Below, in pieces: positions 1 to 64,000 of a DNA stretch of 64,000 nt. The stretch's first letter is position 1. Each line of letters opens with the position of its first letter. The notes under the pieces were generated by a model. It searched no databases. It worked only from the letters and a program-made list of their open reading frames with translations, and was not told the DNA's origin. Position numbers and translations under genes: made by a program. Source of the stretch: an uncultured Erysipelotrichaceae bacterium (GTDB taxonomy: Bacteria > Bacillota_I > Bacilli_A > RF39 > UBA660); contig CADCJS010000002.1 of NCBI GenBank assembly GCA_902801825.1, positions 33,557-97,556 of the forward strand, written 5' to 3'.

Positions 1-18
1 TAATATGATGGTGATGAA

Positions 19-285
19 ATGTATGATTTAAATGATGCTTTATATGCATCTTTAGTTTTAAATATTGATTTTTCTAAATTTAGTATTGAAGAATTTTTAG
101 ATGGTATTAATATAGAAATGGAACATGGTAAAGTAAATGAAAAAACAAATGTTACTAATGATGATTTGATTGAAACTGCTAAAATCGCACTCGCTCATTT
201 AAATGAATTTCCAAATTATTATAATAAAGAATATGGTTTAAAGACTTTTGAAGAATTTTTAAAATATCAATTAAATAACAATTAA
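19..285 (+). CDS. hypothetical small protein (88 aa)
   Basis: Complete ORF: frame 1 has a stop at 1-3. GGTGA lies 5 nt upstream of the ATG. No recognisable motif. Confidence 0.35.
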   Translation: MYDLNDALYASLVLNIDFSKFSIEEFLDGINIEMEHGKVNEKTNVTNDDLIETAKIALAHLNEFPNYYNKEYGLKTFEEFLKYQLNNN

Positions 286-342
286 AAGAAATAATTATTT
301 CTTTTTTTTCTTTTTAATTATATAATTATATTAGGTGATTTA

Positions 343-1074
343 ATGAAAGATTTGAGTTTTATAAAAGATAAATATATAATGCATAGAGGAATATTTGATA
401 ATAAAGTTACTATAGAAAATACTTTAAATGCATTTAAAAAAGCTATTAAAAAAGATTTACCTATAGAATTAGATGTGCATTTAACTAAAGATAATGAAAT
501 AATTGTTTTTCATGATGATAATATTGAAAGAATGACTGGTAAAAATAAAAATATTGTAGATATGACTTTAGATGAAATAAAAAAATTAAAATTGTTAAAT
601 ACAAGTGAAACAATTCCAACTTTAAAAGAAGTATTAGATTTAGTAGATGGTAAAGTACCTATTATTATAGAACTTAAATACGATACAAAAAAACATAAAC
701 TAGAAAAAGAAATAGTAAAATATTTAGATAATTATAAAGGAAAGTTTGCGGTTAAAAGTTTTGATCCTTTAATAGTTAATTGGTTTAAAAATAATAGAGA
801 AAACTATATTAGAGGATTATTAGTTACTAATAAAACAGATACATTATTTAAATTAATGAATAATAAATTAATACTTTTAAATCTTTGTAAACCGGACTTT
901 TTATCTGTTAGTAAAAAAATGCTAAATAACAAAAAAATAATTGCTTATAATAAGAATCATCCAGTAATCGCTTATACTATCAAGAATGAAAAAGATTTTG
1001 ATAAATATAATGATATTTTTGATAATATAATTTGTGAAAATATAAATAATTATGTTGAAAATAAAAAAATATAG
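343..1074 (+). CDS. glycerophosphodiester phosphodiesterase (GDPD family)
   Basis: The N-terminal segment 'MHRGIFDNKVTIENTLNAFKKAIKK...IELDVHLTKDNEIIVFHDDNIERMTG' matches the GlpQ/UgpQ catalytic signature (H-R ... E-x-D-V-H ... H-D). Confidence 0.75.
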   Translation: MKDLSFIKDKYIMHRGIFDNKVTIENTLNAFKKAIKKDLPIELDVHLTKDNEIIVFHDDNIERMTGKNKNIVDMTLDEIKKLKLLNTSETIPTLKEVLDLVDGKVPIIIELKYDTKKHKLEKEIVKYLDNYKGKFAVKSFDPLIVNWFKNNRENYIRGLLVTNKTDTLFKLMNNKLILLNLCKPDFLSVSKKMLNNKKIIAYNKNHPVIAYTIKNEKDFDKYNDIFDNIICENINNYVENKKI

Positions 1075-1101
1075 TATATAATTATATTAGGAGGAGTATA
1101 T

Positions 1102-2145
1102 ATGAAAAAGAAATTATTTATTTTTATATTTTTAATGTTACTTTTAATTCCTAAATCTTCTGCCTATTCAAAAGATTTAATAAAAGTTGATGAAAATGTA
1201 ACAGTTAAAAATGAAACTATTGAAGGTACTAGTTTTAATTTTGGTAATAGTGTTGATATAGAAAGTAATATCAATGGTATTTTATTTCAATTTGCAAATA
1301 ATGCGGTAAATAAATCAAATCAAGATTATTTATTCTTATTTTCTAATAATGTAACAATAGATAAGGCTACTTTTAAAGATGGATTTATATTTGGTAATAC
1401 AATTAATATAGATTCATCAAATATTCAAAGAGATGCTTATGTATTTGGTAATAATGTTAATATTAATAATAATATAGGTAGAGATTTAAAAGTATTCGCC
1501 GCAGATTCAACTATTAATGGTGTAATTAATGGAAATTTATTTATAGAAGCAGAAAATATTACAATTAGTGATGGAACAGTTGTTAAAGGAACTTTAACTT
1601 ATCCTAAGAATGCTAAAATATTTATTTCAAAAGATGCACAAATTAATAAAACAAAATTAACAGATGGAATTACAATTGATGATAAACAAGAATCTTATTT
1701 TTCTAAATTACAATCTAAATTTATATCATTTTTAAATTTATTAGTAGTAGGAATAGTATTTATGCTTGTATTTAGAAAGAAATTTGAAAATATTATCTTA
1801 AGTAAAGAAAGTATTTTCCAAAATTTAGGAATTGGTTTATTATCATTATTATTTATTCCAATCGCAAGTATATTACTATTCACAACAATAGTAGGATTTA
1901 GTTTAGGTGTTATATTAATAGGTATTTATATTTTATTAATTTATACTTCAACTTTAATTACTTCTTATTCAATATCTAATTATGTATTAAATAATAAGAT
2001 TAAGAATAAATATCTAATATTAATTATTGGATTATCAGTTATATATTTATTAAAACTAGTACCAGTTTTAGGAACTATAGTATCTTTAATATGTTTATTA
2101 TATGGATTAGGTTTTGTAACAAATTCATTTATAAAAAGAAAATAA
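1102..2145 (+). CDS. membrane protein with N-terminal signal peptide, beta-helical 'FGNxVxI' repeat domain (bactofilin/polymer-forming-like) and C-terminal multi-TM domain
   Basis: Strong RBS (AGGAGG). Hydrophobic N-terminus. An ~20-aa periodic repeat (FGNSVDI / FGNTINI / FGNNVNI / GVINGNLFI). Four or five C-terminal TM helices. Confidence 0.5.
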   Translation: MKKKLFIFIFLMLLLIPKSSAYSKDLIKVDENVTVKNETIEGTSFNFGNSVDIESNINGILFQFANNAVNKSNQDYLFLFSNNVTIDKATFKDGFIFGNTINIDSSNIQRDAYVFGNNVNINNNIGRDLKVFAADSTINGVINGNLFIEAENITISDGTVVKGTLTYPKNAKIFISKDAQINKTKLTDGITIDDKQESYFSKLQSKFISFLNLLVVGIVFMLVFRKKFENIILSKESIFQNLGIGLLSLLFIPIASILLFTTIVGFSLGVILIGIYILLIYTSTLITSYSISNYVLNNKIKNKYLILIIGLSVIYLLKLVPVLGTIVSLICLLYGLGFVTNSFIKRK

Positions 2146-2163
2146 CTTTAAAGTTATTTTTTT

Positions 2164-2409
2164 TTATAAATAATTTTCATATTTATTATATAGATTTATC
2201 AATTTTAAATAATTATTAGAACTTATATTATTTTTTAATTTATTAAAAAAATCATCTTTATTATTAAAAAATAATTCATTATCATTTTTTAATAAAGTAT
2301 ATACAATATCTAATTCATTATTATTTAAAATAATGTTTTCTTTATTTAATAAAAAAACTATATCTTCTTTAGATAAATTATTAATATATTTTATAATTAA
2401 TTCTTTCAT
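2164..2409 (-). CDS. hypothetical small protein (81 aa)
   Basis: Fills the gap between flanking genes. Low-complexity N/K-rich sequence. Could be spurious. Confidence 0.3.
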   Translation of the reverse strand: MKELIIKYINNLSKEDIVFLLNKENIILNNNELDIVYTLLKNDNELFFNNKDDFFNKLKNNISSNNYLKLINLYNKYENYL

Positions 2410-2473
2410 AAGATCACCATTAAAATATATGTATTTTATATTAAATTATAACCAAAATATAAATGGTGATTTA

Positions 2474-4450
2474 ATGAAAAATAATAATAGATTATATATA
2501 ATTATTTCTTTAATATTATTAATTTTTAGTTTTATTATTTTTAAATTATATACAATTCAAATAAAAGATAAATTTTATTATAAAAAAAGACTAGAAAAAT
2601 CTTTAATTACTAAAATATATAGTGAAGATGTTCCTAGAGGTAGAATTTATGACAGGAATTATAATTTATTAGTAGATAATGTTGGTGTTAGATCTATTGT
2701 TTTTAAAAGAATAAGTAATACAACAACTAAGGATATTTTAAAGAATATAGATATATTAAAAAATAATATTGATATAGATTCCAGTAGCGTAAAAGAATAT
2801 GATTTAAGGGAGTATTATTATTTATTAAATAGTAAAGAAATAGATGGAAGAATTAATAATAAAGAAAAAATGTCTTATAAAAAAAGAGAAATAACTAGTA
2901 ATGAATATTATAATTTAAAACTAAAAAAGATTACAAATGAAGAATTATCCAAAGTTGATAAAGATAAAGCATATTTATACTATTTATTTAATAAAGGATA
3001 TTATTATGAAGAAAAGACAATTAAAAATAATATTAGTGAAAAAGAATATGCATTTATTATAGAAAATAAAGATAAATTAAAGGGTATAGATGTTAAATTA
3101 AAATGGGAAAGAAAATATTTATATGGAAATACATTTAGAATAATGCTTGGAAATATTACTAGTTCAAGTAGTGGTTTATTAAAAGAAGAAAAAGATTATT
3201 ATTTAAAAAAAGGTTATTCTCTTAATGATAGAGTTGGTGTTAGTTATTTAGAAAAACAATATGAGTATCTTTTAAAAGGTAAAAAAACTATATATAAATT
3301 AAATAAAGATAATTCTTATTCAATTATTAAGGAAGGTGTTAGAGGTAATGATATAGTTTTAACAATAGATATTAATTTACAAAAAGAAGTAGAAAATATA
3401 TTAAAAGAAGAAGTTATTAATGCAAAAGAAAATGATTTAAATACTAATTATTATGATGGAAGTAGTGTTATTATTACTAAACCAGATACTGGTGAAATAC
3501 TTGCTTTTTCATCTATTTATTTATTATATGATAAAGATAATTATAGATTATATGATAATTCTCAAAGTTTAGTTAATAATCCAGTTACTCCAGGAAGTAT
3601 AGTTAAAGGAGCATCAATGTCTGTAGGATATAAAACAAATACTATATCAATTGGTACAAAGATGTTAGATGAATGTATAAAACTAAAAGGTGCACCATTA
3701 AAATGTTCTTGGAGTAGTAATTTAGGCATATTAGATGATTCTAGTGCGATTATGTATTCATCTAATTCTTATCAATATAAAATTGCTTTAAGTATATATG
3801 ATAAGAATAAAGAAAATTCATTTAATATATATAGAGATATGTTTAATCAATATGGGTTAGGTGTTAAGTCACAAATAGATTTACCTAATGAATCACTTGG
3901 TAATAAAGGTATAAAAACTGATAAAGGATTATTATTAGATTACTCAATAGGTCAATATGATACATATACTCCAGTACAAATTGCTAGTTATATTAGTACA
4001 ATAGCTAGTAGTGGCAATAGATATAAATTACATTTCTTAAAAGAAATAAGAAATCCATCTACTAATAATGAAATAGGTGCTATTAAAAAAACAATTAAAC
4101 CAGTATTAATTAATAAAGTTAATTTAGATGATAATTATATTCAAAGAATTAGATATAGTTTTACTAGAGTTATGACTAGTTTAGGATATGGATATATGGG
4201 AGATAATATAAATCCTGCTGGTAAAACAGGTACTGCACAAAGTTTTAAAGACATAGATGGTGATGGAAACATAGATGTTGAAACTTTATCAAAAGCATTT
4301 GTTGGTTATGCACCTAGTGATAATCCTAAATTTGCGCTTGTTGTTCTTTCTCCTAATGTAAGATATAGTAAGAATAGTAAATATACTTCACCCGTAAATT
4401 TTAAAATAAGTAAAAGAGTATCAAATAAAGTATTTGAAATTTTAAAATAA
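2474..4450 (+). CDS. penicillin-binding protein 2 / class B PBP transpeptidase (SpoVD/FtsI-like)
   Basis: N-terminal TM anchor, dimerisation domain and transpeptidase domain (SxxK-type context 'TPGSIVKG', 'KTGTAQ' KTG motif). Start moved to the ATG at 2474 (GGTGA RBS), because the track start at 2333 overlaps the antisense ORF. Confidence 0.8.
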   Translation: MKNNNRLYIIISLILLIFSFIIFKLYTIQIKDKFYYKKRLEKSLITKIYSEDVPRGRIYDRNYNLLVDNVGVRSIVFKRISNTTTKDILKNIDILKNNIDIDSSSVKEYDLREYYYLLNSKEIDGRINNKEKMSYKKREITSNEYYNLKLKKITNEELSKVDKDKAYLYYLFNKGYYYEEKTIKNNISEKEYAFIIENKDKLKGIDVKLKWERKYLYGNTFRIMLGNITSSSSGLLKEEKDYYLKKGYSLNDRVGVSYLEKQYEYLLKGKKTIYKLNKDNSYSIIKEGVRGNDIVLTIDINLQKEVENILKEEVINAKENDLNTNYYDGSSVIITKPDTGEILAFSSIYLLYDKDNYRLYDNSQSLVNNPVTPGSIVKGASMSVGYKTNTISIGTKMLDECIKLKGAPLKCSWSSNLGILDDSSAIMYSSNSYQYKIALSIYDKNKENSFNIYRDMFNQYGLGVKSQIDLPNESLGNKGIKTDKGLLLDYSIGQYDTYTPVQIASYISTIASSGNRYKLHFLKEIRNPSTNNEIGAIKKTIKPVLINKVNLDDNYIQRIRYSFTRVMTSLGYGYMGDNINPAGKTGTAQSFKDIDGDGNIDVETLSKAFVGYAPSDNPKFALVVLSPNVRYSKNSKYTSPVNFKISKRVSNKVFEILK

Positions 4451-4493
4451 TATGATATAATTATTTAAGTTATCAAAAGAGGAGGAGTTTAAA

Positions 4494-4688
4494 GTGGCAA
4501 ATTCAAAGAAAAATAAAGATGCTAGAAGATATGTTGCATTAGAATGTACTGAATGTAAAAGTAATGACAAAGTTTCTAGAGAAAATTATTTTGTAGAAAA
4601 AAATACACATAATACTACTGATCGTCTAGAATTAAATAAATATTGTCCTAAATGTAAAAAACATACTATACATAGAGAGAAAAAATAA
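4494..4688 (+). CDS. rpmG: 50S ribosomal protein L33
   Basis: 64 aa with a C4 zinc ribbon (CTEC...CPKC). GAGGAGG RBS. Confidence 0.85.
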
Positions 4689-4707
4689 GCTTGACTTATT
4701 TTTTTAG

Positions 4708-5625
4708 GTGGTTAAAATGAAAAAAATAATTGTAATTGGTTTTGGTAATGTAGGTAAAAACTATGTTAATTATTTAGTAAATGAAGTTGATGCATCTTAT
4801 GATATAGGTATAATTGATAAAGATAGAGATACTGCTTTAGGTAATATAATGGATTTAAATCATGAACTTGTTTTAAATAATAAAAATAGTAAAGTTAAAA
4901 TGAGTGAATATGATGATTGTTTTAATGCAGATATAGTTGTTATAACAGCAGGTGTTAAACAAAAAGTAGATCAAACTAGAGCTGAATTATTAAAAGATAA
5001 TACTATTATTATTAAAGATATAACTAATAGAGTTGTTGAAAGTGGTTTTAATGGTATTTTTATAGTCGCAACTAATCCAGTAGATATAATGTCATATTTA
5101 GTTAGAAAAGTAAGTAATTTTCCATCTAATAAAGTTATAGGAACTGGTACTATGGTTGATACAGCTAGATTAAAATACTTATTAGGAAATAAGATTAATG
5201 TTAATCCAAATAATATTCATGCATATGTATTAGGAGAACATTCAAATACTTGTTTTTCTGTTTGGTCAAAAGCTAGTATTGGTATGGTAAAAGTAAGTAG
5301 TAAAGTTGAAGAAGAAGACTTAGATGCAATAATGATTGAAACTAAAAGTATACCTTTTAAAATTATAAAATATAAAAATGAAACTAGTTATTTAGTGGCA
5401 ATGAGTTTAGTAAAAATAACAAAAGCAATTGTTCACGATGAAAATGTTATTTTAACAGTATCATCTTTATATGATAATGTATATGTATCTATGCCATTTA
5501 TAATAGGAAAAAATGGTGTTAAAGGTGTTATGAAATTAGATTTTACTCAAGAAGAAGAAGAAAATTTAACAAAGTCAATTAATGGAATTAAAGAAAATAT
5601 TAGAAAAATGGAGGAATTATTATGA
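4708..5625 (+). CDS. ldh: L-lactate dehydrogenase
   Basis: Rossmann fold 'IVIGFGNVGKNY'. 'ITAGVKQK' carries the LDH-type Gln rather than Arg at the substrate-specificity position. 'GEHSNT' active-site loop. Confidence 0.75.
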   Translation: MVKMKKIIVIGFGNVGKNYVNYLVNEVDASYDIGIIDKDRDTALGNIMDLNHELVLNNKNSKVKMSEYDDCFNADIVVITAGVKQKVDQTRAELLKDNTIIIKDITNRVVESGFNGIFIVATNPVDIMSYLVRKVSNFPSNKVIGTGTMVDTARLKYLLGNKINVNPNNIHAYVLGEHSNTCFSVWSKASIGMVKVSSKVEEEDLDAIMIETKSIPFKIIKYKNETSYLVAMSLVKITKAIVHDENVILTVSSLYDNVYVSMPFIIGKNGVKGVMKLDFTQEEEENLTKSINGIKENIRKMEELL

Positions 5626-6182
5626 TGATAGATATTAATGACATCAAAAATGGTATGACAATCATTTTAGATGGTCAAATTTATCAAATAGTTGATTTTT
5701 TACATGTTAAACCAGGTAAAGGATCTGCTTTCATGAAAATGAAATTAAAAAATTTACGTGCAGGAACTACTTTAGATAAAACATTAAACACAAATATTAA
5801 AATAGAAAAAGCTAATATAACTAAAAAAACTATGAGTTATTTATATTCAACAAATGATGAATTTGTGTTTATGGATATGAATACTTATGATCAAGTTAGT
5901 TTAACTAAAAAACAAATAGAAGAAGAAAGTAAATTTTTAAAAGAAAATTTAGAAGTAGAAGTAGTTTACTTTGGTGATGAATTATTAGGTTTAAATTTAC
6001 CAGAAAAAATTGATTATGTAGTAACATCAACTACTGATGCAGTTAAAGGTAATACATCAACTAATGCACTTAAAGATGCTGAACTTGAAAATGGTTTAGT
6101 TGTTAAAGTACCATTATTTATTAATAATAATGATGAAATTATTGTATCTACTAAAGATGGTAAATATGTTTCAAGAAAGTAA
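5622..6182 (+). CDS. efp: elongation factor P
   Basis: 'KPGKGSAF' loop carrying the modified Lys. Length 186 aa. Confidence 0.9.
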   Translation: MMIDINDIKNGMTIILDGQIYQIVDFLHVKPGKGSAFMKMKLKNLRAGTTLDKTLNTNIKIEKANITKKTMSYLYSTNDEFVFMDMNTYDQVSLTKKQIEEESKFLKENLEVEVVYFGDELLGLNLPEKIDYVVTSTTDAVKGNTSTNALKDAELENGLVVKVPLFINNNDEIIVSTKDGKYVSRK

Positions 6183-6252
6183 TATACTTTCTTTTTTTAT
6201 GTAATATATTTTAAAAATTATTAATATATTTATAATAAAGATTGGAGGCACT

Positions 6253-6738
6253 ATGATTAATAAACAAAGTATTTGGGCTTTATCTTTATTTAGTTTAATA
6301 TTAGTTTTAAGTGTTTATTATATAACTATACCTAATGAATTACCTGTAAGTAAAACAAAAAATAATGATGTCAAAGTAGAAAAAATTGATAATAATAGTA
6401 CAATTCAAACTTTAAAGGTTGAAAAGAAAGAAGAATTAGATAAAAAGAGTGATGAATTAAAGAAAATATTAACTGATAAAAACAAAACGCAAGAAGAAAA
6501 GAATAATGCTTATGAAGAATTAAAATTATTAAATGTTTTAAAAGGTAAAGAAGATGAAATAGAATTATACATAAAAGATAAATATAAATTGGATAATTAT
6601 GTAAAAATAAATAATGATCAAGTCAGAGTAGTTATTATTAAGAAAGAAAAAAATGATAAATTAGCCGCTCAACTAATGGATACAGTACAATCTTATTTTA
6701 ATGAAAAAATGTATATTAGTGTTAAATTTGATAATTAA
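6253..6738 (+). CDS. membrane-anchored coiled-coil protein (possibly SpoIIIAH-like)
   Basis: N-terminal TM helix, K/E-rich coiled coil and C-terminal beta-rich domain. Its position after efp recalls the efp-spoIIIA neighbourhood of Bacilli. The identification is weak. Confidence 0.35.
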   Translation: MINKQSIWALSLFSLILVLSVYYITIPNELPVSKTKNNDVKVEKIDNNSTIQTLKVEKKEELDKKSDELKKILTDKNKTQEEKNNAYEELKLLNVLKGKEDEIELYIKDKYKLDNYVKINNDQVRVVIIKKEKNDKLAAQLMDTVQSYFNEKMYISVKFDN

Positions 6739-6816
6739 TCTTAATTCACAAAAAATATATTAAAACATATAATAATATGAGTAATTGATATATACCTCTT
6801 TAGAAAGTGAGTAAAT

Positions 6817-7023
6817 ATGAATAAAGGAATTTTAACAAAAAGAGAAAAAGAAGTATTTGAATTATTAATTAAAAATTTAACTACTAAGGAAATAGCAATT
6901 GAATTGAATATAAGTGAAAAAACAGTAAGAAATCATATTTCTAATGTTATGCAGAAACTTGGTGTAAAAGGTAGAAGTAGTGCGGTAGTAGAATTACTTA
7001 AATTAAATGAATTATCATTATAG
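6817..7023 (+). CDS. LuxR/GerE-family HTH transcriptional regulator
   Basis: 68-aa single-domain protein. 'TKEIAIELNISEKTVRNHISNVMQKLGV' is a LuxR-type HTH, the size and shape of GerE. Confidence 0.75.
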   Translation: MNKGILTKREKEVFELLIKNLTTKEIAIELNISEKTVRNHISNVMQKLGVKGRSSAVVELLKLNELSL

Positions 7024-7073
7024 ATAATTCATTTTTTTATCTATTAATCATATTATTAATTAGGTGATTTATA

Positions 7074-7958
7074 TTGATAAAAAATAATTCTATTAATAGA
7101 ATACTTAAAACAACTATATTATTAATCGCACTTATTATTTTTTTAAAATTTCCAAGTAAGAATAAGTATTCTTTAAAAACAAAAAAAGTAATGAAAAATA
7201 ATAATTATCATGATATATTTTTACTTGATGAAAATGATTATTTATCTAAAACAACTGTACCAATAAATAATGAAGAAACAATATATTTAAAAGATGAATT
7301 ATTAAATATATTGAAATGTAATAAAGAAAATAATAAAATTTTAAATGGATTTAAATGTGTTATACCAAATAATTTAGATATTAAAAGTAAAATAAATAAT
7401 GATAGTATAGATATATATTTATCAAAAGAATTTAGTAATTATTCAGATTCAATTAAAGAAAAAATAATTGAGAGTATAGTTTATACATTAACAAGTATTA
7501 ATAGTATAAATAATATAAATATTTATGTTGATAATAATTTATATAAAGAAAATTTAAATAGAAGCTATGGTATTAATAAAAAATATGATTTATCATCTTT
7601 AAATGACATTAATAATGTAACAATATATTATATTAATAAAATAAATGATTATGAGTATTATATACCAGTAACAAAATATACAAATAGTAATGAAGATAAA
7701 ATAAAAGTAATAATTGAAGAATTATCCAGTAAAAGTTCTTATGAATCAAATTTAATGAGCTATTTAAATTATGAAACTAAATTAATTAATTATGATTTAG
7801 ATGGTGATAAATTAGATTTATATTTTAATGAATATTTATTTGATAATTCAAAAGATAAAAAGGTGTTAGAAGAAGTTATATATAGTATTAAATATTCTTT
7901 GCAAGACACAATTAATGTTAGTAATATTAATATTTTTGTAAATAATCAAGAAATTTAA
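7074..7958 (+). CDS. membrane-anchored hypothetical protein (GerM-like?)
   Basis: N-terminal TM helix followed by a large N/I/K-rich extracytoplasmic domain. No catalytic motif. Confidence 0.4.
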   Translation: MIKNNSINRILKTTILLIALIIFLKFPSKNKYSLKTKKVMKNNNYHDIFLLDENDYLSKTTVPINNEETIYLKDELLNILKCNKENNKILNGFKCVIPNNLDIKSKINNDSIDIYLSKEFSNYSDSIKEKIIESIVYTLTSINSINNINIYVDNNLYKENLNRSYGINKKYDLSSLNDINNVTIYYINKINDYEYYIPVTKYTNSNEDKIKVIIEELSSKSSYESNLMSYLNYETKLINYDLDGDKLDLYFNEYLFDNSKDKKVLEEVIYSIKYSLQDTINVSNINIFVNNQEI

Positions 7959-8043
7959 TCATTTTTTCTTGAAAAAAATAATATTTTATTATATAATTTA
8001 TTTGTCTTATGAAAAGACACTGTGCCTCAGTAGCTCAGTTGGA

Positions 8044-8120
8044 TAGAGCAACGCCCTTCTAAGGCGGCGGTCAGGGGTTCGAATCCCTTCTGGGGCACCA
8101 TAATAAAAATATTCGAATTG
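8044..8120 (+). tRNA. tRNA-Arg (anticodon TCT)
   Basis: Acceptor stem GCCTCAG/CTGGGGC with a 3' CCA. D-arm TAGCTCAGTTGGATAGAGCA. Anticodon loop CTTCTAA. T-arm GGTTCGAATCC. Confidence 0.85.
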
Positions 8121-8139
8121 TATTCGATTTAAATAAAAA

Positions 8140-8174
8140 TGCACAATACGTTTGAAATATTGTGCATTTTTTAT
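8140..8174 (+). terminator. rho-independent terminator after tRNA-Arg
   Basis: tgcacaata-N9-tattgtgca hairpin followed by TTTTTTAT. Confidence 0.6.
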
Positions 8175-8235
8175 TTACTTTAATGAATAAACATGATGTG
8201 TTTTTATCCACTAATGTTGAATATTATAGAACTAT

Positions 8236-8266
8236 ATCAATTCTAGAAATAGAATTGATTTTTTTA
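8236..8266 (+). terminator. second rho-independent terminator (atcaattcta-gaa-tagaattgat + T7)
   Basis: Perfect 10-bp inverted repeat plus a T-run about 60 nt downstream of the first terminator. Confidence 0.55.
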
Positions 8267-8426
8267 TAATAAAATTAAAAGAGATGAATCATGATAAATA
8301 AAATTTTGATAATATAGTAATTAATTAATTTTAATCTTTAAAAAAATTAAATCCACTTAAAAATATTTAATAGACTTGTATATTAAGTATGATAATGATA
8401 AAATATAAAATCGTGGAGGTTTATTT

Positions 8427-9668
8427 ATGAATGAAAAATATTTAATAATTAATGCTGGAAGTTCATCATTAAAATTTTCTTTATATTTGATGCCAGAACA
8501 AATAGAATTAATAAATGGTTTGGTAGAAAAAATTGGAAAAGAAGATAGTTGTTACACTTTAAAATTTAATAATCAAAAAATAGAAAAGAATAGATTTATA
8601 AATAATCATACAGAAGCTGTTAAGGTTATGTTAGAAGAATTAATTGCGTACAATTTAATTGATAGCGTGGAAGATATTAAAGGAATTGGACATCGTGTAT
8701 TACATGGTGGTGAATTTTATTCAGATTCAGTAATAATAGATGATGATGTATTATCAAATATTAAATCTTTAACAAAATTAGGGCCTTTACATCATCCTGG
8801 AGAGATAGCAGGTATTGAAAGTATGAAGGAGGTATTACCAACTGTTCCACAAGTTGCTGTATTTGATACTGCATTTCATCAAACAATGCCAATTGAAAAT
8901 TATATGTATGCTGTACCATATGATTGGTATGAAGAAAATGGTGTTAGAAAGTATGGATTTCATGGAACTAGCCATAAATATATAACAGAAAAAATGCAAT
9001 CTATTTTGAATAAAGATGAACCAAATTTAATTATATGTCATATAGGTAGTGGAGCAAGCATTTCATGCATCCAAAATGGAAAATGTATTGATACTACAAT
9101 GGGATTAACTCCTTTGGATGGGTTAATTATGGGAACAAGATCAGGAACCATTGATAGTTCAATAATAGAATATATAAGTAAAGAAAGAAATCTATCTATA
9201 GAACAAATAACATCTATACTAAATAAGAATAGTGGATTAATTGGTATTACAGGGAAGAATGATTTTAGAGATTTAGAATCTTTAGCAAATAATGGTGATA
9301 AGAAAGCGCAATTGGCAATGCAAATGATGAAAAAGTCAATTATTAAATATATTGCACAATATTACTTTGAATTAGATGGTAATCTTGATGCTATTGTATT
9401 TACTGCTGGAATTGGAGAAAATGCTATTTCACTAAGAGAAAATTTAGTCAAATCATTATCAAATATCATGGGTATAGAATTAGATCAAGAGGCTAATAAT
9501 AACATTTCTAAATATAAATCAAATCAATCAGGTTTTATATCAAAGCCAGAATCAAAAACCAAAGTTATTGTTTTACCAACTAATGAAGAATATATGATAT
9601 TAAAAGATACTTATAATTTGAGTAAACAGTTAAAAGAAAAAAATTATCAAAAGGTATTAAAAAGATAG
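8427..9668 (+). CDS. ackA: acetate kinase
   Basis: 'INAGSSSLKF' N-terminal motif, 'HGTSH' and 'DTAFHQT' motifs. 413 aa. Confidence 0.9.
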   Translation: MNEKYLIINAGSSSLKFSLYLMPEQIELINGLVEKIGKEDSCYTLKFNNQKIEKNRFINNHTEAVKVMLEELIAYNLIDSVEDIKGIGHRVLHGGEFYSDSVIIDDDVLSNIKSLTKLGPLHHPGEIAGIESMKEVLPTVPQVAVFDTAFHQTMPIENYMYAVPYDWYEENGVRKYGFHGTSHKYITEKMQSILNKDEPNLIICHIGSGASISCIQNGKCIDTTMGLTPLDGLIMGTRSGTIDSSIIEYISKERNLSIEQITSILNKNSGLIGITGKNDFRDLESLANNGDKKAQLAMQMMKKSIIKYIAQYYFELDGNLDAIVFTAGIGENAISLRENLVKSLSNIMGIELDQEANNNISKYKSNQSGFISKPESKTKVIVLPTNEEYMILKDTYNLSKQLKEKNYQKVLKR

Positions 9669-9840
9669 TTTTTGGAGTCTAAATGAATAGAATTGAAATT
9701 GATGAACGAGATATAATTGACTTTATTTTTGACACTTTGTACTCATCATTAGAAAAATAAGATAAATGTTGATATTTTAAGATATTAAAAAAATGTATTT
9801 TATGATATAATTAACTAGTAAATATTAAGGAGGCGTTAAA

Positions 9841-10248
9841 GTGTATATATTAATTACAATTATTATCATCATTATTATTGGAGGGCTTGGAGGTTTGTTC
9901 TATTATTTTTATAAAAAAACTAATGAATTAGTAGCTGAGTTAATTGCGTCGTTAAGTGAAGAACAAAAGAATAGACTTGCTAGTACTGATGTAATTTTTG
10001 AAGGAACAAATGAATGGACACAAGATGCTATTATTGCAAAAGTAATTGATAAAGGAAATAAAGTTTCTTTAAAACTTTTATGGTTTAATAAAACTATTCA
10101 AAATAATTACTATAATAAATTAGAAATTGCTGAAATGTCTATTAGTAAAAAAGAATTTATAGATCATAATCTTGCCGAAGGTTCTTTTGTAAAATTGCAT
10201 ATTGCTCCAGAAAAAACAATAGGAAGTACTACTATTAGATATGAATAA
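9841..10248 (+). CDS. hypothetical single-TM protein
   Basis: GTG start with an AGGAGG RBS. Poly-Ile TM helix. Translationally coupled to the next ORF. Confidence 0.45.
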   Translation: MYILITIIIIIIIGGLGGLFYYFYKKTNELVAELIASLSEEQKNRLASTDVIFEGTNEWTQDAIIAKVIDKGNKVSLKLLWFNKTIQNNYYNKLEIAEMSISKKEFIDHNLAEGSFVKLHIAPEKTIGSTTIRYE

Positions 10249-18932: not shown

Positions 18933-20330
18933 ATGAAATATGATGTAGTAATAGTAGGTGCTGGGCCTGCAGGTTTATTTTGTGCTTATGAATTAATTGA
19001 AAAAAATCCAAAATTAAAAATATTAATGTTAGATAAAGGTAAATATGTAGAAAATAGACTTTGCCCTATGAATAAATTAAAAACTGAATGTAAGAACTGT
19101 AATCCATGTAATATTCTATCTGGTTATGGTGGTGCTGGAACATTTTCTGATGGTAAATTAAATTTTATTCCTAAATTAGGTAAATCAGATTTATTTAAGT
19201 ATATGGATGAAGAAAAAGCATATAAATTAGTTGATGAAACTGAAGAAATATTTAATAAATTTAAAATGGATGCTGAAGTATTTCCTTCAAATATTGATGA
19301 AGCTAAAGAAATACAAAAGAAATGTACTAAATATGGTATGAGATTATTATTAATTAAACAAAAACATTTAGGTAGTGATCATCTTCCTTCATATATTGAT
19401 GGTTTTACAAAGTATTTAAAAGATAAAGGTGTAGAAATACTAGAATCTACTAATGTTATTGATATTGAAAGTAAAAATGAAAATAAACATATAATTACTT
19501 ATAAAAAGAATAAAGATGAAATAAAAATTGAATCAAAATTTGTAGTAGTAGCCCCTGGAAGAACAGGTGCTAAATGGGTTCAAGAACTAGCAGATAAGTA
19601 TAATATAGAATATTTATCAAAGAGTATAGAAATAGGTGTTAGAGTAGAAGTTAGAAAAGAAATAATGCAAGAAATATGTGATGTAATATATGATCCTACT
19701 ATTTTTATTAAAACTAAAACATATGCTGATGAAATTAGAACTTTTTGTACAAATCCTGGAGGTTTTGTAGCTAAAGAGAATTACTATGGTTATATTTGTG
19801 TTAATGGACACTCTTTAAAAGAAATAAAATCTAATAATTCTAATTTTGCTTTTATAAGTAAAGTTAATCTAACTGAACCAGTAACTAATACTAGACAATA
19901 TGGTGAATCAATAGCAAGAATAGCAAATGTTTTAGGTGATTCTAAACCTATAATACAAACTCTTAGGGATTTAAAAGAAGGTAGAAGAAGTAAATGGTCT
20001 AGAATTAATAAAATGTTTATAACTCCTACTTTGAAAGATGCTGTCGCAGGTGATTTAGCATTAGTTTTACCACATAGAATTATTCTTAATATTATTGAAG
20101 GTATAGAACAATTAGATAAAATAATTCCAGGTGTTAATAATGATGAAACATTACTATATGGACCTGAAATTAAATTCTTTTCTAATGAAATAACAACTAA
20201 TAATGAATTTAAAATAGATGGTTATAATATGTATTTTATTGGTGATGGTGCAGGTAAAGCTGGTAATATAGTCATCGCTGCTGCAACAGGTCTTGTAAGT
20301 GCTAGAGATATATTAAAAAGAGTTAAATAA
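18933..20330 (+). CDS. FAD-dependent oxidoreductase (COG2509-like)
   Basis: 'DVVIVGAGPAGL' dinucleotide-binding motif and a 'CKNCNPCN' Cys cluster. 465 aa. Confidence 0.7.
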   Translation: MKYDVVIVGAGPAGLFCAYELIEKNPKLKILMLDKGKYVENRLCPMNKLKTECKNCNPCNILSGYGGAGTFSDGKLNFIPKLGKSDLFKYMDEEKAYKLVDETEEIFNKFKMDAEVFPSNIDEAKEIQKKCTKYGMRLLLIKQKHLGSDHLPSYIDGFTKYLKDKGVEILESTNVIDIESKNENKHIITYKKNKDEIKIESKFVVVAPGRTGAKWVQELADKYNIEYLSKSIEIGVRVEVRKEIMQEICDVIYDPTIFIKTKTYADEIRTFCTNPGGFVAKENYYGYICVNGHSLKEIKSNNSNFAFISKVNLTEPVTNTRQYGESIARIANVLGDSKPIIQTLRDLKEGRRSKWSRINKMFITPTLKDAVAGDLALVLPHRIILNIIEGIEQLDKIIPGVNNDETLLYGPEIKFFSNEITTNNEFKIDGYNMYFIGDGAGKAGNIVIAAATGLVSARDILKRVK

Positions 20331-20369
20331 CTCTTTTTTTAACTTAGTTAATATTGTATAATTAAAAAG

Positions 20370-22565
20370 GTGAATAAAATGAAAAAATTTATCAAAGGAT
20401 ATTTTACAAGAATTATTTTTAAATCTGATAATAACTTTATTATTGGTCTAATGAAAGTACAAGATACTAATGATAATGATATGATAGATTTTGTTAATAA
20501 AACTATTACTTTTACAGGTATATTTCATGAATTAAATATTGATGAAAAATATATTTTTTATGGAGAATTAATTAATAATATTAAATATGGTTTACAATAT
20601 AATGTTACTGAATATGAAAGAGTTAAACCAGAAGATATTGATTCAATTATAGATTTTTTATCAAGTGATTTATTTCATAAGGTTGGAGTTAAAACTGCTA
20701 AGAATATTGTTGATGTATTAAAAGAAGATACATTAAAATTAATAGAAGAAGATTATTCAAATTTATTACTAGTACCCAATATGAAAGAGGAAAAAGCTAA
20801 ATATATTCATGATACTTTAATAAAATATAATGAAAGTTATGAAACTATATTATTTTTAACAAAAATTGGTTTTAATATGAAAGATTCAATGGATATATTT
20901 AATACATTAAAAACTAAAACTAAAACTATAATTAATAATAATATATATGAATTAATTGATATGGTTGATAGTATTTCTTTTTTAAAAGTAGAAAAAGTAA
21001 GAAAAAATTTAGATATAAAAGATGATAATAAATATAGAATTTTAGCATGCATAATACATGTATTTAAAAATTATTGTTTTAACACTGGTGATACATATGC
21101 ATATTTATCTGATTTATATTTACAAGTTTCTAGTTACTTACAAATTGAAGATTTTTCTTTAGAAGATTTATCTTTATATTTATCTAATTTAAAATCTTTA
21201 GGAAAAATAATAACAGAAGATGATAAATATTTTTTATTTGAATATTATTCTTCTGAAAATAATATTGCAAGCACATTAAGTTATTTTAACAATAAAAAAG
21301 ATAATAAATATAAAAGTATTTTAAATGAAATAACAAAATTAGAATTAGATTTTAAAATAATTTTTAATAAAAAACAAAAAGAAGCAATTAAAAAAGCTTT
21401 AGAAAAAAATTTTGTTATAATAACTGGTTCACCTGGGACTGGTAAAACAACTATCATTAAAGGAATAGTAGAATTATATAAAAGATTAAATAGATTAAAT
21501 TATATGGATTTAGAAAATAAATTAGCTTTACTTTCTCCAACTGGAAGAGCAGCTAAAAGAATGAGTGAAGGAACTAATTTTAAAGCTTCTACTATACATA
21601 GATTTTTAAAATGGAATAAAGAAACAGATACTTTTTTAGTTAATAAAGATAATAAATCTACTGTAGAATTTGTTATTATAGATGAAGCTAGTATGATAGA
21701 CGTTAATTTGTTTAATAGTTTGTTAAATGGATTAAGTAAGAATGTTAAATTAGTTCTTATAGGCGATTATAATCAATTAGAAAGTGTTGGTCCTGGGAAT
21801 ATACTAAAAGATTTAATTGATAGTAATAAATTAAATGTTATAAAATTAGATGAATTATATAGACAAGAAGAAAATTCTTATATTAATATTTTAGCTAAAG
21901 AAATAAATGATGGTAATTTAACTTATGATTTTAATAGTAAGAAAAAAGATTTTAGTTTTATATCTAGTGAAAAATATAATGTTAAAAAATATATTAAAGA
22001 AGTAATTATTAAAGCATTAGATAAAGGATATACATTAAATGATATTCAAGTGTTATGTCCTATGTATAAAGGTTATAACGGTATAGATAATTTAAATAAA
22101 TATATACAAGAATTATTGAATAAAGATGAAGAAAAATCTATAAAATATTTAGATGTTGTTTATAAAAAGAATGATAAAGTATTACAATTAGAAAATGATC
22201 CAAATAATAATGTGTTTAATGGAGATATTGGTTATATTATAGATATAGATAAAAATGTTGTTACTATTGATTTTGATGGTAATGTAGTTAAATATACTTC
22301 TAAAGATTTAAATATGATAAAACATGCTTATGCGATAAGTATTCATAAGGCACAGGGTAGTGAGTTTAATATAGTTATTATACCTATAGTATCAGAATAT
22401 AGAATTATGCTTTATAAAAAATTAATTTATACTGGTATAACAAGAGCTAAAAAATCATTAATTCTTATTGGAGAAAAAGATGCATTTATTTATTCAATTA
22501 AAAATAATAATTTAAAAGAAAGAAGAACTATATTAAAAGATAAATTAATTGAATGTATAAATTAA
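20370..22565 (+). CDS. recD2: RecD2-like SF1B ATP-dependent DNA helicase
   Basis: Walker A 'ITGSPGTGKTT' and Walker B 'VIIDEASMID'. C-terminal 'HKAQGSEF' helicase motif and 'YTGITRAKK'. 731 aa. Confidence 0.85.
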   Translation: MNKMKKFIKGYFTRIIFKSDNNFIIGLMKVQDTNDNDMIDFVNKTITFTGIFHELNIDEKYIFYGELINNIKYGLQYNVTEYERVKPEDIDSIIDFLSSDLFHKVGVKTAKNIVDVLKEDTLKLIEEDYSNLLLVPNMKEEKAKYIHDTLIKYNESYETILFLTKIGFNMKDSMDIFNTLKTKTKTIINNNIYELIDMVDSISFLKVEKVRKNLDIKDDNKYRILACIIHVFKNYCFNTGDTYAYLSDLYLQVSSYLQIEDFSLEDLSLYLSNLKSLGKIITEDDKYFLFEYYSSENNIASTLSYFNNKKDNKYKSILNEITKLELDFKIIFNKKQKEAIKKALEKNFVIITGSPGTGKTTIIKGIVELYKRLNRLNYMDLENKLALLSPTGRAAKRMSEGTNFKASTIHRFLKWNKETDTFLVNKDNKSTVEFVIIDEASMIDVNLFNSLLNGLSKNVKLVLIGDYNQLESVGPGNILKDLIDSNKLNVIKLDELYRQEENSYINILAKEINDGNLTYDFNSKKKDFSFISSEKYNVKKYIKEVIIKALDKGYTLNDIQVLCPMYKGYNGIDNLNKYIQELLNKDEEKSIKYLDVVYKKNDKVLQLENDPNNNVFNGDIGYIIDIDKNVVTIDFDGNVVKYTSKDLNMIKHAYAISIHKAQGSEFNIVIIPIVSEYRIMLYKKLIYTGITRAKKSLILIGEKDAFIYSIKNNNLKERRTILKDKLIECIN

Positions 22566-22600
22566 TAATTATTGTTAATCATATTATTAGAGGTGAAATT

Positions 22601-22750
22601 ATGAAAAGAATGATTGGATATACTATGCTTGGAATGGGATTAGGTGCATCTATGAGTTTTATGTATGATAAATATAAAAATAATTCTTTAAAAAGTACAT
22701 TCCAAAAAGCAGGTAATAAAGTTTCTAATATGATTGATAGTATAAACTAA
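22601..22750 (+). CDS. small membrane protein (~49 aa)
   Basis: Start moved to the ATG at 22601 with an AGAGGTGA RBS. Gly-rich TM helix 'GYTMLGMGLGASMSF'. Confidence 0.35.
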   Translation: MKRMIGYTMLGMGLGASMSFMYDKYKNNSLKSTFQKAGNKVSNMIDSIN

Positions 22751-22790
22751 AAAAAAGATTTTTTAATCTTTTTTTTTATTTTTTATAAAT
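22750..22790. terminator. bidirectional intrinsic terminator between convergent genes
   Basis: aagatt-tttt-aatctt hairpin flanked by A-runs and T-runs on both sides. Confidence 0.55.
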
Positions 22791-23464
22791 TCTCTTAATA
22801 ATTTAGTTAAAGCTCTTTTTTCTATTCTAGAAACATAACTTCTTGAAATATTCATTTCTTTGGCAATTTCTTTTTGTGTCATTTCATCATATTTATTTAA
22901 ACCATATCTTTTTTCTATAATTATTCTTTCTCTATCATTAAGTAAATATATATATTCCTTTAAAGATTTAATATTATCTTTTGTGTTAATATTTTCTATA
23001 TAATCTGTATTTGGAGTTTTTAAAACATCTAGTAATGATATTTCATTTCCATCTTTATCAAAACCTATTAATTCATCTAAACTTATATCTTTATTAGTTT
23101 TCTTTAAATTTCTAAAATACATTAATATTTCATTTTCAATGCATCTAGCGCAGTAAGTAGTTAATTTACTTCCTTTAGAATAAGAAAAACTATCTATACC
23201 TTTTATTAAACCAATAATACCTATACTAATTAAATCATCAGTATCATTTTTGTTTGTATTATATTTTTTTACTATATGAGCGACTAATCTTAAATTATGT
23301 TCAATTAATATGTTTCTAGCATCTTTATCATTTTTTTCTAAAAATAGTTTTAAATATTTTTCTTCATCTTTTTTACTTAATGCTTCTTTAAAAACATTGT
23401 TAGAATAACTACCTGTAAAGAAAAGCATATTTTTAACTAACATAGTTAATATACTTAAAAACAT
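22763..23464 (-). CDS. sigK: sporulation sigma factor SigK (uninterrupted)
   Basis: 'NILIEHNLRLVAHIVKKY', 'ISIGIIGLIKGIDSF', 'CIENEILMYFRNLKK' and 'ISRSYVSRIEKRAL' almost exactly match Bacillus/Clostridium SigK. An N-terminal pro-sequence is present. No intervening element. Confidence 0.85.
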   Translation of the reverse strand: MFLSILTMLVKNMLFFTGSYSNNVFKEALSKKDEEKYLKLFLEKNDKDARNILIEHNLRLVAHIVKKYNTNKNDTDDLISIGIIGLIKGIDSFSYSKGSKLTTYCARCIENEILMYFRNLKKTNKDISLDELIGFDKDGNEISLLDVLKTPNTDYIENINTKDNIKSLKEYIYLLNDRERIIIEKRYGLNKYDEMTQKEIAKEMNISRSYVSRIEKRALTKLLREFIKNKKKD

Positions 23465-23582
23465 TTATAACACTCCTTTATAAATTATATAAGTTTAATA
23501 TAAAAAATATGTAAAGTAAATCTAAAATTAATCTTATATAAAAATAATATGTTATAATAATTAATATAGGAGGCTTTAGAAT

Positions 23583-24401
23583 ATGTTATCAAATTTATCA
23601 TTTGCGCAAATGGCTATAGTAATTTCGTTATCTATTATTCCTAGTTTTATATTATTATTTTTGATATTATATTCTGATAGAAAAAATAGAGAACCAGTTC
23701 CTTTAATTATAATATCAGTTATATCTGGTTTATTTACTATTAGTTTATCTTTATTAATAGATAAAATATTTTTAAAATTAAATATTTCTAATGATATTTT
23801 ATTATCTTATAATAATTATAATATATTTAAAATAATTATTTTAGCAAGTGTAGAAGAATTTTCTAAATGGTTTGTTCTATATATTTTCTTATCTCATAAT
23901 TCTTCATATGATGATATATATGATGGCTTTGTATATTCATCTATAATATCATTATCTTTTGCTTTAACAGAAACAATTATGTATGTATTTAGTGAAACAG
24001 CTTTTCAAGATATGACTAATTTAGCAATTTTAAGAAATATAACTTCTGTTCCATTACATATAGTATGTGGTATTATAATGGGCTATAATATTTCATTAGT
24101 TAAATTTTCGAAGTATAAAAAGAATAAAATGTTTAAATTATCTAAATCTTTATTAATACCTATATTTGTACATAGTTTATATAATTTATTTTTTTCTATA
24201 TTATCTTTCAGAAACATAAATAATTATATAAGTGTAGTAATAATGGTATTATTTATTATGGGAATATATGTTTTAGGTTGTTTATATATACTTGAAACAG
24301 TTGTTCTTAATAAAATATTTATGAATAATTTGATATATGATAAAGACTATGATTATTTAATGACAAGACAAGAATTTTTAATGAGGAGAAGTAATAAATG
24401 A
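23583..24401 (+). CDS. PrsW-family intramembrane protease-like protein
   Basis: Polytopic membrane protein with the conserved 'EEFSKW' (EExxK) motif and a downstream 'F..H' motif typical of PrsW/CPBP-like proteases. Confidence 0.55.
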   Translation: MLSNLSFAQMAIVISLSIIPSFILLFLILYSDRKNREPVPLIIISVISGLFTISLSLLIDKIFLKLNISNDILLSYNNYNIFKIIILASVEEFSKWFVLYIFLSHNSSYDDIYDGFVYSSIISLSFALTETIMYVFSETAFQDMTNLAILRNITSVPLHIVCGIIMGYNISLVKFSKYKKNKMFKLSKSLLIPIFVHSLYNLFFSILSFRNINNYISVVIMVLFIMGIYVLGCLYILETVVLNKIFMNNLIYDKDYDYLMTRQEFLMRRSNK

Positions 24402-24916
24402 GATTAGTACCAGATGCATATTACAAAAATGTTTTTGAAATAAATTATGATAATTTAGTAAAAAAAGAATATAAATATATATTTTTTGATGTTGATAATA
24501 CATTACTAACATATGATTCAAAAAATGTAGATGAAAAAATAATAAAATTATTTAAAAATATAAAAGAAAAAGGATTAGAACCTATAATTATATCTAATTC
24601 TAGAAAAAATAGAATAGGTATTATATTAAATACTTTAGATATTAAAGGTTATACATTTTCAAAAAAACCATTAAAATTTGTTTATAAAAATATTATTAAT
24701 AAATATGATAAGAATAAATGCATTTTTATTGGTGATCAATTAATGACTGATGTTTTAGGAGCAAAAAGAAATAAACTAAAAGTTATTTTAGTTGATAGAA
24801 TTAATGATAATGAACCATTTGGTACAAAAATATGGAGATTTTTTGAAAGAAAAATATTAAAAAAATATGATAATAAAAAAATATTTATTGTAAAAAAATA
24901 CTATGATAATTTATAA
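24398..24916 (+). CDS. YqeG-family HAD-IIIA phosphatase
   Basis: 'FFDVDNTLL' DxDxT motif, 'IISNS' and 'GDQLMTDVLGA'. 172 aa. Confidence 0.7.
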   Translation: MRLVPDAYYKNVFEINYDNLVKKEYKYIFFDVDNTLLTYDSKNVDEKIIKLFKNIKEKGLEPIIISNSRKNRIGIILNTLDIKGYTFSKKPLKFVYKNIINKYDKNKCIFIGDQLMTDVLGAKRNKLKVILVDRINDNEPFGTKIWRFFERKILKKYDNKKIFIVKKYYDNL

Positions 24917-24988
24917 AATATTTTACTTTTTATTTTGTATTTGATATAATCAAATAAAGAATAAGAAATACTAGAAAGAAGGTAAAGA

Positions 24989-26263
24989 ATGAAAAAGGGG
25001 CTATTTAAGATATTATTATTTATACTATTGCTCTTGCCATTAAGTGCTAAGGCAGAAGTTAAATTTGCTTTAAGTAAAAGTGCAGACAATTTAAAACCAG
25101 GATCTAATTTTTCTGTAACTATTAAAGTTACTGGTGTAGATTCAGTTAATGCAGTTACTAATTTTAGTTTGAATTTAAATTATAAATCTTCAGCATTAAC
25201 TTATACTGGAGGAGAAAGTGGAATTGCTAATATTGGTGTTAATGGAGAAAATATAACAGTTGCTTATGATGCTGCTAGAGCAGGAAGTTCTATAGGAAAT
25301 AATTTTGATGCGGCAACTTTAAATTTTACTATTAATAATGGAGTAAAAAGTGGAGATTATGCATTATCTTTAAATAGTGGTTGTGAAATAAATGGTGCTG
25401 CTGCTTCATGTAGTAGTAATAGTACTTCAATCAATGTTGCAGCTTTATCTGGTAATGCAAATTTAAATAGTTTAAAAATACCAAATGCTACTTTAAAACC
25501 AGCATTTGATAAAAATACAACAGAGTATGATGCTGATATAAAAGATATTACTGAAATAACTATTAATGCAACTGCACAAGATCCAAATGCTAAAATACAA
25601 GTAAGTGATAATTATAAATCATTAGTAAAAGGTGAAAATATTGTTAAAATAGTTGTAACAAGTGAAAATGGTACTACTAAAACATATACAATAAAAGTAA
25701 ATTTAACTCTAACACCAACTGATGAAGAAAAATTAAAAGCTGATGCATCTTTAAAAAGTATTACAATAAAGGGACAAAAAATAGATTTTAAATCTGATGA
25801 AAAGAAATATTATTTAAATGTTAAATATGATATAAAGAAGTTAGCTATTAAAGCAGAACCAACTAATCCAAATGCTACTGTAAAAATAACAGGTCAAGAT
25901 AAATTATTGGTTGGTAAAAATACTATTAAAATAGAAATAAAATCTGAAGATGAAACAACTAATGATACCTATCAAATAATAGTTAATAGAGAAGAAGAAA
26001 AGAAACAAATAACAAAAACATGCCCTGATTCGACTTCTACAAGAGAATGGATTATATTTTCAATATCAATGTTAGTAACATTTACATTAGGTATAGTACT
26101 TGGTTTCTTCTTATGTAAGAAAGATGTATTAGTTAAAATTAAGAATAAATTATTTAAAAAGAAAAATAAAGAAGAACCTGTTGCAATTGAAACATTATCT
26201 GATACAATAGATTTATCAAATGTTAAAAATGAGATAAAAAAAGATAATAAAAAGAAACAATAG
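24989..26263 (+). CDS. cell-surface protein: cohesin-like N-domain + two cadherin-like beta-sandwich repeats + C-terminal TM anchor
   Basis: Signal peptide. 'LSGNANLNSLKIPNATLKPAFDKNTTEYDADI' and 'ASLKSITIKGQKIDFKSDEKKYYLNV' match the cadherin-like beta-sandwich ('LSxLxxSxGxLxPxFxxxxxxYxxxV') repeat. C-terminal hydrophobic helix followed by a KKD cluster. Confidence 0.6.
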   Translation: MKKGLFKILLFILLLLPLSAKAEVKFALSKSADNLKPGSNFSVTIKVTGVDSVNAVTNFSLNLNYKSSALTYTGGESGIANIGVNGENITVAYDAARAGSSIGNNFDAATLNFTINNGVKSGDYALSLNSGCEINGAAASCSSNSTSINVAALSGNANLNSLKIPNATLKPAFDKNTTEYDADIKDITEITINATAQDPNAKIQVSDNYKSLVKGENIVKIVVTSENGTTKTYTIKVNLTLTPTDEEKLKADASLKSITIKGQKIDFKSDEKKYYLNVKYDIKKLAIKAEPTNPNATVKITGQDKLLVGKNTIKIEIKSEDETTNDTYQIIVNREEEKKQITKTCPDSTSTREWIIFSISMLVTFTLGIVLGFFLCKKDVLVKIKNKLFKKKNKEEPVAIETLSDTIDLSNVKNEIKKDNKKKQ

Positions 26264-26342
26264 TTTCTTTTTTTACATTTTTTAATAAAAAATAGGGGAA
26301 TTTTAATAATAAGTGGGGAATATTATATTTGGAAGTGGTTAA

Positions 26343-28076
26343 ATGAAGCCTAGTTACGAGGAAATATTAAGCATACAAAGAAATGTTGATATTGTAGATA
26401 TTATTAAAGATTATATTAATTTAACACCTAGAGGTAAGAATTTCTTTGGAATTTGTCCATTTCATGATGATCATTCACCTAGTATGAGTGTTTCTAAAGA
26501 TAGACAGATGTATAGATGTTTTGTATGTGGTGCATCAGGTAATGTTTTTAATTTTGTAAAGAACTATGAGAATATTTCATATTATAGTGCAATTAAAAAA
26601 GTCGCAGATAAAGTTGGGTTAAGTTTTTCTTACAAAGAAAAAGAAACTACTATAAATCCAATACAAAAGAAATATTATGATATATATAATTATGCATCAA
26701 AATATTATCAAAATAATTTAAAAACTTCACTTGGTAAAACTGCTAAAATATATCTTAAAAATAGAAACATAACAGATGATATGATCAAACATTTTAATAT
26801 TGGTTTAAGTTTGAATGATAATAATTTAACAAAACTTCTTTTAGAAAAAGGTTTTATTGAAAATGAATTAGTAGAATTTGGCATATCAAATAGAATTGAT
26901 AATAAAACTTATGATATTTATAAAAATAGAATAATGTTCCCACTTTGGGATATTAATGGCAATACTATTGGATTTAGTGGAAGAATATATGATTCAAATC
27001 AAGATGGTAAGTATATTAATACTAAAGAAACTAATTATTTTAAAAAAGGTAGTTTATTATATAATTATCATAATGCTAGAAAAGAAATACTAAAAGAAAA
27101 TAGTGTTATAGTTGTTGAAGGTTTTATGGATGTTATTAGATTATATTCTATAAATGTATATAATGTTATCGCAACAATGGGTACTGCAGTAACAAAAGAA
27201 CATTTAAATTTGATTAAAAGATTAACAAATAATATTATATTAATGTTTGATGGTGATTCTGCAGGAGAAAAAGCAACTAATTCATTTATTAAAGAAGCTG
27301 AAAATGAATCATTTAAAATTAGTATTGTTAGATTAGAGGAAGATTTAGATCCAGATGATTATATATTGAAAAAAGGCGAAGAAAAAATTAAATATCATTT
27401 AAAACATCCAAAGAATTTATTAAATTATAAAATGGATTTTTTAAAAAAAGATTTAAATTTTGATAATAGTAAGGATATTTCTAAATATATTAATTTATTG
27501 AAACCTGAATTAGAAAAAATAGAAGATGATATTGAAAGAGAAGTTGAAATTAATAGAATTTCAAAACAAACTGGAGTTGACTCAAAATTAATTAAATCAA
27601 AATTAAAAACTAAAGTTAAACAAGAAAAGAAAGAATTTATTAAAGATAAAATAGATTATAAAACAAATAAGTATGAAAAAGCATCTAAGATGATATTATA
27701 TTTTATGCTTAAGAATAATGATTTAATCGATTATTATTATGAAAATTTAAGTTTTTTACCAAATAAAGATGATAATTTGTTAGCAAATCAAATGGTATTA
27801 TTTTATAAGAAATATAATTGTTTTAATTTAAATGATTTTATAACTTATCTTGAAGATAAAAGTAATTTGATTAATGAGATATTACAAATAGAAAGTTATA
27901 ATTATAAGATAAATTGTAATAAAGAAGAAATTGATTCTTATTTTAAATCTGTTAAAGAGTATATTAAGAATAAAAAAATAGAAGAATTACAAATAAAATT
28001 AAAAAATGAAACAAATGATATTGTAAAAAAAGAAATAGCTAAACAAATATTAGATATTAGAATTAAAGGAGTATAA
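26343..28076 (+). CDS. dnaG: DNA primase
   Basis: CHC2 zinc finger '[13 protein letters not shown]...CFVCGASGN'. TOPRIM 'EGFMDV...DGDSAG'. Confidence 0.9.
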
Positions 28077-28077
28077 A

Positions 28078-29403
28078 ATGGAAAAAGTTAGTATAATAGA
28101 AAAAAAGAAATCTAAATTATTAAAAGATGGAAAGAATAAAGGATATATAACTGCAGATCAATTACAAGAAATATTTGACGATGAAACAATAACAAGTGAA
28201 GATATTGATAATCTATATGAATTTTTAAAAGAAAATGATATAGATATTGTACAAGAAGAAATTAATGTAAGTACTAAAAAAGAAGAAACTACTATAAATA
28301 AGAAAAAAGAATTATTAAATGGTAGCGCGATAAAAACTATTGATGAGAGAAAACAAGAATTATTAGAGTTAGGAAATAAACAAGGTTATTTAACATTTGA
28401 ACAATTAGCAAAATCTTTAAAAGGTTTAGAAATGGATGCAGAGAGTTTAGATGACTTATATAATTTCTTAAGAGATAATAATATTGAAGTTGTTGAAGAA
28501 AATGAGGAAGGTGGAAATTCTGATGAAGAATTAGATTTATCAATAGATGAAGCATCTTTACCAAAGAATTTAAATATAAATGATCCAGTTAGAATGTATT
28601 TAAAGGAAATTGGGCAAATTTCATTATTAAGTTTAGAAGAAGAATTAGAAATATCTAAAAGAATTGAAGAAGGCGATGAAGAAGCTAAAAGATTACTTGC
28701 TGAATCAAATCTAAGATTAGTTGTTAGTATAGCAAAAAGATATGTTGGTAGAAATTTATCTTTTCTTGATTTAATACAAGAAGGTAATATTGGTTTAATG
28801 AAAGCAGTTGATAAATTTGATTCTTCTAAAGGTTATAAATTTTCTACATATGCTACATGGTGGATTCGTCAAGCAATTACACGTGCAATCGCAGACCAAG
28901 CTAAAACAATTAGAGTACCAGTTCATATGGTTGAAACAATTAATAAATTAAAAAGAGTTCAAAGACAATTAACACTAGAATTAAATAGAGAACCAACTGA
29001 AAAGGAACTAAGTGAAAAATTAAAAATACCAGAAGAAAAAGTAAGAGAAATAATACAAATTTCATTAGATCCATTATCTTTAGAAACACCTATTGGTGAA
29101 GAAGAAGATTCACATTTAGGAGATTTTGTTAAAGATAAGGATAGTTTATCTCCTGAAGAATATGCGATTAATGAGGTATTAAAAGATGAAATTAATGAAG
29201 TATTATTAACTCTAACTGAAAGAGAAGAACAAGTATTAAAATTAAGATTTGGATTAGTAGATGGAACATGTAGAACACTTGAAGAAGTAGGAAGTATATT
29301 TGGTGTAACTAGGGAAAGAATAAGACAAATAGAAGCTAAGGCTTTAAGAAAACTACGTCATCCAAGCAGAAGTAAAAAGTTAAAGGATTATTTGGTGGAT
29401 TAA
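28078..29403 (+). CDS. rpoD: primary RNA polymerase sigma factor (sigma-70/SigA)
   Basis: Regions 1.1-4. '[17 protein letters not shown]' (region 2.4) and '[29 protein letters not shown]' (region 4.2). Immediately follows dnaG. Confidence 0.9.
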
Positions 29404-29404
29404 T

Positions 29405-30073
29405 ATGAGAATATCTAATAGGTTAAAATGTATATCTGAATTTGTTGAAGATAACGATAAAATTATAGATATTGGTTGTGATCATGCATTACTTGATATC
29501 TATTTAATGAATAATAAAAATAATATAAATCTAATTGCGTCTGATATTCATGAAGGTGCGATTAAAAATGCTAAAAAGAATATTAGTAAACATGCATTAT
29601 TAGATAAAATTGATTTAAGATTAGGTGATGGTCTTAATGTAATAAACGAAAATGAAGTAGATACTATAATAATCGCTGGTATGGGTTATTATTCTATTGA
29701 AAAAATATTATCTAATAGTGAAAAAATGAATAAGATAAAAAAAATAATTGTTCAATCTAATACAGATGTAGTTAAATTAAGGAAATTCATTATTAAATTA
29801 GGTTATAAAATTGAAGATGAATTATTAGTTAAAGATAAAGATATAATTTATACAATAATTAAATTTACTTTAGGTAAAGAAAAATATTCTTATGAAGAAA
29901 TATATTTTGGTCCTAAAATATTATCTAAAAAAGATGATTTATTTTTAGAATATTATAATAAGAAATTATTAAAATATGAAAATTTATTATTACAATTACC
30001 AAAATATGAAATAAAAAATATACTTCATCATAAACATTTAATTAGAATAATAAAAAAAGAATTGTCTAAATAG
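29405..30073 (+). CDS. trmK: tRNA (adenine22-N1)-methyltransferase TrmK (YqfN-like)
   Basis: 'IIDIGCDHALLDIYL' SAM-MTase motif I with the characteristic CDH. Conserved position after sigA. Confidence 0.7.
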   Translation: MRISNRLKCISEFVEDNDKIIDIGCDHALLDIYLMNNKNNINLIASDIHEGAIKNAKKNISKHALLDKIDLRLGDGLNVINENEVDTIIIAGMGYYSIEKILSNSEKMNKIKKIIVQSNTDVVKLRKFIIKLGYKIEDELLVKDKDIIYTIIKFTLGKEKYSYEEIYFGPKILSKKDDLFLEYYNKKLLKYENLLLQLPKYEIKNILHHKHLIRIIKKELSK

Positions 30074-30084
30074 ACAATTCTTTT

Positions 30085-30372
30085 TTAAATGTAAAAAGTA
30101 GGTCCTTCACTATAAGTTGTTTTATTATTTTCAGTTATACTCTTACTATAATTATTATTAATAGAAGTATTAACATTATTATTAACATTTTTTAAACCAC
30201 TAGTTAATTTTATAATAGTTCTTGCATTCTTTACTATTGGTTTTACTTCTTGTACTATAGGTATTGTTTGATTAACTATATTTAATGTTTTTTGTGCATT
30301 AGTAAGAATACTAGATAAACTAAATGTTTTTGCTGGTAAACTTGGCAATAATGCTTGATATGGATTGTACAT
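30085..30372 (-). CDS. hypothetical protein (95 aa)
   Basis: ORF with an AGGAGG-like RBS ('aaggaggtaataaATG' on the minus strand). No motif. Confidence 0.35.
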   Translation of the reverse strand: MYNPYQALLPSLPAKTFSLSSILTNAQKTLNIVNQTIPIVQEVKPIVKNARTIIKLTSGLKNVNNNVNTSINNNYSKSITENNKTTYSEGPTFYI

Positions 30373-30496
30373 ATTTATTACCTCCTTATATTATTATATG
30401 TTTTGTTTATAAAATGTTTAATAATGTAAACTTTATATTTTTAAATATATTTATTATTAAAATGTGGTATAATTTTTATATAATATAGGAGGTTAT

Positions 30497-31297
30497 ATGA
30501 TTATTTATATTATATTATTCTTTTTATTAGGATGCATATTGTCAGATATATTTATTAATATTGGTTATAGACTTCCTATAAAAGAAAATGTTTTTGTTAA
30601 TAGAAAATGTATTAAATGTAAAAGTGAATTTACATTAGTAGATAAAATTCCAATTATTGGATATATAAAAAATAAAGGTAAATGTCCAAAATGTAATGAA
30701 AAGTTATATAAACATTATTTCTTATTTATGATTTTTACTGGATTAATTTATGCTTTATGTTTTTATTTATTACATGATAAAGAACCAAATATTATATATT
30801 TATTTTATTCACTAGTATTTGTTTCAACTTTATTAATAGTTATAGTAAGTGATTTTAAATACATGCTTATATTAAATGAAGTATTGATATCATCTTCAGT
30901 GCTTCTTATATTGTTAAAATTATATATAGATTATTATAATGAAGAAATAGTTAATTTTATGGATTTTGGATATAATATAATTTTCATGTTTATTAATTTT
31001 ATATTAATATACATTTTTATGTCTATAATTAAAAAAATAGGAGATTATATATTTAAAAATGAATCAATGGGTAGTGGTGATGTTAAATTAATGAGTGTTA
31101 TTGCAATCATATTAGGTTATAAAATGAGTATAGTAGTAATCTTTATTGGAGCATTTATCGCATTACCATTTTCTGTTTATAATATGATTAAGAATAATAA
31201 TAATATGTTCCCATTTGGACCATTTTTATCTATATCATCAATAATATTATTCTTATTTAGTATTGATTTTGATATTATATTAAATTTTATAAATTAA
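30497..31297 (+). CDS. prepilin peptidase (A24 family, PilD/ComC)
   Basis: N-terminal CxxC...CxxC zinc motif 'CIKCKS...CPKCNE'. Polytopic membrane protein with 'GSGDVKLM' around the catalytic Asp. Confidence 0.8.
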   Translation: MIIYIILFFLLGCILSDIFINIGYRLPIKENVFVNRKCIKCKSEFTLVDKIPIIGYIKNKGKCPKCNEKLYKHYFLFMIFTGLIYALCFYLLHDKEPNIIYLFYSLVFVSTLLIVIVSDFKYMLILNEVLISSSVLLILLKLYIDYYNEEIVNFMDFGYNIIFMFINFILIYIFMSIIKKIGDYIFKNESMGSGDVKLMSVIAIILGYKMSIVVIFIGAFIALPFSVYNMIKNNNNMFPFGPFLSISSIILFLFSIDFDIILNFIN

Positions 31298-32140
31298 TAT
31301 AAATAATATTATATAAACAATTACACTAATAAATATATTAAATATTCTATATTTTAGATATTTAATATATTTTATTTTTGGATTAATACTTATCATTTGA
31401 AAATGAATTGATATAGATGCAAAAACACTTATTATTAATATTAATAAACCTTTGTTAAATATTTTAATATTTAAATTAGATATTTCATATATTCCTTTAG
31501 AAAATTCTAATAAACCTAATATAAAAGAATTAATATTATTATTAAAAGGTAATAATATTTTTAATAATACAACTAGAATAGATATAAATAATAAATTAGA
31601 AAATATTATAGATAATGTTTTAATAGTATCAATTAATGAAGAAGAATATATATTTTTATAATCTTTTTTATTATATTTATCATTAACAAATTTATTTTTT
31701 AATAAAAATGTTAAAAATAGGTTAGATGTTATTATACTTATAAATATAATTAAAGATATTTTTATATTTTTTAAATAAATAAAACCAACTGTTGTTAGTA
31801 AAAATGAAGGATTTATATAATTAGTCACATAGTTTAAATATTCATTTTTACTTTCTTTTAACAATTTAATATTATTTGGATAACCAGAAAACATTGATAA
31901 TAATATAATTGCTAATTCATTTTTATTAATATTAAATATTCTACATATTCTATTAGGCATATATTTTTCAATACTACTTTTAATTAATATATTAGAAAAA
32001 AGTATTTGAAAAAACATAGATGGCATTAAAGTGTATAAACATATATTTATAGTTTTATTAAATTCATTTACTATTATTTTAGAATTAGTAAATAAAAATA
32101 TATCTAGTGTTATAATTAATAATATTAATATTTTTTTCAT
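31280..32140 (-). CDS. polytopic membrane protein (YlbJ/nucleoside-recognition-like?)
   Basis: Eight or more TM helices. 'LMPSMFFQILF' resembles the P-S-x-F-P-F motif of spore-maturation/nucleoside-recognition-domain proteins. The identification is weak. Confidence 0.35.
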   Translation of the reverse strand: MKKILILLIITLDIFLFTNSKIIVNEFNKTINICLYTLMPSMFFQILFSNILIKSSIEKYMPNRICRIFNINKNELAIILLSMFSGYPNNIKLLKESKNEYLNYVTNYINPSFLLTTVGFIYLKNIKISLIIFISIITSNLFLTFLLKNKFVNDKYNKKDYKNIYSSSLIDTIKTLSIIFSNLLFISILVVLLKILLPFNNNINSFILGLLEFSKGIYEISNLNIKIFNKGLLILIISVFASISIHFQMISINPKIKYIKYLKYRIFNIFISVIVYIILFILIYKI

Positions 32141-32208
32141 ATTAAATTATATGTATTATAATTTACTAATTATTATAAAAATGTTATAATTTTTTGTAGG
32201 TGAAGTTT

Positions 32209-34746
32209 ATGAAAATGGCAGATGTAGATTTAACAAAAGTTTCTCCTATGATGAAACAATATATTGATGTTAAAAGTAAAAATTTAGATACAATTATATT
32301 TTTTAGGGTTGGGGATTTTTATGAAATGTTTTTTGAAGATGCGATTAATGTGTCTAGAGATTTAGAATTAACATTAACATCTAAATCTTGTGGTCTAAAA
32401 GAAAGAGTACCTATGTGTGGTGTACCTTATCATGCATCAGAAATATATATTAATAAATTACTAGAAAAAGGATATAAAGTTGCGATTTGTGAACAAATAG
32501 AAGATCCTAAAACAACTAAAACATTAGTAAAAAGAGATATTATACAAGTAGTATCATCTGGAACAAAAATGAATAGTGAAATGCTTGATGAAAAATCTAA
32601 TAATTATATTGGAAATATTATAGATTTAAATTATCAGTATATTGTTAGTTATTCAGATATAACTACTGGTGAATTTTATGCTTTTGTTATTGAACATGAT
32701 GAAGATAAACTAAAAAATGAAATAATTGAAAGAAATATTAAAGAAATAGTTGTTAACACAGATTTTAATAGATTAGTTTTAGATGAAATAAAAAAACATT
32801 ATAATTTAACTATATCTATTCATAATAATACAGATTTAGTAAATGATTATTCTTATATATTTAGTGATATAGAAGATAAAAGAATAATTAATTGTGCAAA
32901 AAACTTATTATCATATTTAGAAACCACTCAAAAAAGAAGTTTATCACATTTAAGAAAAATAATAGTGGTAAATGAAAATTCTTTCTTAAGAATGGATATA
33001 AATACTAAAAGAAATCTAGAACTTATAGAAAATATTAGAACTAAAGAAAAAAAATATTCTTTATTATGGTTGCTTGATAAAACAAAGACTGCAATGGGTG
33101 CGAGATTACTAAAGAAGTATATTTTAAATCCATTAATTAATAAAGAAGTTATTGAAGAAAGATATAATAAAATAGAAAAATTAACTGAAGAATTTATATT
33201 AAAAGATGAATTAAGAGAATGTTTAGATAATGTATATGATTTAGAAAGATTAGTAGGTAAAGTAGGTTTTTCTTCAGCTAATGCTAGAGATTTATTACAG
33301 CTAAAAACATCATTAAAAGAATTACCTAAAATAAATGATATATTAAATAAATTAAGTTTTAAGGGTATAAACACATTTGATGACTTATATAATTTAATAG
33401 ATAAAAGTATTAATGAAGATGCACCAGTTTCTTTAAAAGAAGGGTACTTAATTAAAGATGGATATAATAAAGAATTAGATGAAATAAAAACAAGTAGAAA
33501 AAGTAATAAAGATTTTGTTTCTAGATTGGAATCAGAAGAAAGAGAAAGAACTGGTATTAAAACATTAAAAGTAGGTTTTAATAAAGTATTTGGTTACTAT
33601 ATAGAAGTAAGTAAAGGTGCGATAAAAGATATTAAAGAAGAATATGGTTATGAAAGAAAACAAACATTATCTACTGGTGAAAGATTTATAACACCTATAT
33701 TAAAAGAAAAAGAAGCTTTAATATTAGGTGCTGAAGAAAGAATTATTTCATTAGAATATGATTTATTTGTATCTATAAGAAATAAGATAAAAGAATATAT
33801 AATGGATTTACAGGATTTATCTAATTATTTAAGTGAAATAGATGTATTAACTTCATTGACAGTAGTTGCTGAAGAAAATAATTTTGTAAGACCAATATTA
33901 AATAGTGATCATATTATAGATATTAAAGATGGAAGACATCCTGTAGTAGAAAAAGTAATGGATGGAGAATATTCTCCAAATGATATTAAATTTGATAAAG
34001 ATACTTGTATATTATTAATTACAGGTCCTAATATGGCAGGTAAGTCTACATATGAAAGACAAATGGCAATTATATCAATACTTGCACAAATAGGTAGTTT
34101 TGTACCTGCTACTTATGCTAATATTCCTATTTTTGATAAAATATTTACAAGAATAGGTGCATCTGATGATTTAGTATCTGGTTCTTCTACATTTATGGTA
34201 GAAATGATGGAAGCTAATAATGCACTTAAAAATGCAACAGAAAATAGTTTAATATTATTTGATGAATTAGGTAGAGGAACTGCTACTTATGATGGTATGA
34301 GTTTATCAGCAGCAATACTTGAATATATTCATGACAAAGTAAAAGCTAAAACATTTTTCTCTACTCATTATCATGAATTAACTTCATTAGCAACTACTAA
34401 ACCAAATATTAAAAATGTACATGTTTCAGCATTAGAAGAAAATGGAAATGTAATATTCTTACATAAAATAAAAGACGGTTCAATTGATAAGAGTTATGGT
34501 TTAAATGTTGCCAAATTAGCAAATCTTCCTGCATCTTTATTAGAAAGAGCTAAAGAAATATTAAATCAATATGAAAATACTAATAAAGATATAAAAATAA
34601 AGGAAAATACTTTACAAATAAGTATGAATTTTGATGAGAATAAAAGTGAAATAGAAGAAGAAATAAAAAAATTAGATTTATTAAATTTAACACCAATACA
34701 AGCATTAAATAAATTATATGAATATCAAGAAAAAATAAAGGAATAA
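32209..34746 (+). CDS. mutS: DNA mismatch repair protein MutS (MutS1)
   Basis: Mismatch-binding 'GDFYEMF' Phe-x-Glu motif. Walker A 'ITGPNMAGKST', 'STFMVEM' and 'DELGRGT'. Start moved to the ATG at 32209 (AGGTGA RBS). Confidence 0.9.
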   Translation: MKMADVDLTKVSPMMKQYIDVKSKNLDTIIFFRVGDFYEMFFEDAINVSRDLELTLTSKSCGLKERVPMCGVPYHASEIYINKLLEKGYKVAICEQIEDPKTTKTLVKRDIIQVVSSGTKMNSEMLDEKSNNYIGNIIDLNYQYIVSYSDITTGEFYAFVIEHDEDKLKNEIIERNIKEIVVNTDFNRLVLDEIKKHYNLTISIHNNTDLVNDYSYIFSDIEDKRIINCAKNLLSYLETTQKRSLSHLRKIIVVNENSFLRMDINTKRNLELIENIRTKEKKYSLLWLLDKTKTAMGARLLKKYILNPLINKEVIEERYNKIEKLTEEFILKDELRECLDNVYDLERLVGKVGFSSANARDLLQLKTSLKELPKINDILNKLSFKGINTFDDLYNLIDKSINEDAPVSLKEGYLIKDGYNKELDEIKTSRKSNKDFVSRLESEERERTGIKTLKVGFNKVFGYYIEVSKGAIKDIKEEYGYERKQTLSTGERFITPILKEKEALILGAEERIISLEYDLFVSIRNKIKEYIMDLQDLSNYLSEIDVLTSLTVVAEENNFVRPILNSDHIIDIKDGRHPVVEKVMDGEYSPNDIKFDKDTCILLITGPNMAGKSTYERQMAIISILAQIGSFVPATYANIPIFDKIFTRIGASDDLVSGSSTFMVEMMEANNALKNATENSLILFDELGRGTATYDGMSLSAAILEYIHDKVKAKTFFSTHYHELTSLATTKPNIKNVHVSALEENGNVIFLHKIKDGSIDKSYGLNVAKLANLPASLLERAKEILNQYENTNKDIKIKENTLQISMNFDENKSEIEEEIKKLDLLNLTPIQALNKLYEYQEKIKE

Positions 34747-34749
34747 AAT

Positions 34750-35268
34750 ATGAAAAAAAGAATAATAAATATACTTTTTTATAGTTTAATAGTAATCATA
34801 TTAGTTTTTACACTCTCAAAGACAAAAGAATATAAAAATTACACATCAATAAATACAATTTATGATAATAAAACAATAAAAAAATATAGTAAAAATCGTT
34901 TAGTAAAAATAAACTCTGATAATATAGTTGAAACTAGATTTAAAATTGCATATCAAAATAATAATTATAAAATATGTTATGTTAGATTTGATAATGTAAC
35001 ACTATTGTTAGAATTAAATGATAAAGACTTAAATAAAAAAGAAATAATTGGTGAATTAAAAAGTCCAACAAGTAATATAGTAGATTTACAAAATAAACTA
35101 GAAAATGAAGAAAAAATAAATGATTTTTTTGATAAATATTTAACAGTTAAAAATAATAAAACTATAAATAAGATAAATATTATTAAATTATTTTTATTAT
35201 TTTCAGTTCTTATTATTAGTTTATTATCAATTATATATAATCTTATTAAATTAATACTACAAAAGTAG
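34750..35268 (+). CDS. hypothetical membrane protein (N- and C-terminal TM helices)
   Basis: Occupies the position where mutL usually lies. No motif. Confidence 0.4.
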   Translation: MKKRIINILFYSLIVIILVFTLSKTKEYKNYTSINTIYDNKTIKKYSKNRLVKINSDNIVETRFKIAYQNNNYKICYVRFDNVTLLLELNDKDLNKKEIIGELKSPTSNIVDLQNKLENEEKINDFFDKYLTVKNNKTINKINIIKLFLLFSVLIISLLSIIYNLIKLILQK

Positions 35269-35311
35269 TATTTTTTTATAAAATATGATAAAATTAACTT
35301 GGGTGAATTAT

Positions 35312-35716
35312 ATGAATAGAAGTGAACTTAGAAAAAAAATAATGACTATTTTATATCAAATATTTTTATATGAATCAGATAATATAGAATATGATGTTAA
35401 TAGTGTTATTAAAGAAAATGTAGAAATAGATAATGATTTTGTTAACAATATGGTTCATGGTGTTTTAGATAATATTCATGATATAGATAAAATTGCTAAT
35501 AAAAATTTAAAAGATTGGACTATTGATAGATTAGGTAAAATAGATCAAGCTATTTTAAGAATGGGTATATATGAATTATGTTATACAGATACTCCTGAAA
35601 TTGTAACAATTAATGAAGCAGTTGAATTATCAAAAGAATATTCTGATGAAAAAGTTAAAAATATGATTAATGCAGTTTTAGATAAAATATATCATGGAGA
35701 TAATAAAGATGAATAA
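35312..35716 (+). CDS. nusB: transcription antitermination factor NusB
   Basis: 'RSELRKKIMTILYQIFLYES' NusB N-terminus. 'KDWTIDRLGKIDQAILRMGIYEL'. Start moved to the ATG at 35312 (GGGTGA RBS). Confidence 0.85.
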   Translation: MNRSELRKKIMTILYQIFLYESDNIEYDVNSVIKENVEIDNDFVNNMVHGVLDNIHDIDKIANKNLKDWTIDRLGKIDQAILRMGIYELCYTDTPEIVTINEAVELSKEYSDEKVKNMINAVLDKIYHGDNKDE

Positions 35717-36983
35717 TTATATATCAGTTATTGCTTTAACAAGATATATAAAATATAAATTAGATAATGATATTAATTTACAAGAAGTATATTTAAAAGG
35801 TGAAATATCTAATTTTAAGCGTCATTCTAGAGGTCATTTTTATTTTACTATTAAAGATGAAGAATCTAGAATAAATGCAATTATGTTTGCTTCTTCAGCT
35901 AAAAACGTTAATTTTGAACCAGTAGATGGTACTAAAGTATTAGTAAAAGGTAGAATTAGTGTATTTGAATCAACTGGTAATTATCAAATATATGTTAATG
36001 AAATGCAAGAAGATGGAATTGGTAATTTATATGCTTTATATGAAAAATTGAAGAAAGATCTTCAAAAAGAAGGATTATTTGATGAGAGTCATAAAAAACA
36101 AATTCCTAAGATACCTAAAAGAGTTGGTGTAGTAACAGCTCCTACTGGAGCAGCAATAAGAGATATTATTTCAACTATTAATAGAAGATATCCTTTATGT
36201 GAAGTAATATTATTTCCTTCGTTAGTACAAGGTAAAGATGCTAAAGATGATATTGTTAAAAATATTAAAATAGCTGATTCTTATAATCTTGATACACTAA
36301 TTGTTGGTAGAGGTGGAGGAAGTATTGAAGATTTATGGGCATTTAATGAAGAAATAGTTGCTAGAGCAATATATGAATGTAATACTCCAATTATTAGTGC
36401 TGTTGGTCATGAAGTTGATTTTACAATTGCTGATTTTGTTGCAGATAAAAGAGCTGCAACACCAACAGGAGCAGCTGAATTAGCAGTACCTTCTAAAGAA
36501 GATTTAATTAAATTAATAAAACAATATGAAATTAGATTAAATAAAAATACTAACAATTTACTAATAAATAATAGAAAAATATTAGATAAAATTAAAGATA
36601 GTTATATATTAAAAAATCCTATGGCTATATATCAAGTTAAAGAAGAAAAATTATCAAATTCTATAGAAAAAATAAATACAATTATTTTTAATGAAATAGA
36701 AAAAAATAAAACTAAATTGAATTTATTTAAAAACGCTCATATTTTATTAAATCCGAATAAAATATTAGAAAATAAGAATAATAAATATAATAATTTAATA
36801 GAAAAATTAACTGTTTTAAATCCTTTTAATACTTTAAAAAGAGGATATGCGATAGTTAAAAAAGAGGATAAGGTAGTTAATAAAGTAAATAAAATAAAAA
36901 TAAATGATACTATTAATATTGATTTATATGATGGAAATATAGTATCTAAAATAATAGATATAAAGGAGAAACAAAATGGCTAA
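35709..36983 (+). CDS. xseA: exodeoxyribonuclease VII large subunit
   Basis: N-terminal OB fold, 'VGVVTAPTGAAIRDI' and 'LIVGRGGGSIEDLWAFNEE' motifs. Start moved to the ATG at 35709 (GGAGA RBS). Confidence 0.85.
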   Translation: MNNYISVIALTRYIKYKLDNDINLQEVYLKGEISNFKRHSRGHFYFTIKDEESRINAIMFASSAKNVNFEPVDGTKVLVKGRISVFESTGNYQIYVNEMQEDGIGNLYALYEKLKKDLQKEGLFDESHKKQIPKIPKRVGVVTAPTGAAIRDIISTINRRYPLCEVILFPSLVQGKDAKDDIVKNIKIADSYNLDTLIVGRGGGSIEDLWAFNEEIVARAIYECNTPIISAVGHEVDFTIADFVADKRAATPTGAAELAVPSKEDLIKLIKQYEIRLNKNTNNLLINNRKILDKIKDSYILKNPMAIYQVKEEKLSNSIEKINTIIFNEIEKNKTKLNLFKNAHILLNPNKILENKNNKYNNLIEKLTVLNPFNTLKRGYAIVKKEDKVVNKVNKIKINDTINIDLYDGNIVSKIIDIKEKQNG

Positions 36984-37209
36984 GAATGAAAAATCTTTTG
37001 AAGAAAAATTAGAAGAATTAGAATTAATTATAAAGGAACTTGAAGAAGGAAAAACTAGTTTAGATGATGCGATTGAAAAATATACTATTGCGATGAATTT
37101 AGCTAAAGAATGTTCTGATAAACTAGATAATGCACAAAAAGCAGTAAATAAAATATTAAATAATAATAATTTAGAAGAATTTAAAGAATTAGAAGAAGAA
37201 AAAATCTAA
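36976..37209 (+). CDS. xseB: exodeoxyribonuclease VII small subunit
   Basis: 77-aa coiled-coil protein 'FEEKLEELE.IIKELEEGKTSLDDAIEKY' overlapping the xseA stop. Confidence 0.8.
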   Translation: MAKNEKSFEEKLEELELIIKELEEGKTSLDDAIEKYTIAMNLAKECSDKLDNAQKAVNKILNNNNLEEFKELEEEKI

Positions 37210-37292
37210 TTTTTTTTTGGTAAATTTTACTAGTTATAAGATTAATAATCTAGAAAATAATAATAATGTAACATGTTACATAAGGAGGAAAA

Positions 37293-38267
37293 ATGAAAAG
37301 AATTTTAATATTCTTAACAATCACTTTAATAGTGCCATTTTCTTCCATTTTAGCATACTCTTCTAATGTAATAGTTGGAGGAGAAAACGTTGGTATTATG
37401 GTTAAAACTAAAGGTATTTTAGTTGTTGGTCTATATAAAGTAGATAATGAATTAATCGCTGCATCTACAAATATAAAACCAGGTGATTACATTGTTAAAG
37501 TAAATAATAAAGAAGTAAATGATATTAATGATTTTACTAATGAAATAAATAATAGTGATAATAAAGATAGTATAAATATAGAATATAAAAGAGATGACAA
37601 AATATATACTGGAAATCTAAAACTAAAAAAAGTAGATAATGAATATAAAACAGGTTTATATGTTAAAGACACTGTAAGTGGTATAGGTACATTAACTTTT
37701 ATTGATCCTAAAACTAAATTATATGGTGCATTAGGACATCAAATAATAGATAGTAATACTAATACTTCATTAAATATAAATGAAGGATCTATTTATTATT
37801 CATATATAACAGGAATTAATAAATCAAGTAATGGTAAAGTAGGAGAAAAAGAATCAAGACAAGAAAAAGATAAAATATATGGTGACGTTAAAGAAAATAC
37901 AAATAAAGGAATATTTGGTAATTATAAAAATGATATAAATAATGATAAATTAACTCCGGTTGCAAAAAATGACGAAATAGTACTAGGAGGAGCTAGTATA
38001 TTAACCGTTGTTGCAAATGACGAAGTTAAAGAATATAGAATAAATATAGATAAAATAGATTATAAAGATAGTACTAAAAATATATTATTTACAATAACAG
38101 ATGAAGAATTATTAAATAAAACTGGTGGTGTTGTACAAGGAATGAGTGGATCACCAATAATGCAAAATGGTAAATTAATTGGTGCTGTAACACATGCTAT
38201 TGTAGATGATTGTAAAAAAGGATATGGTATATTTATAACAAATATGTTACAGGAAGCTGATAATTAA
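37293..38267 (+). CDS. spoIVB: stage IV sporulation protein B (SpoIVB peptidase, S55)
   Basis: Signal/TM, PDZ domain ('IKPGDYIVKVNNKEV'), catalytic His ('GALGHQI') and Ser ('QGMSGSPIM') of peptidase S55. Confidence 0.8.
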   Translation: MKRILIFLTITLIVPFSSILAYSSNVIVGGENVGIMVKTKGILVVGLYKVDNELIAASTNIKPGDYIVKVNNKEVNDINDFTNEINNSDNKDSINIEYKRDDKIYTGNLKLKKVDNEYKTGLYVKDTVSGIGTLTFIDPKTKLYGALGHQIIDSNTNTSLNINEGSIYYSYITGINKSSNGKVGEKESRQEKDKIYGDVKENTNKGIFGNYKNDINNDKLTPVAKNDEIVLGGASILTVVANDEVKEYRINIDKIDYKDSTKNILFTITDEELLNKTGGVVQGMSGSPIMQNGKLIGAVTHAIVDDCKKGYGIFITNMLQEADN

Positions 38268-38288
38268 TGCTTCCTTTTTTTATAACTA

Positions 38289-38432
38289 TTGACAAATAAT
38301 AGATTTATTGTTAAAATTAATGTGTTTGCGATTATGGCCTTTTTGCCGTTTGCAACCGCACGAATATGGGTTTATAAAAAACATTAATGTTACCTATAAT
38401 AGGCGAGTCTAAAATTTAAAAGGAGGTATAAT
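38289..38432 (+). promoter_or_regulatory. sigma-A promoter (TTGACA-17-TAAAAT) plus ribosomal protein L21 leader
   Basis: TTGACA at 38289-38294 and TAAAAT at 38312-38317. About 110-nt leader with hairpins (gcgattatggcc...ggttgcaaacggc) before rplU, as in the Firmicute L21-leader autoregulatory element. Confidence 0.5.
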
Positions 38433-38729
38433 ATGAAAGCAATTATTGAAACTGGTGGTAAACAATACACTGTTACAGAAGGTTCTGAAATTTTTGTTGA
38501 AAAATTACAAGGTAATGAAGGAACAAAAGTTGTTTTTGATAAAGTTTTAATGTTAGATAACAATTTTGGTACTCCATATGTTGAAGGTGCTAAAGTTACT
38601 GGCGAAATAGTAAAACAAGGTAAACAAAAGAAAATTATTGTTTTTAAATATCGTCAAAAAAATAATTATCATAAAACTCAAGGTCATAGACAACCATATA
38701 CAAAAGTTGTTATTAAATCAATAAAATAG
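38433..38729 (+). CDS. rplU: 50S ribosomal protein L21
   Basis: '[15 protein letters not shown]' canonical N-terminus. Confidence 0.9.
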
Positions 38730-38737
38730 GTAATATT

Positions 38738-39034
38738 ATGATTAAAGTTGATTTAAGAGAAGAAAATGTTATTACAATTAAAGGACATGCTTTATTTTCT
38801 GATTTTGGAACTGATATAGTTTGTGCATCTGTATCTTCAATAGTTATTACTACTATTAATGATGTGATGTCTATAGATAATGATGCGATTGAATATGAAA
38901 GTAAAACAGGTAAAGTTGTAATTAAAATTAAAAAGAATAGTGATATTGTTAGTATTCTTATTGATAATATGATTTTATTACTAGAAAGTCTTGAAAAAGA
39001 TTATAGTGAAAATATAAAAATAATAAGGAGGTAA
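38738..39034 (+). CDS. prp: ribosomal-processing cysteine protease Prp (YsxB)
   Basis: '[19 protein letters not shown]' Cys-His dyad region. Lies between rplU and rpmA. Confidence 0.8.
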
Positions 39035-39039
39035 ACCAT

Positions 39040-39330
39040 ATGTTAAAGATGTTATTAGATATACAATTATTTGCGCATGTTAAAGCTCAAGGTTCAACAC
39101 ATAATGGTAGAGATAGTGCTGGTAGAAGATTAGGTGCTAAAGCTGCTGATGGTGAATTTATAAAAGCAGGTTCTATTATTTATCGTCAAAGAGGAACTAA
39201 AATTTATCCAGGAAATAATGTTGGCATGGGAGTTGATCATACTTTATTTGCTAAAATTGATGGATATGTAAAATTTGAAGCTAAAGGTAAAACTAAAAAA
39301 CAAGTTAGCGTTTACGAAGAAAGAAAATAA
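39040..39330 (+). CDS. rpmA: 50S ribosomal protein L27 (with Prp-cleavable N-terminal extension)
   Basis: '...IQLFA|[14 protein letters not shown]' extension and cleavage site. '[11 protein letters not shown]'. Confidence 0.9.
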
Positions 39331-39375
39331 TATCATCAATAGATGATATTTTTTGTATATAAGGAGGATAATATT

Positions 39376-40014
39376 ATGCGTTATAATATTGTTAAAGATG
39401 CAAAAAAAATATTAGATGAAAGTCCATATATTATAAAAAATCCTGAAAAATATTTAGGTAAATGGTCTAGTATATTTAAAAATAATAATCCAATATGTTT
39501 AGAACTTGGTATGGGTAGAGGTAGTTTTATTATTCAAATGGCTAAAAAGAATCCTAATGTTAATTATATTGGTTTAGAACTAGATATTAATCAAACTGCA
39601 TATGCACTTAAAAATATAAAAGGACAAAGAATTAATAATTTAAGAATTATTTGTAGTGATGCTAAAGAAATTAAGAATTATTTTAAAAAAGAAATAGATT
39701 TAATATATTTAACTTTTTCTGAACCTTGGCCTAAAAAACAAGATGAAAGAAAAAGATTTACTCATGAGAGTTATTTAAGAATATATGATAGATTATTTAA
39801 AAAAGATAAACATATTATTTTAAAAACAGATAATAAAATATTATTTTCTTCAGCTTTAGAAAGTTTAAGTAATTATTGGTATTCTTTTAGCAAAGTAAGT
39901 TTAGATTTACATCATGATGAAAGAAAAATTGATAATGTTATGACTGATTTTGAAAAAGAATACTTTAAAGAAAAAAGACCTATATATTATGTAGATGCTA
40001 GATTTAAAAATTAA
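39376..40014 (+). CDS. trmB: tRNA (guanine46-N7)-methyltransferase
   Basis: 'LELGMGRGSF' SAM motif and 'EPWPKK'. Start moved to the ATG at 39376 (AAGGAGG RBS). Confidence 0.75.
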   Translation: MRYNIVKDAKKILDESPYIIKNPEKYLGKWSSIFKNNNPICLELGMGRGSFIIQMAKKNPNVNYIGLELDINQTAYALKNIKGQRINNLRIICSDAKEIKNYFKKEIDLIYLTFSEPWPKKQDERKRFTHESYLRIYDRLFKKDKHIILKTDNKILFSSALESLSNYWYSFSKVSLDLHHDERKIDNVMTDFEKEYFKEKRPIYYVDARFKN

Positions 40015-40031
40015 TACAAAGGAGTGTTATT

Positions 40032-41300
40032 ATGTTTATAGACGAGGTTATATTAGATATAATAGCGGGAACTGGTGGAGATGGTTGTACATCTTTTAGA
40101 AGAGAAAAATATGTACCTAATGGTGGTCCTAATGGTGGTAATGGTGGTAAAGGTTCTAGTATTATATTTAAAGTTGATACTAATTTAAGAACATTACTAG
40201 ATTTAAAATATATGCATGAAATTAAAGGTAAAAAAGGTCAAAATGGTATGGGTAAGAATATGAATGGTAAGAATGCCGAAGATATTGTTATTAAAGTACC
40301 AGAAGGTACTGTTGTTACTGATTTAAATACCAATTTAATATTAGCAGATCTAACTCGTAAAGATGATGAAGTAATTATTTGTCATGGAGGCCGAGGTGGT
40401 AGAGGAAATTATGCTTTTAAATCACATAGTAATACTGCACCAAATTTTTCTGAAAATGGTGAACCAGGTGAAGAAAGAAGAGTTAAAGTAGAATTAAAAT
40501 TATTAGCTGATGTAGGATTAGTAGGACTTCCTTCAGTAGGTAAATCTACTTTAATATCAAAAATATCTGCTTCTAAGCCTAAAATTGCAGCATATCATTT
40601 TACAACATTAGTCCCTAATTTAGGTGTAGTTAAAACTTTAGATAATAGAAGTTTTGTAGTAGCAGATCTTCCAGGTTTAATAGAAGGTGCATCTAATGGA
40701 GATGGTCTTGGTGATAAGTTCTTAAAACATATTGAAAGAACTAGGGTAATCGCACATGTTATAGATATGAGTGGTATTGAAGGAAGAAATCCATATAATG
40801 ATTATTTAGTTATTAATAAGGAATTAGAGAATTTTAATAAAAAATTATTAAAGAAACCTCAAATTATAATAGCAAATAAAATGGATATACCTTCTTCAAA
40901 AGAAAACTTAGAAGAGTTTAAGAAAAATGTAGATTTACCTATATATGAAATAAGTGCGATTAATAACAAAGGTTTAGACAATGTTTTACTTGTTTTAGCA
41001 GATATATTAGATAAAGAAGAAAAAAATGATTTATATGAAAGCGATGAAATGGAAAGTCATATTTTATATAAATTTAAAGAAGAAAAGCCATTTACTATTG
41101 AAAAAGAAAATGACATATTTGTGATTCATAGTGATAAAATAGAAAAATTATTTAAAATGACTAAATTTACTGATGAAGGAGTTAGAAGATTTTCTAATAA
41201 ATTAAGAAGAATGGGTGTTGATGAAGAACTTAAGAAATTAGGTGCTAAAGAAGGAGATTTAGTTAAAATATTAGACTTTGAATTTGAATTTACTGAATAG
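40032..41300 (+). CDS. obg: GTPase Obg
   Basis: Gly-rich Obg fold 'GGPNGGNGGKG'. G1 'GLPSVGKST' and G3 'DLPG'. C-terminal OCT domain. Confidence 0.9.
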   Translation: MFIDEVILDIIAGTGGDGCTSFRREKYVPNGGPNGGNGGKGSSIIFKVDTNLRTLLDLKYMHEIKGKKGQNGMGKNMNGKNAEDIVIKVPEGTVVTDLNTNLILADLTRKDDEVIICHGGRGGRGNYAFKSHSNTAPNFSENGEPGEERRVKVELKLLADVGLVGLPSVGKSTLISKISASKPKIAAYHFTTLVPNLGVVKTLDNRSFVVADLPGLIEGASNGDGLGDKFLKHIERTRVIAHVIDMSGIEGRNPYNDYLVINKELENFNKKLLKKPQIIIANKMDIPSSKENLEEFKKNVDLPIYEISAINNKGLDNVLLVLADILDKEEKNDLYESDEMESHILYKFKEEKPFTIEKENDIFVIHSDKIEKLFKMTKFTDEGVRRFSNKLRRMGVDEELKKLGAKEGDLVKILDFEFEFTE

Positions 41301-41326
41301 ATGTTATTAAGCATCTATTTTTTTAT
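41298..41326 (+). terminator. rho-independent terminator after obg
   Basis: tagatg-ttattaag-catcta followed by T9. Confidence 0.6.
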
Positions 41327-41384
41327 TTATTTTTTCTTTCGAATTATTATAAATAATGTTATAATAATAATGGAGTGATAACAT

Positions 41385-41933
41385 ATGTTCGGATATATAA
41401 TAGGAAAAGTAAGTGAAATAGAATCTTCATATATTGTTTTAGAAAATAATTTAATAGGATATTTAATATATACTTCTAATCCTTATTCTTATAAATTAAA
41501 TGAAGAATATAAAGTATATATATATCAATTAATAAAGGAAGATGAAAATACTTTATATGGGTTTAAAACAAAAGAAGAGAAAGATTTGTTTTTAAAATTA
41601 ATAAATGTTAAGGGATTAGGTCCTAAAATGGCATTACCAATGCTTGGAGGATCTAGTATAGATGGTATTAAAGATGCGATTGAAAGAGAAAATATTTTAT
41701 ATTTAAAGAAATTTCCTAAGATTGGAGATAAGGTTGCTAGACAAATAATACTTGATTTAAAGGGTAAACTAGTAAATAAAGATAATATAATAGATGAAGA
41801 TAATGAGTTAATAGAAGCTTTAAAATCACTTGGATTTAAAGTACCTGATATTAAAAAGGTATTACCAAAAGTAGATAATTCTTTATCTATAGAAGATAAG
41901 ATTAAACAATCTTTAAAGTTATTATTACAATAG
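41385..41933 (+). CDS. ruvA: Holliday junction helicase subunit RuvA
   Basis: 'LYGF..KEEKDLF..LI.V.G.GPK.AL' HhH motifs. Confidence 0.8.
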   Translation: MFGYIIGKVSEIESSYIVLENNLIGYLIYTSNPYSYKLNEEYKVYIYQLIKEDENTLYGFKTKEEKDLFLKLINVKGLGPKMALPMLGGSSIDGIKDAIERENILYLKKFPKIGDKVARQIILDLKGKLVNKDNIIDEDNELIEALKSLGFKVPDIKKVLPKVDNSLSIEDKIKQSLKLLLQ

Positions 41934-41942
41934 GAGAAATAT

Positions 41943-42554
41943 ATGGCTAAATTATTATTTAAATACGCTACAATGAATTCTGGTAAGACGATTGATTTAA
42001 TTAGAACTGCATACAATTATGAAGATAATGGAGGAAAGGTATTAATTATTAAACCTAAAGTAGATTCTAATAACGAATCAATTATAACTTCTAAAGTTGG
42101 TCTATCAAGAAAAGTAGATATTGAAATATTTTATGATGATGATTTATTTAACATTTTAAAAGGTAAACTACATAATATAGATGCTATTTTAGTTGATGAA
42201 TCTCAGTTTTTAAGTAAATATCAAATAGAACAGTTAAGTATTATTACTAAGGTTCTTAATATAGATGTTATTTGTTATGGATTAAGAATTAATTTTAAAG
42301 GAAAATTATTTGAAGGAAGTAAAAAATTACTTGAAGTTTCTGATGCTTTAGAAGAATTAGTTACTTTATGTAAATGTAGAAATATTGCTAGGTTTACAGG
42401 AAGAAAAGTAAATGGTGAATTTAGTATCGAAGGTCCAGAGATAATTATAGATGGTAAGAAAAAAGAAATAGAATATGTTCCTTTATGCAAAGAATGTTAT
42501 TTAAAAGAAGTATTAAAAATAGATTTTGATAAGATTAAAAAAGATTTATATTAG
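41943..42554 (+). CDS. tdk: thymidine kinase
   Basis: P-loop 'MNSGKT' and 'VDESQF'. C-terminal zinc ribbon 'CKCRN...CKEC'. Confidence 0.85.
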
Positions 42555-42565
42555 GAGGTATAACA

Positions 42566-43567
42566 GTGGATGAAAATATAATGCATGATATTGATAATAA
42601 AATGGAATATGAAGAAAAATTAAGACCTTCTTTTATAAAAGAATATATAGGTCAAGATGAAGTAAAAGATAATTTAAGTGTATTTATTAAAGCAGCTAAA
42701 ATAAGGGATGAATCATTAGATCATACTTTATTATATGGTCCTCCTGGATTAGGTAAAACTACATTAGCTTTTATAATTGCAAATGAACTAGGTGTTAATA
42801 TTAAGACTGCATCTGGTCCTGCAATTGAAAAAAGTGGTGATTTAGCAGCGATTTTATCTTCTTTAGAACCTGGAGATGTATTATTTATTGATGAAATACA
42901 TAGAATTCCTAGATTTATTGAAGAAATATTATATTCTGCAATGGAAGATTTTACTTTAGATATTATTATTGGTTCAGATGGTTCTTCTAGAAGTATTAAA
43001 ATAGATTTACCTCCATTTACATTAGTAGGAGCAACTACTAGAGTTGGAGATTTATCTTCTCCTTTAAGAGATAGATTTGGTATAATATCTCATTTAGATT
43101 ATTATTCAATTTCAGATTTAACTAAAATAGTTAAAAGAACAGCAAAGGTTTTTGGAGTAGAAATAGAGGAAGAAGCAGCAATTGAACTTGCTAAAAGAAG
43201 TAGAGGTACTCCTAGAATTGCAAATAGATTATTAAAAAGGGTTAGAGATTTCGCAATAGTTAATAATAAAGATATAATTGATTTAAATGAGACAAAAGAT
43301 AGTTTAAATAGACTTAAAGTAGATAATGATGGTTTAGATGAAACAGATCATAAATTATTAAAATCTATTATTTATAAGTTTAATGGTGGGCCAGTTGGAA
43401 TTGATGCTTTAGCGTCTTCTATTGGAGAAGAAAAAGGATCAATTGAAGATGTTTATGAACCTTATCTACTACAAAATGGTTATTTAAAAAGAACCAATAG
43501 AGGAAGAGTAGTAACAGAAAAAGCCTATAACCATTTAGGAATAAGTCATCAAGAAACTTTATTTTAA
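42566..43567 (+). CDS. ruvB: Holliday junction helicase subunit RuvB
   Basis: Walker A 'GPPGLGKTT', 'LFIDEIHR' and '[16 protein letters not shown]'. Confidence 0.9.
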
Positions 43568-43622
43568 AAAAACTATTATATATGTTATAATAGTTTTTAA
43601 TTTTGAAAAGGAAGTGCAATAT

Positions 43623-43749
43623 ATGGATACAATAAATCCAAATAAAAAATACATTAAAGAAGTATATTCTGTATTCAATGACATAAAGAATAAATTATAT
43701 GAACAAAAGAATAATTTTAAACTTGTTCTAGTAAAGGGAGGAAATAAAG

Positions 43750-43763
<14 letters not shown>
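43623..43763 (+). CDS. possible small ORF (46 aa) between ruvB and queA
   Basis: ATG-initiated [49 protein letters not shown]. No RBS evident. Overlaps the queA start. Confidence 0.2.
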
Positions 43764-46249
<2,486 letters not shown>

Positions 46250-46323
46250 AATTCACCTTCTTAATTATATATATTCTATGTATAAATTTTTATTACTAAG
46301 ATAAAAATATAAATGGTGATTCT

Positions 46324-46965
46324 ATGATATTTAAAATTTTATTTAGAACAGCATTATTTTATATATTATTAATATTTTCTTATAAGATAATGGGTAAAAG
46401 GGAACTAGGAGAACTTGGTATATTTGATTTTGCAATCTCAATATTAATATCTCAATTAATTGCTATATCAATAGAAAATTATAAAGATCCTATTTTATAT
46501 ACATTACTTCCTTTATTTATATTAATCTTTTTTCAAGTATTATTATCATTTATTACTCTTAAAAATAAAAAAATTAGAGATTTTATTGATGGAGTAGAAA
46601 GCATTATTATATTAAATGGTAAAATTAATTTTAAAGAGATGACTAAACAAAGATATAGTCTAAGTGATTTATTAAATCAATTAAGGGATAAGGATATAAG
46701 AAGTATAGAAGAAGTGGATTTTGCGATATTAGAAAGTAATGGTAAATTATCTGTTTTTAAAAAGGATGATAAAGATAAAGATGTATTTCCTTTACCTTTA
46801 ATAGTTGATGGAAGAATTGAAGAGAAAAATTTAAAACTAATTAATAAGGATACTGTTTGGTTAAATAAAGAATTAAAAAATAAACATTTAGATTTAACAG
46901 ATGTATTTTATTTATTTTTTAAGAATGATCAAACTTATTATATTAAAAGGAGTAGTATTAATTAA
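46324..46965 (+). CDS. DUF421 (YetF/YrbG-like) membrane protein
   Basis: 'MGKRELGELGIFDFAISILISQLIA' N-terminal DUF421 signature and a C-terminal soluble domain. The family is common in spore formers. Confidence 0.65.
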   Translation: MIFKILFRTALFYILLIFSYKIMGKRELGELGIFDFAISILISQLIAISIENYKDPILYTLLPLFILIFFQVLLSFITLKNKKIRDFIDGVESIIILNGKINFKEMTKQRYSLSDLLNQLRDKDIRSIEEVDFAILESNGKLSVFKKDDKDKDVFPLPLIVDGRIEEKNLKLINKDTVWLNKELKNKHLDLTDVFYLFFKNDQTYYIKRSSIN

Positions 46966-48241
46966 TAGTTTTATTGATTAATAAGTAATTTGAAACAGAA
47001 ACATAAATTATATTAACAATAATAGATATTATTAATGAATAAATATGTAGATTATAAAAAGATAAAATAGTAAGTGTTAGAAATTTTAAAATAATTCCTA
47101 CTAGTGTATGAAATGAAGCTTCTTTTGTTTTATTTAGTGCTTGTAATATAGATATATTAGGACCTTGAATATAAAGTAATATAAATGGTAATCCTAAAAT
47201 ATAAAAGTAATTATATCCTTCGCTAGTGTTATAAATTAGATTTAAGAAATATTTTGGATTTAAATATAAAACTAATACATATATAAGTCCTATTAAAAAA
47301 GATAAAAGATTTACTTCTTTTATCTTTTTTCTAATATAATTAATATTTTTTAATGAATAATTTTTAGATATAACTGGAATTATTGATTGTGAAATAGCAA
47401 GTGAGAAAAAAGAAGGTAGTAATAGTAAGGGAATAATATATCCATTTATTAGACCATATTGATATTGAATAAATTTTTTATCTATACCATTATGTAATAA
47501 TAAGTTTGTTAATATAATTGGTTCTAAAAACGTTGATATAGTTCCTATTAATCTAGAAAATGTTGTAGGTATAGATATAGATAATATTTCTTTTGTTATA
47601 TCCTTATTGATTTTTAAATTTAATTCATTAATATTTATTTTTTTTGGTAAAAATAATAGAAGTACTATAATTGATATTATTTCACATATTGTATTTGTTA
47701 GTATAATTAGTATTACTTTATTCTCTACATTTTTTATTATTGGTAAAAATATAATAAAAATAATAATTCTAGATATTTGTTCAATAAAATTAGATATTAC
47801 ATGAGGAAACATATTTTGTTTACCAAAAAAATAACCTCTAATAGAAGAAGATATGGATATAAATGGTAATGAGAAACTTATAAATAAAATAGGTAAGTAT
47901 AAATCTTCATTATGTAATAATAAAGATATTTTTTTAGAAGAAAAGATTAAAATAAATAATAGTAATAAAGAAAAAGTGAATGATATTATAAATGAAGAAA
48001 ACAATATATTTTTATTTCTATATTTTCTTTCTGAAACTATTTTACTAACAACATTAGGATTACCTACAGTAGTTAATGTTACAAATAAATTATAAGTAGG
48101 TATAGTTAATGTATAAAGCATTATACCATCTGTTTTAATGATTCTAGTCATTATTATTTTTATAAATAATGATAATATTTTTGTTATAAAACCTCCTACT
48201 AATAATATAAGGGTACTTACTATAAACTTATTTTTTTTCAT
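46958..48241 (-). CDS. SpoVB/MurJ-like oligosaccharide flippase family membrane protein
   Basis: Twelve or more TM helices. N-terminus 'GGFITKILSLFIKIIMTRIIKTDGIMLYTLTIPTYNLFVTLTTVGNPNVVSKIVSE' resembles SpoVB / polysaccharide-biosynthesis (MOP) flippases. Confidence 0.6.
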   Translation of the reverse strand: MKKNKFIVSTLILLVGGFITKILSLFIKIIMTRIIKTDGIMLYTLTIPTYNLFVTLTTVGNPNVVSKIVSERKYRNKNILFSSFIISFTFSLLLLFILIFSSKKISLLLHNEDLYLPILFISFSLPFISISSSIRGYFFGKQNMFPHVISNFIEQISRIIIFIIFLPIIKNVENKVILIILTNTICEIISIIVLLLFLPKKININELNLKINKDITKEILSISIPTTFSRLIGTISTFLEPIILTNLLLHNGIDKKFIQYQYGLINGYIIPLLLLPSFFSLAISQSIIPVISKNYSLKNINYIRKKIKEVNLLSFLIGLIYVLVLYLNPKYFLNLIYNTSEGYNYFYILGLPFILLYIQGPNISILQALNKTKEASFHTLVGIILKFLTLTILSFYNLHIYSLIISIIVNIIYVSVSNYLLINKTIN

Positions 48242-48364
48242 TTTCTTCTCCTATATTTAGTTTTTATAGTTAAATATATGATTTTTTTCTTTAAAAATTA
48301 TTGTTTTTCTTGTATAATAAGTTTGTGATGTAAAAAATGATTTATTATAGTGGGAGTTGATTTT

Positions 48365-51085
48365 ATGAAGATGTTATACATAATACTAATTGCAGTAGCA
48401 GTATATTTAGTATTATCATTTGTTATGTCAAGATTATTTAAAAAAGAAAATTTAAAAGGGTATAAAGCTTTTATTCCAATTTATAATTTTATATTATTAT
48501 TAAATAAAGCGGATTATAGTTTTAAACATATATTTAAATATATTATTTCACTTGGTATTTTTATATTTTTAAGTGTTAATAATTTTTATTTAAATGCATG
48601 TACTGTTATTAAATATTTAAGTTTAATAGCATTAATATGGTATGTAGTTACATTAAATATAGCTATTTGTAAGAAATTTGATAAGAAAAATATATTTTTT
48701 ATAACAAGTATAATACCATTTTTATCTATTTTAATTTTAGCTTTTGATAAATCAAAATATGATTCTAGTAAAAATATTGAAAGTGTTAAGATTAATTTTT
48801 TAAGTGTATTTATTAGTGTATTTACTATTACAATATCATTTACGTTATTAATACCAACTGTTTTCAATAATATTACTAAGGGATTAGATTTAGCGGGTGG
48901 TTTTGAAATTTTATATCAATTAAGTTCAGCAGAAAAGAATAAAAAAGTTACTACTCAAGATGTAGAAGATACATATAGAACAATGCTTAGAAGAATTGAT
49001 GCTTTAGGTGTTAGTGAACCTGAACTTACAATTGAAGGTAAAGATAAAATTAGAGTAAAACTTGCTGGAGTTGAAAATCCAGATCAAGCTAGAGAATATA
49101 TTACAGTTGCTGGTGAGATTACTTTTAGAGATAGTAGTGATAAGAAGTTAATGGATAAGAGTGTATTATCAAGTGGTACTGCAGCTAAAGTTAGTACAGA
49201 TGAAAAGGGTAATCCAGCAATATTATTAAATATTAAAGATAAAGATAAATTCTATGAAGTTACAGATAAGATTAGTCAAACTGATGATAGATTAATTGTT
49301 ATTTGGTTAGATTATGATGCAGCAAGTGGAGATAGTTATAAGAATTCAAATTGTGGTGAATTTACTGATTTAAATACTGCTAAGTGTTTATCAGCTGCAA
49401 CTGTTTCTCAAGGATTTAGTAGTAATGTTATTATTCAAGGTAATTTTACTTCTGAACAGGTTGAAAATTTAGTAGATTTAATTAATTCAGGATCTAATAA
49501 TGTTAAGTTTAAAGAAATTTCTTCTCAAACTGTAGGATCAGCATTTGGTGAAGATTCTTTAGAAAAAACAGAACTAGCTGGTGTTATTGGAATTTTATTA
49601 ATAGTATTATTTATGATATTTGTTTATAGATTTTCAGGATTTATTGCCTCTTCAGTAATATTAATATATACATTTATGACTTTCTTAATTTATTATTTAA
49701 TTGATGGTGTATTAACTCTTCCAGGTATTGCAGCATTAGTTCTAGGTGTAGGTATGGCTGTAGATGCGAATGTTATTACTTGTGAAAGAATTAAAGAAGA
49801 ATTAAGAAAAGGTAAAGATTTAAAAGAAGCTTATAAAAAAGGTGTTAAAAATTCATTTAGTTCAATATTTGATTCTAATATTACAACATTTATTATAGCG
49901 ATTATATTATTTATATTTGGTGAAAGTTCAGTTAAAGGATTTGCAACTATGCTTATTATTAATATTATAATGACTTTATTAATAGTTGTATTTATTACAA
50001 GAACAATTACTTCATTATTTATAAATACAAAGTTCTTTGATAAAAAATTAAAGTTATTTATTAATCAAAATAAAAAAGACATTGTAGTTACAAATGAAAG
50101 AGTGGATTCAAGATTTGAAAAGAAGATTAAATTTGATTTTGTTTCTAATTTTAAGAAGTTAATTATTATTCCTATTATATTATTTGTTTTAGGAATTACG
50201 CTATTATTTGTTAAAGGTGTAAATTTAGGTATAGATTTTACAGGTGGTACAGATATAACTGTTTCTACAAATAAAAATGTATCATTAAAAGAAATTAATA
50301 AGAGTATAAAAGATTTAGGATATACTATTATTGATAGTTCAAAAAGTGATAATGAATACTATGTTAAAGTATCTAATATTTTAACTAAAAAACAAGTTAC
50401 TAAAACAAATAGTTATTTTGAAGAAAAATATAATGCTAAAACAGATATTTCAGTTGTATCAAATTTAGTTAAGAAAGATTTAATTAAAAATGCGATTATT
50501 GCTTTATTATATTCGTTAATTGGTATTATACTTTATATTTCGTTCAGATATAAATTTAGTTATGCTATTTCAAGTGTTATAGCACTTATACATGATTCAT
50601 TAATGGTATGTATGATATTTATTATATTTGGATTAAAAATCGAATCAATTTATGTTGCAGCTATTCTTACTATAATAGGATATTCTATTAATAATACAAT
50701 TGTTATTTTTGATAGATTAAGAGAAAATATGCATAAAAAATTAAATAATAAAGATTTTGATTATGAAATATATAAGGAACAAGCTAATAAATCTATAAAA
50801 GAAACTATATTTAGATCTATTAATACTACAATTACTACAATGCTTCCAATAATTTGTTTAATTATAATTGGATCTAAAGAAATAATAGAATTTGATATAG
50901 CAATTATTATAGGTTTAATTGTTGGAACTTATTCGTCTATTTTCTTAGCATGTTCATTTGTTATAATAATTGAAGGAAAAATAAGTAAAAAGAAAAAAAA
51001 TAGTAAAAATAATAATAAAAAGAAAAATACAAAAAAGAAAAAGGAAAGAATAGAGGAATTAAGTGTGAAAGGAATTAATGCTTAA
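48365..51085 (+). CDS. secDF: protein translocase subunit SecDF (fused), with extra N-terminal DUF5684-like membrane module
   Basis: 'GLDLAGG', the periplasmic domain and two 6-TM bundles ('...GVGMAVDANVI...', '...IHDSLMV...'). The N-terminal ~140 aa carry a 'GYKAFIPIYNF' motif. C-terminal Lys-rich tail. Start moved to the ATG at 48365 (GGGAG RBS). Confidence 0.8.
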   Translation: MKMLYIILIAVAVYLVLSFVMSRLFKKENLKGYKAFIPIYNFILLLNKADYSFKHIFKYIISLGIFIFLSVNNFYLNACTVIKYLSLIALIWYVVTLNIAICKKFDKKNIFFITSIIPFLSILILAFDKSKYDSSKNIESVKINFLSVFISVFTITISFTLLIPTVFNNITKGLDLAGGFEILYQLSSAEKNKKVTTQDVEDTYRTMLRRIDALGVSEPELTIEGKDKIRVKLAGVENPDQAREYITVAGEITFRDSSDKKLMDKSVLSSGTAAKVSTDEKGNPAILLNIKDKDKFYEVTDKISQTDDRLIVIWLDYDAASGDSYKNSNCGEFTDLNTAKCLSAATVSQGFSSNVIIQGNFTSEQVENLVDLINSGSNNVKFKEISSQTVGSAFGEDSLEKTELAGVIGILLIVLFMIFVYRFSGFIASSVILIYTFMTFLIYYLIDGVLTLPGIAALVLGVGMAVDANVITCERIKEELRKGKDLKEAYKKGVKNSFSSIFDSNITTFIIAIILFIFGESSVKGFATMLIINIIMTLLIVVFITRTITSLFINTKFFDKKLKLFINQNKKDIVVTNERVDSRFEKKIKFDFVSNFKKLIIIPIILFVLGITLLFVKGVNLGIDFTGGTDITVSTNKNVSLKEINKSIKDLGYTIIDSSKSDNEYYVKVSNILTKKQVTKTNSYFEEKYNAKTDISVVSNLVKKDLIKNAIIALLYSLIGIILYISFRYKFSYAISSVIALIHDSLMVCMIFIIFGLKIESIYVAAILTIIGYSINNTIVIFDRLRENMHKKLNNKDFDYEIYKEQANKSIKETIFRSINTTITTMLPIICLIIIGSKEIIEFDIAIIIGLIVGTYSSIFLACSFVIIIEGKISKKKKNSKNNNKKKNTKKKKERIEELSVKGINA

Positions 51086-51108
51086 TTCTTTTCTATTTAT
51101 GGTTAATT

Positions 51109-53256
51109 ATGGATATTAAAAAAGAAATAAATACAATTGAGGAATTAATTGATTCAGTTAGTTATATAACTGATAAGGATGAAATAAATATTATTAAAAA
51201 GGCATATGAGTTTGCTTCTAATGTGCATAAAAATAATACAAGGTTGTGTGGTGAAGATTATATGCATCATCCATTAAATGTTGCATATAATTTAACTAAA
51301 TTATATGCTGATAGTGATACAATAGCTGCAGGTTTATTACATGATACAATTCATATTGGTAATTCTACTTTAGATGAATTAAAAAAAGAATTTTCTTTAG
51401 ATATTTGTACTTTAGTTGAAGGAATAACAACTATTAATAATTTAAATTTATCTACTGATAGTGAAGATCATATTAATTATTATAAGAAGATAATAGTAGG
51501 ATTAACTGAGGATGTTAGAATTATAATAATTAAACTTGTAGAAAGAGTAGATAATATGAAAACTCTTTATATATTAAAACCTGAAAAACAAAAGGATAAA
51601 GCTAAAGAAACATTAGAAATACTAGTGCCAATTGCACATAGACTTGGTTTATCTGAGATAAAAAAAGAATTGGAAGTATTATCATTAAAATATTATAAAC
51701 CTGATGCTTTTAAATCAGTTGAAGCTATGTTTAATAATACTGAAGAGCAAAGAAATAATTTGCTTCTTCATATGAAAAGAAGAGTATCAGAATTATTAAT
51801 AGATAATAATATTAAATTTGAAATAAAAGCTAGAGTTAAAAGTATTTATTCAATTTATAATAAAATGCAAAAAGGTAAAAAATTCAGTGAATTATATGAT
51901 ATATATGGAATAAGAATAATTGTTAATACTGAAAGTGAATGTTATCAAGTTTTAGGTATAATTCATTCTAAGTTTAAACCATTACAAAATAGGTTTAAAG
52001 ATTATATTGCAAACCCAAAAGTAAATATGTATAGAAGTTTACATACTACAGTTTTTGGATATGATGGAAAATTATATGAAATTCAAATAAGAACTCATGA
52101 AATGGATGAGGTTGCAGAAAGAGGAATCGCATCTCACTGGTCTTATAAAGAAAAAGGCAAAAAAATGCAAAATTCAATGGAAGAAAAGCTTCAATTATTT
52201 AGAAGTATAATTGAACTAGACAATGATAATATTTCTTCTGATGAGTTTGTAAATACTGTTAAAAATGAATTATTAAGTGATAATATTTATGTTTATACTC
52301 CAAAAGGAGATGTATTTGAACTACCTAAAGAAGCAACTCCTATTGATTTTGCTTATAAAGTTCATTCTAAAATTGGTGAAACTATGGTGGGTGCACTTGT
52401 AAATGATGTTATCGCACCTTTAGATACTCAATTAAAATCAAATGATATAGTAAAAATAATTACTAATAAAAATAGTAAACCTTCTAAAGAATGGTTATTA
52501 ATAGCTAAAACTAGTCAAGCTAAGAATAAAATTAAATCTTATTTTTCTAAAATAGATAAGAACGAAGCTATTGAAAAAGGAAAAGATTTATTCTTAAAAG
52601 AAGTTAGAAAAAGAAAAATACCAATATCTTCTATAAATGATAATATGAAAGATATTATTTCTAAATTAAAAGTAAAAGATGAAAATGAAATGTACTATAA
52701 TTTTGGTACTGGTAATTTTTCGGTAAAAATAACTTTAAATTCTATATTTAAAGATGAATTAGAAAAAGAAGATATTATGCTTGATAAAATTAATAATAAA
52801 AATACAGATGAAAATGATTATAAAAATGATTTTATAGTTGGTAATATAGATAATGTAAAAGTATCAACTGCTAAATGTTGTTATCCAATAAAAGGTGATG
52901 AGATAATAGGTTATATTACTAGAGGTAATGGTATAGTAGTACATAGTAAGAATTGTAAGAATTTAAACCTGTTAGAAGATAGATTTATAGATATTAAATG
53001 GAATAAAAAGGTTGATAAGAAATATGATTGTTTATTAAATATAACAACAATAAAAAAGGATAATATTTTAATTGATATTATTAACAAAGCTTCTTCATTG
53101 AATATAAGTATTGTTAAAATAAATACAATTAATAATTTAGATAATATAATGTATGAAATTAGTATTAAAGTTTCTGATATTGATACTTTAAAGAAATATA
53201 AAAATACATTAAATCAAAATAAAGATATTATTAAAATAGAAAGAGTTTTTAATTAA
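51109..53256 (+). CDS. relA: bifunctional (p)ppGpp synthetase/hydrolase RelA/SpoT
   Basis: HD hydrolase domain ('HPLNVAYNL...GLLHDTI') and synthetase domain ('RVKSIYSIYNKM', 'DIYGIRII', 'YRSLHTTV'). TGS and ACT domains. Confidence 0.9.
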   Translation: MDIKKEINTIEELIDSVSYITDKDEINIIKKAYEFASNVHKNNTRLCGEDYMHHPLNVAYNLTKLYADSDTIAAGLLHDTIHIGNSTLDELKKEFSLDICTLVEGITTINNLNLSTDSEDHINYYKKIIVGLTEDVRIIIIKLVERVDNMKTLYILKPEKQKDKAKETLEILVPIAHRLGLSEIKKELEVLSLKYYKPDAFKSVEAMFNNTEEQRNNLLLHMKRRVSELLIDNNIKFEIKARVKSIYSIYNKMQKGKKFSELYDIYGIRIIVNTESECYQVLGIIHSKFKPLQNRFKDYIANPKVNMYRSLHTTVFGYDGKLYEIQIRTHEMDEVAERGIASHWSYKEKGKKMQNSMEEKLQLFRSIIELDNDNISSDEFVNTVKNELLSDNIYVYTPKGDVFELPKEATPIDFAYKVHSKIGETMVGALVNDVIAPLDTQLKSNDIVKIITNKNSKPSKEWLLIAKTSQAKNKIKSYFSKIDKNEAIEKGKDLFLKEVRKRKIPISSINDNMKDIISKLKVKDENEMYYNFGTGNFSVKITLNSIFKDELEKEDIMLDKINNKNTDENDYKNDFIVGNIDNVKVSTAKCCYPIKGDEIIGYITRGNGIVVHSKNCKNLNLLEDRFIDIKWNKKVDKKYDCLLNITTIKKDNILIDIINKASSLNISIVKINTINNLDNIMYEISIKVSDIDTLKKYKNTLNQNKDIIKIERVFN

Positions 53257-53280
53257 ACTCTTCTTTTTAAAAGGAGTGTT

Positions 53281-53721
53281 ATGAGAGTAGTAATTCAAAG
53301 GGTAAAAAATGCATCTGTTTTAATTAATAATAATAAAACAAATAGTATTAATAAAGGATATGTTATATTTATTGGTTTTAAAAATAGTGATACCACTAAA
53401 GATATAGAATATATAGTTAATAAAATTGAAAAGTTAAGAATATTTGAAATTAATAATAAAATGAATTTATCTATTAAAGATATAAATGGTGAAATATTAT
53501 TAATAAGTCAATTTACTTTATATGGAGATGTTAGAAAGAATAATAGACCTTCTTTTACTGATTGTATGGAATATGAAAAAGCTAAAGATTTGTATAATGT
53601 ATTTATTGAAAAATTAAAAGAAACTAGTATAAGTTTTAAAACTGGTGAATTTGGTAGTGATATGGAAGTGAGTTTAGTTAATAATGGTCCAGTTACTATA
53701 ATTATCGATTCTAATAAATAA
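53281..53721 (+). CDS. dtd: D-aminoacyl-tRNA deacylase
   Basis: 'MRVVIQRV' N-terminus, 'SQFTL' and the 'NNGPVT' (SQFTLxxxxxxGxRP/ NxGPVT) motifs. Confidence 0.9.
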   Translation: MRVVIQRVKNASVLINNNKTNSINKGYVIFIGFKNSDTTKDIEYIVNKIEKLRIFEINNKMNLSIKDINGEILLISQFTLYGDVRKNNRPSFTDCMEYEKAKDLYNVFIEKLKETSISFKTGEFGSDMEVSLVNNGPVTIIIDSNK

Positions 53722-53778
53722 AATTGACATTTTTAACTTTTTTTGCTAGAATAACATGCACTATTAGGGGATGAGTTT

Positions 53779-54663
53779 ATGCTAGATTTAGATATATTAG
53801 ATGAAGTTATAGATACTAGTTTGAAACATCAAGTTATTTCTAAGTCATTTTTGGTAAAGACATTAGGAACAGAACTTGACAAATGTAGTAAATATAGTAA
53901 GGATCATTTTAAAAGTATTACTTTTAAGAAAATGAAAAATTTATATGGTTTATATATGCCTGAAGGTAAAATAAATATAAATTATGATTTATTATGTGAG
54001 AATGGTTATGAAGCGATTAATGAGGATAATTATTTCTTACAAAAAAATATTTTTATGATATATGCAATGCTTCATGAATTAGAACATTTTAAAGAAATAG
54101 AAAAAATTGAAAATAATAAAAAATATGAATCAGATATATTAAAATATTTTCATGAAGATTATTTATTTAATAAGAAAGTTGAAAAAGATTTAAGTGAATC
54201 ATTTATAGGCGTTCTTATAGGCTTTCTTAATTTAAAAAATACTAAAATTTATGAAAATATTTATATTAAAAAAATTCTATTATTAACAGAAAAATTATAT
54301 GTTTTAGATTTAAGAGAAAAAATAGCAGATTTTGATTCTATAAAATCTATAAATCAGGCATTATTTAATCATCATAACTTTAAAGAAAAATATTTTGATA
54401 CTTTTGATTTCTTTGCAAAATTTTTTTATACTTCAATTTTAAATGGATATGTATGTAAAAAAGATAAAATAAATTTCCCATTATTTGATTTTTTAAATAA
54501 TTTAGATGCAACTGAAAAATTAACAGAATTTGATTTTTGGGATAATAAAAATAATACTATAGATTTGGATAAAGTATCAAAAATAGGTTTATATGATAGA
54601 TTAAAATATAATTTACCTGTAACAGTAGATGAATATAAATTAGTAAAAAACTTTACTAAATAA
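53779..54663 (+). CDS. hypothetical protein with HExxH motif
   Basis: 'YAMLHELEHF' is an HExxH zinc-metallopeptidase-like motif. No other similarity recognised. Confidence 0.35.
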   Translation: MLDLDILDEVIDTSLKHQVISKSFLVKTLGTELDKCSKYSKDHFKSITFKKMKNLYGLYMPEGKININYDLLCENGYEAINEDNYFLQKNIFMIYAMLHELEHFKEIEKIENNKKYESDILKYFHEDYLFNKKVEKDLSESFIGVLIGFLNLKNTKIYENIYIKKILLLTEKLYVLDLREKIADFDSIKSINQALFNHHNFKEKYFDTFDFFAKFFYTSILNGYVCKKDKINFPLFDFLNNLDATEKLTEFDFWDNKNNTIDLDKVSKIGLYDRLKYNLPVTVDEYKLVKNFTK

Positions 54664-54732
54664 GAGTAAATATATAAATTAAATATAATTTTACTCTTTT
54701 TTTATGATATAATTAGGGTTAGGAGTGAGATT

Positions 54733-55983
54733 ATGATTCAAAAAATTAAAGGTACTTATGATGTTTATGGAGATTTAGCTTTAAAACATGATTATGTAAA
54801 AAAATTATTTCAAGCAGTATGTGAAAATTATAATTATAAATATATTGAAACACCTATTATTGAAAGAAGTGAATTATTTCATAGAGGTGTAGGAGATACA
54901 ACCGATATAGTTACTAAAGAAACATATGATTTTAAAGATAGAGGTAATAGAGATTTAACATTAAGACCAGAAGGAACTGCAGGTGTTGCTAGATCTATTA
55001 TTGAAAATAAATTATATACTTCTTTACCATTAAAATTCTATTATGAAGGTTCTATGTTTAGATATGAAAGACCTCAAAAGGGTAGATATAGAGAGTTAAG
55101 ACAAATGGGTGTTGAATTATATGGTTCAAGTAATCCAATTTCAGATATAGAAGTAATTAGTTTAGGATATAATTTCTTAAAAGAATTAGGTATAAATAAT
55201 GTAAAAGTTTTAATTAATTCTATTGGTGGAGTAGAAACTAGAAATAAGTATAAAAAAGAATTAATTAAACATTTTGAAAATAATATAGATGAATTTTGTG
55301 ATGATTGTAAAGAAAGATTAAAAAAGAATCCCTTAAGAATATTAGATTGTAAAGTTGATTCAAATAATAAATTAATAAAAACCGCACCAAATATACTTGA
55401 TTATTTAAATACAGAAGAAAAAGAAAACTTTGAAAAAATTAAAGAATATTTAGAATTATTAGAAATAGATTATGAAGTTGATAATTCTTTAGTTAGAGGT
55501 TTAGATTATTATACAAATTTAGTATTTGAATTTAAAACAGATATTAAAGATATTGGTTCTATTGGTGGCGGAGGTAGATATGATAATTTACTTGAATCAT
55601 TAGGAGGACCAAGTGTTCCATCAGTTGGTTTTGCATTTGGTTTTGATAGAGTAATAGATGTTATTAATGAACTTGATATTAGTTTACCTACTAATAATGA
55701 TTTAGATATATATATAATGCCTTTAAGTGACAATGAATTATATTATTCGCTTAGTATAATAAATGATTTAAGAATGTGTGGTTATAAAGTTGATATAGAC
55801 TTATTAAATAAATCTATTAAAGGTAAATTTAAAGAATCTGAAAAATATAATGCCAAATATATAGTTATTATAGGTGAAGATGAAGTTAATAACGGTGTTT
55901 TAACTGTTAAAGATACAACTACTAAAGAAGAAATAAAAATAAGCCAAGATGAATTACTTGATTATTTTGATATGAATATTTAA
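54733..55983 (+). CDS. hisS: histidyl-tRNA synthetase
   Basis: Class II motifs: 'FRYERPQKGRYREL' (motif 2) and 'GGGGRYD' (motif 3). C-terminal anticodon-binding domain. Confidence 0.9.
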   Translation: MIQKIKGTYDVYGDLALKHDYVKKLFQAVCENYNYKYIETPIIERSELFHRGVGDTTDIVTKETYDFKDRGNRDLTLRPEGTAGVARSIIENKLYTSLPLKFYYEGSMFRYERPQKGRYRELRQMGVELYGSSNPISDIEVISLGYNFLKELGINNVKVLINSIGGVETRNKYKKELIKHFENNIDEFCDDCKERLKKNPLRILDCKVDSNNKLIKTAPNILDYLNTEEKENFEKIKEYLELLEIDYEVDNSLVRGLDYYTNLVFEFKTDIKDIGSIGGGGRYDNLLESLGGPSVPSVGFAFGFDRVIDVINELDISLPTNNDLDIYIMPLSDNELYYSLSIINDLRMCGYKVDIDLLNKSIKGKFKESEKYNAKYIVIIGEDEVNNGVLTVKDTTTKEEIKISQDELLDYFDMNI

Positions 55984-56652
55984 ATGAAAAAAATAAAATT
56001 AATAGAAGATTATTTAAATGAATTATACAGTAATCCTAAATGTGAATTAAATTATAATTCAGATTTTGAATTATTAATATGTATCATGTTATCTGCACAA
56101 ACTACTGATAAAAAAGTAAATATTGTATCTAAAGAATTATTTAACAAATATGATACTATTGAAAAACTTAGTAAAGCTGATATTAAAGATTTAAAACAAA
56201 TATTAAGACCTTTAGGTAATCACAATAAGAAATCTGTATATATAAAAGAAATTTCAAGTATTATATATAATGATTATAATTCAAAAGTACCTTATAAAAG
56301 AAATATATTAGAAAGTTTACCTGGAGTAGGTAGAAAAACTGTAAATGTATTTTTTTCAGAATTAGATATTGAACCTAATATCGCAGTAGATACTCATGTT
56401 AGTAGAGTAAGTAAAAGATTATCATTAGTAAGTGATAATGATGATGTTTTAAAAATAGAAAAGAGATTAAGAAGAATATTTAAAAAAGAAACATATAATA
56501 AATTACATTTACAATTAGTATTATTTGGTAGATATAATTGTAAAAGTATTAATCCTAATTGTAAAAGTTGTAAGTTAAAAGATATATGTAAATATTATAA
56601 AGAAAGGAATAATTATGAAAAGAACGTTAATAAAAAATTTAATAGAAAATGA
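55984..56652 (+). CDS. nth: endonuclease III (HhH-GPD, 4Fe-4S)
   Basis: 'LPGVGRKT' HhH and the 'CKSINPNCKSCKLKDIC' FeS cluster loop. Confidence 0.85.
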   Translation: MKKIKLIEDYLNELYSNPKCELNYNSDFELLICIMLSAQTTDKKVNIVSKELFNKYDTIEKLSKADIKDLKQILRPLGNHNKKSVYIKEISSIIYNDYNSKVPYKRNILESLPGVGRKTVNVFFSELDIEPNIAVDTHVSRVSKRLSLVSDNDDVLKIEKRLRRIFKKETYNKLHLQLVLFGRYNCKSINPNCKSCKLKDICKYYKERNNYEKNVNKKFNRK

Positions 56653-57904
56653 AGAATCTAAAATAAGTGGATTTGCTAAAAAAATAAGAAATACAAAATA
56701 TATGTATTTTATTATATTAGAAGATAGATCTTCAAGTATACAAGTTTCAATAGAAAAAGAAACAAATAAAGAAATGTGTGAACAATTAGAAGGTGTTTTA
56801 TCTGATTCTGTTATAGAATTTGTTGGTAAAATGGTAAAAAGTGAATATGTTAAAAATGGTGGTAAAGAATTTATTCCAACATCTTTAAATATTTTATCTA
56901 AAGCAGATGCTTCACCACTAGAAGATAATGCTAATATAGATACAAGAATGGATTATAGATGGATAGATTTAAGAACTAAAAGAAATAATTTAATGCTTAA
57001 AGTACAAAGTTTATTAGTACAAGGTATGAGAGATTATTTATATGAAAATGATTTTACTGAAATACATACTCCAAAATTAATTGGTGCTGCTTCAGAATCA
57101 GGATCTGAAGTATTTGAAGTTAATTATTTTAATAGAAAAGCATATTTAGCACAAAGTCCTCAATTCTATAAACAAATGGCTATAGCATCTTCCTTAGAAA
57201 GAGTATTTGAAGTAGCACCTGTATTTAGAGCAGAAAATTCTAATACTTATAGACATGCTACAGAATATACTGGTTTTGACGTTGAAATTGCTTATATAGA
57301 TGATTTAGAAGAATTAATGAATATTGAAGAAGATCTTATTATTAATGGTTTAATTAAAGTTAAAGAAAAGTATAATGATCAAATTAAAGAATTATTTAAT
57401 ACAGAAGTAATTATTCCAAATAAACCTTTTCCTAGAATAGATTTAAATGATTTATATAATAAATTACATGATAAATATGGATATGATATACCTAAAGAAG
57501 ATGTAGGTGATATGAATAATGAAACTGAAAGTTTAATAACTAAATTTGCAATGGAAGAATATGGTTCAGAATTTATATTTGTAACTGGTTTTTCTAAATC
57601 AAAAAGACCATTTTATCATAAAAGAGAAAATGATAAACCAATTGGTTATGACTTAATATATAGAGGAACTGAAATAACTACTGGTTCACTTAGAGAACAT
57701 AGATATGATATATTAAAAAAACAATCAGAAGAAAAAGGATTAACAAAGGATGTTGAATTCTATTTAAATTTCTTTAAATATGGATGTCCACCACATGGAG
57801 GATTTGGTATTGGTATTGATAGATTAAATATGTTATTACTTAATTTACCAAGTTTAAAAGAAGAAATGTTTATATTTAGAGGACCTAATAGATTAGAACC
57901 TTAA
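56615..57904 (+). CDS. aspS: aspartyl-tRNA synthetase, archaeal/short type (possibly non-discriminating)
   Basis: 429 aa. Class IIb motifs 'FRAENSNTYRHATEYTGFDVE' and 'GGFGIGIDRLNMLL'. N-terminal OB anticodon-binding domain. Confidence 0.75.
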   Translation: MKRTLIKNLIENEESKISGFAKKIRNTKYMYFIILEDRSSSIQVSIEKETNKEMCEQLEGVLSDSVIEFVGKMVKSEYVKNGGKEFIPTSLNILSKADASPLEDNANIDTRMDYRWIDLRTKRNNLMLKVQSLLVQGMRDYLYENDFTEIHTPKLIGAASESGSEVFEVNYFNRKAYLAQSPQFYKQMAIASSLERVFEVAPVFRAENSNTYRHATEYTGFDVEIAYIDDLEELMNIEEDLIINGLIKVKEKYNDQIKELFNTEVIIPNKPFPRIDLNDLYNKLHDKYGYDIPKEDVGDMNNETESLITKFAMEEYGSEFIFVTGFSKSKRPFYHKRENDKPIGYDLIYRGTEITTGSLREHRYDILKKQSEEKGLTKDVEFYLNFFKYGCPPHGGFGIGIDRLNMLLLNLPSLKEEMFIFRGPNRLEP

Positions 57905-57914
57905 GGAGGAAAAT

Positions 57915-59282
57915 ATGGATTTAGTAAATGTTTATAAAAATAATAAAATTAATGATAATATTGTTTTAGAAGGGTGGATAAGAAACCATAGACCTCAAAA
58001 AGAATATGGATTTATAGATTTCTTTGATGGTACTTGTTTTGAATCAATTCAAGTTGTTTATGATAATACTTTAGATAATTTTGAAGATTTAACTCATTTA
58101 TTAGTAGGAAGTGCAATTAAAGTAGAAGGTACTTTAGTAGAAAGCCAAGGAAAACAAGATATGGAAGTTAAAGCTACTAAAGTTGAAATAATATCTAAAT
58201 CTAGTGAAGATTATCCTATACAACCAAAAAGACATACAATGGAATTCTTAAGAAGTGAAGCTTACTTAAGAAGTAGAACTAAAACATTTCAAGCAGTATT
58301 TAAAATAAGAAGTTTAGCAGCATATGCAATACATAAATATTTTAATGAAAATAATTATTTATATGTTCATACTCCTTTAATAACTACATCTGATTGTGAA
58401 GGAGAGAATCAAATGTTTAAGCTTACTACATTTGATTTAAACAATGTTCCTAAAAATGATAAAGAAGTAGATTATTCAAAAGATTTATTCCATAAACAGA
58501 CATTTGTCACAGGAACAGGACAATTGCATGGTGAAGCTTTCGCAAATAGTTTTAAAAAGATATATACTTTTGGTCCAACATTTAGAACAGAAAAATCTAA
58601 TACTAAAACACATGCTAATGAATTCTGGATGATTGAACCAGAAATATCATTTTGTAATCTAGAAGAATTAATGAACATAGAAGAAGAAATGCTTAAATAT
58701 ATTGTTAAATATGTATTAGATAATGCCAAAGAAGAAATTGAATTCTTTAATAGTTTTATATCAAAAGGATTAAAAGATAAATTAGAAAACTTAGTAAATA
58801 ACGATTTTAAAAGAATTACTCATAAAGAAGCAATTGATATATTAAAAGAAGCTAAAGTTAATTTTGAATTTAAACCTGATTATAATGAAGATTTAGCTAA
58901 AGAACATGAAAAATATATAACTGAATACTTTAATTGCCCAGTATTTGTATATAACTGGCCTAAAGATATAAAAGCTTGGTATATGAAGGTAAATGATGAT
59001 AATGAAACTGTCGCTGCAGTTGATTTAGAAGTATTAGGTGCAGGAGAAATAATGGGTGGTAGTCAAAGAGAAGAAAACTATGATGTATTACTTCAAAGAG
59101 CTAAAGAAAAAAATGTCGATATAGAATCAATTGATTGGTATTTAAATTTAAGAAAATATGGTTGTCCTTATCATTCTGGATTTGGTATGGGATTTGAAAG
59201 ATTAATAATATATCTAACTGGAATGGAAAATATACGAGATGTAATTCCGTTTCCTAGAACACCTGGAAACTGTGAATATTAA
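57915..59282 (+). CDS. asnS: asparaginyl-tRNA synthetase
   Basis: Near-collinear with E. coli AsnS: 'GPTFRTEKSNTKTHANEFWMIEPE', 'VLGAGEIMGGSQREE' and 'GFGMGFERLIIYLTGMENIRDVIPFPRTPGN'. Confidence 0.85.
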   Translation: MDLVNVYKNNKINDNIVLEGWIRNHRPQKEYGFIDFFDGTCFESIQVVYDNTLDNFEDLTHLLVGSAIKVEGTLVESQGKQDMEVKATKVEIISKSSEDYPIQPKRHTMEFLRSEAYLRSRTKTFQAVFKIRSLAAYAIHKYFNENNYLYVHTPLITTSDCEGENQMFKLTTFDLNNVPKNDKEVDYSKDLFHKQTFVTGTGQLHGEAFANSFKKIYTFGPTFRTEKSNTKTHANEFWMIEPEISFCNLEELMNIEEEMLKYIVKYVLDNAKEEIEFFNSFISKGLKDKLENLVNNDFKRITHKEAIDILKEAKVNFEFKPDYNEDLAKEHEKYITEYFNCPVFVYNWPKDIKAWYMKVNDDNETVAAVDLEVLGAGEIMGGSQREENYDVLLQRAKEKNVDIESIDWYLNLRKYGCPYHSGFGMGFERLIIYLTGMENIRDVIPFPRTPGNCEY

Positions 59283-59349
59283 AAAAATAAAGTAAAAACT
59301 ACTTTATTTTTTTATTATATTTATTTAAATGATATAATATAAAAAAAAG

Positions 59350-60885
59350 GTGATGAATATGAAGAATATAATTCAAATTGCTAAAAAAATAGGATTAACT
59401 AAAAAAGATTTATTTTTATATGGTAATTATATGTCAAAAATTAATTATGATTATGAAAATAGTACTAATAAAGATGGAAAATTAATATTAGTAACAAGTA
59501 TTAATCCAACACCATATGGAGAGGGTAAAACAACTTTAAGTATTGGATTAAATGATTCATTAAATCTTTTAGAAAAGAAATCAGTTGCGGCATTAAGAGA
59601 ACCATCTTTAGGTCCAGTATTTGGAAGAAAAGGTGGTGCTATTGGTGGTGGTAAATCAATAGTTATACCTTCAAATGAAATAAATTTACATTTTACAGGT
59701 GATTTTCATGCAATAACTAGTGCAAATAATTTATTATGTGCAATTGTAGATAATCATATTTATCAAGGTAATAAATTAAATATAGATAAAGTTATTATTA
59801 AAAGATGTTTAGATGTAAATGATAGATCATTAAGAGGTAATTTTGTAATTACTCCAGCTTCTGAAATAATGGCAATATTTTGTTTATCAAAAAATATAGA
59901 AGATTTAAAAAGAAGAATAGGTAATATAATAGTTGGTTATACAAAAGAAAATAAAGAAGTATATGCTAAAGATTTAAATGCAGTGGATGCTGTTACTTTA
60001 TTATTAAAAGATGCTATTAAACCAAATTTAGTTCAAAGTAAATATGGTAATCCTATATTAATACATGGTGGCCCATTTGCTAATATAGCGCATGGTTGTT
60101 CTTCAATTATTGCAACTAAAACTGCATTAAAACTATCTGATTATGTAATAACTGAAGCAGGTTTTGGTAGTGATTTAGGTGCAATTAAGTTTTTTGATAT
60201 AAAATGTAAAAATAATAATATTTATCCAGAAGCTATAATTTTAAATGTTACAATACAAGCATTAAAACATAATGGTGAAAATAATTTAAGTAAAGGAATA
60301 TCTAATTTAGAATTTCATATTAATAATATGAAAAAATATACTAGTAATCTTATAGTAGCTTTAAATAAATTTAAAGAAGATAAGGAAGAAGAAATACAAT
60401 TTATAAAAGATTTTTGTACAAAACTAAATATAGATTTTAGTATATGTACTAATTATCTAGATGGTGAAATAGGATGCATAGAATTAGCAAATAAAATAAT
60501 TAATTTAAAGAAAAACACTAAAAAATATAAAGTATATAATATAAATGATTCTTTAGAAGAAAAAATTAATAAAATGTGTAGAAATGAATTAGGTGCAAAT
60601 ATAATAGAGTATACAGATTTAGCAAAAGAAAAATTAAAACTATATAAAAATAAAAAATTAGATATTTGTATATCTAAAACACCAATGTCAATAACACAAA
60701 ATCCTAAGATATTAGGTTATCCAAAAGATTTTAAATTAAAAATAACAGATATTAATTTATATAATGGTGCGGGTTTTATAACTATAATGTTAGGAAATGT
60801 AATCACTATGCCTGGTCTTACTAAAGATTCAAATTATATTAATATGAAAATTGATAATTATGGTAATATTTCTGGGATTAATTAA
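59350..60885 (+). CDS. fhs: formate--tetrahydrofolate ligase
   Basis: 'PTPYGEGKTT' P-loop, 'GGGKS', 'HGGPFANIAHGC' and 'EAGFG.D'. Confidence 0.85.
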   Translation: MMNMKNIIQIAKKIGLTKKDLFLYGNYMSKINYDYENSTNKDGKLILVTSINPTPYGEGKTTLSIGLNDSLNLLEKKSVAALREPSLGPVFGRKGGAIGGGKSIVIPSNEINLHFTGDFHAITSANNLLCAIVDNHIYQGNKLNIDKVIIKRCLDVNDRSLRGNFVITPASEIMAIFCLSKNIEDLKRRIGNIIVGYTKENKEVYAKDLNAVDAVTLLLKDAIKPNLVQSKYGNPILIHGGPFANIAHGCSSIIATKTALKLSDYVITEAGFGSDLGAIKFFDIKCKNNNIYPEAIILNVTIQALKHNGENNLSKGISNLEFHINNMKKYTSNLIVALNKFKEDKEEEIQFIKDFCTKLNIDFSICTNYLDGEIGCIELANKIINLKKNTKKYKVYNINDSLEEKINKMCRNELGANIIEYTDLAKEKLKLYKNKKLDICISKTPMSITQNPKILGYPKDFKLKITDINLYNGAGFITIMLGNVITMPGLTKDSNYINMKIDNYGNISGIN

Positions 60886-60912
60886 AAAAATACACAAATG
60901 TGTATTTTTTTA
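60886..60912 (+). terminator. rho-independent terminator after fhs
   Basis: aaaaatacac-aaat-gtgtattttt hairpin followed by a T-run. Confidence 0.55.
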
Positions 60913-60960
60913 ATGGAATTAATTTTTTTAATGTCTAATAAAACATATGAAAGGAGGAGT

Positions 60961-61821
60961 ATGGAATATAGTACCGATAAATTCTATAGTTGTAAATATG
61001 ATAGAGCATTTAAAGAAGTATTCTTAAAAGAAAGAAATAAAGATTTATTAAAGGTATTATTAGAAAGTATATTAAAATTAAAAATAAAAGGAATAAAATT
61101 AATACCAAATGAATTAAATGAAGAAAACTTATTGGTAAGAAGAAAAACATTAGATGCTTTAATAGAAACAGATATAGGAAAGATAGGAATAGAAGTTAAT
61201 TCAAATAATAGACCATATGTACATTTAAGAAATATGGCATATATATGTGATTTATATGCATCTTATACTTTATCCGGAGAAAAATATACAGATAAAGTAG
61301 ATATAATACAAATAAATTTAAGTTATGAACTAGGTATAAATCATAAAAAATTATCAATATATAAAATAATGGATGATGAAGAAAATCTATATGTGAATAA
61401 TTTTAAAATCTATGAAATAAATATGGATTATTATCTAAAATTATGGTACGATAAAAACGAAAAAGAGATAAAAGAAAATGAATATCTAGTAATGCTTGGA
61501 CTTGATAAAGAAGAACTAGAAGCTTTTTCAAAAATAATAAAAAATGAAAAGGTGGAAAAATATATGAGTGAAATAAAGAAAGTAAATGGGAAAACAGTAT
61601 TTAAAAGATTTATATCATATGAACAAGATAAAGAATTTATTAAAAATAGTGAATTAAGTGAAGCGAAAGATGAAGGAATTAAAGAAGGAATTAAAGAGGG
61701 TTCATATGATAAACAAATTGAAATTGCGAAAAATCTACTTAATGAAAATATGGATATAAAAACTATTTCAAAAGTAACTGGTCTATCAATAGAAAATATT
61801 AATAAATTAAAAATAAAGTAA
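60961..61821 (+). CDS. Rpn/YhgA-like PD-(D/E)XK nuclease family protein (putative transposase-like)
   Basis: 'DRAFKEVFLKERNKDLLKVLLESIL' matches the N-terminal signature of the Rpn family (TIGR01784-type). Start moved to the ATG at 60961 (AAAGGAGGAG RBS). Confidence 0.6.
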   Translation: MEYSTDKFYSCKYDRAFKEVFLKERNKDLLKVLLESILKLKIKGIKLIPNELNEENLLVRRKTLDALIETDIGKIGIEVNSNNRPYVHLRNMAYICDLYASYTLSGEKYTDKVDIIQINLSYELGINHKKLSIYKIMDDEENLYVNNFKIYEINMDYYLKLWYDKNEKEIKENEYLVMLGLDKEELEAFSKIIKNEKVEKYMSEIKKVNGKTVFKRFISYEQDKEFIKNSELSEAKDEGIKEGIKEGSYDKQIEIAKNLLNENMDIKTISKVTGLSIENINKLKIK

Positions 61822-61863
61822 AAACCACTTTATTTTTTTATTTTATATGTTATAATTAAAGTA

Positions 61864-62026
61864 CCTATAAGAATTAGTGTACATATAACCCACTAAAACT
61901 TCGATAAGGGAATCGGGAATAATAAATGGTGTTGAATACTTACTTGTTAAGGATCCTAAAGTTTATTACAAGATACCCACCTGCACATACGTGTAGGTTT
62001 ATCGTAACAATTCTTATAGGTTTTTT
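61864..62026 (+). ncRNA. candidate structured small RNA / cis-regulatory leader with 12-bp closing helix and U-tract
   Basis: TATAAT at 61851-61856, about 7 nt upstream. 5' cctataagaatt (61864-61875) is perfectly complementary to aattcttatagg (62009-62020), which is followed by TTTTTT. Internal hairpins cctgcac-atac-gtgtagg and cttgtta...tacaag. Confidence 0.35.
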
Positions 62027-62036
62027 GAGGTAAAAT

Positions 62037-62726
62037 ATGTTTGATAGATTAGAAAAACTTATAGGAAAAGAAAATATTGAATTATTACATTCTAAAACTG
62101 TGTTAGTAATAGGTTTAGGTGGAGTAGGTGGTATGGCTGTTGAAACACTTATTAGAAATGGTATAGAAAACATTATATTAGTTGATAATGATATAGTTGA
62201 TATAACTAATAAAAATAGACAAATAATCGCTACTGATTTAACTATAAATAAATTAAAAACAGATGCTTTTGAAGAAAGAATTAAAAAAATAAATAAAAAT
62301 GTAAATATAATAAAAATTAATTATTTTATTACTAAAAATAATGTTGATAGTTTATTTGAATATAAATTTGATTATTTAATAGATGCATGTGATACTATTT
62401 CAACTAAAATATTATTAATTGAAAAATGTTTAGAAAAAAATATTAAATTTATTTCTTCAATGGGTACTGGTAATAAATTTGATATTACAAAATTAAAAAT
62501 AATTGATATAAAGAAAACTAGTTATGATCCAATCGCAAAAGTTATTAGAAAAAAACTAAAAGATGATAAGATTAAAGGAAAAGTTATGGTTGTTTCTAGT
62601 GATGAAATGCCTATAAAAACAAATAATAGAACACCTTATTCTTATAGTGTAGTACCTAATACTGCAGGTATTATGATTGCTGATTATATAATTAAAGATA
62701 TAATAAATATTGAATTTTTTAATTAA
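62037..62726 (+). CDS. tcdA: tRNA threonylcarbamoyladenosine dehydratase (ThiF/MoeB-family, TcdA/CsdL-like)
   Basis: 'VLVIGLGGVGGMAVETLIRNGI' Rossmann fold and 'LIDACDT'. 229 aa. Confidence 0.7.
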   Translation: MFDRLEKLIGKENIELLHSKTVLVIGLGGVGGMAVETLIRNGIENIILVDNDIVDITNKNRQIIATDLTINKLKTDAFEERIKKINKNVNIIKINYFITKNNVDSLFEYKFDYLIDACDTISTKILLIEKCLEKNIKFISSMGTGNKFDITKLKIIDIKKTSYDPIAKVIRKKLKDDKIKGKVMVVSSDEMPIKTNNRTPYSYSVVPNTAGIMIADYIIKDIINIEFFN

Positions 62727-62772
62727 TATGTTAATATATTATAGTCACTAATTTTTTTAGGAGGTTTAAAAA

Positions 62773-63408
62773 ATGGCTAAAATAGATGAATTATTTATAA
62801 AAGAGGTAGTTAATCAAGAAAAAAAATCTATTTATTCAGATGCAATTTTAGATAATATAAATAATAATGAATTTAAAAGAGTATTAATAAGATTAGAAAA
62901 ACTATCTGAAATGTATTATACAAAGAAAAAGTTTGATGATGAATTAATCGTAGAATTAGGTATAATAAATTGTTCTAATGCGTTTAAACAAATTACTAAA
63001 AAATATGTTGAATATAAAAAAGATAATGTATATGATTTAAATAGTGTTAAAATAGATAAAATAATTAATAATAATTATCAAAAATTAAGAAAAACTACTT
63101 TTAAAAATAATAGTGAAAATATGATATATAATATTGCTGTAATTAAAACTTTTTCTAATATATATTTTCAAATAAAAGATTTAAACAAAGGAAAAGATTA
63201 TAAAGATAAGAATTTTATTGAAACAAAAAGAAAAATATCAAAAAAACAATCATTTAATAGTAATTTAGTTAAAGCTAAAGAACTAGGTAGTAATGTAGAT
63301 TTATCTATTAATGATATAGAAAATATTGTTAATAATAATTTGGATAATGGTATAGGAAATATAAATAGTTTATTTGTTAAAGATAAAAAATATGTATATA
63401 AAAAGTAA
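62773..63408 (+). CDS. hypothetical protein (211 aa)
   Basis: GGAGG RBS. No motif recognised. Confidence 0.35.
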   Translation: MAKIDELFIKEVVNQEKKSIYSDAILDNINNNEFKRVLIRLEKLSEMYYTKKKFDDELIVELGIINCSNAFKQITKKYVEYKKDNVYDLNSVKIDKIINNNYQKLRKTTFKNNSENMIYNIAVIKTFSNIYFQIKDLNKGKDYKDKNFIETKRKISKKQSFNSNLVKAKELGSNVDLSINDIENIVNNNLDNGIGNINSLFVKDKKYVYKK

Positions 63409-63418
63409 TGATATATTA

Positions 63419-64000
63419 TTAATCATTACTTTTTTTATTTATATTTTCTATTTTCATATATATTTCATTTAAACTTTTTTCATAACTACTAGTTAATTTA
63501 GCTTTATAATATTTTTTATTTTTTAAATTATCAGGCATATATTGTTGTTTAACATAACTACCTTTATAGTCATGTGGATATTTATATATTTTAGAGTCTA
63601 TTTTAATAGTATTAGGAATTGGATATACTTCATTATCATTTAAATCATTATATGCATTATCAAAAGCTAAATAAGCACTATTAGATTTAGGTGATAAAGC
63701 CATTTCTACTATAGTTTTAGCAAGTATTATTCTAGCTTCAGGCATTCCAACTCTTTCACATGCATTAATCGCACTTTCAACTTTAACTCCCATTAGAGGA
63801 GATGCTAAACCAATATCTTCATATGCTATTACAGTCATTCTTCTATATATACTATCTAAATCTCCTTGTTTTATTAATCTAGATAAATAATGAAGTGAAG
63901 CATTAACATCTGATCCTCTAATAGATTTTTGAAATGCAGATAATAAATCATAATGAAATGATTCATCTTTATCAGATAAAAATACTGGTTTAGAATTTAT
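63419..64000 (-). CDS. rarA: replication-associated recombination protein A (RarA/MgsA), C-terminal part; gene continues beyond window
   Basis: The reverse-strand translation reads '...LSAFQKSIRGSDVNASLHYLSRLIKQGDLDSIYRRMTVIAYEDIGLASP...'. This matches the conserved MgsA C-terminal region. The frame is open to the window edge. Confidence 0.8.
   Translation of the reverse strand: MNSKPVFLSDKDESFHYDLLSAFQKSIRGSDVNASLHYLSRLIKQGDLDSIYRRMTVIAYEDIGLASPLMGVKVESAINACERVGMPEARIILAKTIVEMALSPKSNSAYLAFDNAYNDLNDNEVYPIPNTIKIDSKIYKYPHDYKGSYVKQQYMPDNLKNKKYYKAKLTSSYEKSLNEIYMKIENINKKSND

Follow-up and report, generated by a model that had tools for sequence, protein, structure and literature searches.

We analysed a 64,000-nt stretch of DNA (hereafter the window) in which a structured RNA is encoded between a gene of the Rpn family and a tcdA/yrvM-like gene of the ThiF family. 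The gene order is asnS-fhs-rpn-6S-tcdA-orf211-rarA(-), and the same order was found in metagenome contigs of the same species, which are 99-100% identical. The neighbours named in the earlier note, an Rpn-family nuclease gene and a ThiF-family gene, were both recovered, the former as an Rpn-family PD-(D/E)XK gene and the latter with TcdA as the best NCBIfam match of its protein, at 138.8 bits and thus below the cut-off of 304. The features of the locus are as follows.

57915-59282: asnS, an upstream neighbour.
59350-60885: fhs, an upstream neighbour.
60898-61821: Rpn-family PD-(D/E)XK gene, directly upstream of the 6S RNA gene.
61848-61856, + strand: extended -10 element TGtTATAAT, the promoter of the 6S RNA gene, from the sequence and at the same offset in homologues.
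61859-62026, + strand: 6S RNA gene (ssrS/bsrA type), with bounds set by covariance models.
61863-61875, + strand: 5' arm of the closing stem, forming 13 perfect pairs with 62009-62021.
61887-61893, + strand: 5' strand of the bubble-flanking helix (AACC-C-AC), which pairs with 61993-61999 in the consensus structure.
61894-61907, + strand: 5' strand of the central bubble, with the conserved motif AAAACCGACUAA.
61908-61978, + strand: terminal (apical) stem with internal loops; apical loop at 61943-61947.
61980-61997, + strand: hairpin CCUGCAC-AUAC-GUGUAGG in the 3' strand of the central bubble, which folds in homologues.
62009-62021, + strand: 3' arm of the closing stem, pairing with 61863-61875.
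62021-62026, + strand: T6 run abutting the closing stem; a run of at least four T stands here in 39 of 40 homologues.
62027-62726, + strand: Shine-Dalgarno sequence GAGGT (62027-62031) and the ThiF-family tcdA/yrvM-like gene with its ATG at 62037 (Pfam ThiF).
62773-63408: orf211, encoding 211 aa between tcdA and rarA, with no Pfam or NCBIfam match.
To the end of the window, - strand: rarA, intact and running off the window end. The list of open reading frames had suggested a truncated rarA, a candidate that we rejected on this ground.

The TATAAT hexamer at 61851-61856 is immediately preceded by TG at 61848-61849, which makes it an extended -10 box. The -35 region is poor, owing to which a simple promoter scan missed this promoter; closer relatives carry TTGTCA at that place. 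A TGn followed by a -10-like hexamer was present at a fixed offset in 39 of the 40 homologues, 33 of them with an exact TATAAT. Based on the promoter spacing, transcription is predicted to start at about A61863, and the transcript likely covers approximately 61863-62026 (~164 nt), close to the size of ~163 nt estimated in the earlier note. The sequence cctataagaatt (61864-61875) is the exact complement of aattcttatagg (62009-62020), and A61863-T62021 supplies a 13th pair. The GC content of 61863-62026 is 32.3%, compared with 21.7% in the window and 20-21% in the flanking genes. The sequence thus contains the TATAAT box, the 12-bp helix (13 bp with the additional pair), the TTTTTT run, the hairpin at 61980-61997, and the raised GC content that the earlier note had described.

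The same note had stated that the element could not be matched to 6S RNA and had proposed an Rfam scan. That scan overturned the statement, giving a match to RF00013 (6S/SsrS) at 61859-62026 on the + strand with 56.6 bits against a gathering score of 46.4. The match spans model positions 1-187 of 187 and is therefore full length. The E-value is 2e-10 when the local region is searched and 1.4e-8 over all 64 kb of the window, with a score only ~10 bits above the gathering score, and the next-best matches in the scan were noise (E > 1). The blocks GGGAA, GGUGU, and CCCACCUG (also written CACCCACCUG) are common to the window RNA and the RF00013 consensus. A covariance model of the lineage, R1, scored the window RNA at 146.6 bits. 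We assign the structured RNA, with a confidence close to certainty, as the 6S RNA gene of an uncultured low-GC gut bacterium of the Bacilli lineage and as the positional equivalent of Bacillus subtilis bsrA (6S-1); its function as a 6S RNA would follow by homology. The only two other Rfam matches in the window at gathering level were a ribosomal protein L21 leader (53.6 bits, 38344-38420) and a tRNA (65.6 bits, 8024-8097).

Eighty loci encoding homologues of the downstream ThiF-family protein were fetched. The nearest of them, with 64-70% identity, belong to uncultured Bacilli, 'Tenericutes', and 'Clostridium sp. CAG:433'-type gut MAGs. Judged by sequence, the host is not Clostridium proper, its closest loci being those of uncultured Bacilli/'Tenericutes' MAGs; we take its group to be of the RF39/'Tenericutes' type, that is, uncultured gut Bacilli with reduced genomes. 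Among the 20 closest loci, 10 had an Rfam match to 6S RNA that reached the gathering score. No 6S RNA was found nearby at the gathering score in 20 Clostridia-type tcdA loci, and the synteny is therefore limited to the Bacilli-type lineage. In a separate observation, a Bacillota MAG (L062) carries two divergent SAM riboswitches of ~92 bits each upstream of its tcdA homologue, at 774-877 (-) and 1242-1351 (+), which are unrelated to 6S RNA.

An alignment of 11 sequences by MAFFT, analysed with RNAalifold, recovered the terminal stem with 21 pairs, 14 of which showed compensatory changes. The closing stem was missed in this 11-sequence alignment, because indels had misaligned it. A 6S-type structure of 44 pairs was therefore written by hand on the alignment and converted into the covariance model R1, with which the sequences were realigned. 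R1 gave 41 matches in 81 sources (the 80 loci and the window), 40 of them full length and 30 outside the seed, and every match precedes the tcdA homologue in the same orientation. The 40 related loci with the RNA come from gut MAGs of uncultured low-GC Bacilli and 'Tenericutes'. In 40 distinct sequences, 86.8% of the cells were paired, as against 40-47% when the 3' partners were slid by 1-3 columns, in an alignment fitted to the structure by the covariance model, so that the pair counts are biased upward. Double (compensatory) changes occurred at 35 of the 44 pairs. The covariation score was 0.517, compared with ~0.09 for slid partners and 0.204 for shuffles, and 0 of 500 shuffles reached 0.517. 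A covariation analysis of the regions upstream of tcdA had been suggested in the earlier note, with Clostridia in mind; it bears out the closing stem, with compensatory changes at 12 of 12 consensus pairs (for example, column pair 8-214 with AU 15, UG 13, UA 10, and CG 1), in Bacilli-type rather than Clostridia-type loci.

The resulting fold is a rod in which a large central bubble separates the closing stem from the terminal stem; covariation supports it, in the alignment fitted by the covariance model. At 168 nt, the window RNA is the shortest of the family (median 181), and its closing arm is shortened on the two strands in concert, as a structural constraint predicts. The window RNA does not form the inner helix of the closing arm (P2). 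In the terminal stem, helices 5-8 were 91-100% paired with compensatory changes at 17 of 21 pairs, and the pairings 61939-61942/61948-61951, 61934-61935/61954-61955, and 61920-61927/61961-61968 are backed by covariation. The earlier note had described two local hairpins. One of these, cctgcac-atac-gtgtagg, is the hairpin at 61980-61997; the other, cttgtta...tacaag, does not correspond to the conserved pairing according to covariation. The helix flanking the bubble is short (4+2 bp), its columns are almost invariant or poorly aligned, and helices 3-4 were 48-80% paired in the 40 sequences; since the helix is near-invariant, covariation is uninformative there.

The 3'-bubble hairpin, CCUG...(C)AGG, was found in 41 of 41 homologues in 26 distinct sequences. 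It shares nucleotides with the 3' strand of the bubble-flanking helix, and the hairpin at 61980-61997 and the helix 61887-61893/61993-61999 are therefore mutually exclusive. A hairpin opposite the 5' central bulge is a feature of 6S RNAs and was shown to form in B. subtilis 6S-1 (PMC8414754); the 3'-bubble hairpin has been tied to the pRNA-induced rearrangement that frees RNA polymerase (PMC3923129; PMC10578484). In characterised 6S RNAs, GG occupies positions 4/5 or 5/6 of the pRNA, and the template has an adenine next to the start (PMC8414754). The motif AAAACCGACUAA, which is present in 37 of 40 loci, yields the deduced family consensus pRNA AGUCGGUUUU. The deduced pRNAs have GG at positions 5/6 and a template A beside the start, in agreement with this rule. 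For the window, the predicted pRNA is 5'-AGUGGGUUAUAUG (the deduced window form is also written AGUGGGUUAU), with U61894 as the putative start; a start at C61893, giving GUGGGUU, is a conceivable alternative. By homology, 61887-61893 would form the first part of the pRNA template.

[quoted passage not shown] The rod with its open bubble would mimic an open promoter and fill the active site of the housekeeping sigma-A RNA polymerase holoenzyme, and this occupancy would dampen transcription when nutrients are scarce. Upon nutrient upshift, the polymerase would copy the 5' bubble strand from U61894 into the pRNA 5'-AGUGGGUUAUAUG, which would unzip the helix 61887-61893/61993-61999. The 3' strand freed in this way would snap into the hairpin at 61980-61997, and the rearranged RNA would let the polymerase go.

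The position of the gene was compared with that in relatives and in B. subtilis. The relative L005 shows the order aspS-orf149-6S-tcdA-orf158-rarA(-), in which an unrelated-looking 158-aa ORF occupies the position of orf211. In B. subtilis, bsrA lies between aspS and yrvM, and rarA is found near 6S RNA across the Firmicutes. In the window, the 6S RNA gene stands upstream of yrvM/tcdA with an aminoacyl-tRNA synthetase (aaRS) gene upstream and rarA nearby, where the TcdA assignment is to be read with the sub-cut-off NCBIfam match. The shared order aaRS...6S-tcdA-x-rarA therefore marks the RNA as a positional orthologue of 6S-1. We also observed a direct repeat of ~40 nt, AAAAATAAAGTAAAAAC[T/C]ACTTTATTTTTTTATT, at 59284-59322 (after the asnS stop and before fhs) and at 61806-61846 (after the rpn stop and before 6S), each copy containing an AT-only hairpin and a T-run and being followed by its own TGnTATAAT box. 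The two copies suggest that a module of fhs and rpn was inserted or duplicated at the aaRS-6S junction, displacing the TTGTCA -35 element of the relatives. An apparent 'indel' in the rpn gene of another locus, L083, is a run of N in the scaffold.

The junction between the 6S RNA gene and tcdA is tight. The distance from the T-tract to the tcdA start codon is 10 nt in the window and 10-19 nt in the group formed by the window and the five relatives L005, L012, L006, L015, and L017, in all of which the Shine-Dalgarno sequence of tcdA directly adjoins the T-tract. A promoter scan of the window found no promoter-like site on the + strand between the 6S T-tract and tcdA. With a gap of 10-19 nt there is no room for a promoter, and tcdA transcripts in these loci therefore stem either from the 6S promoter, through read-through, or from an internal promoter that escaped detection; in the window, read-through is the probable route. 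Over all homologues, this gap varies between 10 and 1455 nt; in 34 of 40 it measures 31-1455 nt. Relatives with gaps of 31-114 nt have a second TGnTATAAT for tcdA. Gaps of ~870-920 nt in a sub-clade (L014, 2130-2999; L016, L008, L020, L026, and others) hold a 289-aa ORF that overlaps the tcdA start, for which no NCBIfam match was found. A 77-aa ORF antisense to 6S and tcdA (61940-62173, - strand) was considered as a gene and rejected, because its counterpart in L005 only mirrors conserved features of the sense strand.

The T6 run probably marks the 3' end of the 6S RNA, either through leaky termination or as a processing boundary. The second possibility, in which a nuclease generates the 3' end from a 6S-tcdA co-transcript, as in E. 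coli ssrS-ygfA, and the stem with its T-tract is no terminator, is an alternative that we hold to be somewhat improbable. It is consistent with the 10-nt gap, with the Shine-Dalgarno sequence directly after the T-tract, and with the result of the promoter scan. Furthermore, a simple terminator scan did not recognise a canonical intrinsic terminator in the closing stem with its T-tract, since the stem encloses an insert of 133 nt and the loop is too long. Forms of B. subtilis 6S-1 that carry additional aspS and yrvM sequence were recovered with sigma-A, indicating that read-through transcripts exist (PMC11077062), and the 6S RNAs of this species are matured by RNases (PMC10578484). Set against this, the T-tract is kept in 39 of 40 loci, including those in which tcdA has its own promoter or lies ~900 nt away. 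Its retention regardless of the distance to tcdA argues that the T-tract serves the formation of the 6S 3' end. The expected expression as a discrete, abundant RNA of ~160-200 nt has indirect support from the promoter and the T-tract, each conserved in 39 of 40 loci. A tcdA promoter inside the 6S gene is also conceivable.

A stronger claim on the read-through transcript is that, in the species of the window, together with a few near relatives, the 6S gene is the obligatory 5' leader of the mRNA of tcdA, the gene of the ct6A tRNA modification, with the tcdA level set by read-through of the closing stem and U-tract, and that the read-through RNA, its 6S fold being intact, may bind RNA polymerase. 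We consider this unlikely; a hint in its direction comes from RIP-seq in B. subtilis, according to which a read-through transcript with a 6S fold may bind the polymerase (PMC11077062). If true, an obligatory 6S leader would couple a tRNA-modification enzyme to the growth-phase circuit of 6S RNA.

The earlier note had regarded the element as either a riboswitch-type OFF switch or a free-standing sRNA. The second part stands, as the RNA extends from its own promoter to its own T-tract. The first part, a cis-acting riboswitch or attenuator leader of tcdA in which a signal decides whether the closing helix terminates transcription before tcdA, is largely refuted and in our estimate highly improbable. 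The 10-19-nt spacing in the window and its five companion loci, which leaves no space for a promoter and places the element within the tcdA 5' leader, fits such a leader. The full-length 6S match speaks against it, as does the Rfam search, which found no riboswitch family at E<=10. In the other 34 of 40 homologues, the wider gaps, some with a second promoter or the 289-aa ORF, indicate that the RNA is maintained independently of the tcdA leader. The 20 Clostridia-type tcdA loci are without the element, and no conserved alternative anti-terminator pairing was found. The lone candidate for such a pairing is specific to the window: 62011-62025 can pair with 62053-62067 (tcdA codons 6-10) at 13 of 15 positions with -15.5 kcal/mol, enclosing the Shine-Dalgarno sequence and start codon. 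We rejected it as a conserved switch; it is strong in the window (1 of 200 shuffles), yet absent in seven relatives, and is probably due to chance. It arises in part because its core, CTATAG, is palindromic.

The rival view that AT-rich intergenic DNA has here produced an inverted repeat by chance, and that no functional RNA exists, is already refuted by the covariance-model match, by 40 loci with compensatory changes, and by the conserved promoter and T-tract, even though perfect 12-mer inverted repeats with loops of 50-250 nt are no commoner in the window (21) than first-order Markov simulations predict (19.0). The closing helix alone is therefore unusable as evidence, and the significance comes from the whole fold, the covariance-model match, and the covariation. 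The 168-nt segment has a minimum free energy (MFE) of -41.2 kcal/mol (z = -3.35), and 0 of 200 dinucleotide shuffles folded as well. In the bubble region, the MFE fold departs from the canonical rod; the consensus pairs give -28.4 kcal/mol, and -33.2 kcal/mol if enforced. It favours the 3'-bubble hairpin together with a 5' hairpin, 61874-61879 with 61891-61896, which was rejected as a structural element since it is not conserved in the family. The mismatch between the MFE fold and the rod is a caveat, yet it is to be expected if the polymerase keeps the bubble of the RNA open.

The RNA is a genuine, conserved, and ordinary member of an already known class, in the location expected in Firmicutes. 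The main value of its assignment as 6S RNA lies in the correct annotation of a housekeeping RNA, which any pipeline based on Infernal and Rfam would label. Uncultured gut Bacilli of this RF39/'Tenericutes' type, with their reduced genomes, keep a 6S-1-type gene in the ancestral neighbourhood aspS-6S-yrvM-rarA, and the 41-sequence alignment provides a clean lineage-specific 6S model.

Leaders that act by riboswitch or attenuation resemble the window RNA in being promoter-proximal and structured, with a helix and U-tract right before a coding gene. They differ from it in that the window RNA matches no aptamer family, has no conserved alternative pairing, and varies in position relative to the gene among homologues.

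With B. subtilis 6S-1 (bsrA), the window RNA shares the family RF00013, a rod with a central bubble and the 3'-bubble hairpin, the genomic setting (an aaRS gene on the upstream side, yrvM/tcdA downstream, and rarA in the vicinity), and a deduced pRNA with GG at positions 5/6. B. subtilis 6S-1 is ~190 nt long, whereas the window RNA is shorter, at ~164-168 nt. The predicted window pRNA starts with A (template U61894), as do those of B. subtilis 6S-2 and E. coli 6S RNA; 6S-1, in contrast, initiates with G at C40. Furthermore, tcdA abuts the RNA in the window (10-nt gap), and asnS-fhs-rpn stands upstream in place of aspS.

E. coli 6S RNA (ssrS) belongs to the same Rfam family and is likewise an open-promoter mimic, and its downstream ORF, ygfA, is co-transcribed with it, as tcdA probably is in the window. 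It initiates its pRNA with ATP, as predicted for the window RNA, and in both the pRNA start, a predicted one in the window, is a U that directly follows a CCGA-like motif. The downstream gene ygfA encodes a 5-formyl-THF cyclo-ligase, unlike the ThiF-family tcdA homologue of the window; a folate gene, fhs, lies upstream in the window and is not conserved there in relatives. E. coli ssrS has two promoters and is processed by RNase E/G, whereas a single extended -10 promoter was seen in the window.

The 6S RNAs of lactic acid bacteria (PMC8414754) show the same canonical structure. Their 5' bulge likewise faces a hairpin, the promoter contains TATAAT, a terminator or T-tract stands at the 3' end, and rarA is close by. 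There, the gene lies between rarA and uspA and seems to be monocistronic, whereas the window 6S RNA gene is directly upstream of tcdA, with rarA two genes downstream on the opposite strand. The tight 6S-tcdA junction represents a small case in which a 6S RNA would share its transcript with the ORF that follows, and the probable read-through from 6S into tcdA parallels E. coli ssrS-ygfA and the B. subtilis 6S-1-yrvM species from RIP-seq.
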